In this document: positions 1 through 57,284 of the stretch, one piece after another
How positions within the stretch are numbered: the first letter of the stretch is position 1
Layout of the letters: each line of letters starts with the position of its first letter
Assembly (NCBI GenBank): GCA_048883105.1
Contig: JBHLQY010000005.1
Location: 1 to 57,284, forward strand
DNA length: 57,284 nt
Direction of reading: 5' to 3'
Source of the DNA: Candidatus Thorarchaeota archaeon
GTDB lineage: Archaea > Asgardarchaeota > Lokiarchaeia > Sigyniarchaeales > SOKP01
Program-made: the position numbers and the translations under genes
The notes under the pieces: generated by a model
Told to the model about the DNA's origin: nothing
Database searches by the model: none
What the model saw: only the letters and a program-made list of their open reading frames with translations

Positions 1-53
1 ATTTTCTTAATTCTTATTTAAATATTATATTAAAAAAAACAGAGTACAAATTT

Positions 54-1361
54 ATGGCTGATTTTAAAATAAAGAAAATTAAATCAAGGTGGATTTTAGA
101 TTCTCGCGGAAATCCTACGGTAGAGACTGATGTGTATACTGAAGATGGTTTTGGAAGAGCGGCAGTACCTTCAGGAGCTTCAACAGGTGTTTTAGAAGCA
201 CTTGAATTAAGAGATGGAGGAAAATCGTTTCTAGGTAAACATGTTACTAAGGCTGTATCTAATGTAAACGAGATAATCGCAAAAAAATTAATAGGATTCG
301 ATGTTATGGATCAAACAAAAATTGACGATGAAATGATCGCCATTGATGGCACCGAAAATAAAAGCAAATTAGGTGCCAATGCGATATTATCTGTTTCGCT
401 TGCTGTTGCAAAATTAGCAGCAAAATTGGTCAATAAACCTTTATTTGCTCATTTATACGAATTAAGCCATGGTAAATCTAGAGAAGATTATCTTTTGCCT
501 CTACCATGTTCTAACGTATTAAATGGAGGTGAACACGCGGGGAATAATTTGGCAATCCAAGAATTCATGATATTACCAATCGGAGCAAAATCTTTTTCTC
601 AGGCTATACAAAATATATCTGAAGTGTATCAGACGCTTAAAAACCTTTTATCTAAAAAATATGGGAAGCCATCCGTTAATGTTGGTGATGAGGGTGGATT
701 TGCCCCAAACTTATCTTTGACTAAAGATGCTATTGATGTTATCATTGACGCAATTGAAGAAGCAGGGTTTTTGATTGGAACCGATTTTGTATTAGGAATG
801 GATGCTGCCGCTAGCGAGTTTTACGGAGATGATAATTATTATCATATTGATGGAAAAAAATTAACGGAGGGAGAGTTATTGCAATATTATTTAGACTTAA
901 TTCACGATTATCCTTTAAACTCAATTGAAGACCCCTTTGAAGAAAAAGCGTTTAGTGGCTTTACACATTTAACTGCAAAAGTTGGGGATTCAATTCAAAT
1001 TGTAGATGATGACATTACGGTTACAAATATTAAAATTCTCGAAAAGGCAATTAAAGAAAAGGCAGGGAATTCCCTGCTACTTAAGGTAAACCAAATAGGA
1101 AGTTTAACAGAAGCGATTAAAGCTGCTAAAATGTCTTTTAAGAATGGATTTAACGTAATGGTTTCACATCGTTCTGGTGAAACCGAGGATCCTTTTATTG
1201 CTGATTTGGCAGTTGGACTCTGCACAGGTCAAATAAAGACAGGAGCACCTTGTAGAAGCGACCGATGCGCAAAATACAATCAAATTCTTAGAATTGAAGA
1301 AATATTAAGAAATAATGCAAAGTATCCAAAAAATTTCGATTCTTGGAAAGGATTTCAGTAA
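54..1361 (+). CDS. eno: Enolase
   Basis: [51 protein letters not shown] motifs. Confidence 0.99.
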
Positions 1362-1373
1362 ATAATAATTATT

Positions 1374-2033
1374 TTAACTATTTTTTTCTATTTTTTTCAA
1401 GTATCTATAAACATTTACATTAACTCTTTTTTTCTTCTGGGTGTGAAACCTAAACGATTTTTCAAGAATCATAATAAACGGTAGAACATTGTCTACTTTC
1501 CAATTAAACTTTTTTATGTATTTAAGAAGAAACTTATGAACATTTTCACTTGCAAGGTGGATAGAGTAAACAACATCTGAAAATGAAAAGGCTTTCTCTA
1601 AAAAGATCCTATCAGCAGTTTTATGCTGAACTCCAAAAGGAGGGTTCATAATTGTTGTTATCTTCAGATTCTTAGGAATTAATAATTTAGAGATTTCAAG
1701 ATACTTAACTTCGGCACATATAGGAAAGATAATTTGTTCAAGGTTGAGATTTTTTATATTTTTTTTTAATATATGTAAAGCTCTCCAATCCTTATCTATA
1801 CTTAAGACGCAACCAGCTTTCAATAAAGCACAAGCTATAGATAATCTACCCGTTCCAGCGCCAAGATCAAAAATTAACTTGTTTTTTATATCATCAAATT
1901 CGAAACCAGCGAAAAATACAAGATCTACAGCACACGTAGCATCTATACTATACTGTTCTAATTCTATTTTTGGCTCAATAAAAGTTTGGGTATTTTGGAG
2001 GATAGAAATTAAATCCTTTTTGTTAATTTTTAT
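1374..2033 (-). CDS. METTL5-family (rRNA m6A) SAM-dependent methyltransferase
   Basis: Frame extends 70 codons upstream of the track ORF, encoding PKIELEQY and DLGAGTG; NPPFG downstream. No ATG/GTG/TTG before the upstream stop, so the likely start is ATA at 2033. Confidence 0.9.
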   Translation of the reverse strand: MKINKKDLISILQNTQTFIEPKIELEQYSIDATCAVDLVFFAGFEFDDIKNKLIFDLGAGTGRLSIACALLKAGCVLSIDKDWRALHILKKNIKNLNLEQIIFPICAEVKYLEISKLLIPKNLKITTIMNPPFGVQHKTADRIFLEKAFSFSDVVYSIHLASENVHKFLLKYIKKFNWKVDNVLPFIMILEKSFRFHTQKKKRVNVNVYRYLKKIEKNS

Positions 2034-2125
2034 ATCCGCTCTATTACAATTAATTATGCATAAATTTATTTATGTTATTTAATAATAATTACTTAAAATA
2101 GAAAGATGTTATCCATAAAAGATTT

Positions 2126-2734
2126 ATGGTAAGAAATGTGAAAAAAACAGCGAAGAATAAAGAGATTGTTGTTACTGGACAATATTTAGGAGTCGTTGAA
2201 GAATTTCTGCCAGATGAGCAATCAACATACATTAAAGAGGGGCAAATTTTTGCCACTAAAACAGGTATGATTTCAATAGACGAAAAAAAAAGAGAGATTG
2301 AGATAAAAACACATCAAGAAAAAGATAGAAAAACTGTAAATGTAGGAGATATTATTATCGGAACCGTTGTTTTTTTGCGTAAATTTTCTATAGGAATTAC
2401 TTTTAATACTATTAATCGAAAAATTCATTTTAATTCTTCTTATATGGGAAATATTCATGTTTCTCAAATATCTAATAGATATATAGAAAAAATTAATGAT
2501 GCTTTTCAAATTACAGATATTATTAGGGCGACTGTGATCAATAAAGACGCTAATGAATATACATTAAGTACTGTAGGTAATCATTTAGGTGTAATACACT
2601 CTGACTGCTCGATCTGTGGTCAAACCCTGAAAAAAATCGGATCTAACAAGTTAAAATGCGGTCTGTGTGGCAATTTTGAAAAAAGAAAACTCGCAAATGA
2701 CTATGGAGATGTAACTCATCACTTGAGGTTATAA
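2126..2734 (+). CDS. csl4: Exosome RNA-binding subunit Csl4
   Basis: N-terminal VVTGQYLGVVEEFLP, S1 domain (IHVSQIS), C-terminal Zn ribbon CSICG..CGLCG..EKRKLA. Confidence 0.95.
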   Translation: MVRNVKKTAKNKEIVVTGQYLGVVEEFLPDEQSTYIKEGQIFATKTGMISIDEKKREIEIKTHQEKDRKTVNVGDIIIGTVVFLRKFSIGITFNTINRKIHFNSSYMGNIHVSQISNRYIEKINDAFQITDIIRATVINKDANEYTLSTVGNHLGVIHSDCSICGQTLKKIGSNKLKCGLCGNFEKRKLANDYGDVTHHLRL

Positions 2735-2801
2735 TTTTTTTAATTTATTATCTAATAATCAACTTATTGTGTTTAAATATTCAAGTAGGTGTTAACAATT
2801 T

Positions 2802-3023
2802 TTGCCTAGAGCCGGAAAAAAAGTCATTCAGTTCTACAACTATAATGGAAATTTGGAAAAAACAGTTAAATTTCTTGAAAATATTCAAAAAAAAGTAAAT
2901 TATATTAATCTAAACGCAACTGTCAATGGCAGAAGCATTAAAATCACATTATATGGCTCAAAAGATCTTCAACACTTGGCGTGTGAAAGATTAAGGGACT
3001 TAGCAGAGATATATCTGTCTTAA
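2802..3023 (+). CDS. Small hypothetical protein (possibly DUF2067-like) between csl4 and rpoL
   Basis: 73-aa ORF, TTG start preceded by AGGTG; position in the csl4-rpoL cluster. Confidence 0.6.
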   Translation: MPRAGKKVIQFYNYNGNLEKTVKFLENIQKKVNYINLNATVNGRSIKITLYGSKDLQHLACERLRDLAEIYLS

Positions 3024-3109
3024 TTGCTTCTAATTTTTTAATTTACCAAAAAACATTTATTTTATTATACATTAAGTTTGACAAGTTCAAATAATTTAGA
3101 GTTGTTATA

Positions 3110-3616
3110 ATGGCTAAGAAAAAGGCTAAAAAAGAACCAGATGAAAATTTAGAAGATGATTTTGGAGATTTAGAAGAGGAGGAACTTGAGATCCTTCTCC
3201 CTAAACTAGTGAAAAAAACACCTAAAGACAAGTCTGATACAGAAGAAACTATTTCAAACGCTTCAGATGTAAGTGAAGATGAATATGAAGATGAGATAGA
3301 ATTTGAACTTGAAGAAAAGCCAGAAATTCCTGATTATAAATATCTCAATCTTAAAATTAATAAAGTTGTTGCGGAAAATGATTACGAAATTGAAGTAATT
3401 GGGCAATCGCACGGATTTTGCAATATTTTTGTTAAACATCTCTTAAATATCGAAGGTGTAAATATCGCAGCGTATAAAATAACAGGATTAGAACCACCAA
3501 AAATTTATATAAGGCTTGAAGATAAGCATAAAATTAAAGATATTTTATATAAAGGAATTGAATCACTAAGGGAAGAAGTTGTAGAAGTGGAAAAACTCTT
3601 CCAAAAACTTATGTAA
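3110..3616 (+). CDS. rpoL: RNA polymerase subunit Rpo11 (RpoL) with acidic N-terminal extension
   Basis: C-terminal ~90 aa match the Rpb11 pattern (EIEVIGQSHGFCN..L..EGV..AAY); downstream of csl4 as in other archaea. Confidence 0.8.
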   Translation: MAKKKAKKEPDENLEDDFGDLEEEELEILLPKLVKKTPKDKSDTEETISNASDVSEDEYEDEIEFELEEKPEIPDYKYLNLKINKVVAENDYEIEVIGQSHGFCNIFVKHLLNIEGVNIAAYKITGLEPPKIYIRLEDKHKIKDILYKGIESLREEVVEVEKLFQKLM

Positions 3617-3671
3617 ACTTAATTACTTTTTTGTAAAAAGTTTTTAAGAAGTTATAATTCTACTTATCATA

Positions 3672-4127
3672 ATGGCTTATGAGTTTTTAATTGGGGATCT
3701 TAATCGAATTAATTCTCAAAAGAGTATTGGAACTGATAAAGGCTTAGCTAAAATAGGAGATGCCATCGTTAATTTAGCATATTCCGTGGCAAAATCAATA
3801 TATTTAACAAAAAAGAGTTTAAATAAAGATAAAATTTTACGTACTGGATTAAAAGTTAGTAAAAGAATTTTATCCAATGCTTTAAAAAACGCCGATATGA
3901 AAAGTTTTGCTAAAAATAGGGCTGACGCTCACGATCTTGCTAACACTGTAGAATCCATAATAGCGTTTATCTGGCTAAGTAATAAGATGTCCATAAATGA
4001 AATTATTGATTTTTTAACCGATAATTTTTCAGGACCTTTAGAAAGTAGGATTGATGAGATACGTAGTGCGACGACGGCCTTTACAAATTTTCTAATTTAT
4101 ACAAGAAAATATTTACCTCAAAATTGA
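3672..4127 (+). CDS. Archaeal ribonuclease III-like (Mini-III-type) protein
   Basis: DKGLAKIGDAIVNL and DLANTVES resemble RNase III signature motifs. Confidence 0.8.
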   Translation: MAYEFLIGDLNRINSQKSIGTDKGLAKIGDAIVNLAYSVAKSIYLTKKSLNKDKILRTGLKVSKRILSNALKNADMKSFAKNRADAHDLANTVESIIAFIWLSNKMSINEIIDFLTDNFSGPLESRIDEIRSATTAFTNFLIYTRKYLPQN

Positions 4128-4130
4128 AAT

Positions 4131-4694
4131 ATGAAAGAATATCCTATAACTATCGGATTTGATGATGCGCCCTTCGCGCTTAAATCGACTTCACAAAATA
4201 TAACTCAGTTAATAGGCGTAATTTGTCAAGGGAAAAGAATGGTTAATGTGGTTAGAAAAGAAATTAAAATCGATGGTCAAGATGCGACTGTAGCTTTAAT
4301 TGAACTCACGAAAAAAAACGAAAATCACGTTCAATATATATTAACTGATACAATAACATTTGGGGGATTTAATATAATTGATTTAAACGAAATTTACAAT
4401 GAAACAAAAAAACCTATAATTGCTATTACCGAAAAAGAAGTTGATCTAGACTCAGTTAATAAGGCTTTAATAAAAAAATTTCCTCATAATTACGAATTAA
4501 AAATTCAAAAAATAATTAATGCAGGAAATTTATATGAGACTGAGATTGAAACTGCCGGGGGTTTATCAAGGATTTATTTTCATTCTAAAGGGATTGAATT
4601 AGATGAAGTAGAATTGTTATTACAAAAAGTGTGCATTGATTCGAAAACTCCCGAGCCTATTCGCCTTGCTCATATAATAGGAAAATTATTTTAA
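4131..4694 (+). CDS. DUF99 family (endonuclease V-like) protein
   Basis: IGFDD, IDGQDAT, ITFGGFNIID, PEPIRLAH motifs. Confidence 0.9.
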   Translation: MKEYPITIGFDDAPFALKSTSQNITQLIGVICQGKRMVNVVRKEIKIDGQDATVALIELTKKNENHVQYILTDTITFGGFNIIDLNEIYNETKKPIIAITEKEVDLDSVNKALIKKFPHNYELKIQKIINAGNLYETEIETAGGLSRIYFHSKGIELDEVELLLQKVCIDSKTPEPIRLAHIIGKLF

Positions 4695-4735
4695 GAATGT
4701 AAAAGAGTACAATTACTTTAGAAAAAAATAAAAAT

Positions 4736-5218
4736 TCATTCTGCACTCATCTCGTATTCTAATATATCGTGCATCCTTTGACGCAAATCAGTACGAATAG
4801 CGCTCATTCCATATGTCTTTACGCCACCTAATTTCTTCTGAACTTCTATTTCACTTAGAACATTTGGAAGATCTTGTTTATTCGCTATGGCAATGATTTT
4901 TGCATTTACTGCATGGCGCGAAAATCTTTCATAGAGCTCTTTACTTTTAGAAACATTCTCTTCTGTTGAATCGGTAACTAACACAGTTAAACCTGCCCCT
5001 CTCAAAAAGTCTTTCCACATAAATTTGAATCTTTTTTGTCCGCCAAAGTCCCATAAAGACACTTTGCCATAATGAGCTAATTTTTCTATTTTAATCTCTA
5101 ATCCAATAGTTGGATCCCTCCCTTTTTTTACCTCCTTACCTTGTAATAGAGTCAATAGTGAAGTTTTTCCCACTCCAGATTCTCCAATAATGCATATCTT
5201 GTTTTTAATATGAATCAT
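4736..5218 (-). CDS. Small Ras-superfamily (Arf/Rab-like) GTPase
   Basis: GESGVGKT, PTIG, WDFGGQ, NKQD, SA motifs; ATG at 5218 (alternative TTG at 5224). Confidence 0.95.
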   Translation of the reverse strand: MIHIKNKICIIGESGVGKTSLLTLLQGKEVKKGRDPTIGLEIKIEKLAHYGKVSLWDFGGQKRFKFMWKDFLRGAGLTVLVTDSTEENVSKSKELYERFSRHAVNAKIIAIANKQDLPNVLSEIEVQKKLGGVKTYGMSAIRTDLRQRMHDILEYEMSAE

Positions 5219-5444
5219 TTTCAATCAAGTCTTCTATTTGAAGATATGTTAATTAGAAAACCCAAATAATACCTCAAAAAATAGAATAATATTTAGATAT
5301 CATAGAGGTGTTATAACTAAATTTAAATAATAAATTTGTTTAAGGTGGAAACTAAAGTTAAAGCTACTAATAAACTAATATAAAAAGACAGCAACCAAAA
5401 AAAATAACGAAAAATAAAAATAATCTAAAAAAAAAATTAATTTC

Positions 5445-6743
5445 TTACGCTCCTGTCTCCAAATCTTTGACAATTCCTACTGCAACAGTTCTCCCCATGT
5501 CGCGTACCGCAAATCGGCCCATTTCAGGAATCTCGGTATATTTTTCAATACACAATTTTTTTATTGGAGTTAAATCTACAATTGCGGCTTCATTTCTCTT
5601 GAGGAACTTAGGATTATCCTCTATAACGGCACCAGTTTTCTGATCTAATTTTTTAACAAGACTGGTAAATTTTGCAGCGACCTGTGCTGTATGAGCGTGA
5701 ATAACAGGAGTATACCCTTGAGCAATAGCAGTTGGATGCCAAATGACAATGATTTGTCCCGTCCATTTTCCATCTGGAGTAATAACTGTAGGTGGGTTGT
5801 CAGGATGTCCTAAACAATCGCCTCTGCCTGCGTCTTTCATGCTAATTCCTCGGATACTGAAACCAACATTATCTCCAGGCTCAGCCTGAGGGATTTCTTC
5901 ATGATGCATTTCAATCGATCTAATTTCGCCTTTAAAACCAGTTGGCATAATAATAATTTTATCTCCCTTCTTTAAAATTCCAGTCTCAACCCTACCAACG
6001 GGAACTACGCCAGTTCCTTTAATTGAATAAGAGTCTTGGATTGGAAGTCTTAAAGGTTTATCGGTTGGTTTTGGAGGAATTTCAAAAACATCAATAGCAT
6101 CAATCAATGTTGGTCCTTTATACCATGGCATTTTATCGCTAGGTTTCGATAAGTTCTCCATGGCAAGACCACTACATGGAACAAATGGGATCTTTTTTAC
6201 TGGAAAACCAATGTTTCTAAGGAGATCGGACACATTATCCACGACTTCATTAAATCTATCTTCTTTATAATCCCAGACGTCAGCTTTATTAACTGCGACT
6301 ACGAGTTGTTTGACCCCTAAAGTCTGCGCGAGATAAGCATGTTCTCTTGTTTGTCCATTTGCAGCAATGCCTACTTCCATTTCCCCTTTTTTACCAGAAA
6401 CGACTAAAATTGCTGCATCCGCTTGCGATGCCCCTGTAATCATATTCTTAACAAAATCAGCGTGACCTGGAGCATCGATAATTGTAAAGTATCGATTTGG
6501 AGTCTCGAATTTTCTAAACGCAAGATCAATTGTAATTCCGCGTTGGCGTTCCTCTTTTAATCTATCGAAAACGAAAGCGTATGACCATGATTCTCGATCA
6601 TATTCTTTTGCGAGTTTTTCAAGCTCTCTTGCTTCTCTATCTGTTACTGCCCCTGTTTCTATAAGTAATGCACCCATCATTGTTGATTTGCCGTGGTCGA
6701 TATGACCTATAATTACTAGATTTAAATGTTGCTTGTCAACCAT
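5445..6743 (-). CDS. tuf: Elongation factor 1-alpha
   Basis: GHIDHGKST, ERQRGITID, DAPGH, NKAD, GRFAVRDMG; start placed at ATG 6743. Confidence 0.99.
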   Translation of the reverse strand: MVDKQHLNLVIIGHIDHGKSTMMGALLIETGAVTDREARELEKLAKEYDRESWSYAFVFDRLKEERQRGITIDLAFRKFETPNRYFTIIDAPGHADFVKNMITGASQADAAILVVSGKKGEMEVGIAANGQTREHAYLAQTLGVKQLVVAVNKADVWDYKEDRFNEVVDNVSDLLRNIGFPVKKIPFVPCSGLAMENLSKPSDKMPWYKGPTLIDAIDVFEIPPKPTDKPLRLPIQDSYSIKGTGVVPVGRVETGILKKGDKIIIMPTGFKGEIRSIEMHHEEIPQAEPGDNVGFSIRGISMKDAGRGDCLGHPDNPPTVITPDGKWTGQIIVIWHPTAIAQGYTPVIHAHTAQVAAKFTSLVKKLDQKTGAVIEDNPKFLKRNEAAIVDLTPIKKLCIEKYTEIPEMGRFAVRDMGRTVAVGIVKDLETGA

Positions 6744-6956
6744 TTTTTCAATCAATTTCCATATTTATTTTAAATATACAATTAATATACTTAATTTTTA
6801 ATACCTAATAATAATATCAATTATTATTTGATAATGAACTTAAATGATCTGGAATTTAAATTCTTTACTATATTGGAAAGATAAAGGATTGTCTAGGGGA
6901 ATAAATAGGAGATTTTGTATTTAATGCATTTTTCTTTTTTTTTTAATTATTTCGTT

Positions 6957-7412
6957 CTAGCTAATTAAATGCAATCCCTTTAAATCATCATATAAATCTT
7001 GCTTATTTTCTCTTAGCAATTGAAATATTTCTTTAATTTCTTTTCTAAAGTTAATTGTTTTACCGCTGTCGGATAATTCTACTATTACTTTATCTTCTAA
7101 AAATTTTTTAAAAACAAGCTCTATATTATTTATATCTATACGAGTTTCTGTAAAATAATCTAATAAATGATGAAGATAATATGCTTTAATATATAGATTC
7201 TCATTGCTAAATTTTTTTTCTTTATCCATTAGGTAAAAATATTTTAGCTGACGATCAATTATTCTCTCATTTTCATTGTAAAAATATTGATCTTCTTTAT
7301 CATACATACTGTAATGAGAGCCATAATCTATGAATCTATTTACGACAATCGCAACTAATTCATCAATTCCAGCTTTTTCACACCATTTTGTGTGTACGAT
7401 CCAATTAGGTAT
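6957..7412 (-). CDS. Hypothetical protein, possible metal-binding hydrolase (PxWxxH...HHLLD)
   Basis: Frame extends 35 codons upstream of the track ORF (PNWIVHTKWCEKAGI...VNRFID); probable ATA start at 7412, two codons after an in-frame TGA. Confidence 0.7.
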   Translation of the reverse strand: MPNWIVHTKWCEKAGIDELVAIVVNRFIDYGSHYSMYDKEDQYFYNENERIIDRQLKYFYLMDKEKKFSNENLYIKAYYLHHLLDYFTETRIDINNIELVFKKFLEDKVIVELSDSGKTINFRKEIKEIFQLLRENKQDLYDDLKGLHLIS

Positions 7413-7576
7413 TTTTAATCACTTGATAAGTATTTAAAATCTATAATATCTTAAAAAAAGACTAAAAATAAATTTTAAGTTAATCAAGATAATAAAGATA
7501 AAAAATTATAGTACTTTATAAAAAATTAAGGAATGTACAAAATTTATTGTAATAAATCTATACAACATAAAAAGTA

Positions 7577-8395
7577 ATGGTTCGTTCAAGAACAAAATTT
7601 CCAAAGGAAGGAGAATTCATAGTCGGAAAAGTGACTGATGTTCATGATCAATATGTTTACGTAGACTTAATAGACTATGAAGGTTTAGATACGGATGACG
7701 TTGCGAGAGGTATGATTCATATTAGCGAAATATCAAGCCGATGGGTAAAAAATATAAGACAGCATGTAAGAGTAGGTCAAAGAGTTGTGTTAAGAGTCCT
7801 GCGTGTGGAACCAACAAAGGGACACATTGATTTATCTTTAAGAAGGGTGAATTCGGCTCAAAGAGAAGTTCGAATGAAGGAATGGAAATATGCCTTAAAA
7901 TTCGAAAATTTATTACAATTTCTAGTCGATGCTAAGAATTTAAGTTTTGATTATGCTTACGAGCTAATTGGATTTCCCATATTAGATAGATATGATTCTT
8001 ATCAAGAAACTATTGAAGAACTTAAAGAAAATGGACAAAATATCTTAAAGGATATAGAAAATATTCCTGAAGATGTTAAAAAAGCTTTCTTACAGATAAT
8101 TAATGAGAATATTAAAATATCAACCATTAATATTGTTGGAAAAATTCAACTTTCTTATAATGACGAAAATGGAATAGATCTAATTAAAGAATCTTTAATT
8201 GAAGCCAAAAATATTATAAAAAATCCAAAAGAAACTAGAAATTTAAGCATTAGTTATATCGCAGCCCCATATTATCGTCTCGAAATCATCTCGAAGGATT
8301 ATCTAGATGCCGAAAACATACTTTCCGAGGTTTTAGAGGTTATTGAAGCTAAAGTGAATAAATTTAATGGTACATTCAATTTTATTCGAGACTAA
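7577..8395 (+). CDS. eif2a: Translation initiation factor 2 alpha subunit
   Basis: S1 domain IHISEIS..WVKNIR, KGHIDLSLRRV, YIAAPYYR; adjacent to nop10. Confidence 0.98.
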   Translation: MVRSRTKFPKEGEFIVGKVTDVHDQYVYVDLIDYEGLDTDDVARGMIHISEISSRWVKNIRQHVRVGQRVVLRVLRVEPTKGHIDLSLRRVNSAQREVRMKEWKYALKFENLLQFLVDAKNLSFDYAYELIGFPILDRYDSYQETIEELKENGQNILKDIENIPEDVKKAFLQIINENIKISTINIVGKIQLSYNDENGIDLIKESLIEAKNIIKNPKETRNLSISYIAAPYYRLEIISKDYLDAENILSEVLEVIEAKVNKFNGTFNFIRD

Positions 8396-8420
8396 ATAAT
8401 TTCTCTTTAATTTTTATAAA

Positions 8421-8606
8421 ATGACAAAATACCTTCAAAAATGTAAGAATTGTAGTAAATATGGATTAACTAATCCAGATTTAAAATGTAGATACTGTGG
8501 AGGTGAATTGATAAATCCAAAGCCACCAAAATTTTCATTAATCGATAAATATGGAAAATATCGATTAAAATATTTTAAAGAAGAATTCAAGAAAAAAATC
8601 AACTAG
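8421..8606 (+). CDS. nop10: H/ACA RNP protein Nop10
   Basis: CxxC..CxxC plus PPKFSLIDKYGKYR. Confidence 0.93.
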   Translation: MTKYLQKCKNCSKYGLTNPDLKCRYCGGELINPKPPKFSLIDKYGKYRLKYFKEEFKKKIN

Positions 8607-9282
8607 GTTCGATTTTTTCAGCAAATTTTTCATTGAGAAGTATTTTCGCGTTTTTTGAAGGCATACAAGCAATATCTTCTTTTTGGAATGGCCCATAATT
8701 AATGAGGTCAATACCAACTAAAGGAGGAGTTTTCTTTAAAAATCTGATTAAAACATAATCGAAATCATTACCTTTGGTTTTCAAATATTTTTTAATATCT
8801 TCAATATCACTTATTTTGTAAGATTCATCATCTTTACTAGTTTCTATTTTTCCATTTTCCTTCAATTGAAACATACTTTTAATTTCTTCTTCTTTCACTT
8901 CTTCGTAAATCGACATAGCTTTAACTTTTTTATATCCTTTAATATCGCTTACTACATTTCGATAAAATAATTTCTCAGCTTGTAAAAGATTGTCAAGATT
9001 AATTTCTTGTAAAGCTAACGCAGAATTTATAATTTTTATTTCGCGAATCTTTAAAAAGTCGTTAAATAGGAATTTAAAATTTTCTCGATAAGAGGCTATT
9101 ATCTGGGATTTTATTTTTTTATTTTCTCCGTAATCTTCTTCATTTAATAATTGATCATTAAGAATTTGAAAATTTCTTTTAAATTCGGTAAATAATTCTT
9201 TAGTTAGATGAGTTAAATCTTTATTCTTAAATTCCTTAAGCCAATATTGATATAGCTTCTCGTATTCGTTTTTAATATCCAT
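8599..9282 (-). CDS. gins: GINS subunit (Gins51/Gins15 type)
   Basis: A domain (REIKII..L..AEK..Y) and B domain (IRFLK..P.LVGIDL..YGPF..ED); follows priS; start at ATG 9282 (alternative 9312). Confidence 0.9.
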   Translation of the reverse strand: MDIKNEYEKLYQYWLKEFKNKDLTHLTKELFTEFKRNFQILNDQLLNEEDYGENKKIKSQIIASYRENFKFLFNDFLKIREIKIINSALALQEINLDNLLQAEKLFYRNVVSDIKGYKKVKAMSIYEEVKEEEIKSMFQLKENGKIETSKDDESYKISDIEDIKKYLKTKGNDFDYVLIRFLKKTPPLVGIDLINYGPFQKEDIACMPSKNAKILLNEKFAEKIEPS

Positions 9283-9341
9283 AAATAGAGAAAATTTATT
9301 TTTATTATGCATAAGAGGTATAGAATAAATTTATTATTAAC

Positions 9342-10607
9342 TTATACAAATTTAGCAACTTCTTTACAAAGCAAAAATACGGCTATATGATGAGGCACTT
9401 CAACTACATCTCCTTTATCATAAGGACCAAAAGTTTCCCCCTTTATTTTAGTGGCAGGTATCTTAGACTCTATAATCTCTATTTTTTGCTTGATATCACT
9501 ATGAAATACTATTGGATCCAGACTTTTGTTATTTTCATTAAGGGGATTAAAGGTTTCAAGCTCTAGCAGTTTCAACTCTTGAACTTTAAATCCTGTTTTA
9601 CCGTGTAAAGTCCCAGGATATCTAATAAGTCTGTGAATATCGATTGTAACCGGTTCATCAATTTTAACTCCTATTTCATGAATAATCCCTCTTAGAAACA
9701 TTTTCCACGTCTCTAATCCAAAACCTTCGATAGACCATATATTTCGTTTATTACTTATAGTATCTAAAAAGTCATCCTTGTAATTCATAAAACTATTGAT
9801 TCTATTTTCAGGTATTCCAAAATTTTTCAATTTAGAAATTAACTCTGTATGGGAAGTGTTTTTCAATATATCTTCAATTTTACTAGTAATTTTTTGAGCC
9901 CATCCCAAATTATTTTTTGTTAAACCATAAATCGTTTGGCTTACTTGATTAAGGCCTAGGATTTCAAAAGAAATATTGTTTCCTGAGATATAATCAGCAA
10001 TTTCTCTTCTGGCTTCACTTGGTAAAGATCTTATTTGTTCATCCTCAACTTTGAGGTGGTATCCTCTATGTCCTGAAAAAGCAATTTTTATTTGCTCCTC
10101 TTTAATTCCAAAATCTGGGAATAAGAAGTTATATATTAATTTGATTATCTCTTTTTTAGCAACTTGAAGACAATTTTCGCATATCCAATTAAGAGTTTTG
10201 AATTTTGTTTTACGACATTTTGGACATTTTTTTGGCATTCCTTTACCACTTGTATTGCATTCTCTACAAATCCAGATATCGTGGTCGTCTTTGCAGGGAG
10301 TATAGAAGTGATCTACATCTACATCAATTATTAAATCACAACCCTGGTATTTTTTTTTATTCATATCAAGATTATCTGGGTGTAAATAAACACCACCACT
10401 TGAATAAACATGTCTTGGTCCATTTTCAATGAGATAAGTCAAAAACGTATCTGGATTCCTAAATCCCATATGTCTAATCATAATTTGTTTATCCCACGGA
10501 ATAAATCCAAATTCCCTATGGTGAAATAAATTAACGTTAGAGATATTAGATTTTTTCTCCTTATAATAAGCTTTAAAGGATCGCTTTAAATAGGTCTTAT
10601 CACTCAT
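9342..10607 (-). CDS. priS: DNA primase catalytic subunit PriS
   Basis: REFGF, DVDVD, FSGHRGYH, IDEPVTIDIHRLIR; start at ATG 10607 avoids overlap with priL. Confidence 0.97.
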   Translation of the reverse strand: MSDKTYLKRSFKAYYKEKKSNISNVNLFHHREFGFIPWDKQIMIRHMGFRNPDTFLTYLIENGPRHVYSSGGVYLHPDNLDMNKKKYQGCDLIIDVDVDHFYTPCKDDHDIWICRECNTSGKGMPKKCPKCRKTKFKTLNWICENCLQVAKKEIIKLIYNFLFPDFGIKEEQIKIAFSGHRGYHLKVEDEQIRSLPSEARREIADYISGNNISFEILGLNQVSQTIYGLTKNNLGWAQKITSKIEDILKNTSHTELISKLKNFGIPENRINSFMNYKDDFLDTISNKRNIWSIEGFGLETWKMFLRGIIHEIGVKIDEPVTIDIHRLIRYPGTLHGKTGFKVQELKLLELETFNPLNENNKSLDPIVFHSDIKQKIEIIESKIPATKIKGETFGPYDKGDVVEVPHHIAVFLLCKEVAKFV

Positions 10608-10620
10608 TTTTGTTATTATA

Positions 10621-11802
10621 TTAATTATAAGAATTATTCTTATTTTTAGATGCTCTGTATTCCTTAATTCGAACATATGCTAATGGATGTGCTAATTTCT
10701 TTCTTTGATTGGGATCACTAGAACCGTATCCTTCTAAACATAACTCATCTTTAAATTTTTCAGCTATACATAAATTTAATGATTTCAATGTAGAACATTT
10801 GTAAGGAGTATATCCTTTCTTTTTTGCATATAATACTTGATATTCTGTTTTTTTTCTGTCAAAATCTGGTAGAGTTGAAAAAATATTTACTATTTTATCT
10901 TCAGGGTAATTAAGGGCAAGTAAAAACCAAACAAGAAACAGTCTTTCATTATGATTTAGGTTTTGTCCTTCTTGTGCTTTTATAAGAATTTCTTTTATAC
11001 AAGGTGGATAACTATTAAATATATCTTTTATTTTTCTAAAATCAATATCAATAATTTGTACAAATTTTTCTTCTCGTATTGCCCATTCATTTAAAATATC
11101 TTCATATAAATCCTTAAACCTTTTAATCTCTAATAAGGTTTTTTTAAAAGCTTCTAATGCACTTCTATTCGCTTCTTGTTCAATTAACACTCTCTCACGA
11201 ACATATTCTTGCAATAACCGTGCTAGCTGTTTTTCTTTAACAAAAATATAACCGTTAGAGAGAGAATTATTTACTAATTTTCTATAATCATCTCTTAATT
11301 TTACAGCTAATTTTAAATAATCTATATAATGAATTTTAAATTTAGTTGCCAATGTCTCTTGTTGGTCTTTAAAGACCTTTCTTCCAAATTCCCAAGGTTT
11401 TTTACTATATTTGATGTCTAAATTTAAATCCTCACAGATATTATAAATATTAGAATAATTTTCATTATCTATTTCTTTAATAAATTCTCTATAATTTATT
11501 TTGGAATATAAATTTGCAATTCTATTATTAATAATTTTATCATCTAAGATATAGAGCAAAATTTTTAGAATTAAATATAAGTATATATTTAATCGATCAA
11601 TTTCATAAGCCGTAATCTCTTCTAGATTCTGAAAAGCTGCTATAAACAAATTGTAAAGTCTTTCATAAATAATTTCACAATGATCACCTTCAAAAACCTC
11701 TGATATAAATTCTAAAGGTGGTTTAGAAGCAAAATCTGAATAAACATCTTTTAGCGAGGGAAGCCAGGGATAATGATAAAATAATTCAATTGAAATGCTC
11801 AA
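10621..11802 (-). CDS. priL: DNA primase large subunit PriL
   Basis: YPW N-terminus, PPCI..NLNHNERL, PDFD..T.YQV, Fe-S cysteines, HPL. Confidence 0.95.
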   Translation of the reverse strand: MSISIELFYHYPWLPSLKDVYSDFASKPPLEFISEVFEGDHCEIIYERLYNLFIAAFQNLEEITAYEIDRLNIYLYLILKILLYILDDKIINNRIANLYSKINYREFIKEIDNENYSNIYNICEDLNLDIKYSKKPWEFGRKVFKDQQETLATKFKIHYIDYLKLAVKLRDDYRKLVNNSLSNGYIFVKEKQLARLLQEYVRERVLIEQEANRSALEAFKKTLLEIKRFKDLYEDILNEWAIREEKFVQIIDIDFRKIKDIFNSYPPCIKEILIKAQEGQNLNHNERLFLVWFLLALNYPEDKIVNIFSTLPDFDRKKTEYQVLYAKKKGYTPYKCSTLKSLNLCIAEKFKDELCLEGYGSSDPNQRKKLAHPLAYVRIKEYRASKNKNNSYN

Positions 11803-12015
11803 AATATTAAATTCTCCACTTTCATAATTATTAATTCTTTATATAAAATGATGATTTCATATTTTAATAAACATAGAGCACATTGATTTATTAATAGTTA
11901 TTATTTATACATCAATATTATATACTACAATTTGATGTATGATAGAATTAAAAAAATGGTGTACTTTATTTTAAATTAAAATGATTTTATAAAAATTATT
12001 GAAAAATGTTGAAAA

Positions 12016-12819
12016 ATGTCTGGATATATTGGTAAAAAGATTAGAATGGAAAGAATCGTGAACAGAGAAAATCAAAAAACTATAATTATCCCTATGGATC
12101 ATGGATTAACTGCAGGACCTATAAAAGGTATTGAGAAAAATTTAGGAGAAATGGTAAATAAAATCGCTTTAGGGGGAGCAAATGCCGTTTTAGGACATAT
12201 TGGAATCCCTTTATATGCCCACAGAGGTTATGGACCGGATATTGGATTGATTTTACATCTGTCAGGCTCAACTTCATTAAGCCCTGAATCAAATTATAAA
12301 GTTTTAGTAAATACTGTTTTAGAAGCGGTTAAATTAGGTGCTGATGGGGTATCAATTCATATAAATATTGGGACAAAATCAGATCCAGAAATGCTTGAAA
12401 CTTTAGGAAAAGTCTCAAGAGAATGTAGAGAGTATGGTATGCCACTATTAGCTATGATGTATCCTAGAGGAGAAAATATAGAAGATGAGTACGATGTTGA
12501 GGCTGTTAAGATTGCTGCCAGAGTTGCCGCTGAATTAGGCGCCGATATTGTAAAAACAAACTGGACTGGTGATCCTGACTCTTTTAAAGAAGTAATTGAG
12601 GGGTGTATGGCTCCAGTAATAATAGCAGGAGGAGAAAAAGCAGGAATTAAAGGGATTTTGGAAATAACTAAGCAATCAATAGATGTAGGAGGAGCAGGTG
12701 TAGCTTATGGGAGAAATGTTTTTCAGGCAGAAGACCCAACCAAAGCGGTAAGAGCCTTATATTTAATTGTAAATAAGGACTATGAAGTAAATGAAGCTAT
12801 TAAAGAAGTAGGACTTTAA
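12016..12819 (+). CDS. aroA': 2-amino-3,7-dideoxy-D-threo-hept-6-ulosonate synthase (class I DhnA-type aldolase)
   Basis: PMDHG, LAMMYPRG, ELGADIVKT, GRNVFQ; DHQ synthase II present in the window. Confidence 0.88.
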   Translation: MSGYIGKKIRMERIVNRENQKTIIIPMDHGLTAGPIKGIEKNLGEMVNKIALGGANAVLGHIGIPLYAHRGYGPDIGLILHLSGSTSLSPESNYKVLVNTVLEAVKLGADGVSIHINIGTKSDPEMLETLGKVSRECREYGMPLLAMMYPRGENIEDEYDVEAVKIAARVAAELGADIVKTNWTGDPDSFKEVIEGCMAPVIIAGGEKAGIKGILEITKQSIDVGGAGVAYGRNVFQAEDPTKAVRALYLIVNKDYEVNEAIKEVGL

Positions 12820-12884
12820 TCTTTTATAAAAAAAAATGCTAATTTTTTACATCTATCTTTCAAATTGACAACAAAAAAAGTTAA

Positions 12885-13688
12885 TTAAAATTCATCCATA
12901 TCCTCATCTTCGTCGAATTCAGCTTCTTCAACACGTGGTGCAAGAAAGTAGAATAATTCGCCACCTTCAAGCAAATTAAATATCATTTTTAAGGGATGAT
13001 CTGTCTTTAACGAAATCTCTAATTTTTCTGTAATTGAAGCTATTTTTAATATAGCTTTTAAGAAAGTTAGAGAATAAGCCCCACTACTAGTGCCATTAAT
13101 ATCCATTTCAATCAGTTCATCAAGTTCAAGCTCGTAATTCATCTCCCCTATTTGCCCAGAAGAACTAAAAATTAATCCCTGATCTTCAATTGATTTCATA
13201 TTTAAAATTTCAGAATAAATTTCAGCGTCTTTTATTGCCTCAACTAAAAAATCTGGATCAATTACCCATTTTGAAGGATATTCAATATTTAATAAGTTAT
13301 CCATTGGAATCTCTTCCATATCGATATCTAATTGTGCCAAGCTAAACGTCCGAGTGCGGGAAGTCCCCTCTCTTTGCATTTTAATTCTGATCTTTTGGTC
13401 TTTCTCGTTAAATTCAATTTCCACAGAATCATTAGCAGCACTTCTTTTCAAAATCTTATCCAAATCATCTAAATTTAATCCAACTTTAGAATCTTTACTA
13501 CATTTATACTCGTCAAAATCTCCTTTTTTGATAGATAGTTTTAACAAACAAATTCGACTTGGATCCATTGCCGAAATTGTGAATTCTTTAGGCGTTACTC
13601 TAAACTCAGTTTCATCAATAATACTGGCAAGAGTCTCTACTATGCCTTTTAAAATGCGACTATTTTCTAATTTTAAAGTAAAACTCAT
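12885..13688 (-). CDS. pcn: PCNA sliding clamp
   Basis: AMDPSRI, YSLTFL, YFLAPRVE; acidic C-tail. Confidence 0.98.
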   Translation of the reverse strand: MSFTLKLENSRILKGIVETLASIIDETEFRVTPKEFTISAMDPSRICLLKLSIKKGDFDEYKCSKDSKVGLNLDDLDKILKRSAANDSVEIEFNEKDQKIRIKMQREGTSRTRTFSLAQLDIDMEEIPMDNLLNIEYPSKWVIDPDFLVEAIKDAEIYSEILNMKSIEDQGLIFSSSGQIGEMNYELELDELIEMDINGTSSGAYSLTFLKAILKIASITEKLEISLKTDHPLKMIFNLLEGGELFYFLAPRVEEAEFDEDEDMDEF

Positions 13689-13961
13689 ATCTCATTAGCT
13701 CTTTTATTTAAAAACTTATTGCGTTAATTATCACAATATATTAATATTGTTTTATTGCCTTTCTTTATTAAATTTAATATTATTGATTTAATAATACCTA
13801 ATTTTATTTCTCGAACAAATAATTTATATCTATTTAAAATTTTCATTTGTATCTTTGATATAAAAATAACAGCAAATTTTTACTTATTGAATTAATTATT
13901 TATATTCGTCTAAAATTCTAAAAAATATATATTTTATAACATTTTAAGGACGTTATATTAA

Positions 13962-14279
13962 ATGGAAAGTCAATATGCGAAACAGAGAATAATAAGAGAT
14001 ATAAAAAACGATGATGTTCGAATCCAAATTACTGGTTACATTAAAAAGATTGTTGATGACAAACATATAGTTTTAGACGATAAGACGGGTATAATCAAAA
14101 CGAATATTGAAGATGTAGAATATAATTTTAAAGAAAATGATTTGATCAATGTAATTGGGAATTTGATTATAATTACAAGTGGTGAAAAAGTACTAAAAGC
14201 TGATATAATTCAAGATATGAATAAATTGAACTTTGATTATTACCAAAAATTGTATGAAATGAAAAAAGATCTTGAATAA
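13962..14279 (+). CDS. Replication protein A small subunit (RPA14/RPA3-like single OB fold)
   Basis: R.I.DI...D.RI.I.G...LDDKTG...VIG...ADIIQD pattern of archaeal RPA14. Confidence 0.75.
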   Translation: MESQYAKQRIIRDIKNDDVRIQITGYIKKIVDDKHIVLDDKTGIIKTNIEDVEYNFKENDLINVIGNLIIITSGEKVLKADIIQDMNKLNFDYYQKLYEMKKDLE

Positions 14280-14306
14280 ATGAAAACGAAAAAATAGTTC
14301 TAGTTT

Positions 14307-14513
14307 TTAGGAAAGAACCTCTAATATCTTTGTAAGAATTCGAGCCTTGCCACCAGTAGATTGGAGCAGTGTTTTTCCACAGACTAAGCATTCAACGTCT
14401 GTAGCTGAACAGCCGAAAATAATTTGGATATTTCCACAATTTAAGCATTTAACTCTTAAAAATCGGCTCTTAGGTTGTGGAATTAGTTCTTTTGTTTTTT
14501 TTGTTCTTCCCAT
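14307..14513 (-). CDS. rps27e: Ribosomal protein S27e
   Basis: [11 protein letters not shown]...C..CG..L...TGGKA. Confidence 0.98.
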
Positions 14514-14538
14514 AACAACTTTACTCCCAAACTTCTAA

Positions 14539-14820
14539 TTAAACTTCTTGTAATTCAAGTCTTTTAACACGATAGGACTTAGCATATTGCTTCTTACCAC
14601 ATTCATTACATTCAAGTATTGGCGTTGTCTTTTTATTTATTTTTGCATTTCGATGAAAAATTTCTTTAGGAAAAGAACCATAACCTTTCTTCTTTTTTTC
14701 AAATCTCCTCTTTCCATGGGCTAACATACTTTCTTTCCCTTTTTTATAGATACTCACATTATGCTTTACATGTTTTCGACAATAAGGACAATATCTATTC
14801 ACAGATCTTGGGTATTTCAA
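14539..14820 (-). CDS. rpl44e: Ribosomal protein L44e
   Basis: YCPYCRKH, GYG, LECNECG; TTG start. Confidence 0.97.
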   Translation of the reverse strand: MKYPRSVNRYCPYCRKHVKHNVSIYKKGKESMLAHGKRRFEKKKKGYGSFPKEIFHRNAKINKKTTPILECNECGKKQYAKSYRVKRLELQEV

Positions 14821-15078
14821 TTTTCACATACCTAAGTTAAATTAATGAATTAGTTAATAAATCATAAATTTTAAATTTTATTTATTTCGCATTCTGTATA
14901 CGTATTTTAAGCTTCTTTACTTTTGGGTCTTAAATATAACAAAAAGGCACCGATCATTAGAATAATCGCAGACCCATGCGAGAAAAAAGAGAAAATCGTG
15001 AAAAATAAAAAGATTAATAACAAATAATTTAAGCAATTTTTACATAATTTAAATAAAAACCTTTGGAAAAGAGTATAT

Positions 15079-15996
15079 ATGTTTAAAGAGAAATTTAGCG
15101 AAGGGATAATAAGTGCTAAACAATTTAATAGGGAAGATATTGAATATATCTTGAAAAAAGGCAAAGAAATGATTAATACAACAAATTCGAATATTCTCAA
15201 AGGAAAAATACTTGCCACATTATTTTTCGAACCATCTACTCGTACTCGGCTTAGTTTTGAATCTGCTATGTATAGATTAGGAGGAAATGTAATTGGTTTT
15301 CAATCAGGAGAAGTATCTTCAATTAAAAAAGGTGAAAGCCTTGCTGACACTATAAGGACCGTGGAAAATTATTGCGATTGTATAGTTATAAGACATTCAA
15401 TGGAAGGGGCAGCTAAATTAGCCTCTAGATTTGCTAAAATTCCTATTATTAATGCAGGTTCAGGTAGCGGTGAACACCCCTCTCAAGCGTTACTGGATTT
15501 ATTGACTATTAAAGAAGAATGTGGAACCTTGGATGGATTAAATATTGGAATAATGGGAGATTTAAAATATGGGAGAACAGTACATTCTCTATCAATTTTA
15601 TTATCAAATTTCGATGTAAACATTTATTTTATAAGTCCGAAAGAATTAACAATAAGGAACCAAGAAAAGGAATATTTAATTCAGCGGCAACTCAAATTTA
15701 AAGAAGTATTTCAATATAGGAGTTTGTTAGATATATTTGATGTGCTTTACATGACGAGAATTCAAAGAGAAAGATTTATTGATGTGGAAGAATACGAAAA
15801 AGTAAAAAATGTCTATATTTTTAAACAAGAAGATCTTAGAAATACCAAGAATACATTTATTCTTATGCACCCTCTCCCGAGAATTACAGAAATTTCTGCG
15901 GATGTAGATAATTCAAGAAAGGCAATATACTTCAAACAGACTTTTTACGGTTTAAAAATGAGAAAGGCAATATTAGCAGAATTAATTGCTGATTAA
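15079..15996 (+). CDS. pyrB: Aspartate carbamoyltransferase catalytic subunit
   Basis: FFEPSTRTRLSF, HPSQ, GDLKYGRTVHS, MHPLPR. Confidence 0.98.
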   Translation: MFKEKFSEGIISAKQFNREDIEYILKKGKEMINTTNSNILKGKILATLFFEPSTRTRLSFESAMYRLGGNVIGFQSGEVSSIKKGESLADTIRTVENYCDCIVIRHSMEGAAKLASRFAKIPIINAGSGSGEHPSQALLDLLTIKEECGTLDGLNIGIMGDLKYGRTVHSLSILLSNFDVNIYFISPKELTIRNQEKEYLIQRQLKFKEVFQYRSLLDIFDVLYMTRIQRERFIDVEEYEKVKNVYIFKQEDLRNTKNTFILMHPLPRITEISADVDNSRKAIYFKQTFYGLKMRKAILAELIAD

Positions 15997-17975
15997 TTAA
16001 TTAAAAATGCATTTACACTAGACTGTGTTAAAATTTTTAAATGTTTTTTAAATAATACATTATCAGAATTAACTGAATTATTGAATATAATTCCCCCTTC
16101 AATTATTTTCTCAAATTTTTTAAAAATTGAAATTTTTTTCTCTAAAGATAATTTTGAACGTTTTCTTATTATTCTGGGTGAATAGAAATTTCTGCTTTTA
16201 TTTAATTCCTTTATTCTATTATTTCTTTCGAAATATTTGTCGCTATGAGGCTGGCTTAAAACGTAGCATTCATTTTCATTTTCATTTTTTTCTTTAATTT
16301 GTTCATTCAAAAGTGATAAAATTTTTAAGGCAAAAGTTTGACTTGTTTTTATTCTATCGAGTTCAATACCACAATGATTTGTAATAGCTTCATTTAATCC
16401 AAAGAAACTAACAGATTTTAACGAATTTTTACTCCAATTTCCAAAATCTGCCCCGAAAAAATGAGATATTAAAGTTTCCCAATTTTTTAAGGAATTCAAT
16501 TTCTTCTTAATCAAAGATTCTTTATATTTAAAAAATTCAAATACCGAATTTAATCTATCTTGTAATAAATCACAAAATGAATCATCGTTTTGATTTGCCT
16601 CTAATGAAATTAAATGTAAATTAATCAAAACCTTATCTAAAATAATTTTTATCTTTAAAAATTCATTTTCGTCAGAATTTTTAATTCTAATAACAGTTGA
16701 ATTCAGTAAATGTGATTTGTTTGCGTTATAAAATATAATATTATTTTTTGTTATAGTTGGATTAATTTCACTTAAAATGAAATTTTCTATCCCTGACTGT
16801 GTATAATCAAATAAAATCAATGGAATTATCTGAAAACTATCTAAATTTGTTCCATTCTCAATATTTTTAATGAAAATTTTATCAGTTTGAAAACTAGGTA
16901 AATTTTTATCTTTTAAACCTTTTTTGTTTTTATAAAGAAATTCCAATGATATGTGTGATCGTCCATCTCCATAATTATTACTATATCTTAAAAGTTTTGA
17001 GGTCAAAATATTAATCAAGAAATTTGCATGTTTTTTATTACGAAATAGAGAGATAAAATCTTTATTAAAACTCCCTAAGAGTAGATCTTCAGAAATATAT
17101 GGTTTAAAGGCAGATACCAGTTCAGCGAAGTTTAAAATTAATTTAATATAATCTCTTGAATTTTCTAATTTTATTGAAAATTTATTAAATAAATAAGAGA
17201 TGAGCGTCTTGGTATTGAGGTATATGCTTAATGGTCTTAAACTCCAATAGTTAAGATTACATAAAGCTATTTCTCCTGATAAATAGAGATCAGCCAAGTG
17301 ATTAGGCAACAGATTTAATAGTAAAAATTGCTCTGAAACATCTGAACCCGATATTTGGATGAATCTTTCTGGAGAGATTTCTTTATTTTTAAATAATTTA
17401 AAGGCTTCATATGGAGGAGTCCCTAATCGCGTTAATCTATGCCTCACATGTTCTAAGCCTTTTTCTAGAAGTATAGCATTTATATATTCACGCATTAAAG
17501 GCGTTGTCATATATTCGATTTTTGTCTTAGAAAGGCGTTCTTTAACTTCATTGGCAATGGTTTTAGCTAAATATTGATCTAATTCGCCTTCTTTAATCAA
17601 ATAATTTATAATCGTTTTAAAATCAAAAACTTCTTTAGAATATTTTGAGGTCCTAATCATTGCAACCTTGTTTCGATCATCTATAAACTGTTTCATTGTT
17701 AAAATTATTTTTAAGATCTTCTTACCAAGTAAAGTAATGAAATATCCTTTATCAGAAGACGAGATTAAACCAACTTTTTCCAACGCTTTCAAATGGTAAG
17801 AAAAATTGACAGAATTTTGATTCGTTTCTAAAATTTCTTTTTGAAGCGTAGAAAAAGCTAATAAAGATTCATTATTTTTCAACTTCTTTAAAATAGCTAT
17901 TCTAATACGTTGACCGAGTGTTTTTAATAGTTTTTCAATATTTTTGTCTTTTTTGTTATTTTTGTCGCTACTCAT
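15993..17975 (-). CDS. wHTH + ATP-cone + degenerate class III ribonucleotide reductase (NrdD-like) fold protein
   Basis: ArsR-like HTH (FSYHLKAL...Y.IT..G), ATP cone (IRTS...F...I...L..E), RLGTPPYE, GLNE; no glycyl-radical C-terminus. Confidence 0.8.
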   Translation of the reverse strand: MSSDKNNKKDKNIEKLLKTLGQRIRIAILKKLKNNESLLAFSTLQKEILETNQNSVNFSYHLKALEKVGLISSSDKGYFITLLGKKILKIILTMKQFIDDRNKVAMIRTSKYSKEVFDFKTIINYLIKEGELDQYLAKTIANEVKERLSKTKIEYMTTPLMREYINAILLEKGLEHVRHRLTRLGTPPYEAFKLFKNKEISPERFIQISGSDVSEQFLLLNLLPNHLADLYLSGEIALCNLNYWSLRPLSIYLNTKTLISYLFNKFSIKLENSRDYIKLILNFAELVSAFKPYISEDLLLGSFNKDFISLFRNKKHANFLINILTSKLLRYSNNYGDGRSHISLEFLYKNKKGLKDKNLPSFQTDKIFIKNIENGTNLDSFQIIPLILFDYTQSGIENFILSEINPTITKNNIIFYNANKSHLLNSTVIRIKNSDENEFLKIKIILDKVLINLHLISLEANQNDDSFCDLLQDRLNSVFEFFKYKESLIKKKLNSLKNWETLISHFFGADFGNWSKNSLKSVSFFGLNEAITNHCGIELDRIKTSQTFALKILSLLNEQIKEKNENENECYVLSQPHSDKYFERNNRIKELNKSRNFYSPRIIRKRSKLSLEKKISIFKKFEKIIEGGIIFNNSVNSDNVLFKKHLKILTQSSVNAFLIN

Positions 17976-18112
17976 CTGTATGTTATTAGAATTACTTAGA
18001 TCTTTTTGATAAATAATACGGTTAACAAGTATATAAATATAAACAAATTCTGATAATATATGCGTGATATTAAAATTCAGAAAGAGAGGGATGATTAAAT
18101 CTTTGAAATAAT

Positions 18113-18730
18113 TTATCGTGCAGATACGGCAATTCTTTCAATTTCATCTTTTCTTTTTACTGCTCTTGATTCTTGAGAGTTTCTTGCCGCCATAATAAGT
18201 TCTTGTGATATATTTTCCTCAAAATTTTTTAAACTTCCACTACTTCTTGCAGCAATTGCTTGAGTTAAATATTTAATAGCTAAATCGACTCTTCGTTGAG
18301 GAGCAATATCTACAGCTGATGCGTAGGAAATTCCTCCCATCGCAATTCTAGTAGTTTCTTCTCTTGGAGATGTATTGATTAAAGCGTCTACTAAAACTTG
18401 GATTGGATTTTGTCCAGTAATATATTCTATTAATATAAATGCTGTTTTAACGCTTTTAATAATTTTACTTTTTTTTCCTGAATTGTAAGAGCTCTTATGA
18501 CCTTTTATTTTTCCAGCAATAAATCCTGGAGAAAGTAATCTATTAATAAACCGTTCAACAATGGAGACTTTTTGAGACTTCCAAAACCTTTTATGCTCGT
18601 GTTTTCCAGATGAATGCGGTATAATAATAGGTCTTAAATTAATATAGTTAATTAATGTATCGTCTTTAACTTCTATATCATTAAAGGACCAGAGATTAAA
18701 TAGTTTTATTTCAGTTTTGCTTTTACTCAT
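18113..18730 (-). CDS. rps7: Ribosomal protein S7
   Basis: NPIQVLVDA, PREETTR, VDIAPQRRVD, ERIAVSAR. Confidence 0.99.
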   Translation of the reverse strand: MSKSKTEIKLFNLWSFNDIEVKDDTLINYINLRPIIIPHSSGKHEHKRFWKSQKVSIVERFINRLLSPGFIAGKIKGHKSSYNSGKKSKIIKSVKTAFILIEYITGQNPIQVLVDALINTSPREETTRIAMGGISYASAVDIAPQRRVDLAIKYLTQAIAARSSGSLKNFEENISQELIMAARNSQESRAVKRKDEIERIAVSAR

Positions 18731-18734
18731 AATT

Positions 18735-19169
18735 TTACCTTAATGGTTTTTCTTTCTTACCAGTTAATAAAGCTTCCAAACTCACTCCATTAACTTTAAC
18801 AACTTTCCATCTTACTCCTGGCAAATCTCCAACAGCCCTGCCCTTCGCACCACCAATACCTTCGACAATAACTTGGTCATGTTCCTCTATAAAGTTTAAA
18901 GCTCCATCACCAGGTAAAAACGCAGTTATTGCTTTGCCATTTTTTTTCAACTGCACTCGTACACATTTCCTAATAGCAGAGTTAGGTTGTTTACTTTCTC
19001 TTCCGACCTTCTGTAAAACTATACCTAAAGCTTGGGGTGCTCCTTCAAGTGGGTCTGCTTTTTGTCTTAATTTGAGCTTTTTCCTTTTATATTTCGTTTT
19101 AGACCATCTAAATTTCTTACGAGTTTTCTTTAACTGCCGAGCAGCATACAATCCTTTAGGTTTGCCGAT
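18735..19169 (-). CDS. rps12: Ribosomal protein S12 (uS12)
   Basis: [23 protein letters not shown]; conserved N-terminus GKPKG begins at ATC 19169 behind AGGTG. Confidence 0.98.
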
Positions 19170-19280
19170 ACTAAAACACCTAAATTTTCAAGTAATAAAA
19201 TAATTACAATAATAAGAGATATATTTTCTTAAACTTAAAATTTTCGAACTAGTTTGAGAATAAGATTTTTGTTCAGTTTC

Positions 19281-19760
19281 TCAATAAGCATTTTTTGTAT
19301 TTATTATTACATTGTCAACATCGAAATGCCTAAGAACTAATTCCTTAATTTTTCTGATCATTGACCCATCCTTTCCAATAGCTTTTCCGCGATCTTGAGG
19401 TCGAACCGTGATAATAACCGTTTTCTTTTGGTTTTTACTCTCCTTTATTTCAATATTTTGAACTTTTATTGAATTTTTTGTCGTATTTAAGATAAATTGG
19501 ATGAATTCTTCAAGATCCTCAGAAAAGGGAATTACATCAATCTTCTTTTGCAATTTACTCATCAAATCTTTAACGTGCTCTCCATTTTTTCCAATTGCTT
19601 TTCCAACATCTTGCTTTTTTACTAAGAAAATTATAATTTCCCCGTAATTTTCAGGAGATTTAAACACCAAGCAATCTTTAATTATGGCACCAGAGATATT
19701 ATTAAAAAGTGAAATGAGTTCCATTGAAGATCTGTCAATCTTAATATTTTTCTTTAACAT
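19281..19760 (-). CDS. nusA: Archaeal NusA (two KH domains)
   Basis: Two GKAIGKxG motifs; between L30e and S12. Confidence 0.95.
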   Translation of the reverse strand: MLKKNIKIDRSSMELISLFNNISGAIIKDCLVFKSPENYGEIIIFLVKKQDVGKAIGKNGEHVKDLMSKLQKKIDVIPFSEDLEEFIQFILNTTKNSIKVQNIEIKESKNQKKTVIITVRPQDRGKAIGKDGSMIRKIKELVLRHFDVDNVIINTKNAY

Positions 19761-19788
19761 TTTTTAAATTTCCAGTGAGACATTACTT

Positions 19789-20166
19789 TTAATTTGATTT
19801 TAACCTTAATAAATCAGAATCTCCAGGATCAATTATACCCATTACTGAAATCATATAGGGTTTAGCACAAGCTAATCCCAGTTCCCAACTAGAACCTTTA
19901 TATTTATAAATGAAAACTTTGTTTTTCATAAAAGAATTATAGTAAAATAATTGATTTTCTAATTCTTTAGGACAGTTATCAGCAATTATTAACATTTTAA
20001 ATGGATTTTGCCTTAGTTCTTTTAGTACCTGCTTTTTACCAAAAATGATTTTCCCAGTCTTATAAGCAACTTTAATATTGGTATCTATATCAAATTCTTT
20101 TATTTTCTTACGCGATATATCCATTTTACTAGCAACTGGTTGGCTTTTCTTTTTTTTCCGTGCCAT
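19789..20166 (-). CDS. rpl30e: Ribosomal protein L30e
   Basis: TGKIIFG, ADNCP, GSSWELGLAC, DPGDS. Confidence 0.96.
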   Translation of the reverse strand: MARKKKKSQPVASKMDISRKKIKEFDIDTNIKVAYKTGKIIFGKKQVLKELRQNPFKMLIIADNCPKELENQLFYYNSFMKNKVFIYKYKGSSWELGLACAKPYMISVMGIIDPGDSDLLRLKSN

Positions 20167-20183
20167 TTCTTTTTCCGTGCCAT
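20150..20183 (-). repeat. 17-bp tandem duplication of the rpl30e start region
   Basis: Minus strand ATGGCACGGAAAAAGAA followed by ATGGCACGGAAAAAAAA. Confidence 0.85.
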
Positions 20184-20306
20184 TAATAGTTGTTATCTAC
20201 GTTAATTAATTAATAAAAGTATATAATTATTTTAATTTTTATGTAAATTTCTGCTATTGGATTTTTTTTTTTAATTTCTAAATATAGAATAAAAATTATA
20301 ATAAAT

Positions 20307-21500
20307 TCATTTTTTCTTTTTTAATATCTCTAAGTTAGCGTCAAGATCGAACATAATCTGAGTGCGACCTGTTCCTATGGGACATACCTGTCCAATTATG
20401 ACATTTTCTGGAATGCCAAGCAATCTTTCTTCTTCTCCATATAATCCAGCATCGAGTAACTGATTTACAGTAACTTCAAACGCGGCTCGAGCAAATACGC
20501 TCGATTTGGAACCAGAAATGCCATGTCTACCAATTGATTGAATAGTACCAGTTGTACACATCAAATCTGATAAAATTAGAAGATGGCGTAAATCTACATC
20601 TAAACCTTGTTGTTCTAGCACTTTTTGAGATTCTTTAATAATCATATTTCGTGCAGCTTCTATGCCATATAATTTCTCAACTTCATGAATATGATTGGAA
20701 ACCGTCCTTGTCGCATCTACTCCATCAATTTGAACTACTCCTTGAAGATTTGTGCCTTCCGTCTTAATTACCCATTCGAGATTATCATCAGATGGAGTTA
20801 ATAAGCCTCTTTTAACACCTCTAATACCCTTAACTACTTTTTTTAAAATTTTCTCCCGCATTTTTTGAAGGCTTTGCAAATCTTCAATACCGGGGTCAAT
20901 TATCACTGAATTTCCTTCTCGTTTAATTGTGCCCTTCTTTTTGTAACGTTTTAAAATTTCAGGAATTTCATCGATATCTATTCCTTTCTTCTCACAAATC
21001 TCAGGTATTAAATTTATCACTATGCTCCAGTTCACAAAATCTAAATCTACATCATGAGTGATTTGTTCTATCCTAATTTGCTCAATACGATTATGAACTT
21101 TTATTGCTGTCTCTTCAGATTCACTAAAACCAGATTCTAAAAATATTTCCATTTGTGGCGTACTAGGAAAACGTCTAGCATCAACAATCTCGATGAGGCG
21201 AGGAAGTCCTTGAGTTACGGAGAATTCTTCTACGCCTGCGTAATGAAATGTCCTCAATGTCATTTGAGTTCCAGGTTCACCAATTGATTGTGCTGCTACA
21301 GTTCCAACTGGTTCTGAAGTTTCTACAATTGCATTATTAAAATTAATGTAAATCTTATTTAATAAATATTCTAACTGTTCTTCCTCTAAATCTTCACTTT
21401 TTACTTTATCTCTAATTTTTTCAATTAAATCTTCTGGTATTCCATCATCTTGTAATTCTTTCAATTTTTCTTCTAAAATTTTAGGAGTGATTTTTACCAT
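20307..21500 (-). CDS. rpoA2: RNA polymerase subunit Rpo1C (A'')
   Basis: [36 protein letters not shown]. Confidence 0.99.
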
Positions 21501-21526
21501 TTCTTAACTACCTCAATTTTTTTTAG

Positions 21527-24460
21527 CTACTTACCAATTTTTTCTTTTTTCCATTCTTTGTACGCTTTCGTTAATTTTCCTCTCCAAATAGCATTTTTTC
21601 CAGTCTCTTTTTTGTATCGCTCTTGTAAAATTTCATCATCTTTAGATTTTGGAACCTTTTTCTTTGGTGGCTTTTTCGCAGGAACCTTTTTCTTTGGTGG
21701 CTTTTTCGCAGGAACCTTTTTCTTTGGAATTTTCTTAATTTCTTCTCGTATTTTATTAACATCAAGCGATTTTGCTTTAAGTAATAATACATCCAAATTA
21801 ACAGCATTGCCATGATCAGTGTGCATTGGATCTATACCATCATCTCCAAAATCATATTGAATAATATTTTTGTCTGAATTCCGGACAGTACCATCGTTCT
21901 CAATAACAAGGTCTTGAAGTGCATTAACTAATCTCCGTTGCATATAACCACTTGTGGAAGTCCTTACTGCAGTATCCACTAAACCTTCACGTCCACCCAT
22001 TGCATGAAAGAAGAATTCTTCTGGCTTTAATCCATTTCTGTATGAAGAGGATACAAATCCTCGTGATTTGGGACTAAGATCATTAATTTTAAAATGAGGC
22101 AGTGTTCTTTGAGAATATCCTCGATTAATTCTTTCGCCTCTGATTGCTTGTTGTCCAACCACAGCAGACATTTGTCCTAAATTTAAAATATTTCCACGAG
22201 CTCCAGATTTTGTCATTATAACAGAATGGGCTTCATCTCCAATATAATGTGCTGCAATTTCCTCTGCTTTCTTACGAGCTTCAGCTAAAACTTGTCTAAT
22301 TCTTAGTTCTAGAGTTTCTCTCATTGTCCGCCCGGGAGCTCTTTTCAATATTTTTGTATTATTATTATGAAAAGCTGTTATCAACCTGCCAGATTTTTTA
22401 TTGGCTTCATTCAATATATTTTGAATTGCTACAAATGCTTCTCCTTTTACATAAACTTCATCTAAACCCATAGTCATTCCATTTTTGCGTATTACGTAGA
22501 GAAGCATTTTGGTTGCATTATCTAGAAATTCTCGCCCTCTTGCGTTACCATGATCTTTTATTATTCTTTGTAAAATACTATTTGATTGCATTGCTCCAAA
22601 TGAATTTTCATCTATCGTGCCTGATATTAATTCTCCATTTTTAATCATTACATAAGCATCATAAGGACAATTTAATTCTTGACATTCTTCACCTTCTTTT
22701 GTATAACATTTCTTACAAAACTTTGATCTTACACGTAAGTTTAAATCATTAGGGAAAAGAGTGCTAAAAATTTGTTTGCCAGAATACATTGACTTAGGAT
22801 CTGTTATTACAGGTTCTAAATGATCTAAAGTAAAATTAGGGTTACTCTCGTAGACTCCTCCTTTATATAACAATTTCAAAGTATCTTTTTTATTAAACAT
22901 CGTATCTATGCTTGTGAATTGAAAAACGCTTGAAATAAAATCTTGAATGCCTCCTAATATTGGCCCGCCAAATCGAGGAGATAAGATATGTTCTTGAACT
23001 TTAAGCAGCATTTCCGCCTCTGTTCGAGCTTCTTCACTTTGAGGAACGTGTAAATTCATTTCATCACCATCGAAATCAGCATTGTAAGGAGGGCATACTG
23101 TTAAATTTAGCCTAAATGTTTTTCCATCCATTATTTTTACCTCGTGCGCCATAATTGACATTCTATGGAGAGAAGGTTGGCGATTAAATAAAACTAAATC
23201 ACCATTATTTAAATGCCGTTCAACTGTAAATCCCGGCGCAATCATATCAGCAATTAATTTTCTATTTTTTACATAGCGGAGATCAATTCTCCTACGATCG
23301 TTCCTGATTATATAATTTGCCCCTGGATGTCTATTAGGACCATTCAAAATTAATTGTTTCATTTCTTCAATATTCCAATCGTTTACATTAGTTGGAATCG
23401 TTAAAATTTTTGCTACGTCCTTTGGAACTCCGACATCATTTATGCTTATATAGGGATTAGGAGATATAACGCTTCTCGCTGAAAAATCAACTCTTTTCCC
23501 GCTTAGATTACTTCTAAATCTTCCTTCTTTACCTTTCAATCTTTGAGTCAAGGTTCTTAGCGCTCTGCCCGAACGATGTCTAGCAGGTGGGATTCCAGAA
23601 ACTTGATTATCAAAATAGGTTGTAATATGATATTGTAGTAATTCCCACAAATCTTCTACTATTAAGTGCGGAGCTCCAGCATCAATATTTTCTCTTAATC
23701 TTTGATTAATCCGAATAACATCGACTAGTTTATGAGTTAAATCGTCTTCGGACCGAATTCCACTATCTAAAGTAATTGAAGGTCTTGCGCATACGGGAGG
23801 TATAGGTAATACAATAAAAATAACCCATTCTAGTCGAGCATTTTCTGGTGAAATACCTAATATCCTCAAATCGGTGTCGCTTATTTTTTTAAGGCGCTCT
23901 AGAATCTCAATAGGTGTTAATCTCCGAGAACCTTTATTTTCCTCTTCTTCGTAAAAAGTGGTTGGTTTTTCAATTACTATTTTTTTCTTAGTTGCACTGC
24001 AGTGAGGACAAATTTTTGTTTTTCTCGCTTTTTTAAATACAAGTTTAGTAAAATCTTCATCTCCCTCAAAAAACATCTTTCGATGCTTTAATTGTTCATC
24101 CCAAAATCGCGTCTTATCCTCTTCTGAAAGCATTAATTTAGAACATTCTGGACAGATTGATCTTAGAACTTTCAAAACTTTTTTTGCATAGCCTACGTGA
24201 ATAACAGGGCGGGCAAGTTCGATATGTCCGAAATGCCCCATACAATTAGAAACAAGATTGCCACAAGTTTGACATCTTTGACCAGGTTCAATAGTACCTA
24301 ATCTCTGATCCATAAGTCCAGAAGGAATAGGTAAACCATCTTCATCATAAGTATCTGCTGTAATTATTCTTGCAGCAGACATTTTACGAATTTCATCCGG
24401 AGATAATAAGCCAAACTTAATTTTCTCAATCATTTTAGTTCGGCTAAAAGTATAACTCAT
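21527..24460 (-). CDS. rpoA1: RNA polymerase subunit Rpo1N (A') with basic C-terminal extension
   Basis: GHFGHIELARP, NRQPSLH, YNADFDGDEMN, GGREGLVDTAV. Confidence 0.99.
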   Translation of the reverse strand: MSYTFSRTKMIEKIKFGLLSPDEIRKMSAARIITADTYDEDGLPIPSGLMDQRLGTIEPGQRCQTCGNLVSNCMGHFGHIELARPVIHVGYAKKVLKVLRSICPECSKLMLSEEDKTRFWDEQLKHRKMFFEGDEDFTKLVFKKARKTKICPHCSATKKKIVIEKPTTFYEEEENKGSRRLTPIEILERLKKISDTDLRILGISPENARLEWVIFIVLPIPPVCARPSITLDSGIRSEDDLTHKLVDVIRINQRLRENIDAGAPHLIVEDLWELLQYHITTYFDNQVSGIPPARHRSGRALRTLTQRLKGKEGRFRSNLSGKRVDFSARSVISPNPYISINDVGVPKDVAKILTIPTNVNDWNIEEMKQLILNGPNRHPGANYIIRNDRRRIDLRYVKNRKLIADMIAPGFTVERHLNNGDLVLFNRQPSLHRMSIMAHEVKIMDGKTFRLNLTVCPPYNADFDGDEMNLHVPQSEEARTEAEMLLKVQEHILSPRFGGPILGGIQDFISSVFQFTSIDTMFNKKDTLKLLYKGGVYESNPNFTLDHLEPVITDPKSMYSGKQIFSTLFPNDLNLRVRSKFCKKCYTKEGEECQELNCPYDAYVMIKNGELISGTIDENSFGAMQSNSILQRIIKDHGNARGREFLDNATKMLLYVIRKNGMTMGLDEVYVKGEAFVAIQNILNEANKKSGRLITAFHNNNTKILKRAPGRTMRETLELRIRQVLAEARKKAEEIAAHYIGDEAHSVIMTKSGARGNILNLGQMSAVVGQQAIRGERINRGYSQRTLPHFKINDLSPKSRGFVSSSYRNGLKPEEFFFHAMGGREGLVDTAVRTSTSGYMQRRLVNALQDLVIENDGTVRNSDKNIIQYDFGDDGIDPMHTDHGNAVNLDVLLLKAKSLDVNKIREEIKKIPKKKVPAKKPPKKKVPAKKPPKKKVPKSKDDEILQERYKKETGKNAIWRGKLTKAYKEWKKEKIGK
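21651..21727 (-). repeat. Perfect 30-bp coding tandem repeat (~2.6 units) encoding PKKKVPAKKP
   Basis: + strand GGAACCTTTTTCTTTGGTGGCTTTTTCGCA at 21651 and 21681, partial copy at 21711. Confidence 0.97.
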
Positions 24461-24734
24461 AAAACAATACCATCCTATATTATTATTATAAATTGTTATT
24501 AGTTATTTCTCTATTCGATTCTATGTCTCGCAATCGAAGAAAATTCTCTCTTATACTTTTAAAATAATAAACAACGAAAGAATAAGTTAACAAAATTTCC
24601 ACTGTAAATTACTTAATACTTCAAAAAATAAAAAATTTTTGGTTTTCGTATTTTAATTAGTTAGAAATTTGGGTATAATAAAGCGTAAATTAATGAAAAA
24701 TTATTTTTATTTTTTTTTATTTAATTAATTTATA

Positions 24735-25343
24735 ATGGATAAACTTGGAATAATCTTTAAAACTAAGATAATCAATTTTATTATTCAGATTTCTATTTTA
24801 AGCTTATTAATATATCTCTTTGATTATAGATATAATATAAATTTTGATATAGATATTTCAGATGAACGCAGGATTATTATTCAATTCATTGCTAATTACA
24901 TTTTTTTTAACTTAAATGATTTGTCTAGTCTATTTTTTATTTTTATATCATGGATGGTTGTTTCTTTGATTCCAATTTTTAATTTTGATGATTATAAAAA
25001 ATCTTATTCTATGAATTTAACAACATTTTTCTTTCCAAATTTCTTTTTTTACGTGTTCTTATACAGACATTCTCCAAATTATTTTAATTCACATTTCCAG
25101 ATCCTTTTTACTCAAACTGTTTTTCTTGGTCTTTTTATCGCGTTTTTTTCATTAGGACTCACTTTTATATTAAAAAAAATTAAAATACCCTCTGATATAA
25201 CTAAATTTGAAGATCTAAAGCTCATAGTACTAGAAAATAAAATTAAGTGTCCCTCTTGTGGAATTGAATATAATTCCATTCCTAAATATTGTTATAACTG
25301 TTCTAAAGAACTAATATTAGATGGTGTTGGCAATGACGAATAA
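24735..25343 (+). CDS. Multi-pass membrane protein with C-terminal zinc ribbon
   Basis: About four hydrophobic segments; CPSCG...YCYNC. Confidence 0.75.
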   Translation: MDKLGIIFKTKIINFIIQISILSLLIYLFDYRYNINFDIDISDERRIIIQFIANYIFFNLNDLSSLFFIFISWMVVSLIPIFNFDDYKKSYSMNLTTFFFPNFFFYVFLYRHSPNYFNSHFQILFTQTVFLGLFIAFFSLGLTFILKKIKIPSDITKFEDLKLIVLENKIKCPSCGIEYNSIPKYCYNCSKELILDGVGNDE

Positions 25344-26808
25344 CAATAAAATTAAATCTTTGGATTTTCTCTTTAAACCTCAAAATGTTGTTATTTTCGA
25401 AGCAAAAGAGAAATTTTCTTATTTCGTGGAAGGATTTAAAACCCAAGGATTTAATTTAAACAATCTGTATTTAATTAACCCATCGGAAAAGGAATTATTT
25501 GGCATTAAATGCTATAAGTCTATTAAAGATGTACCAATAGATACTATTGATCTTTTAATCTTTACCATAAGAAGGGAAAATCTAATTCAATCTTTGAATG
25601 AGATTTTAAAACAAAAAGAAATAAAATTCATTCATTTTTTTACAGCTGGAACAGGAGAATTTGATGAATTTGGAAGAGAAATAGAAAATCAAATAAAAAA
25701 AATTTTAGATTCTAAAGAGATTAATACTCAAGCAATCGGGCCAAATTGCATGGGAGTCTATTGTCCAAGTGGAAAAAACGCGTATCTATCATTTTTTCCC
25801 ACAGAAAGTGGAAATATTGGATTAATTTTTCATTCTGGTGATTTACATTCGAGAACAATAATATATGGAGCTATTAGATATAACCTTAGGTTTTCTAAGG
25901 GAGTTAGTGTAGGTAATTGCGTAAATTTACAAATCTCAGATTTTTTAGAATATTTTAACCAAGATGATGAAACAAATATAATATGTATATATTTCGAAGG
26001 TTTCACACCCTATAAAAGGTTAGAAGGAAGAAAATTATTTAATTTATTGAAAAATATTAAAAAACCTGTTCTATTTTTAAGAGGGGGTAAAACTCAGCGA
26101 GGTCAGTCAGCAGTGATAACACACACGGGCTCTTTGGGAACAGAAAGTAAAATCTGGCAAGCGATATATAAACAAACATCGCTTATTGAAGTTAGAAGCT
26201 CTTTAGATGAATTAATCGATTATTTATACATTTTTTACGAATTTTACAAAAACAAGAGTAGTTTATCGTTAGAAGAACAAATAAGTCTATATCCAAAAGG
26301 AAAAAGAGTTCTCACAATTACTTGGTCTGGAGGGATGGGTGTAATAGATGTTGATTGCTTAACAGGATTAGAACTTGACATGCCAATATTTAAGGGTAAA
26401 ACGAAAGAAAAATTATTGGAAGCACATCCCAATTTTAAGGTAGGTTCTCTTTCCAATCCATTAGACTTACCTTGGATTTCATCATCGAAAGAATACCTTG
26501 ATATTTGTAAAGCTGCAATTGCGGAAGATATAGATCTTGTAATGGTATATAAAGATGCAGATCGTCAGAATGACGAGCGCTCCAAACGGAGATATGATAA
26601 TTTAATAAAAATAAAAGAATATATTGAGTCTTTAAACAAAATTCTTGTTATTATTATGCCTGAATATCCCAATAGAATTAGAACCAAATATTTTAAAAAA
26701 CTTATTAAAGATGGTTTTATGGTATATCCTGATATTCGAAGGGCAGCAAAATCTTTTTTAGCTCTATATAATTATGGAAGAAAAATTAAAATCCTGAATA
26801 AGAAATAA
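25333..26808 (+). CDS. ADP-forming acyl-CoA synthetase alpha-subunit-like CoA-binding protein
   Basis: IGPNCMG, SVGN, phospho-His motif THTGSL, NPLD; start at ATG 25333 after GGTG. Confidence 0.88.
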   Translation: MTNNNKIKSLDFLFKPQNVVIFEAKEKFSYFVEGFKTQGFNLNNLYLINPSEKELFGIKCYKSIKDVPIDTIDLLIFTIRRENLIQSLNEILKQKEIKFIHFFTAGTGEFDEFGREIENQIKKILDSKEINTQAIGPNCMGVYCPSGKNAYLSFFPTESGNIGLIFHSGDLHSRTIIYGAIRYNLRFSKGVSVGNCVNLQISDFLEYFNQDDETNIICIYFEGFTPYKRLEGRKLFNLLKNIKKPVLFLRGGKTQRGQSAVITHTGSLGTESKIWQAIYKQTSLIEVRSSLDELIDYLYIFYEFYKNKSSLSLEEQISLYPKGKRVLTITWSGGMGVIDVDCLTGLELDMPIFKGKTKEKLLEAHPNFKVGSLSNPLDLPWISSSKEYLDICKAAIAEDIDLVMVYKDADRQNDERSKRRYDNLIKIKEYIESLNKILVIIMPEYPNRIRTKYFKKLIKDGFMVYPDIRRAAKSFLALYNYGRKIKILNKK

Positions 26809-26852
26809 GTTAAGGAAATTGGTTAATCATCTCCAATTTAATACTTAACTTA
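26806..26852. terminator. Stem-loop at the 3' end of the acyl-CoA synthetase gene
   Basis: TAAGTTAAG/CTTAACTTA plus AAATTGG/CCAATTT inverted repeats; function inferred from position only. Confidence 0.4.
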
Positions 26853-27054
26853 GGATATATGATTGTTATTGTCGTTAATCTATTAAAGGATTTTTGATAA
26901 TTTTAAGGCTAATTTTAAATTATAGCCTCGATGAGAGATTAAAGCTAATAATTAGATATCTTATCTTATAATTTATGATAAGTATCAATAAAAACGATAT
27001 AAATATAAATAATTTAAATTATACAAATTATATATCGGAATGTGAGATCTATCA

Positions 27055-28359
27055 ATGGAAAGAGAGCAAATTTTTTGGAAACTCTTCGGCAAGAATCTCA
27101 TAAGCTTTAAGAGATTAAAGAACGGTGAATTATTAGGTACAGGCCTTCTTAACCCACTTCTTGAAAAGATACGCTTATTGCGCTTGTTCATTATGCTTTA
27201 TTATCAGAGTAAGTTTTATAAAAATTATTCTAATCTTGGAATGTGGAAGGGGAAGATAGTCTCAAACACGTTTGCCCCTCCAGTTGGAAGTCGCCCTATG
27301 TTTCGAGCGCTTAAAAATTTAATAAAGTCCTATTTAATAGGTTATCCTTTTCCTGTTGCAATGACCTTTGCAGTTACTTATAGATGTCAGTGTAAATGTG
27401 TTCATTGTAGCGCTGGAAGGCATTTAAGAAAAGATAGATCGGAACTCACTACAGAAGAGGCAAAAAAACTCATAGATGTGAGTCAAGATCTAGGTGTGAC
27501 TATTATCGCTTTTACTGGGGGAGAACCCCTATTACGGGAGGACATTTTCGAACTCATTTCTTATGTGGATAAACGAAAGGCTTTACCCATTATGTTTACA
27601 AATGGTTTATTACTCACAAATGAAAATGTAGAAAAATTAGTCGATGCAGGTCTGTATTCTCTATTTGTAAGTATTGATAGTCCATCTCCTAAGGAGCATA
27701 ATAGTTTAAGGGGGATGCCGGGACTTTTTGAGTCTGCTATGAATGGACTCCAGAAAATAAAATCAAAAGGAGTATTTGTTGGGCTCTCTTCTTATGCAAC
27801 ACGCTCTGCTACTATAAATGGAATGTATAAGAAAATGTATAACTTGGCACAAGAACTCGGTACTAAGAATTTGATCCTTTTTGATTGTGTTCCACCAGCA
27901 ACTAATTTGAAAGATACAAGTGAGCTGCTTACCCCAGAGCAGCGTGAAGAAATTTATAAATTTTCTGCTGAGATATTCAGACAGAAGAAAGTTCCTCCTC
28001 TTTCCTCCTCACCGTGGATTGAGAACTCTGTGGAATCATATCTCGGAGGTATGGGGTGCCTAGCAGCAAATATTCAGTATTATGTTTCTGCTTATGGAGA
28101 TGTTGCACCCTGCGATTTTACACCTCTTTCTTTTGGAAACATTCGTACTGAAACTTTAAAGAAGATCTGGATGAGAATGATACGTCACCCTGCCTTCAAT
28201 CACAGAACGGTGTTTTGTAGGATGCAACATTCGAAATTCCGCCACTTTTATATCGATTCAATCCCTGATAATGCAATACTTCCGTATAGCATTAATAGGC
28301 TTCCGAAGGTGGACTATCGAAAAGAAAAGATTCTTGAAATATCAAAAAAAATACTTTAG
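27055..28359 (+). CDS. Radical SAM protein with SPASM/twitch domain
   Basis: CQCKCVHC, FTGGEPL, GCLAA...GDVAPC. Confidence 0.93.
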   Translation: MEREQIFWKLFGKNLISFKRLKNGELLGTGLLNPLLEKIRLLRLFIMLYYQSKFYKNYSNLGMWKGKIVSNTFAPPVGSRPMFRALKNLIKSYLIGYPFPVAMTFAVTYRCQCKCVHCSAGRHLRKDRSELTTEEAKKLIDVSQDLGVTIIAFTGGEPLLREDIFELISYVDKRKALPIMFTNGLLLTNENVEKLVDAGLYSLFVSIDSPSPKEHNSLRGMPGLFESAMNGLQKIKSKGVFVGLSSYATRSATINGMYKKMYNLAQELGTKNLILFDCVPPATNLKDTSELLTPEQREEIYKFSAEIFRQKKVPPLSSSPWIENSVESYLGGMGCLAANIQYYVSAYGDVAPCDFTPLSFGNIRTETLKKIWMRMIRHPAFNHRTVFCRMQHSKFRHFYIDSIPDNAILPYSINRLPKVDYRKEKILEISKKIL

Positions 28360-28523
28360 TTAATATTGTCTAGTACTAAAGCACGCTTTTACCCCTTACA
28401 TCCATCTGGGCAAAAATTAAGAATAATTGGAGAGATAAAATTTGAATAAAAATAGAAAAAAAAAAAAATTTTTAATATAGAAAAACGCCATCGAATGAAA
28501 TAATTAATCCGAATTAAAACTTT

Positions 28524-28730
28524 TTATACTAAACCAATGGCGATTTTCATATCTGCTTGTGTTACTTTCTTTCTACCGGAGTGTTTAGCAATGTCAAGAG
28601 CACAAGTCGTCAAATTTTTGGCATATTCTTCTAACCAATCCATTAGTTTATCTACTGCAGCTCGACTAACGATTTCAGCTCCAGCTTTTTTCATTAGGGC
28701 CCTTAAAGGACTCCATGCGAATGCGGCCAT
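28524..28730 (-). CDS. Archaeal histone (HMf-like)
   Basis: 68 aa; RxxKxAGAxxVS, AKHSGRKKV..D histone-fold motifs. Confidence 0.97.
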   Translation of the reverse strand: MAAFAWSPLRALMKKAGAEIVSRAAVDKLMDWLEEYAKNLTTCALDIAKHSGRKKVTQADMKIAIGLV

Positions 28731-29331
28731 TTTAACATTCCTCCACTAATATTTTTATTATTTTGATATTTTTTTATTAAGTTTTTACAACTTAATTATA
28801 TTTTATTTAGTATTTCTTATATATAAATGTGTTGTTTGGTTGTTAATAATCCGAATGTTATCTTCAATCGAATATGGTCGACAAAAAAAAACCTTAAAGA
28901 TAAAAAAAAAATTTTTTAATAGTTTATTCCGATCATTGGAGATGATCAAAAACTGAGGATTAATAAATCAGTTGTTGATCACTAGTTGGTAACTTCATTA
29001 TAAATCCACGAGAATTTAGAATGCTAATGTATAAACTGAAGTGGTTAATAATTTTTCGAATTGTATAACGTGATAAATCTTAAATTTTGAGCTCCTATGA
29101 GCCCTCGATTTTAAGATATAATATCTGATAAAAATGATTTTGTCGCTGAGTTTTAGAGCATTGTTATATTATATTAATTTTGTTATTGGTTGGTTAAGGA
29201 ACTATGTACAGAAAATCCTGGAATTTCTTTCACGATATCCCAATAATACAATTTCCGCTTATATTCGTCATTTTTGAAAACAATTATTTTTCATCTATTT
29301 TATTAATTCTTAAATTTATACTATAATTATA

Positions 29332-30771
29332 ATGGAAACCGAAAAAGATATCATCCCTTTAAAAACTAAGATAAACTATGGATTAGGATCCTTTGGGCTC
29401 CAATTAACAACAGGACTATTCGGTGCGTGGACTTTAACGTATTACATTAAGATTGTAAAGATTGAACCCTTATTGTGGGCTCTTGCGTTTATTTTATATT
29501 TCGCATGGAATGCGGTTAATGATCCTCTTTTTGGACACTTATCTGACCGTACTCACACAAAATATGGACGAAGAATTCCCTTTATTATGGTTTGTAGCCC
29601 TTTATTATCCTTAAGTTTCATTTTGTTATATTTTACTCCTACAGAAAGCGAGCAATGGGTTTATTTTCTATGGCTATTGATTACGCTCATTGCTTACGAT
29701 AGTTTTTTCACGATTGTAGGATTATGCTTTAATTCTCTCATGAGTGAGTTAACTATTGAACATGAAGAGAGAGCAGCTTTGAATTTATTTGCTGGAATAG
29801 GTGGAGGAATCGCGATTGCCATATCGTATGCCCTTCCTATTTTGTTTATTCAAAATATCCAACCTTATAGTCAAAATCGTCCAATTTTTTTAGGTATTGT
29901 AATATTAATAGCAATTTTGGGCGCAGCATTTTTAGCATTTACAGCATTCGGAATTAAAGAACGCCCTGAGTTATTACCGGATGAAAATGAGAATCTAGGG
30001 TTATGGGAATCTACTAAAACGACGTTAAAAAATAAAGCTTTTTTAACTTTTGTTATTTTCAATTTTATGATAACTTACGTCGTTGCTGCAATTCTTTCAA
30101 ATCTTCCATTTTATATACAAGATGTTTTGAACGTTTCAGAAAACGATCTTCTTGCTACCATGCCCTTAATATTATTTATTGTTTTTTCAATTATAGGATA
30201 TCCTTTAGGACTTATTTTAAATAAAAAATGCGGGAATAAGATCGCTGTTTTTATATTATCGTCATTAGTAGTTTTTGGACTGGTGTGTGTAACCTTTGCT
30301 ACGGATATAATAATGGCTAATATTTGCTTTGCAATCATAGGTTTTGGATTTTCTGGACAAACTCTATTAGTTTATACTTTATTAGCTGATGTAATTGACG
30401 AAGACGAACTCGAAACAGGAGTCAGAAGGGAGGGGATGTTTTTTGGGACTAATGCTCTAATTACAAAACCAGCTCAATCAGTATCAGCTGCAATATCTGG
30501 TTTAGTTTTCTATTTCACATTTTATAACCAAGATTTAAGTCCTGGAGAAACTCAACCTGCAAGTGCTATATTTGGCATAAAATTGTTAATTGGGCTTATC
30601 CCAGCAATCTTTATCATAATTGGTATGATATTTTTATGGTTATATCCTCACAATCCTAAATGTGAGGATTATAAAGAAATGAAACGGAAAGTTAGTATTT
30701 TACATGAGGAAAAACTACAAAGATGTCGTGAAAGATTAGCTTGTGCAGTAGAGGAAGATGAAAGGAAATGA
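29332..30771 (+). CDS. MFS glycoside-pentoside-hexuronide:cation symporter family transporter
   Basis: NAVNDPLFG.LSD...GRRIPF, ADVID.DE..TG.RREG. Confidence 0.93.
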   Translation: METEKDIIPLKTKINYGLGSFGLQLTTGLFGAWTLTYYIKIVKIEPLLWALAFILYFAWNAVNDPLFGHLSDRTHTKYGRRIPFIMVCSPLLSLSFILLYFTPTESEQWVYFLWLLITLIAYDSFFTIVGLCFNSLMSELTIEHEERAALNLFAGIGGGIAIAISYALPILFIQNIQPYSQNRPIFLGIVILIAILGAAFLAFTAFGIKERPELLPDENENLGLWESTKTTLKNKAFLTFVIFNFMITYVVAAILSNLPFYIQDVLNVSENDLLATMPLILFIVFSIIGYPLGLILNKKCGNKIAVFILSSLVVFGLVCVTFATDIIMANICFAIIGFGFSGQTLLVYTLLADVIDEDELETGVRREGMFFGTNALITKPAQSVSAAISGLVFYFTFYNQDLSPGETQPASAIFGIKLLIGLIPAIFIIIGMIFLWLYPHNPKCEDYKEMKRKVSILHEEKLQRCRERLACAVEEDERK

Positions 30772-32738
30772 AAAAACGCCCATATAATAAGTTAACACCA
30801 ATATCGTTTCACCAAGTCGAAATAATTGATAATTTCTGGTCAAAGCGACAAAAAATTAACAGAGACATTTCAATTCATCTTCAACATCAAAAACTTGAGG
30901 CTGCTCATCATATTGATAATTTTAGAGTAGCGGCAGGTGTAAAAGAAGGCACTCATAAAGGTGAATTTTATTATGACGCAGATTTATATAAATGGTTCGA
31001 AGCTGCTTGTTATATCTCATATTTAAATAAATCTCTTGAACTGGATAATAAAATAAATGAAATAAAAGATTTGATTATTAAATCTCAAATAAGAGATGGC
31101 TATTTAAATACTTATTATTCCACAAAATTTATACATAGGAGATTTACAAATTTACAAATGCTTCATGAGTTATTTTGTGCGGGGCATCTCATTCAAGCAG
31201 CAATCGCTTATTATGATTTAACTGAAAGTGAAGCTCTAATTAACGTCGTTATAAAATATGCTGATTTTCTAGTAGATACTTTTTTAAAAAGAGAACGCAA
31301 CCAAGTACCTGGACACGAAGAAATTGAAATGGCCTTAATAGAATTGTATCGATTCACTGATAATGAGAATTATTTAAAACTTGCTAAAAAATTTATTAAT
31401 GGCAGAGGAAAAATTAGAAAATATAAAACTTATGCTTTAAATCAATTTTTAGATATGTTATCCACTTCAAAAATGTCTGAGAAAATTGAAAGAGAATATG
31501 AAATGAAAACTTATGGTTCGTATGAGGAAAAAAGCGAGGTCGTTGAATTTCTTTCAGATATCTCTATTTTTGGTTGGATAAAGTTAATACTAAAATATTT
31601 TAAAGGAGAATTTAATCAATTAAATGTTCCCGTGCGTGAGGCTTATGAACCAGTAGGACATGCTGTAAGAGCAATGTATCTTTATTGTGGGATGGCGGAT
31701 CTTTACTCTGAAACCGGAGATAAATCCTTATTGACAGCATTGGAATTGATATGGCTTAAGATGATTAAGGCACGGATGTATATTACAGGTGGGACAGGTT
31801 CAGTAAGATCTCTTGAGGGATTTGATAAAGATTTTGCGTTAAAAAATGAAAAATCTTATTCGGAAACCTGTGCCGCAATTGGTAATATGATGTGGAATTG
31901 GAGGATGCTGCAAATTACTGGTAAATGCAAATTCGCTGATTTAATAGAAAAACTGCTTTATAACGCTATGCTAGTTGGTCAATCAATAGACGGAAAATCG
32001 TATACTTATACTAATCCATTAGTTTCAGAGGGGAATGATAAAAGACATGAATGGTTTATGTGTGCTTGTTGTCCACCTAATGTTGCCAGAACTATTTCCT
32101 CTCTAGGAAAATATATTTATAGCGTTTCTGAAAAAGGGATATGGATTCATCAATATATCGGTAGTAAAATGAAAACTGTTTTAGATGAGAATAAAAAAAT
32201 CAATTTAAATTTATCCAGTGATTTTCCTTGGGATGGAAAAGTAAAAATTACTCTAGAGCTAAAAGGAAATCAAAATTTTTCTATTTTTTTAAGGATACCT
32301 AACTGGTGCAATGATGCAGCACTTTTCATCAATAATACTAAATATCAAGGGAGGTTACCTTCAGGAAAATATATAGAAATTATACGTAATTGGAACAACA
32401 ATGATGTTATTAAATTAAATCTCAAAATGGAGCCTAAACTTGAGTTAGGCAATCGTAGAATTAAGGAAAACCGTGGAAGAGTAGCAATATCGTTTGGTCC
32501 TTTGATTTATTGTATGGAACAAATAGATAATACAAAATTCAATATATTCAGAGCTGAAATCTCAAGAAATTCTAATTTAAGAGTTAGTTACAAATCAGAT
32601 CTATTAGGTGGAATTAATGTTATTGAAGGAAACTTATTAGATAATAAAAAATTTGTAGCAATTCCTTATTACTCATGGTGTAATCGTGGTCCAAATAAAA
32701 TGCAAATTTGGCATAAAAGGGAGAAATATGGCATGTAA
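30768..32738 (+). CDS. Glycoside hydrolase family 127 (beta-L-arabinofuranosidase-like)
   Basis: HEL.CAGH, GHEEIE, GHAVRA, YSETCA, CACCPPN; ATGA-coupled to the MFS gene. Confidence 0.95.
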   Translation: MKKRPYNKLTPISFHQVEIIDNFWSKRQKINRDISIHLQHQKLEAAHHIDNFRVAAGVKEGTHKGEFYYDADLYKWFEAACYISYLNKSLELDNKINEIKDLIIKSQIRDGYLNTYYSTKFIHRRFTNLQMLHELFCAGHLIQAAIAYYDLTESEALINVVIKYADFLVDTFLKRERNQVPGHEEIEMALIELYRFTDNENYLKLAKKFINGRGKIRKYKTYALNQFLDMLSTSKMSEKIEREYEMKTYGSYEEKSEVVEFLSDISIFGWIKLILKYFKGEFNQLNVPVREAYEPVGHAVRAMYLYCGMADLYSETGDKSLLTALELIWLKMIKARMYITGGTGSVRSLEGFDKDFALKNEKSYSETCAAIGNMMWNWRMLQITGKCKFADLIEKLLYNAMLVGQSIDGKSYTYTNPLVSEGNDKRHEWFMCACCPPNVARTISSLGKYIYSVSEKGIWIHQYIGSKMKTVLDENKKINLNLSSDFPWDGKVKITLELKGNQNFSIFLRIPNWCNDAALFINNTKYQGRLPSGKYIEIIRNWNNNDVIKLNLKMEPKLELGNRRIKENRGRVAISFGPLIYCMEQIDNTKFNIFRAEISRNSNLRVSYKSDLLGGINVIEGNLLDNKKFVAIPYYSWCNRGPNKMQIWHKREKYGM

Positions 32739-32744
32739 TATTTA

Positions 32745-33284
32745 TTATACTTGAATATCTTGAGATGTAGCTTTTTCAAGAAGGATCTCTGTAAATAATT
32801 CGAACGCCTTTCCAACATTTTGTCCAGTTTTAGAAGATAATTCAACAAATGATGCAAGATTGTATTTTTTCGCGGCATTTATGCCATTATTTCTTTGAAC
32901 AGCTCGAAATCTTTCTAAATCCAGTTTGGAACCAATTAACATTATTGGAATGTTTCCAGCGTATTTTCTAATAATTTGCGTCCAATCAGGTAAATGGTCT
33001 AATGTAATAGAGCTTGTAATATCATATAGAAAAAAGGCACCATTGGCTCCTTTACAATACTGCGAAAGGAGGAACCTAAATCTTTCCTCCCCTCCGAAAT
33101 CCCATATTTGTAATTTAACTCTCTTACCTTGAAAATCGAGCGATTTAGAGTAAAAATCAACCCCTATGGTAAGCTTAAGATCTTCTAGAAAAAATCCAGA
33201 AATATATCTAAGTGTAAGGGATGTCTTACCGACGCTAGCATCCCCAAGCATCATGACTTTAAAAGTATAATCGTAGTCAGTCAT
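32745..33284 (-). CDS. Rab-like small GTPase
   Basis: GDASVGKT, TIGVDF, KLQIWDFGGEERF, SKLD, SSK; ATG at 33284. Confidence 0.96.
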   Translation of the reverse strand: MTDYDYTFKVMMLGDASVGKTSLTLRYISGFFLEDLKLTIGVDFYSKSLDFQGKRVKLQIWDFGGEERFRFLLSQYCKGANGAFFLYDITSSITLDHLPDWTQIIRKYAGNIPIMLIGSKLDLERFRAVQRNNGINAAKKYNLASFVELSSKTGQNVGKAFELFTEILLEKATSQDIQV

Positions 33285-33465
33285 AATATCCCTTAGAAAT
33301 TTATTTAGCAATTATTAATAGATCTTATAATTATTTAATTCTTGTCTTTAAAACTAATAAATTAAGATCAAATATAAATCAAAATATCTTTAATGTTCTA
33401 AAAATCAAAAAACCTTATATCTCGTTATAATTATTATATTTTCTTTTTTTATAATTGTCTTATAG

Positions 33466-34746
33466 ATGATCGAAAGTAATTCCTTAGAAATTGACAATAA
33501 AGAATTTGATGATTTTTCACTTAAAAACTATAGTATAAATAATATCGGTTTTACAAAAGAGCAGATTTTATTGAAAAATTTAAAATTTATTGCTCAAGAA
33601 TATATAGAACTTGAAAAAATAAAAAAACAATTTTGTAAAATAATTCTTAAAAATCTTAATAATTTAGATTTTTCAGATTTTACGAAATATCCTAAATTTT
33701 TTATTAAGGAAAAGTATGTAAAAAAACAGGTTTGCGCCTCATGTATCAGCGGATTAAACGTAGTCAGCGTTGATGGGAGCTATATTACTAAAACTTTTAT
33801 GAATGTAGATTTTTCGTTTCTTAAAGCTATCGCTGTTAAGTACTACTTTTATAAAGATGGTAAAAGTGCAAAAATTGAATATTATCCAGATTTATACGGA
33901 TTTAATAATTATTTCATCCAAGGTAATTATATTAATCGGGATGAAAATCTTGTTCAAAATAAGATTTCAATAGATATGACTTTCATGGAGATAAATCTAT
34001 TAAACAAGTTTATTGAAAGATCGCCAGACATTGATTTTATCATAATAGATGGTTCAATTGTTCCAACACCAATTAATTTACTATTTTCACAGGATCTTGA
34101 AATTTCTAAGAAATACGATAATTTATTGAAAGAATATCATAAATTATATTCAAATTGTAAAGATAAAGGAATTATATTAGTAGGATCTATCAAAGATACG
34201 CGAACGGCGGCTTTATCACATTTATTAAGAGATTCTATTCAATTTTTGAAGCCTAACCATGATATTTTAAGTGATTTTACAAAAATAAATTATCGAAAGG
34301 TAATCAATTTTGTTTCCGATTTAGATCTATTTAATAAGTTATTATTTAAATCTGAAAGAAGTTGTATTTTCATTTGTAAACGTGAAATTGATAAAATTAG
34401 AGATACGGGGATTAAAAAGGAAATTCCATATTATTTTCCACTTAATTTCTATGCATTTTATCTAAAAACGGCTAAATATGATGCACCTTGCAGAATAGAA
34501 TTTTTTACTGATGAAATTACTAACTTTAAGAAGGCATCTGAAAAGGCAGATTTAATTTCTTCTATAATATTACCTATTTCAGGAATAAATGAACGTTATG
34601 GGTTGCCTATACCTCAAATTGAGGCACATAAAAGAGCTGTTTTTAAAGCTCAAGAAGTAAATCTATTATTTAATAGTTTAACAAGAATTTTAAATAAAAA
34701 TGGTATCTTGTTATTAAAAAAAAGAAGAAATAGGAGACCTTTTTAA
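33466..34746 (+). CDS. nurA: NurA-family nuclease
   Basis: VDGS, IIIDGS, R.EF, YGLP.P..EAH. Confidence 0.85.
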   Translation: MIESNSLEIDNKEFDDFSLKNYSINNIGFTKEQILLKNLKFIAQEYIELEKIKKQFCKIILKNLNNLDFSDFTKYPKFFIKEKYVKKQVCASCISGLNVVSVDGSYITKTFMNVDFSFLKAIAVKYYFYKDGKSAKIEYYPDLYGFNNYFIQGNYINRDENLVQNKISIDMTFMEINLLNKFIERSPDIDFIIIDGSIVPTPINLLFSQDLEISKKYDNLLKEYHKLYSNCKDKGIILVGSIKDTRTAALSHLLRDSIQFLKPNHDILSDFTKINYRKVINFVSDLDLFNKLLFKSERSCIFICKREIDKIRDTGIKKEIPYYFPLNFYAFYLKTAKYDAPCRIEFFTDEITNFKKASEKADLISSIILPISGINERYGLPIPQIEAHKRAVFKAQEVNLLFNSLTRILNKNGILLLKKRRNRRPF

Positions 34747-34901
34747 ATTAAATCTACTTTTAATCTATTTAAGATAACATCTTCAAAGGAAATATGTTTT
34801 TTTTCTAGGATTTCGTTTTTAAAGCCTTTTTGGATTATATAGTTATCTAAAAGGGCTAGATTCGTTCTACTTGAACTAATATAATAAATATAAGATTTAT
34901 T
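34743..34901 (-). pseudogene. Probable C-terminal remnant of a HemK2/N6AMT1-type methyltransferase
   Basis: 52 open codons with no start directly after the ksgA TAG: NKSYIYYISSSRTNLALLDNYIIQKGFKNEILEKKHISFEDVILNRLKVDLI; hemK2 commonly follows ksgA in archaea. Confidence 0.55.
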
Positions 34902-35729
34902 CTATTTTTTTGAATTAATAAAGAGTTTACTTAATCTAATTAAATCTTCAAGTTTTAAATTGAAGATTTTCTTATTTTCAAAATTATTCTTCAACAAAAT
35001 TTTTAGTATTTCTTGTTTATCGTTTTTTAAATATAATTTTAAGGCATTAGCAATATTTTTATTTTTATAAGGCATAATCCCTGCAACAAATTTCAAAAAG
35101 AAATTTTTATTATCATTATCTAACAAAAATGGATTTAAATCCTTTTTTGGTTTTATTTTAATGAGTGCTAAATCAATGTTTGGCATAGGATAAAAACAAT
35201 TTCTTGAAATACCAAATTTTTCGACTGGTTCCATAAAAGTATTTAAGGAAATAGTTATTCTAGAAAAATTTTTATAATTTTCTTTAAAAAAAATTCGGTC
35301 AGCAATATTTTTTTCAACGGTTAAAATTCCTTGGGGAGGATTATACTTAAAAAAAACCTTTTCTAACAGTGGTCCTGTTATTGAATATGGAATATTAGAC
35401 ACTACTTTGTTACAAAAAGGCAACTCCACTTTTAAAATATCGGCGTTAATGATTTCGATATTATCGCATTCAGCGAATTTCTCAGAAAGATAAGAGCAAA
35501 ATTTAGATTCGATTTCAATTGCATAGACTTTTTTAACATTTTTTACCAATAATTCTGTTAAAACACCTAAACCAGGACCGATCTCCAATACAACATCATC
35601 ACCCGAAAGTTCAGATTCTATTATTATTTTATCACCAATATTCTTGTCAATTAAAAAATTTTGACCTAATCTCCTTTTAGGTCTAATTTTTAATTGTTTT
35701 AAAATGAGCTGTACATTACTTTTATTCAT
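34902..35729 (-). CDS. ksgA: 16S rRNA dimethyladenosine transferase KsgA/Dim1
   Basis: LGQNFL, EIGPGLG, SNIPY. Confidence 0.97.
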   Translation of the reverse strand: MNKSNVQLILKQLKIRPKRRLGQNFLIDKNIGDKIIIESELSGDDVVLEIGPGLGVLTELLVKNVKKVYAIEIESKFCSYLSEKFAECDNIEIINADILKVELPFCNKVVSNIPYSITGPLLEKVFFKYNPPQGILTVEKNIADRIFFKENYKNFSRITISLNTFMEPVEKFGISRNCFYPMPNIDLALIKIKPKKDLNPFLLDNDNKNFFLKFVAGIMPYKNKNIANALKLYLKNDKQEILKILLKNNFENKKIFNLKLEDLIRLSKLFINSKK

Positions 35730-35775
35730 AACAATTTTACCAAAATAAAAAAGAATTATATAAATTCAATGAAAT

Positions 35776-36426
35776 TTATTCATATTTTTGAGTCTTCGAA
35801 AATAGATAATATTTGACGTCTCTGGTTAACTCTTTAATTATTCGTAATGCTATTAATTTCATAGGATTTGAAATACTCGTTCTATCCGCTATATCTTGGA
35901 ATTTTACAAAATTCTGTTTTTCTCTTGCTTCAATAATTTCCCACATATGTTTTTTTCCTACACCTGGTAGTAACTTTAAAGCATGCATCCTAGGCGTTAT
36001 TGCAGTAGAATTATTAAAGAAACTTATGAATTCCTCTTCGTAATTTAAAATTTCTTTTTCGAGAACTGGTTGAATCAGTGCTTTTGAAGTACTAGTTAAC
36101 TCATCATAATCTATTTTTTTCAGTACTTCCTTTAATTTAGTTTCTTGCAAAAATTCCTCGTAGATACCTTTCTCTTCGGGTTTAAGATCGGTATTTTTTT
36201 CAATTTTAACTTCGTAAAGAACGAAATCAGGAAAAGTAAGAACCTGTGCGATTGGTGTTTTTGTCCAACTTGGTCTATCTTCCTCTGGATGGCCATGCGG
36301 CAATACATCTAAGACAATAAGCTCGCGGGCCTTTTTTATGAATTGTTTCCTCTTTCTGGGTTTTCGGTTCCGGTATGGTGGACCTTTGCGATTCTGAGGT
36401 CTTCTGTATCTGTCTCTTCTTTCCAT
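35776..36426 (-). CDS. DUF655 family nucleic-acid-binding protein
   Basis: VLD.LPHG, FFN...IT.RMH.L.LLPGVGKK; between rpoF and ksgA; ATG at 36426. Confidence 0.93.
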   Translation of the reverse strand: MERRDRYRRPQNRKGPPYRNRKPRKRKQFIKKARELIVLDVLPHGHPEEDRPSWTKTPIAQVLTFPDFVLYEVKIEKNTDLKPEEKGIYEEFLQETKLKEVLKKIDYDELTSTSKALIQPVLEKEILNYEEEFISFFNNSTAITPRMHALKLLPGVGKKHMWEIIEAREKQNFVKFQDIADRTSISNPMKLIALRIIKELTRDVKYYLFSKTQKYE

Positions 36427-36606
36427 AAACACCAATTATATCATTTTTTACTTTTCCAGTATCCATAATAATGGTTTGTTTCTAAATGAAAACTTAGAAT
36501 AGTTTAGGATTGTTCATTAAAATTAAAAACAATTAAAACTTATAAATTCATCGTTCTATGAATATTACAAACTTCTCCTAATAATATTATAATAAATTGT
36601 ATTTTA

Positions 36607-36972
36607 TTAAGATGTTTTTAATTCATTTATTTGATATAATAAATCTTGAAGTTCATTGTTATTTAAAGATTTTCCAACAAAAGACTTCTCTAATATAATT
36701 CTTAATTCTGGAATGGTCTGAGGATCGATATTCACTATATTAATCGCAAATGTTTCTTCAAGATCGTATTTTTCTATTAAGAACTTTTGAATTTTTTTAG
36801 CATCCTTCTCAGACATTTTAGCATAATGGTTCGCATAATTATACGTAATCTCTTGAAAATGAGACATACTTTCTTCGGGATCAATTTCCATTATTCTTTC
36901 TTTAACGGACTCCATAATTTTCTTTACTTCGGGTATTGATACAGTCTTTTCTGATATTTTACGTCCAGACAT
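36607..36972 (-). CDS. rpoF: RNA polymerase subunit Rpo4 (RpoF)
   Basis: SIPEVK, IVNIDP....LR.IL; conserved L21e-rpoF order. Confidence 0.9.
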   Translation of the reverse strand: MSGRKISEKTVSIPEVKKIMESVKERIMEIDPEESMSHFQEITYNYANHYAKMSEKDAKKIQKFLIEKYDLEETFAINIVNIDPQTIPELRIILEKSFVGKSLNNNELQDLLYQINELKTS

Positions 36973-37008
36973 TATTTAAATCGTTTAATATTATTAGCAT
37001 TAATTAAA

Positions 37009-37317
37009 TTAATCTTTAATAGAAATAGGATTCAGTCTCAAGTGTTCCTTACCAATTATAAGGAGCTTTTTTGATTTTCCTAACTTCATTAAGACTTCGT
37101 AGCAGCGGCCTCTTTTTCCGACTATTACCCCCGTTCGACCATGATATCTTCGATGAGGCATTCCACGCTTGTGTTGAGAAGGATCGGTTATGATATCAAC
37201 CTTATCGTTAATTTCATAATCTATTAAATATTTTTCTATCGAACCTAAGCCACGGGAACGTACTTTTTTTCGGTGTCTTCTTCTGCATTTATTCCGATAG
37301 CCTTTATGTATAGTCAA
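37009..37317 (-). CDS. rpl21e: Ribosomal protein L21e
   Basis: KGYR, GMPHRRYHGRTG, EHL; TTG at 37317 (alternative 37326). Confidence 0.97.
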   Translation of the reverse strand: MTIHKGYRNKCRRRHRKKVRSRGLGSIEKYLIDYEINDKVDIITDPSQHKRGMPHRRYHGRTGVIVGKRGRCYEVLMKLGKSKKLLIIGKEHLRLNPISIKD

Positions 37318-37425
37318 ATTCTTCAACCTTAAGGCAAATTAATCTAATAATTGCTCGTGTAATTTAGTAAATTTATGAATTATAATTTATTTATTTTATC
37401 ATTTAGTTACTTTTAATCGTTCTTT

Positions 37426-38790
37426 TTAGTTTTCTGCGTTTATAACATCTAATTCTTTACAAATGAGGGGAATTTTAAATATTTCTGCGAAGGATGGAGT
37501 TGTCCGACCGTTATCACCATTGATTAATTCTTTGACATAAGTACCCCCCTGTGTTTCAATTATAAATTCAAATAAGTTAGGTTTGATATGTTGAGCTTCT
37601 ATGTTATAAATAATTTTCTTTCTTATGATATCAGCACGTCGATGAGAAACTCTACTTGGTGTTCTTTGAGAAATTTTTTGATTCTCAAATTTATTTTTTA
37701 ACTCATTTATTAAGTCCTTAAATTTATCCAAATTTAAACCTTTTTTAGCTTCTACTGATACTTTATATTTTTTTTTTGAACTTTCTGCTCTGAATTTAAT
37801 GCTAATAACTTCTTTTTTGTTACTATATCTTAGATCACAAATTCTTATTTTTCCAACATTGATTTGATTAATTTTTTTTTCAATTTTGTCTAAGTCTAAA
37901 GTTCTTATCTGTGGGTTTTTTAATTCTAGAATAAATGGTCTTCCAGTACCTAACATTCTCACATCAATATCTTCACGCCCAGCTCCATGAAATTTTGAAT
38001 CTGATGCATGAGTCTCTTTAATAAATTCAGGATTAATTAATTCTTCCACGCTTGTTTCGTATTTTTTACCAGAAAAATTGCAAATTTCGCATCCTTTTCC
38101 TTGGCAATTCTTACAAATCCAACGAGTTTGGGGGATGCCTCTAATTAGTTTATTGTATCTTCCAGCAATAAAAAGAGATTTAAATATTAATTCTATATTA
38201 AAATTTTCAAAACCTATTGAATATAAAAAAATGACATCGGGATTGTTAAATTCAGCTGGTTTTTTTAATTCCTTAGATGTTATTTTTCCAACAACACGAT
38301 TGAAATGGCTTTTAAACGACTCTGAATTTAAGAGATTTAATTCTGCTTTGAAAATATCTTCCCGATTAATTATCTCGGAATTTGGACTTGTGCCAATTAA
38401 AAAGCTATTAAATTCAATAGTTTTAACAAGTTCTTTTGCTTTTTCTACATAGATTTGTAAATTCGAAAAAATGTCGTTGCATAAATAGCACTTTTTGTTC
38501 AAATTGGCTTTGGAATAATCAAAGCCTTCATTCTCTAAAACTTTTTGAGCGGGTATAAATTTTGCGTTCTCAGCTAAAATTCTCAGATTATTCATTGCCG
38601 TCTTTTCATAATTCTTATCTCCTGAAAAATATTTTCTATGATTTTCCATAGTAAATGAAAGTAATAACGAGTTTCCTCTCTCTAAGTTTGTAGTACTTGT
38701 CCCTAATAATGCGAATATTCTTCCAAGACAATTTGGACAAATGTAATACTTTTGATAAATCTCTAAAACTCTGTCAAAAATTGAGTTCAT
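37426..38790 (-). CDS. pus10: tRNA pseudouridine(54/55) synthase Pus10
   Basis: GRYNKL.RGIPQT, FHGAGREDIDVRMLG, QGGTYVKELI. Confidence 0.98.
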   Translation of the reverse strand: MNSIFDRVLEIYQKYYICPNCLGRIFALLGTSTTNLERGNSLLLSFTMENHRKYFSGDKNYEKTAMNNLRILAENAKFIPAQKVLENEGFDYSKANLNKKCYLCNDIFSNLQIYVEKAKELVKTIEFNSFLIGTSPNSEIINREDIFKAELNLLNSESFKSHFNRVVGKITSKELKKPAEFNNPDVIFLYSIGFENFNIELIFKSLFIAGRYNKLIRGIPQTRWICKNCQGKGCEICNFSGKKYETSVEELINPEFIKETHASDSKFHGAGREDIDVRMLGTGRPFILELKNPQIRTLDLDKIEKKINQINVGKIRICDLRYSNKKEVISIKFRAESSKKKYKVSVEAKKGLNLDKFKDLINELKNKFENQKISQRTPSRVSHRRADIIRKKIIYNIEAQHIKPNLFEFIIETQGGTYVKELINGDNGRTTPSFAEIFKIPLICKELDVINAEN

Positions 38791-38967
38791 AACTTAACTA
38801 AATATAGTAAAAGATCATATTTTTTATTTTATTATAGAGAAGAAATGGTTATTAAAAAGATTTTAAAATAATTTATTTTTTTAATACATAATTAAAAATA
38901 TAGAATTAAGACACTAAAATAAAGTTCTATTCTAATCATAGATCTAAACTTGATTAAGTGTTATAAT

Positions 38968-39267
38968 ATGGAAAATGAAAAAAGAAAGCCAGCTAGTAGC
39001 CGATTAACTGGACACGTGAAAAAATGAGTCGTTTTCTGACTCATTTCACTCTGGTTCGATTATCGAAAAGGCTATGGCTTTATTAGTGTGAATGGCGACG
39101 AAGGACAAAAAGATATTTTTGTCCATTTTTCTAATATTGACATGGACGGTTTTAAAAAGTTGGATATGGGAGACCGTGTTGAATTTGAAGTAAAAGAAGA
39201 TACAGAAAAAGGAAAGGGACCTGAAGCTTTAAATGTAAAAGTTTTAGTAAAAGATCGTCGATATTAG
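38968..39267 (+). CDS. csp: Cold-shock domain protein, split: exon 1 38968..39021, exon 2 39052..39267 (89 aa spliced)
   Basis: Spliced product [89 protein letters not shown] has GxVKWF, RNP1 KGYGFI and RNP2 IFVHF; absent from the ORF track because of in-frame TGAs. Confidence 0.93.
39022..39051 (+). other. Candidate 30-nt bulge-helix-bulge (archaeal tRNA-type) intron in csp mRNA
   Basis: GTGA(39016-19)/TCAC(39046-49) central helix, 3-nt bulges AAA and TCT, perfect 8-bp intron stem AATGAGTC/GACTCATT; canonical cleavage restores GTG AAA|TGG TTC. Confidence 0.88.
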
Positions 39268-39324
39268 ATATTTAATACTACTGAATTAAATTTTAATTTT
39301 TAATTTAAAGAATAAAATAATAAT

Positions 39325-40329
39325 TTAATCCTCTTCTTCCCATCCTAATTCTTTTAAGACAGAGTCTAATGCTTCAGATTCTTCTTCTAAAACAAATTTA
39401 GTATCGTATTCTGAAGAAACTAATTGTGAGTCAAAATCGGGAGGAGGTAAAGCATCAAGAGATGGTAATTCATCATTTTTGGCTTCAGGAGCAGGTTCTT
39501 GAACTGGTATTTCGTGATATTCCGCTTCTTGAGGGGTTTGTTCTTCAACATCCATTGGTGTATAATCGTTAAGTGGAATAGGAGGTACCTCATCCTCGTA
39601 TAATCTAAATTGACTTTGATCTGCTTGTTTAATTTCTTGAAGAGTTTCTTCAGGAATCGATAAAGTTTCACCCTCTTTTGGAATCCCCACAATCATTGAT
39701 TTGGGAATGGATACAATGTTATTTGTTTCCAACTCTTCAATATCCTCAATACCCATTGCTTCTTTTTCTTCTTGATCCCATTCATCCAAATAACCTAATA
39801 AATCGTCCATTGCCGCTTTGTCATTATCAATTGAGGGTAGCGTTGCAACACTTGCTAAAGCTTCTTCTTCTTTTTGTTGTTGTTGTATTTTCTGTAGCTC
39901 TTCTTCTTGTAGAGAAAGTGCCATTTCAGAAATTTCCTCTCCAGAAATGATTATATTTAATTTTTTTGCCAATTCTCGCAGATAACCAAGATAATATCCA
40001 ATACGATATGGGACGCTTAAACCACTAAATACAATATAGCTTTCATTTATAGCCATTAAAATACTATATCCAGCAGCATTATGTAAAAGGATTTCCATCA
40101 ACGAACCGTGTTGAGTAGCTTTACTGAGTCGAAGTCCGAGGTCGATTAATGCTGTACTTGAAGCAGAAGTCGTATCAGCATCTAACTCTGATGAAGTTGA
40201 GGAGGCAACTCTTAATCCTACTGTTGATAAAACTGATAAATTGTCTAAATCTGTTTTATCTTCTTCTATTTTTAAAACATGCATAACTTTCTCTCTTATA
40301 TCCGCCTCTAATTCTCCCGATGCTGCCAT
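39325..40329 (-). CDS. Roadblock/LC7 domain protein with long acidic C-terminal tail
   Basis: VLSTVGLRVAS...SA...L......L..G.L.EILL....GY pattern; E/D/P-rich tail. Confidence 0.85.
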   Translation of the reverse strand: MAASGELEADIREKVMHVLKIEEDKTDLDNLSVLSTVGLRVASSTSSELDADTTSASSTALIDLGLRLSKATQHGSLMEILLHNAAGYSILMAINESYIVFSGLSVPYRIGYYLGYLRELAKKLNIIISGEEISEMALSLQEEELQKIQQQQKEEEALASVATLPSIDNDKAAMDDLLGYLDEWDQEEKEAMGIEDIEELETNNIVSIPKSMIVGIPKEGETLSIPEETLQEIKQADQSQFRLYEDEVPPIPLNDYTPMDVEEQTPQEAEYHEIPVQEPAPEAKNDELPSLDALPPPDFDSQLVSSEYDTKFVLEEESEALDSVLKELGWEEED

Positions 40330-40444
40330 TTTCTCTCTAACTTTTTCCTATGATCGTGTTTTAATATAAATATAATCTATTTTAGAAAATACTAAGTATT
40401 AAGTATAAACAAAAAATCTATCCTAATATATTTATTTATCTTTC

Positions 40445-41167
40445 TTATTTCAAAAAGTTAATTAAATTCATTTGATGAGCTTGTGGTTTAACAACCTTTT
40501 TAAAACGATAATCCGATATTTCGGTAATAATTTCTTCGATATTCTTTAAAACATCTTCAGCAGTTAAGTCTTCTGTGTTAATAATAAAAATTTTATCTTT
40601 TTCCTTTTTTGATAAGAGAAATTGATTATAATAAGAGATAATTTTCAGTAAATATTCTTTTTCTTGTTCATTCCATTCTCTTCTTATTTTTTCTAGAGAA
40701 CCTCGTTGAATTATTCTTTTTAATATGGTATCAGGTTGCGCAGTTAAATAGATTATATAATCCTCTCTCCACTCAACTGAGTGATACATGTCTAATAGAA
40801 GCTGATAATCCTTTTCTTTTAAATTTAGACTTTTTGAATAAATCAATACGCAAATAGGAGTTCTGTCTAATATAATTATTCTACCATTATATCTTTCGTC
40901 GAATTTTAAAATATTTCTATTTCTTCTCATTAGTTGTTGAAGAAAGTGAATCTCACTTCTAAAAGCTATTTGCTTATCATGGGATCCAAATGGAAAGGGG
41001 GGTATTTTCTTGTATCTCTCTGAATAAAATTTAAATTTATGGTTGTTTTCTCCAATTCTTTTCTTAAATAAGTGATATATAGATGTTTTTCCAACACCAT
41101 GAGCCCCTGCGATTGAAATTACAATATTATCTTTCGAGCCTTTATTTCGATAAATTGTTTTACTCAA
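40445..41167 (-). CDS. Deoxynucleoside/thymidylate kinase family P-loop protein
   Basis: GAHGVGKT, ILDRT, IYLTA...RI..RG. Confidence 0.85.
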   Translation of the reverse strand: MSKTIYRNKGSKDNIVISIAGAHGVGKTSIYHLFKKRIGENNHKFKFYSERYKKIPPFPFGSHDKQIAFRSEIHFLQQLMRRNRNILKFDERYNGRIIILDRTPICVLIYSKSLNLKEKDYQLLLDMYHSVEWREDYIIYLTAQPDTILKRIIQRGSLEKIRREWNEQEKEYLLKIISYYNQFLLSKKEKDKIFIINTEDLTAEDVLKNIEEIITEISDYRFKKVVKPQAHQMNLINFLK

Positions 41168-41294
41168 TCTTTATTACTCCAGAAGAATTAAATTTTGTCG
41201 TATTAATTAGAGAAATGGATATAAATAATAATACTAGAGTTATTAGATTTTTCATATTATTAAGTTTTTATATTTACGCTACAATCTTTTAATG

Positions 41295-42386
41295 TTAAAA
41301 GAAAACCATCAAGATTATAACAAGATTAAAGTAAAAAACACTTGCTATAATTGTATTATAGATGTTCTTATTTATTTCGTAAAGAATTCCGAGTATTAGA
41401 AAGATAAGGAAATTTAGAATAAAAAAGATAATACCTATAAGAAACGAGAATAATATATATAAAGCCGCATAGACAAAGGCTACTATTATAATAACTTCCA
41501 TTTTTCCTGATAAATTTTTATTTTCAAATCTCTCCTTTAGGGTGTTATGTAATACTCCTCTAAATACTATTTCTGTCGAAATAGCTTGTAAACTTATCAA
41601 TACTATTAATAAAATTATCCAAATAAGGTCTGCTTCTCGAATTGCTTTAGATTCTTGTTCGATATATTCACTTATATCAAAAAAGACAAAACCAACCTCA
41701 TTAAGGAAAGAATTTATTAAGCCAGCTAAATAATTTATTGCCAATAATAATATTCCTCCAGCAATTCCAATAAAAATGGCTAATACGATTTTTTTTGAAT
41801 CAGAAGTAAAACCTAATTTTTCGCTATTATGTTTATTGGAATATATGTACCATAAAGGATAAATTCCTATTGCTATACCAGGTATTTGACTTAAAAGAAT
41901 TAAATCAATATTTATTTCTGAAGTTGATTGGAATAATCCTAATTGAAACCATATAAGTATGAACAGGAATAGCTGAATGAACACATATACAATTATACTA
42001 TTCATAAAAACATTTAGGCCTTCTTTTAAATTCCAAGCATCTTTTTTTATCATTAATTCTTGTTCAGATCTCAGTTTTTTGTCTTTAAACACAAAACCAG
42101 GCTTAATTCTAGCTGAACTTTTATAATCTGGGATTGATTCTAATCGTGTATTACATATGGGACACTGTTCAAGAATAGTAGATGTAATTATAGAACCGCA
42201 TCCAGAACAAACTCTCTCTATCGAAACTGGTTTAGAAATTTTAATCTCAGAAATTTTTGGTTCGATTTTTTTCTCACCAGGTTTTATAGTGAGAACTAAT
42301 TTACCACAGGTGGGACAATATATTTGACCTTCTGTCTTTGCTCCACAGTAAACGCAATATTTTAATTTTCTCCCGTTTTCGACCAT
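41295..42386 (-). CDS. Double zinc ribbon + CPBP (Abi/CAAX protease)-like membrane protein
   Basis: Four CxxC pairs; multiple TM helices; TEIVFRG variant of EExxFRG. Confidence 0.8.
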   Translation of the reverse strand: MVENGRKLKYCVYCGAKTEGQIYCPTCGKLVLTIKPGEKKIEPKISEIKISKPVSIERVCSGCGSIITSTILEQCPICNTRLESIPDYKSSARIKPGFVFKDKKLRSEQELMIKKDAWNLKEGLNVFMNSIIVYVFIQLFLFILIWFQLGLFQSTSEINIDLILLSQIPGIAIGIYPLWYIYSNKHNSEKLGFTSDSKKIVLAIFIGIAGGILLLAINYLAGLINSFLNEVGFVFFDISEYIEQESKAIREADLIWIILLIVLISLQAISTEIVFRGVLHNTLKERFENKNLSGKMEVIIIVAFVYAALYILFSFLIGIIFFILNFLIFLILGILYEINKNIYNTIIASVFYFNLVIILMVFF

Positions 42387-42485
42387 TTCAATAAGAGTAT
42401 TTATTCTTAAATCTTAATTTGTTAAATATATTAGTGTAATTATATAATTTATGCTAATTTATTAAAAAACTAAAAAATTTCGATT

Positions 42486-43754
42486 TTAAGATTCTTCATT
42501 TTCTTTGGTAAGATTTTTTTTTGTGATTGTGTAAAGCTCCATAAGTAATAATCCGTGATAATAAGAGATAGAGTCAAAATAACCTTCACCCTCATTCTTA
42601 CCTGCTCGAACCAATGCTAATTGTGCATTAAGCGCCGCCTTCATTAATAATTCTAAACCCTTATATATTAAGTTAGGGCTCCACATTCCACATTGAGGAT
42701 TTGCCCACCATAGAGGACAAGAATACACTCCGCGATCATAAAACCATCTAGCAGTATTATAATAACTAGTGACCTCCCAATTTTTAGTTAGATCTAAATT
42801 ATCAGCTAAATCAAGTAAATTATTCAACCTTTTCATTATTTTCCAATAATACTTATGAATATTATTATCTGGATGCTTCCAAAGAGGATAAGGCACTTTC
42901 GCCTTAATATCATCATAAGTTGTACTCCAACTTGAGTTTCTTGGAATAATCTTTTTATCAATTATCGGGAAATGATTAGGCAACTCAGATATTAATACAA
43001 TCTCTATTTTTTCTTCTTTTATGTCATTAATATTGCCAATTAAGTCTAAAGCTTTTCCTAAAAATGTCTTTTCATAGTTTTTAATATGATGACCAAATGT
43101 TTCTCCATCCATTGCTGTAATAATATATTTATCATTCTTCTCTTTCTTAGATTCACTTTTAAATATACTTTTTAACGATTTTATGAATTTTTTTGCAGTA
43201 ATTTGTTTGAACGAAATTTTATTGCTCAGGATTTCATCTCTAAAAAATAATTGAAGTCCGCTTGGTAAGCGATATATTTTATCGTAAGGCCATTCTATTG
43301 GACAAGCAATTCCGCTCATAATTATCCATTTATATCCAAGTTTGCGTACCAATTTAAGAATTTCTGTTGAAATTGCTAATTCTGGTGGAAAAAACCCTTT
43401 TCTTTGCCAAATATTTCCAAATTCTTTGCGATTTACCAATTCGTTCATTCGAACTTGATGATATGCCTCTTTTTCAGGAATCAAGGGAAGAATTGGGTGA
43501 AATTTGGCAGTACCCATAATTTCAATCTTATTTTCGGACACAAGATTTTTTAGTAAATCTAATGTGTCAGCCATGCCAAATTCGTAAAGAAGATCAATCA
43601 GACAACCATTAATATTTAAACAAAATTTAGCATTTTCGTGGTCTTCTATTATTGAAAATAATGGTTTATAGCACTCCTTATTTATTAATCTCAAAATATC
43701 AATCTCCTGTGTTGGTGGTTGATACAGATGTAATATTGGCGCCCAAAAAATCAT
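42486..43754 (-). CDS. Glycoside hydrolase family 57
   Basis: HLYQP, HPILPL, FPPELA, DGETFGHH, SSWS. Confidence 0.93.
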   Translation of the reverse strand: MIFWAPILHLYQPPTQEIDILRLINKECYKPLFSIIEDHENAKFCLNINGCLIDLLYEFGMADTLDLLKNLVSENKIEIMGTAKFHPILPLIPEKEAYHQVRMNELVNRKEFGNIWQRKGFFPPELAISTEILKLVRKLGYKWIIMSGIACPIEWPYDKIYRLPSGLQLFFRDEILSNKISFKQITAKKFIKSLKSIFKSESKKEKNDKYIITAMDGETFGHHIKNYEKTFLGKALDLIGNINDIKEEKIEIVLISELPNHFPIIDKKIIPRNSSWSTTYDDIKAKVPYPLWKHPDNNIHKYYWKIMKRLNNLLDLADNLDLTKNWEVTSYYNTARWFYDRGVYSCPLWWANPQCGMWSPNLIYKGLELLMKAALNAQLALVRAGKNEGEGYFDSISYYHGLLLMELYTITKKNLTKENEES

Positions 43755-43796
43755 GATCGTTTTAAATCATAATATTTTAATTTCAGATCCATAATT

Positions 43797-44906
43797 CTAT
43801 TTTTCTATAATAGTTTCTTTTATAGCGGTACCAAAATGCGTTGCTCCAGGACCAATATGAACGAGTATTTCGTCGCCCTTTTTAATATCAACGACAGATT
43901 TAGCATTGCCATTAGCGTCAACCAATCGAATAGTCTCTGCATTTTGACATATAAAATTAATTATTATATTTTTGTCTCCTTGAGGTATTTCTATTTCAAA
44001 TCTTAGCATTGGGCGAGTTTCTATTTTAACCCGTCCAACAGATACAATTCGGGCATCTCCTCTATTATTAACAACTAAAACCTTATCTCCACTTTTTAAT
44101 TCGCTTAAATAATTTGTTTTATAGGTATTTATCTCTTGGCCAGGAACTAATATGTAAGCGGAAACATCTCCGGCATTTACTCTGAACGGTCTGGAACTAA
44201 CAAATTGAGTTTCAAATACTTCAGCATGTACTAGGGCAAAACCCATTGCTGTCGAACCTACTAACATTCCTTCACCTGGGCGAAGAAGTGATGTAGTATC
44301 AACACAAACTCGTTCGCTTTCGGGAATATTTTGTATTTTAATGACTTTAGCTTTAGTCAATTCAATATTAAAAGTTGCGTGAAGTAATTTTTTCAAATCA
44401 ACGATATCATTTACATTAGTAGGTTTTATCAATATTCCATCGACTCCTATTTCTAACGTCTTTAACATTAATTCAGCCTCTTTCACATCCTCAACCTCTG
44501 CAATGAGGTCGGTCTCATTGGAATGCATCTCAGCTATAAGATTTTCAAACGGAATAATTTTCCAATCTTTTGCAGCGACTATAATGAAATCTACCATACG
44601 CGTTTTTGATAATTCTATAATCTCTAATTCGTCATCTTTTGATTTTAACTCTTTATAGTATCCAACATTTTCGATGGTATCTGCTTTATCGAATTTATCT
44701 TGAAGCTTTTGCTTGTCAGAATATAATATAAATCTTGGAGTTAATTCTAAACTTCTTGAATATATATTTACTCTCTCAACTTTCTCGAATTCTGGATAAG
44801 TTTCTTTAGAGACTAAAAAATTGAGAATATCTTTATTAAATGCTTCTTGGACTAATTCTTTAAAATCTTGCCCTTTAGACTCGAAATTTAATATTATTTT
44901 TTTCAT
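43797..44906 (-). CDS. aroB': 3-dehydroquinate synthase II
   Basis: WKIIPFENLIA, RVCVDT, RPFRVNAG, GRVKIETRP, QNAETIRL, HFG. Confidence 0.97.
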   Translation of the reverse strand: MKKIILNFESKGQDFKELVQEAFNKDILNFLVSKETYPEFEKVERVNIYSRSLELTPRFILYSDKQKLQDKFDKADTIENVGYYKELKSKDDELEIIELSKTRMVDFIIVAAKDWKIIPFENLIAEMHSNETDLIAEVEDVKEAELMLKTLEIGVDGILIKPTNVNDIVDLKKLLHATFNIELTKAKVIKIQNIPESERVCVDTTSLLRPGEGMLVGSTAMGFALVHAEVFETQFVSSRPFRVNAGDVSAYILVPGQEINTYKTNYLSELKSGDKVLVVNNRGDARIVSVGRVKIETRPMLRFEIEIPQGDKNIIINFICQNAETIRLVDANGNAKSVVDIKKGDEILVHIGPGATHFGTAIKETIIEK

Positions 44907-45092
44907 ATCAAATCAACTAAATCTTTAGTAGTAATTGGTCTATACAAAATTTATTTATTAAAATTTCTATTTTTTCGTAAACTAAGTAAAAATGTTAATG
45001 CTTCAAAATAAATTTTTAAATTAGAAAAATCATATTTAATATAAAATTAAAGTTCATAATTTAAATCCTAATAAATAGAGACGATGTAAAAA

Positions 45093-45746
45093 ATGGGAAA
45101 ATTGGGTAAGAAATTATTTCCTCGCAAAGGAGCGTCTCAAGAAAAGTTAGTAACTTCAGTAAAACGGTATACACGCACATTGGGACTTCGAGCCAAGGCG
45201 CATCAAAAGAGAGCTGAAGTTGCGAGACAAAACGCTAAAATTGCTTTACAGAGAGGAGAAAAGACTAGGGCAAAAAATTATCTTGTACAATACAAAAGTT
45301 ATCAAACTAAAGTTGATCGTATAACTAATATTAGAGCTAAATTCGAAAGACAAATTGAAGCTGTAGAAGAGGGATCGGCAATAGCTCAATCTGGAAATTT
45401 TATGGCACAAATGCGCGACGAACTTAAAACAATTGCAGCAAAGGCATCTCCCGTTAAAATAGCAGAAGTTGCAGAAGATACCGAAATGTATGTTTCGGAG
45501 ATTGAAGAAGCAGGAGATATACTCGCGGGAGATCCCGAAATAGATCTAGGAATTGATGTCTCTGCCGAATTGAATCAGCTTGAAACTGAAATGTTATTAG
45601 ATGCTAGCGGTACGATGCCAACCGTCCCAACGGGAGGAGAAATGCCACAATATATTTCAGATATAGATCTAGAAGATGAAGAAATTCAAACGAAAGAAAA
45701 ACTTGAAGAGGAAATAGAAAAGCTCAGAAAAGAATTAGAAGGCTAA
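45093..45746 (+). CDS. ESCRT-III / Snf7-domain protein (Vps20/32/60-like)
   Basis: Basic helical hairpin (AK..L..G.K.RA...L), acidic C-half, MPTVP MIM2-like motif, terminal helix. Confidence 0.85.
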   Translation: MGKLGKKLFPRKGASQEKLVTSVKRYTRTLGLRAKAHQKRAEVARQNAKIALQRGEKTRAKNYLVQYKSYQTKVDRITNIRAKFERQIEAVEEGSAIAQSGNFMAQMRDELKTIAAKASPVKIAEVAEDTEMYVSEIEEAGDILAGDPEIDLGIDVSAELNQLETEMLLDASGTMPTVPTGGEMPQYISDIDLEDEEIQTKEKLEEEIEKLRKELEG

Positions 45747-45798
45747 AAATAATTTACTCTTTATAAAAAATTAATTTTTCTTGGAAAAGGAGAAATCT

Positions 45799-46818
45799 TT
45801 ATTTAATTTCTTGTAAAGCTTGAACCATATTTTTTATTTTACCCAAAGCTAGTTTATATGCGTTAAGTTCACCAAAAGTCTCTTTTAAAGGTCCAAAACC
45901 ACAGTCCGGTTTTATAATTAAGTTTTCCTTACCGTATAAATCAATAGCTTTTCGTATGTAATTCTTTAAAAAATCAATATTTTCAATATAATCATTTATT
46001 TCTGCATTTTTTCTAGGAGCTACTTTAGTTTGTACAGTACCAACAGCTAAATATTTGTCAGTATCTTCGAAATGTTTCTTTTCAAATATTTTGAAATTTC
46101 CTTCACTAGTTCGAAATTCGTGGTCAAGTATTTTTACATTAGTTTGTAAAAGTAAATCTCGTAGCTTAGGACTAATTCGACCACATACATGGATAGAGGG
46201 AAGATCTTTTATTCCAGATAGAGCTTTATTAAGCGTTTCCACAATAAAATCTTCTGTGTGGAACCAAATCTGCCTGCCTATCAAAAGTCCTAATATGGGC
46301 TCATCTATAGAAATAATATTTATACCTAAATCGCTGTAAGCTTTACCTATTTGTTTCATAATCTCTGATAACTTATCTACAATCCATCCTACCATTATAG
46401 CGCGTGGTTCATTAAAGATTTTTGGCGTGACTCCTTTTGCCACTTCCCTTTCCAACAAAATTTCACTGGCTAAGGTAAATGGTCCCGTTAAACAAGCTTT
46501 TGTTCCTTTAATTAACTTTTTAAGATTAATGTGTTCATTTAAAAAGTTATTAATGAATTCTCCGTATTCTAAAGCGATAGGCTTTTCTGGAATCTTAAAG
46601 TCTTCGCTTAAATAAAATCTTTCACTCTTTTCTTCTAAAGGAACAATGATTTCCGACAGTGGAGATAAAAATTGGGTAATCATTGATACTAATTGTGGAT
46701 AACAAGGATAATCAATACCCATATCTATTTGATCCTCGAAGGCCCTTATCATATTGTCATTTTTATTAATTAATGGCCAGCTTCCTACAACAGTAGTAAA
46801 TAATCCTTCTTTTTCCAT
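45799..46818 (-). CDS. Cobalamin-independent methionine synthase, C-terminal (core MetE) type
   Basis: TTVVGSWP, TGPFTL, IDEP, HVCG, PDCGF Zn ligands. Confidence 0.85.
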   Translation of the reverse strand: MEKEGLFTTVVGSWPLINKNDNMIRAFEDQIDMGIDYPCYPQLVSMITQFLSPLSEIIVPLEEKSERFYLSEDFKIPEKPIALEYGEFINNFLNEHINLKKLIKGTKACLTGPFTLASEILLEREVAKGVTPKIFNEPRAIMVGWIVDKLSEIMKQIGKAYSDLGINIISIDEPILGLLIGRQIWFHTEDFIVETLNKALSGIKDLPSIHVCGRISPKLRDLLLQTNVKILDHEFRTSEGNFKIFEKKHFEDTDKYLAVGTVQTKVAPRKNAEINDYIENIDFLKNYIRKAIDLYGKENLIIKPDCGFGPLKETFGELNAYKLALGKIKNMVQALQEIK

Positions 46819-46884
46819 AAAATTATTAAGTATTAATATGGTTTTAAAGATTATTAATAATTTTTAAAAACAGTAGAAAAGAAA

Positions 46885-48882
46885 TTAGGAATAATATCCT
46901 TTTTTATTAAATTTTCTTCTAAAGAATCGATCATCTTTAACTTTTTTAGTCAAGGATTCAATTTTTTTATCAATAAGGTAGATTTCTTTTTGTAAGTTTT
47001 TAAATGTCTTAAAGTAATCTACTTCGCGAATTATGCCTTGATCAAATTTATCATCCAATTTTTTTAATGTTTCCTTTAGGCTATACTGCTCTCTTTTCAG
47101 TTCCATCATTCGTTTATAAATCTTTTTATCAGAGTCATATAAATGCTCTCTACTATTGTAGATATTATCTATAGGGGGATCTTCTTGATTAAATAAATCG
47201 GATATATGGTTTTTATGATAATCATTAAAGGAATTATTAAAATTATCGTTAAACATTGGCTCACTATCTCTAAAAGCATTCATTTCGTTAAAATAATTAT
47301 ACCTTACTCCGTTTATTCTAGGTCGAAATTGCTGATCGAATCTTTGTGCACTTTTTAATCTTTTCATTAAAATATTTCTTTCATCAAAATCGGATCTATT
47401 ATTGAATGGATAAGGCCCATCGTAATATTGATAATTATAAGTAGGATCGTAATTCTGAAATCTATATGGATTATAGTTGTGTTGAGGATTAAATCTAATT
47501 CTATAATCTTCCTGAAATGGTATTGGTGAATTAATATCACCATAAAATCTTGAATTATAAGGAGGGCTAGCTGAAATGTAATTATTCATATGTTTTGGGG
47601 TCCAATATTGTGGATGTTTTTGAAAACTATTGAAATATGATTCAAATTCTTCATCTTCACTATTATTGACGTTTTGATTAATTTGACATTTTAAATTAAA
47701 AAATGAATTGATGCCTTCCTCAATATATCTTACTAAATCATTTAAATCTATTTCAATTTCTTGCAGTTTTTTTGCTGATTCTTTATCGTATATCTCATTT
47801 TCTTGAAAAGTTCTTGCTAAAAGAATATAATCAATTATCTTTGAAACAACATTCGAAGGAAACGAAAATTCGTATTTTCCATACTCGAATTGAATAATTA
47901 ATTTCTTAAACAGCTTCCCTCTATCTCGAATTTTAATTAAATCATCAACAGGAGCCTTAAAAATTAATTCACGTTTTTTCTTGATGAAACCATATTCATG
48001 TACAAAAGATAAATCAAAATTAGTAATAAATAAGATACCGTTACTTTTCTTGAATCGTTTTTGAGGATCTAACCCGTTAGTAAGCTTGGTTTTAATAGCA
48101 TAAACAGGCTTCTCTTTCTCTGCCAAATTTAGAAATTGTTGATATGGTAAATACAACTTTGTTATTTTTTCAATGAATTGCAAATTCTTTTGGAAATCAT
48201 CAAATTTCTCAAGGATATCTTTAATATTTTTAGAAACAAAGTTATCGATAGAATCGTGGCCTTGATTTACACTTTCTAAAATACTTTCAATAATTCTTAC
48301 GTTCGAATTAGGCTGATTATATATATCAAGAAAATATACCTTATTCATAGCTAAATGACGGAAATGCGTATTAATTTTTCCAAGTAGATTTTCTTTTATA
48401 TATTCAACTTGTTTAAAAAGAGCTAATAACTCTGACTCCATTTTTGGATAGTGAAAACATCTTATGGGTGGTTCTCTTGATTTTTTAATATTATGCCTTA
48501 TTAAGTATAATTCGTTAATTACATCTCTTATAGGTTGGATAAAGTTACGTGATAATTTAATTAATTCAAGAAATTTTTGCTCTAATTCTTCTTTTTTTTC
48601 GTAAATATTGAGAACTTGGTGAGAATGGCATTTTGGACATGATTTGTAATGATGAGTAGTTTTAATCACATTTTCACGTCCACATTCCTTACAAACTTTT
48701 TTATCTTCCGTTTGGTTAAATTCAATATCTTTAGAATTGCAGTCTTGACATACAAAATCATCAATGAAATCGTCCCGCAGGCAGTCAGAGCAGCAAGCTA
48801 CGCCGCAATCTTCACAATAAAATATAACTTTCATTTCTCTTTGACAAAATCGGCATATTTGCTTACTTTTTTGGTCTGACAT
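46885..48882 (-). CDS. Multi-zinc-finger / coiled-coil / PH-like / low-complexity / steadiness-box-like protein
   Basis: Six CxxC pairs at the N-terminus; GILFITN..L.F PH-like segment; N/Y/F/P-rich region; C-terminal ETL..L......G.I....YFK....L. Confidence 0.7.
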   Translation of the reverse strand: MSDQKSKQICRFCQREMKVIFYCEDCGVACCSDCLRDDFIDDFVCQDCNSKDIEFNQTEDKKVCKECGRENVIKTTHHYKSCPKCHSHQVLNIYEKKEELEQKFLELIKLSRNFIQPIRDVINELYLIRHNIKKSREPPIRCFHYPKMESELLALFKQVEYIKENLLGKINTHFRHLAMNKVYFLDIYNQPNSNVRIIESILESVNQGHDSIDNFVSKNIKDILEKFDDFQKNLQFIEKITKLYLPYQQFLNLAEKEKPVYAIKTKLTNGLDPQKRFKKSNGILFITNFDLSFVHEYGFIKKKRELIFKAPVDDLIKIRDRGKLFKKLIIQFEYGKYEFSFPSNVVSKIIDYILLARTFQENEIYDKESAKKLQEIEIDLNDLVRYIEEGINSFFNLKCQINQNVNNSEDEEFESYFNSFQKHPQYWTPKHMNNYISASPPYNSRFYGDINSPIPFQEDYRIRFNPQHNYNPYRFQNYDPTYNYQYYDGPYPFNNRSDFDERNILMKRLKSAQRFDQQFRPRINGVRYNYFNEMNAFRDSEPMFNDNFNNSFNDYHKNHISDLFNQEDPPIDNIYNSREHLYDSDKKIYKRMMELKREQYSLKETLKKLDDKFDQGIIREVDYFKTFKNLQKEIYLIDKKIESLTKKVKDDRFFRRKFNKKGYYS

Positions 48883-49106
48883 TAAACCTAACCTTATTAT
48901 AATAAACAGTAAATAACTATAGTTTTAACAAAAATAAAAGATGAAATTTAATTCAAAAATGCTTATGTTATTTGAGTAATACTAAAAATATGTATCATAA
49001 ATCTCTTAAGGTTAAAATACCTATTTTTTTAGAAATTAAGAATTTATATATCTTGAACTAAATATATTATAGTATTTAATAATTACTTAAATATTGGAGA
49101 AAAAGT

Positions 49107-50132
49107 CTATTCTTTTATCAAATTATTTATTATTATTTCACAAATATCTCCTGCGTATTCACCCGTTCTTCGTATGCTCTCTATTATATAGCTTATAGCA
49201 ATCGATATTTCGACATTATGTTGGTTTGGTTCAAGAGTGATATCTTCGCACGCAGAAATTAATTCTTTTACTAATTCAATTGTTTGGTTAGCTAAATGAA
49301 TATCTTTTTGGAGCCAAGAGTCTAAACTTTTAGCAAGCATTTTCTTTCTTGCAATTTCACTTGCTTCTACAATTTTTTCGAGAATTTTCTTATCAATTTT
49401 TAATCCAATTATTTTTAGCGTATTATTAGCAATATTAACTGAGTGATCTCCTATACGTTCTAAAAATTTGCTAAACATTTGGTATTGGCTCGCATCTTCT
49501 AGCGTAACACCCATTTTCTGGCATAAAATAATATCCTTCATTGCAATATTAGATTGTCGACCAATTAACCAGTGCAATCTATCAATCTCATTATCTCTCT
49601 TTATAACTTCTTCTGCTAAATCTCGATCACCTGTTATTAAAGCTGTGATTGCATCTTCGTGCATGCTATCAGCAAGAATATACATTCTACGAATTGTTTT
49701 ATTAAAGGGCATTTCCTTAGGATTTAATAGATCTTTAATTGTTATATTCTGATTAGATTCCTCGATTATTTCTGGTCCTATTGCAATTTGAGTAAAATTA
49801 GTTATGCATTCTCTTAAAATTGGTTCGAATTTTCTACTAGATTTTACTATAATTTTAGAATAACCCATAATATATGCTCCAATTAGAATTCGAAATAAAA
49901 AGTCATAATCTTTAACATCATCAATATCAAATTCTTTAACTCTCTCAATTTCTTCCGTATTTGGATTCGGAGTTATCAATAAATTTCCATCTGGTTGAGT
50001 TAAGATACCTAATGAATAACCCTTATAGTTTTTATCAATATTATGGCTTTTTATCCAGTCGATAGGTAAGCTAACTATGTATGACGAACCGCCAGTTTTT
50101 TGAATTTTTCTAGTTTCGATATGAAACACCAT
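49107..50132 (-). CDS. phoU: Archaeal phosphate uptake regulator (AbrB-like N-terminus + two PhoU domains)
   Basis: RKIQKTGGSSYIVSLP.W, RDNEIDRL, LERIGDH, IRRTGEYA.DI.E. Confidence 0.95.
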   Translation of the reverse strand: MVFHIETRKIQKTGGSSYIVSLPIDWIKSHNIDKNYKGYSLGILTQPDGNLLITPNPNTEEIERVKEFDIDDVKDYDFLFRILIGAYIMGYSKIIVKSSRKFEPILRECITNFTQIAIGPEIIEESNQNITIKDLLNPKEMPFNKTIRRMYILADSMHEDAITALITGDRDLAEEVIKRDNEIDRLHWLIGRQSNIAMKDIILCQKMGVTLEDASQYQMFSKFLERIGDHSVNIANNTLKIIGLKIDKKILEKIVEASEIARKKMLAKSLDSWLQKDIHLANQTIELVKELISACEDITLEPNQHNVEISIAISYIIESIRRTGEYAGDICEIIINNLIKE

Positions 50133-50171
50133 CTCATTTTATGTATATTTCTACAATATAATAAAAGGTTA

Positions 50172-50338
50172 TCTATATATATTAGTGATTCTATATAGGT
50201 CTATATATTCCTTAATTTTGATTTTAAATTTATACTTCTCTTATTAACCAAGTATAAACGGTTTCAGGAGAGGATATATCCTCTATATAGATTCTATAGG
50301 TTTATAGATTCTAAATAATTCACCATATTCTATGTAGA
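50172..50338. promoter_or_regulatory. Cluster of TCTATATAGA-like palindromic sites in the divergent phoU/ABC promoter
   Basis: Copies at 50172, 50190, 50200, 50282, 50293, 50329; perfect 16-bp palindrome at 50269..50284. Confidence 0.6.
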
Positions 50339-50424
50339 AATACCTTTTATTTATTTATAGATATTTTAATAGCAGATATCGAAAAGATGAATAAATGATA
50401 CAACAAGTAGAGTAAAGATCTCTT

Positions 50425-50523
50425 ATGAAACAGCGTTATATATATTTTTCTATATTTTTGTTAGGAATCTTAGGGGGTATAATATTCGCTATTGTAGATA
50501 ATTATATCAGATCATTTATTTAA
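50425..50523 (+). CDS. Possible 32-aa single-TM protein
   Basis: MKQRYIYFSIFLLGILGGIIFAIVDNYIRSFI; not in the ORF track. Confidence 0.35.
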   Translation: MKQRYIYFSIFLLGILGGIIFAIVDNYIRSFI

Positions 50524-50550
50524 GACAAATGAAAAATATCTCTCATTATC

Positions 50551-51687
50551 ATGATCAAAGCTAGAGTACGTAGAGTTAAAAAGCATAGCAAACTGTTAAT
50601 TCTTATAATTTTTATTTCGGGATTTTTTGGAGGTTATTTCTCCACTAATTTAATCTTTTGGTTAAATAAAGAAGAAGTCACTCATATTTACATTATTTAT
50701 AGTTCTGAAAAAGCAAGTTGGATGACCCAGGCATATACCGACTTTATGGAAGAGTGGGAGAAGAAACATCCTGACGAGAAAATAATGATACATATGCATC
50801 CTTATGGATCTGCTGATTCAATAATTAGTATTTTAAATGGAGAAATCTTTCCAACGATATGGAGTCCAGCGAGTTCCATTTGGATGCCGTATCTTAATAC
50901 AAAATGGAAAGAATACACAGGAAGTAAAAAAGATATTGTAGATATATTTGAAGCTGTTAAAATAATTTATTCTCCTATTGTAATTGCTACATGGGAAAAA
51001 TTTAACAAAACGAATAAAATTAAAGGGTTTAATGACGTATTCGATTTAATTGCGGATATAGATGTTGAAATTAAGATGGGTCATACAGATCCTCGTCTTT
51101 CAAATTCAGGCTTTATGACAGTAATAATGGCGATATCTGCTGCCACTGGAAAATCTTCTGAAGATATAACCATGAAAGATTTACAAGATGATAATAATCA
51201 AAAGTGGCTTACTGTTTTTGAATCTATTGCTGTGATGTATGGGAAATCAACTGGTTTTTTAAGTAGGTATATGCAAAACCAAGGACCTGATGGCTTAAAT
51301 CTTGCTTTTCTATATGAAAACTTAATAGTGGATATTTCAAGTGAATCGACTGAAGGAAAAATAATAGCAATATATCCAGAAGAAGGCACTCTCTATAGCG
51401 ATCATCCTTTCTGTATATTAAATGCAGACTGGGTTACACCAAAGCAAGAACGTATAGCGGGAAAATTTCTAAAGTTTCTTAATGAGAACAAAACTATTAA
51501 ATCAGCTTTGGAATATGGATTTCGACCAATTGATACTTCAATACCTTTGGATAAAGATATTTTTAATTATAAGGATAATGGAATTGCTTATACTCTCAAT
51601 GTGACTGAATTATCTGTCCCTAAAGATGAAGAAGCTTTATTGAGAATCCCAGATATGTGGTTGCTCTGTAAAAACAGAGGATTATAA
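50551..51687 (+). CDS. Membrane-anchored ABC substrate-binding protein
   Basis: N-terminal TM; WSPASS.W, SPIVIA, HTDP..SNSG, YPEEGT..SDHP, YGFRP. Confidence 0.88.
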   Translation: MIKARVRRVKKHSKLLILIIFISGFFGGYFSTNLIFWLNKEEVTHIYIIYSSEKASWMTQAYTDFMEEWEKKHPDEKIMIHMHPYGSADSIISILNGEIFPTIWSPASSIWMPYLNTKWKEYTGSKKDIVDIFEAVKIIYSPIVIATWEKFNKTNKIKGFNDVFDLIADIDVEIKMGHTDPRLSNSGFMTVIMAISAATGKSSEDITMKDLQDDNNQKWLTVFESIAVMYGKSTGFLSRYMQNQGPDGLNLAFLYENLIVDISSESTEGKIIAIYPEEGTLYSDHPFCILNADWVTPKQERIAGKFLKFLNENKTIKSALEYGFRPIDTSIPLDKDIFNYKDNGIAYTLNVTELSVPKDEEALLRIPDMWLLCKNRGL

Positions 51688-51713
51688 AAAACAATTAAAA
51701 AATTGGAATAATT

Positions 51714-53378
51714 TTGAGCAAAACTAATAAGAATCTAAAAAAAAGCACTGAGGCTGAAAAGGCTGAATTACCGTTAAGTATAAAACTCGATCGTTTCTTT
51801 TCAAAATCCGCTTATCGAAAAAGTCTCGATTCTATTGTAATTTTCTTTTTCATATTAGTTATTATTGGACCAATAATTTACATTTTTTTCACAATTTTTT
51901 TAAATATACCAACTATTTATAGTGAGGTATTTAATGACAAATTATTAGGGGATTTAAAATGGCGAATAATTTTAGAGGCTTTAGCAATTTCTTTTGCAAT
52001 TGCAGGTCTTGCTGTAGCTATTAATATTGTGATCGCATTTCCAACGGCAATTATTTTAACTCGTTATACATTCAGAGGAAAAAAGGTTTTAGACGCAATG
52101 ATTGATTTACCTATGGCCGTACCAACTAGCGCGTTAGGCTTTTCTGTATTGTTATATTGGGGAATATTTGGTGTTGAACCAGGATTTCTATTAATCCTAT
52201 TAGGACATATTATTTTTACCTTACCATATATAGTCCGCAATATGAAGATTGTTCTTGAAAAAGCTGATACTTTATATGAAGATGCTGCTAGAACACTTGG
52301 TGCACCAGGATTTACTGTTTTTAGAACTATAACCCTACCAATGATGAAAGAAGGTATTATTGCAGGAGCGATTCTTGCTTTTACAAGGAGTTTAGGTGAA
52401 ACAGGCGCAACAATAATCCTCTCGGGATTAGTTGAGACTGCCCCTATAGTTATTGTTGGATTTAGAAGACAACTAGAATTACCTGCTGCATCACTTCTCG
52501 CAGGAATTTTAATAGCAATATCTATACTACTACTATTTTCTGTAAAATTTTTTACTAGAAAAGTAGGTTTTCCAACTAAGAGTGTTTGGCCTGAATTTGA
52601 GAAGCATTTGAGTCATAAAAGTCTACGTATCATTAGAGATTCCCTTACAATGACAATTCTTACCCTTCTTATTCTTATTCCTTCATTTTATATTATAACT
52701 CAAATAATAGATGCTGATATAGCAGATGAGCTATTTTTAGGAAAAGATTATAAATGGGCCTATTTATATGTAGCATTTATAAATTCAATTTCTATAGCTG
52801 TTTCAGCTGTTATTATTAATCTTCTAGTGGGTATACCATTTGCATTTATTATTGTTAAAAGAAATTGGGGAAGATTTATAACTTTTTTAGATACGATACT
52901 TGATATTCCAATAGCAATACCTTCTGCCGCACTAGGTTTTGCGATATTTATGTTTTGGGGACCTGCCGGGATTGGTTTATTTCAACCCGGTTTCTATATG
53001 ATTTTATTCGTTCATGTTACTTTTACCTTTCCATATATGGTTCGTCCAATTATCGGTGTTTTAGAATCTACCAATGTAGGAGTCGAAGAAGCAGCTCGCA
53101 CTTTAGGAGCATCTAATATGACTGTGTTTAGAAAAATTACTCTCCCAAGTATCAAACAAGGAATTATAGCAGGATGTATTATGGTTTTTACTCGCTCGCT
53201 TGGTGAAACGGGAGCCACCATTGTTGTTATGGGAAATATTAGAACTGTACCTGTTTTGATAGTAGATTGGGTGGAAGCAAACGCTTTTGCTAGCGCAATT
53301 TTTGCTAGCACCATAGTCATAATATTTAGTGCATTTTTGATTATCGCATTAAGAGCAGCCACAAAAGAAAATAGGTGA
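51714..53378 (+). CDS. ABC permease with two fused CysT/ModB-like domains
   Basis: Duplicated D.P.A.P, E.AARTLGA (EAA loop) and FTRSLGETGAT. Confidence 0.95.
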   Translation: MSKTNKNLKKSTEAEKAELPLSIKLDRFFSKSAYRKSLDSIVIFFFILVIIGPIIYIFFTIFLNIPTIYSEVFNDKLLGDLKWRIILEALAISFAIAGLAVAINIVIAFPTAIILTRYTFRGKKVLDAMIDLPMAVPTSALGFSVLLYWGIFGVEPGFLLILLGHIIFTLPYIVRNMKIVLEKADTLYEDAARTLGAPGFTVFRTITLPMMKEGIIAGAILAFTRSLGETGATIILSGLVETAPIVIVGFRRQLELPAASLLAGILIAISILLLFSVKFFTRKVGFPTKSVWPEFEKHLSHKSLRIIRDSLTMTILTLLILIPSFYIITQIIDADIADELFLGKDYKWAYLYVAFINSISIAVSAVIINLLVGIPFAFIIVKRNWGRFITFLDTILDIPIAIPSAALGFAIFMFWGPAGIGLFQPGFYMILFVHVTFTFPYMVRPIIGVLESTNVGVEEAARTLGASNMTVFRKITLPSIKQGIIAGCIMVFTRSLGETGATIVVMGNIRTVPVLIVDWVEANAFASAIFASTIVIIFSAFLIIALRAATKENR

Positions 53379-54529
53379 ATAAAATACCTTCTATTGAGTT
53401 AATTAATATAACAAAGACATTTGACGAAGGAAAAGTACTTGCTGTTGACAACATTTCTCTAAAAATTAACGATGGAGATTATGTGTTTCTATTAGGTCCT
53501 AGTGGGTGCGGTAAAACCACAACTTTACGGATGATATCAGGTCTTGAGATTCCTACTAAAGGTAAAGTACTTATTGATGGAAAAGATGTTGAAGGAATAC
53601 CCCCTGAAGATAGAGATATGGGTTTCATTTTCCAACATTTTGAAATTTTTGATCATATGACAATATGGGAAAATGTAACTTTTGGTTTAGAAATGAGAGG
53701 ATACAATGAGGAATATATAATTGAAAAGGCTGAATGGGTATTACAAATGGTTGATTTATTGGAATATGCTGATGATTATCCCTCTATTTTTGGAAATCCT
53801 GGTTTGCAAAAATTAGGAATTGCTAGAGCTATTGCAACGGGAGCAAAAATTTTAATTATGGATGAACCACTGGGTTCATTAGACCCAAAAGTTTCAAAAG
53901 TCTTTCGGCATGAACTAAGAAATTTAATAAAAGATTTAGGTCTCACGGCAATTCATGTCACGCATAATCAAGAAGAAGCTATGGCTATCGCAGATAAGAT
54001 CATTCTTATGAGAGCAGGACGTATACTTCAGATGGGAACTCCGTATGACTTATATGAGAATCCAAGGAGCATATTTGTAGCAAACTTCTTAGGAGAAACA
54101 AACTTTCTTCAGGGATTTGTATTAAAGGTCTTAGATAATGAAGAAATGAAAGTAGGGATACGTTTAGGAGGACCAAAAATTATTTGTAATAATTTTGGTC
54201 ATAAATTTAATTTAGATGATAATATTGTAATTGGCTTCCGTTTTGAAGATGTATATTTGTTTCCGAAAGCTTATAATTTTGAAAAAAGCCCTTATGATTG
54301 GTCTAAGACACAATTCTTTGAAGCAACGTTAGAAAATACAAGATTCATTGGTGCTACAAAAAGGTTTTATCAAACATTAGATAGTGGGGATAATTTTTTG
54401 TCAGTAAAACCAGGGACGTTTGAAGAAAATTTTATTCTGGGAGATACATTAATAATCGGAATTCATATAGACGATCTTCATGTATTTCCAGCTCCTAAAG
54501 ACCTTATCCATGAATTATCTTTAATGTAA
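53375..54529 (+). CDS. ABC ATPase (PotA/CysA-like) with degenerate signature motif
   Basis: GPSGCGKT, MDEP and VTH intact; signature reads FGNPG. Confidence 0.95.
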   Translation: MNKIPSIELINITKTFDEGKVLAVDNISLKINDGDYVFLLGPSGCGKTTTLRMISGLEIPTKGKVLIDGKDVEGIPPEDRDMGFIFQHFEIFDHMTIWENVTFGLEMRGYNEEYIIEKAEWVLQMVDLLEYADDYPSIFGNPGLQKLGIARAIATGAKILIMDEPLGSLDPKVSKVFRHELRNLIKDLGLTAIHVTHNQEEAMAIADKIILMRAGRILQMGTPYDLYENPRSIFVANFLGETNFLQGFVLKVLDNEEMKVGIRLGGPKIICNNFGHKFNLDDNIVIGFRFEDVYLFPKAYNFEKSPYDWSKTQFFEATLENTRFIGATKRFYQTLDSGDNFLSVKPGTFEENFILGDTLIIGIHIDDLHVFPAPKDLIHELSLM

Positions 54530-54544
54530 GCGAAGTGAAATCTT

Positions 54545-55768
54545 ATGGTAGATATAGAATTAAAAAATATCTATAAATCTTTCAAAAAATTCAAAGCTTT
54601 AGAGAATATATCATTAAAAATTAAAGATAAAGAATATTTCATAATTCTTGGACCAACAGGAGCAGGAAAAACTACATTATTAAAAGTAATTGCTGGATTA
54701 ATTAGACCTGATTCGGGAAGAGTATTTTTTGATGAAAAGGATGTAACAAAATTATCTCCTGGTAAGAGAAATTTAGGATTTATGTTTGAGAATTATGCTC
54801 TTTTTCCTCACATGACAATTTATGATAATATTGCTTATAGCGCACGTGTCCATGCTCGTGATTCTGCTCAAACACAAATAATTGTGGAAGAAATTTTAAT
54901 GATGACACTTCTTACAGGGAGAAATAAAGCTTTGCCAGAGGAAATGAGTGGTGGTATGAAACAACGGGTCGCACTCTGTCGAGCTCTCATGAATTTAGAG
55001 CAAACTAAATTATTAATACTAGATGAGCCATTAAAGGCACTAGATGCAGGACTTAGAATGAGTTTAAGGAGAGAATTGTTATTAATGGCAAAATCTAAAC
55101 AGTTATGGTTAACAGTAATACATGTAACAAATGAACAACAAGAAGCTATGATGGTGGCTGATCGAATAGCTGTAATTAATAAAGGAAAACTTGAACAAGT
55201 AGGTACTCCCTATGAAATCTATTATCAACCAAAAAATCTTTTTGTAGCGAATTTCATGAGTGAGATTAATTATTTCAGTGGTACTTTTGTAAAAAATAAT
55301 AAAGTTTCATGGGATATTAATAAAAATGGAAAACAAGGAGACAGATTTTTCTCAGAAATCAAAAAAAAATTAATTTCTATCCCTATTGATATAGGGTTAC
55401 CACAAGTTTTTGCGTCTTATGTACAAAAATCGGTCTTTGATAAACTTCAATATGGAGACAAAGTATTATTAGTAGCTAGAGCCAATCATATGAAAATTCG
55501 ACTAGGTAATAGAATAAAAGAGAAACATAATGCTCTTCTTGGAAAAATTTATAGACGTAAATTTATGGGTGTTTTTTATAGATTCGAAGTTCTAGTTAAT
55601 ATCAATGGTAAGGAAAAAATAATAATTGTGACAAATCCAGCAACAACTGAAATCCATAAAACATTTTTAGAAAATTTGGAAGTAACAGTTTATTTTCCAA
55701 AAGAATTGGGGATTGTATTTAAACATCCTAGTGATGATATTATAAAAGAAGTATTAAAATTACAATAA
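54545..55768 (+). CDS. ABC ATPase (PotA/CysA-like) with H-loop His replaced by Asn
   Basis: GPTGAGKT, MSGGM, LDEP; H-loop reads VTNEQ. Confidence 0.95.
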   Translation: MVDIELKNIYKSFKKFKALENISLKIKDKEYFIILGPTGAGKTTLLKVIAGLIRPDSGRVFFDEKDVTKLSPGKRNLGFMFENYALFPHMTIYDNIAYSARVHARDSAQTQIIVEEILMMTLLTGRNKALPEEMSGGMKQRVALCRALMNLEQTKLLILDEPLKALDAGLRMSLRRELLLMAKSKQLWLTVIHVTNEQQEAMMVADRIAVINKGKLEQVGTPYEIYYQPKNLFVANFMSEINYFSGTFVKNNKVSWDINKNGKQGDRFFSEIKKKLISIPIDIGLPQVFASYVQKSVFDKLQYGDKVLLVARANHMKIRLGNRIKEKHNALLGKIYRRKFMGVFYRFEVLVNINGKEKIIIVTNPATTEIHKTFLENLEVTVYFPKELGIVFKHPSDDIIKEVLKLQ

Positions 55769-55803
55769 AATAAAAAAAAATATAAAATTTGGAGGTTAGA
55801 ATT

Positions 55804-56487
55804 ATGAGTTCTTTATTTGAATGGTTTAAATCTCGTAATGAAGAGACCGCAATAAATAAAACTTTAGTTCATATGCAAAAAGTTCTCGAATGCGTTGTAG
55901 AATTTGAGAAAGGTCTATTATTTCTCATTGAAGAGAGAAATATTGACCTAGCTTTAAATGTTTTTACACGAGTAAATGATTTGGAGCATCAAGCTGATAT
56001 TATTAGGCGAAAAATTCTTGGAATGCTTTCACATGCGGAACTTACTTCTACAATTCGTGAAAATTTAATTCATCTTGCTCAAAGAATTGATGATGTAGCT
56101 AATGCAACAAATGCTGGTGCAAGGATTCTTAATTATATAAATCGCACCGATTTTTTTAATTTGGAGAAAGAAATCCATGTGAAAATTTTAGAGATGGTTA
56201 GAATATCTGTAAAGGCTGTTAAAAAGTTAAATCAGATGGTGAAGAGCTTATTAACAGCAGAGATTGCTGAAATAAGGGAGTTAGGTGAGGAAATCAACAC
56301 TCTCGAACATGAATGCGATGAATTGCGTTTTAAAATAAATCACATACTTGTTTCAAATCATCCTCAAATAAATCCTTTCAGTGCGATTGAAATTCATAAT
56401 TTTATTTCGATATTAGAAGCCATCAGCGATAATGCAGAAGATACTGCTGATTATATTATGATGCTAACAGTTGCGAAAAGGACTTAA
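55804..56487 (+). CDS. DUF47 family (PhoU-like) phosphate transport regulator
   Basis: LEHQAD...R, RIDDVAN, LEHECD, ISDNAEDTAD; ATG at 55804 after GGAGG. Confidence 0.9.
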   Translation: MSSLFEWFKSRNEETAINKTLVHMQKVLECVVEFEKGLLFLIEERNIDLALNVFTRVNDLEHQADIIRRKILGMLSHAELTSTIRENLIHLAQRIDDVANATNAGARILNYINRTDFFNLEKEIHVKILEMVRISVKAVKKLNQMVKSLLTAEIAEIRELGEEINTLEHECDELRFKINHILVSNHPQINPFSAIEIHNFISILEAISDNAEDTADYIMMLTVAKRT

Positions 56488-56530
56488 TTAAAACTATAAG
56501 ATATAGCTTATTTAAATTTGGCAAATTCTT

Positions 56531-56968
56531 ATGAAAAAAATAAAAGTCTTATTCATTTGTACTGGAAATTCAGTGCGCTCTCAGATGGCAGAAGGATTAA
56601 TTAATAATTTTTATAGAGATAATTTCGAAGCATTTAGCGCAGGGACAAATCCATCAAAAATAAATCCTAATGCTATTAAAGTTATGGAAGAAATAGGTAT
56701 CGATATATCAAAACAACGCTCAAAATCTATTTCTAAATTCAATGGTGTTAAATTCGATATCGTCATAACTGTTTGTGATAATGCCAAAAAAGTATGTCCC
56801 TTCTTTCCTGGAGCAAAAGAAATGATTCATGCTCCATTTGATGACCCCGCTGCATTTAAAGGACCAGATGATAAAATTTTAGATTTATTTAAATCTGTTA
56901 GAGATCAAATAAAAAACTGGATTGACGAGAATTTAATAGATGTTGCTATTAAAATAAAAACAAAGTAG
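56531..56968 (+). CDS. arsC: Arsenate reductase, thioredoxin-coupled LMW-PTP type
   Basis: CTGNSVRSQMAEG, SAG, VCD....CP, DDP. Confidence 0.9.
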   Translation: MKKIKVLFICTGNSVRSQMAEGLINNFYRDNFEAFSAGTNPSKINPNAIKVMEEIGIDISKQRSKSISKFNGVKFDIVITVCDNAKKVCPFFPGAKEMIHAPFDDPAAFKGPDDKILDLFKSVRDQIKNWIDENLIDVAIKIKTK

Positions 56969-56978
56969 GTGAGATTAA

Positions 56979-57236
56979 TTGCCAACCTCAATAGAAGAAA
57001 TTAAAAAAAATGAAAATGCATTAGAGCTTAAAGAAAAGATATATCAAATATTAGAAGAACATAAGGAATACGGTCTTAAATTAGATGAAATAGAATTTAA
57101 TTTGATACTTAAAAGTGAATCTAAATTTAGTTTTGGTGGTAAGTTGTTCTTATATAATTTATTACAAGATTTAGTTAAACAAAGTAAAATTAAATCTTTA
57201 ATTTCGAAAGGAACTGAGTATTTTTTTAGAGAATAA
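56979..57236 (+). CDS. Small hypothetical protein, winged-helix-like
   Basis: 85 aa, TTG start after AGGTGA; I...L......GL...EI...L..LV....I pattern. Confidence 0.55.
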   Translation: MPTSIEEIKKNENALELKEKIYQILEEHKEYGLKLDEIEFNLILKSESKFSFGGKLFLYNLLQDLVKQSKIKSLISKGTEYFFRE

Positions 57237-57284
57237 AAACAGGACTATTTTTTAGTTTTAATTAGAAATCTATATCAACCATTA

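Follow-up and report, generated by a model that had tools for sequence, protein, structure and literature searches.

A probable bulge-helix-bulge intron in a cold-shock protein gene of a Lokiarchaeota-lineage Asgard archaeon, with similar inserts in other protein genes

The analyzed window, a stretch of 57,284 nucleotides from a Promethearchaeota (Lokiarchaeota-lineage Asgard) archaeon, carries a cold-shock protein (csp) gene that is interrupted by 30 nucleotides at positions 39022-39051. It is highly probable that this insert is an archaeal endonuclease-type, bulge-helix-bulge (BHB) intron of the csp pre-mRNA that is excised from the transcript. With equally high probability, in a judgement made jointly with the explanation as a whole, the csp intron belongs to a small, patchy set of 29-54-nt BHB introns in six protein-gene hosts of this family. 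From the comparisons described below, these Asgard archaea very probably splice some of their mRNAs. The source genome (30% G+C) was assembled from a metagenome as a draft of 89 contigs with 82.65% completeness, and all features are given on the forward (+) strand of the window.

The csp reading frame opens with an ATG at position 38968. Exon 1 (38968..39021) comprises 18 codons and ends with GGA CAC GTG AAA, the last of which is the Lys codon of a G-x-V-K motif. The same motif precedes W-F in 48 uninterrupted csp orthologs, and insert-free orthologs read straight on at this point. Exon 2 (39052..39267) resumes with TGG TTC GAT, its first codon being the Trp of W-F-D, and consists of 71 codons plus the TAG at 39265-39267. 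The translation of exon 2 matched the Pfam cold-shock domain (CSD; PF00313) over profile positions 7-65 of 66 with an E-value of 2.7e-21 (75.7 bits, cut-off 27); the match starts at profile position 7, which places the six preceding positions of the profile in exon 1. When the unspliced gene is read through, residues 20 and 24 are in-frame TGA stops, both within the insert (39022..39051), and the frame without 39022-39051 is open and encodes 89 aa. All deletions starting within 200 nt and 12-149 nt in length were tried, and a single one restored the motif. In the canonical geometry of tRNA 37/38 introns, each BHB bulge is cut behind its second nucleotide, and the deletion predicted by this cut rule was identical to the motif-restoring one. 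The sequence-only reading of this DNA had described a 30-nt insert with two in-frame TGA codons whose exact removal yields an 89-aa cold-shock protein, and had placed the cut-rule junction and the homology-defined junction at the same nucleotide. Sequence and translation bear out the first statement in full; the second holds to the nucleotide for this csp gene and for eight other split orthologs.

The predicted RNA fold of the insert is built around a 4-bp central helix, in which GUGA in exon 1 (39016..39019) pairs with UCAC in the intron (39046..39049), as found both by folding and in the alignment of orthologs. This helix is flanked by a 5' bulge, AAA (39020..39022), with a predicted cut at 39021/39022, and by a 3' bulge, UCU (39050..39052), with a predicted cut at 39051/39052. 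The intron itself forms a stem-loop, h' (39023..39045), of which 39023-30/39038-45 make up 8 bp; an optional G-U pair, 39031/39037, extends the stem to 9 bp (39023-31 with 39037-45) and leaves a loop of 5 nt (39032-36). The unconstrained minimum-energy fold had a free energy of -20.2 kcal/mol (z = -2.0), and 6 of 200 shuffled sequences folded equally well. At 37, 20 and 10 °C alike, the minimum-energy fold contained central helix, 5' bulge and stem; in the unconstrained fold at 37 °C, the bases of the 3' bulge were paired with 39007-12. Constraining the RNA to the strict motif gave -19.6 kcal/mol, a cost of 0.6 kcal/mol at 37 °C. The constrained fold placed the 3' splice site in a 2x4 internal loop, with UCU forming part of its 4-nt side, and not in a clean 3-nt bulge. 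An imperfect exon helix, formed by interrupted pairing of 39001..39013 with 39054..39065, appeared in the constrained fold only.

Central helix, bulges and intron stem lie where the sequence-only reading had drawn them. The exon helix, drawn there as 39001-15/39053-65, lies close to the constrained fold but is weak, and the 3' site next to it sits in the internal loop. Contiguous outer exon pairs adjoining the 3' bulge numbered 0-1 in all csp orthologs. The 5' half of the strict hBHBh' form is present, its 5' bulge being closed by the central helix and the 8-9-bp intron helix. Since the outer exon helix is imperfect, the csp insert is a relaxed BHB motif, and it fits the relaxed HBh' class better than the strict hBHBh' form. 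A substrate of this relaxed kind requires a broad-specificity endonuclease.

Orthologs were compared at 57 distinct csp loci (63 loci minus 6 that had been fetched twice), and nine of these were split by BHB inserts of different sequence. Six of the nine are interrupted at the K|W site (site A) by inserts of 30, 53 or 54 nt, related inserts at this site being present in five other genomes; in the remaining three, inserts of 29-31 nt break the R-K codons, which form a second site. In the protein-restoring register all nine showed 4/4 central-helix pairs, and all nine keep a full-length frame once the insert is removed. Covariation was assessed on three aligned 30-nt site-A introns, a set of three sequences with the structure drawn from one of them: 38 of 39 cells were paired and 7 of 13 pairs had changed on both sides. 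The central helix accounted for 12/12 paired cells and one pair changed on both sides, the intron stem for 26/27 paired cells and 6/9 such pairs; one stem position is unpaired in the csp copy of genome G005. This level of covariation was reached by none of 500 shuffles, and slid controls paired in 36-46% of cells. Orthologs with same-site inserts and covarying BHB pairs, as would be expected under the sequence-only reading, do exist. A variant of the csp gene itself, on a contig from another study (X6 record 13), differs within the intron by 39026 G>A and 39042 C>T; these positions are pairing partners, and the G-C pair becomes A-U.

The exons of the same variant differ by three synonymous changes and one change of V to I. 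Between the csp loci L001 and L002 the exons show 8 synonymous and 2 nonsynonymous differences, and dN/dS was ~0.15 for L001 against L007, similar to the 0.18 for L001 against the intron-less ortholog L009. These comparisons indicate that the csp exons are under purifying selection, in split as in unsplit genes, and are not decaying. They bear on the possibility that the gene is a pseudogene, killed by a hairpin-forming insertion that is never removed, its function being covered by other cold-shock paralogs. The in-frame stops of the insert and the four uninterrupted CSD paralogs in the same genome are compatible with such a loss, and the ortholog L084, in which TAG replaces the Trp codon, shows that members of this csp group can break. 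However, selection on the split genes resembles that on the unsplit ones, the frame is kept in nine split orthologs, and the insert helices covary. Moreover, like inserts occur in a G001 ribosomal-protein gene and in the only RtcB match of a 98%-complete genome (G005), genes that are unlikely to be dispensable. A dead csp gene is, on this evidence, very unlikely. The csp gene tree (71 columns) was too weakly resolved to separate one gain followed by losses from several gains of the intron.

Two EndA-family genes were found in the source genome. In alignment with the fused model, one of them covers the catalytic and the other the structural half, and each passes TIGR00324. Genes for RtcB and archease occur as well, in line with the EndA/RtcB route that had been proposed for this insert. 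Asgard EndA is characterized, in passages of PMC5829648, as an (alpha-beta)2 enzyme with a broad-specificity L1 loop. In the proposed mechanism, the csp transcript would fold such that exon positions 39016-19 pair with intron positions 39046-49, this helix being flanked by a 3-nt bulge and the 8-9-bp intron hairpin at one end and by a bulge or loop holding the 3' splice site at the opposite end. The two-subunit EndA would then cut after 39021 and after 39051, and RtcB, aided by archease, would ligate the csp exons; cleavage and ligation, like the fate of the excised intron, are inferred. The 89-aa protein would be encoded by the joined csp mRNA only, the unspliced mRNA stopping after 19 codons.

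Removal of the insert from the RNA by enzymes other than EndA and RtcB, either another nuclease/ligase pair or self-cleavage, would be in keeping with a 3' splice site outside a clean 3-nt bulge. We assign it a very small chance: the exact two-cut geometry of EndA substrates is matched in almost every case, and the genome encodes EndA and RtcB along with archease. As for self-cleavage, group I and group II introns have a ribozyme core of hundreds of nucleotides, for which 29-54 nt is far too short, and Rfam returned no match at the gathering score anywhere in the window.

The csp intron is not singular. A BHB-type mRNA insert, as first read from the csp sequence, is upheld, but it is one of several in the protein genes of this lineage. 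Within the source genome, BHB inserts of 29-32 nt were also found in rtcB (29 nt; 3/55 genomes, 39/39 cells paired), in a DeoC/LacD-family aldolase gene (32 nt; 4/12 loci, with a covaried central helix in genome G012) and in a CCG-domain gene (29 nt; 2/12 loci). The same-genus genome G001 carries inserts of 29 nt in an eS26-like gene and of 30 nt in an Oxidored_FMN flavoprotein gene (FMN/FAD oxidoreductase). In each of these five genes the junctions are defined by uninterrupted orthologs. The cut rule holds for the 9 csp, 3 rtcB, 4 aldolase site-1, 1 aldolase site-2, 2 CCG, eS26-like and flavoprotein inserts, and misfits by one nucleotide at aldolase site 2 of genome G011; that every insert examined except one regains its frame in this way bears the rule out. 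In the eS26-like intron, no more than 3 stem pairs are contiguous. In G005, the rtcB gene that carries the insert is the sole RtcB match found. The four introns of the source genome (G000) have no second copy in that genome (matches ≤23 nt, E ≥ 0.04) and show no mutual resemblance, and the idea of a mobile repeat was rejected on these grounds. The cbf5 gene of the source genome is uninterrupted.

The recurrence of this architecture in six unrelated genes also bears on translational bypass, in which a ribosome would hop over the 30 nt and RNA processing would be unneeded. A stop near the take-off site and a hairpin in the gap are features resembling those of phage T4 gene 60, and here exon 1 is followed, two codons on, by a stop, with a stable hairpin occupying the gap. 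But the take-off codon AAA has no matching landing codon, TGG being preceded by CTC in this gene and, in the remaining site-A introns, by CTA or TAA, and a 4-bp helix between exon and insert, for which a hopping ribosome has no need, is kept and covaries. Bypass is thus extremely unlikely, and splicing by the tRNA-type enzymes remains the preferred explanation of the insert.

The insert is also present in an independent DNA assembly: the contig of the different study that holds the X6 variant spans 38846-39203 without gaps and includes the insert, with its two paired changes. Positions 38700-39061 are covered by a contig from a third study, and in the contig sets of four DNA runs no contig joined across 39022-39051. 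An assembly or sequencing artefact, or an insert confined to part of the DNA population, might be suspected of a metagenome-assembled draft but is practically negligible given these contigs and the five other genomes that have related inserts at this position.

Genome-wide scans for BHB motifs combined with open reading frames gave no excess over shifted-cut decoys, so the BHB motif alone predicts nothing. A loose motif and reading-frame scan returned about 17,000 solutions. Compact stem-loop screens returned 162 candidates (stems of at least 7 bp) and, after correction, 125 (stems of at least 6 bp), neither number exceeding those of the ten shifted-cut decoys, and the background was mostly made up of adjacent-gene junctions. 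Two candidates, in an aminoacyl-tRNA synthetase gene (C8) and an acyl-CoA dehydrogenase gene (C79), were false, as their unspliced frames read on. A protein-level census against G001, which misses short exons, gave five candidates, of which two reflected distantly related paralogs that differ in length without loss of frame, and a third arose from a shift of frame in an antisense ORF. A 4-bp central helix with a stem of at least 9 bp, at fixed register and lengths of 29-32 nt, occurred at 126 of 16.7 million places in the genome (frequency 7.5e-6); at its 30% G+C, the genome contains many weak BHB-like motifs. ARAGORN predicted introns in 14/26 tRNA genes of the source genome. Because the boundaries of these predictions are imprecise and a motif with a 4-bp helix can be placed by chance near 13/14 of them, no inference was drawn from this tRNA control.

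An intron in the cbf5 pre-mRNA of Crenarchaeota was reportedly described by Watanabe and co-workers in 2002. Like it, the Asgard introns are short, lie inside an archaeal coding region and are patchy in their presence. They differ from it in their hosts (csp, rtcB, aldolase, CCG, eS26-like and flavoprotein genes) and in phylum, Asgard and not Crenarchaeota, and, unlike the single-gene cbf5 case, they occur in several genes and at several sites per gene family. Splicing of cbf5 has been proven experimentally, whereas the Asgard introns are known here from sequence. The cbf5 intron is said to be processed by tRNA-type machinery, is linked to hetero-oligomeric endonucleases and has a history of gain and lineage-specific loss (Yokobori et al., 2009; PMC2738675). 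Since 2002, as PMC7714728 states outright, a single intron within a coding region (crenarchaeal cbf5) and a single one in a 5' UTR (Haloferax) have made up the textbook inventory of archaeal mRNA introns spliced by the endonuclease. The latter, the BHB intron of Haloferax volcanii HVO_1309 (Schwarz et al., 2020; PMC7714728), resembles the csp intron in being an mRNA substrate of an archaeal splicing endonuclease outside tRNA and rRNA. It differs in lying in the 5' UTR, where no reading frame is interrupted, and in belonging to a euryarchaeon with a homodimeric-type enzyme; its cleavage was demonstrated in vivo and in vitro (PMC7714728), whereas the csp case is sequence-based.

BHB introns in Asgard tRNA genes share lineage, motif and presumed enzymes with the csp intron and differ in their hosts, which are tRNA genes and not mRNAs; many of them are described as recent, patchy gains whose arrival route has not been identified (passages of PMC11291895 and bioRxiv 10.64898/2026.10.13.758758). 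The passages of PMC11291895 concerned treat tRNA introns only, and the word 'mRNA' does not occur in the preprint bioRxiv 10.64898/2026.10.13.758758. In the literature searched, outside of which lie most subscription journals and supplements, no Asgard mRNA and no csp or rtcB gene was reported to carry a BHB intron; the supplements of PMC5829648, PMC11291895 and bioRxiv 10.64898/2026.10.13.758758 could mention such introns. In agreement with the initial view, this literature holds no intron in csp or in an Asgard mRNA, the precedents found being crenarchaeal cbf5 and the one Haloferax 5'-UTR intron. The unconventional cytoplasmic splicing of HAC1 and XBP1 mRNAs in eukaryotes offers a more distant likeness: in passages of PMC4090602 and PMC13149111, a short, structure-defined intron is cut by a protein endonuclease and the exons are joined by a tRNA ligase (RtcB in animals), which alters the protein product. 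It constitutes a separate family, with IRE1 in place of EndA/TSEN and a pair of stem-loops in place of a BHB, and it is regulated by stress (PMC4090602, PMC13149111), whereas the Asgard likeness lies in mechanism.

As a tentative and rather doubtful proposal, tRNA-type splicing might gate the expression of chosen mRNAs in the Lokiarchaeota lineage, as a prokaryotic counterpart, among eukaryotes' closest relatives, of the regulated cytoplasmic splicing of the HAC1/XBP1 type. If such gating existed, the need of the csp intron to fold before it is cut would tie the output of an RNA chaperone either to temperature or to the chaperone's own melting of RNA; the csp folds at 10-37 °C neither favour nor disfavour such regulation. 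The rtcB intron would make the synthesis of the ligase depend on existing ligase, a self-referential loop, and introns gained or lost between sister species would be a source of new gates. The hosts include the exon-joining RNA ligase and a ribosomal protein, and the presence of introns varies among species of one genus. This offers a testable system in which to ask how splicing of mRNA by proteins originates, spreads and comes to be tolerated in cells that lack a nucleus and a spliceosome, and a possible evolutionary context for eukaryotic tRNA-type mRNA splicing. Gene callers mis-annotate Asgard genes of this kind as truncated, frameshifted or pseudogenes, so that surveys of conserved and eukaryote-like proteins can be skewed.

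The cold-shock protein gene (csp) is split and runs from an ATG start codon to a TAG stop codon on the forward strand (38968-39267). Exon 1 (38968-39021) ends with GGA CAC GTG AAA, the G-x-V-K motif, exon 2 (39052-39267) reads TGG TTC GAT up to the TAG, and a 30-nt insert (39022-39051) lies between AAA and TGG. When read straight through, the frame contained TGA at codons 20 and 24; removal of 39022-39051 resulted in an open frame of 89 codons. The Pfam cold-shock domain matched exon 2 alone at profile positions 7-65 of 66 (E 2.7e-21) and, because this match begins at position 7, the first strand of the domain must be supplied by exon 1. The deletion scan covered starts within 200 nt and lengths of 12-149; only removal of 39022-39051 restored the conserved motif, and moving this deletion by one base in either direction altered the K or W codon. 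The reading frames and the deletion scan agree with the sequence-only reading, which had described an insert with two in-frame TGAs whose removal gives an 89-aa protein. The csp gene is solitary on the forward strand; its two neighbours, a Pus10 gene and an unassigned acidic ORF, lie on the reverse strand. The latter, immediately downstream (39325-40329), encodes a very acidic protein of 334 aa and had no Pfam match. Neither a tRNA gene nor an Rfam match was found in the whole window.

The proposed bulge-helix-bulge (BHB) fold was recovered in its main parts: a central helix GUGA/UCAC (39016-19 with 39046-49), two bulges (39020-22 and 39050-52) and a perfect 8-bp intron stem (39023-30 with 39038-45) with one further possible G-U pair. 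The unconstrained fold (-20.2 kcal/mol, z -2.0) kept the central helix, the 5' bulge and the stem, but paired the 3' bulge with 39007-12. Imposing the strict motif changed the energy by +0.6 kcal/mol at 37 °C and yielded an exon helix, with interruptions, between 39001-13 and 39054-65, so that the imperfect exon-exon helix of the sequence-only reading held in the constrained fold only. At 37, 20 and 10 °C alike, the core of the motif belonged to the minimum-energy fold. BHB motifs are cut after the second nucleotide of each bulge, and this rule was borne out by the junctions restored in the present analysis. Motifs with a relaxed outer helix are named HBh'; as the outer helix adjoining the 3' site had only 0-1 contiguous bp in all csp orthologs, the csp motif is of this kind. 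A motif of csp quality at fixed register occurred at a frequency of 7.5e-6 of places in the source genome. Weak versions (stem of at least 3 bp) were common (1.6e-3), and a BHB motif by itself would therefore prove little. According to excerpts of one study, relaxed motifs are cut by (alpha-beta)2 and epsilon2 endonucleases only, and Asgard archaea have (alpha-beta)2 endonucleases with an L1 loop (PMC5829648).

The source genome, that of an Asgard archaeon (2.10 Mb, 89 contigs, 30.3% G+C, 82.65% complete), encodes two genes of the splicing endonuclease (EndA) family, both of which passed TIGR00324. On a fused two-repeat EndA model, the alignment of one fell in the C-terminal (catalytic) half and that of the other in the N-terminal (structural) half. 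The RNA ligase RtcB was found by profile search, its gene adjoining an archease gene (contig C3:17192-17611, reverse strand), and ARAGORN predicted introns in 14 of 26 tRNA genes.

Orthologs were searched in 61 relatives and a species-representative collection, in which the cold-shock protein group was well separated. Nine of 57 distinct loci (63 less 6 duplicates) were split. Six of these, including the source locus L001, have a BHB insert at the same K/W junction (site A): 30 nt in L001 and L002 (genome G005), 53 nt in L003 (G004) and L005 (G006), 54 nt in L004 (G009), and 30 nt in L007 (G024, a different genus). The other three (L018, L021 and L019, from a single genus) carry 29-31 nt at R-K codons a few codons downstream (site B). 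All nine had a 4-bp central helix in the register that restores the protein, and the helices varied by locus (GUGA/UCAC, GUGA/UCAU, GUAA/UUAU, CCGC/GCGG, UCGU/GCGA, CCAG/CUGG). The 5' part of the 53-54-nt introns aligned with the 30-nt L001 intron and an extra internal hairpin was present, which suggests growth or shrinkage of the intron in place. In the csp gene tree, whose resolution was poor, the site-A and site-B introns each fell into supported clades mixed with intron-less genes. Ortholog L069 is uninterrupted. In L084 (JAUVXW010000001.1), which has no insert, a TAG replaces the Trp codon that is TGG in all other orthologs; nonsense mutation, sequencing error and recoding are possible causes. 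L021 (G023:C7) has no in-frame ATG before its G-F-V-K motif, the nearest being in a different frame, and may use an alternative start codon or contain an additional interruption.

Covariation was analyzed in a gap-free alignment of the three 30-nt site-A introns. Paired states were found in 38 of 39 cells, and 7 of 13 pairs were altered on both sides. None of 500 shuffles was as good, and slid controls were paired at 36-46%. The split csp genes are under purifying selection: dN/dS was ∼0.15 between L001 and L007 and 0.18 in a comparison with the intron-less L009, and L001 and L002 differed by 8 synonymous and 2 nonsynonymous changes. A pseudogene, the reading under which the exons would be decaying, fails against this selection, the covariation and the kind of other host genes described below. 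Passage of the insert by ribosomal bypass, judged by the features of bypass in T4 gene 60, also fails, as there is no landing codon and the conserved exon-intron helix is left unexplained. Independent assemblies that carry the insert rule out an artefact. A different study's contig (X6 record 13) spans 38846-39203 without gaps and includes it, with substitutions at two mutual pairing partners (39026 G>A and 39042 C>T) and exon changes that are synonymous in three cases and V to I in one; a third study's contig spans 38700-39061, and no contig skipping the insert was found in four runs. An endonuclease-type intron, as originally proposed, is thus the simplest account of all evidence gathered and very probably the correct one; EndA and RtcB would excise it from the RNA.

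The RtcB match of the source genome was broken at profile position 47, where a 29-nt insert outside the window (C3:15989-16017, equal to L034:1646-1674, forward strand) shifts the frame between positions 47 and 48. It folds as a BHB in which the central helix is UUGG/CCAA, the bulges are 3 nt each and the stem has 9 bp. Excision by the same cut rule restored the frame and the G-Y/D-I-N-C-G motif (slash, junction). Among the 55 genomes in which RtcB was matched, the gene was split in three (the source genome, G005 and G021, the last from a different genus); 39 of 39 cells were paired, and the three stem substitutions all preserved pairing. The two exons were the only RtcB matches in G005 (98% complete), and the split gene was the sole RtcB gene found in the source genome. 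Maturation of the rtcB mRNA would require the RtcB protein itself. In genome G038 (C209:4484-5596, forward strand), RtcB matched in two pieces (positions 1-303 and 373-426) within one 459-aa frame, with ∼70 profile positions replaced or missing.

A compact-motif scan yielded, in a DeoC/LacD-family aldolase gene truncated by the contig end, a 32-nt BHB insert close to the C-terminus (C59:15177-15208, reverse strand; L087). Exon 1 matched Pfam DeoC at positions 180-220 of 229 (E 1.3e-3). Of 12 orthologous loci, four have the insert (source genome, G005, G006 and G012) and the other eight are uninterrupted at that site; in G012 the central helix had covaried and the stem was different. At a second site, G012 has a clean 36-nt BHB insert and G011 an insert of 30 nt that is in frame and contains a TAA (L101, C98, ∼1570-1610). 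The GGCG/UGCC helix of the latter gives a 31-nt excision, one nucleotide off the strict rule, and adjoins an A run; the misfit could reflect a relaxed 5-nt bulge, a homopolymer assembly error or a dead gene.

For a census, 2.58 Mb of the same-genus G001, in which csp and rtcB are uninterrupted, were compared with the source genome. Approximately 1.01 Mb was alignable at the nucleotide level, and each of 161 indel sites of at least 12 nt was screened for a BHB whose excision joins two otherwise broken frames. Five cases were convincing: csp, rtcB and a gene with two CCG domains (heterodisulfide-reductase-B-like) in the source genome, and a flavoprotein gene and an eS26-like gene in G001. The CCG-gene insert (29 nt; C37:19670-19698, forward strand; L196) has a BHB and an in-frame TAG 22 codons in; it is common to the source genome and G006, its junction is uninterrupted in G001, and it was not found in ten other orthologs. 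The G001 BHB inserts lie on the reverse strand of C6, 30 nt in the Oxidored_FMN/Pyr_redox_2 gene (∼165873-165902; L214) and 29 nt with a weak stem in the eS26-like gene (∼441913-441941; L228), exon 2 of which alone scored 26.2 bits against Pfam Ribosomal_S26e; both genes are uninterrupted in the source genome. BHB mini-introns in protein genes are therefore rare (few per megabase compared), occur in unrelated genes and vary between species of a single genus. The introns of the source genome had no further genomic copies and did not resemble one another.

According to PMC7714728, the crenarchaeal cbf5 intron had been the sole reported case besides that study's own in a Haloferax 5'-UTR; gain and loss of the cbf5 intron are described in PMC2738675. 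Recent Asgard work, in excerpt, covers tRNA introns only (PMC11291895; bioRxiv 10.64898/2026.10.13.758758). In line with the sequence-only reading, which knew of no intron in a csp gene or an Asgard mRNA, no Asgard mRNA, csp or rtcB BHB intron was found in the literature searched. The csp intron is a newly found example of an already known type; the broader interest lies in six host genes, including the ligase and a ribosomal protein, and in intron turnover among sister species.

Several unrelated mini-introns (csp L001, L007, L018, L019 and L021, the CCG gene and the G001 eS26-like gene) had similar loops (UUUUC, AUUUC, AAAUC, ACUUC, AAAUA); the likeness could be due to chance, the RNA being AT-rich, or to a common constraint. 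Further, G001 C4:391578-391742 and C64:13129-13262 of the source genome share two short stretches that are 80-90% identical, with 30 extra nt between them in G001; the locus resembles a gene for an RNA, perhaps a tRNA, that has one more intron in one of the two species.
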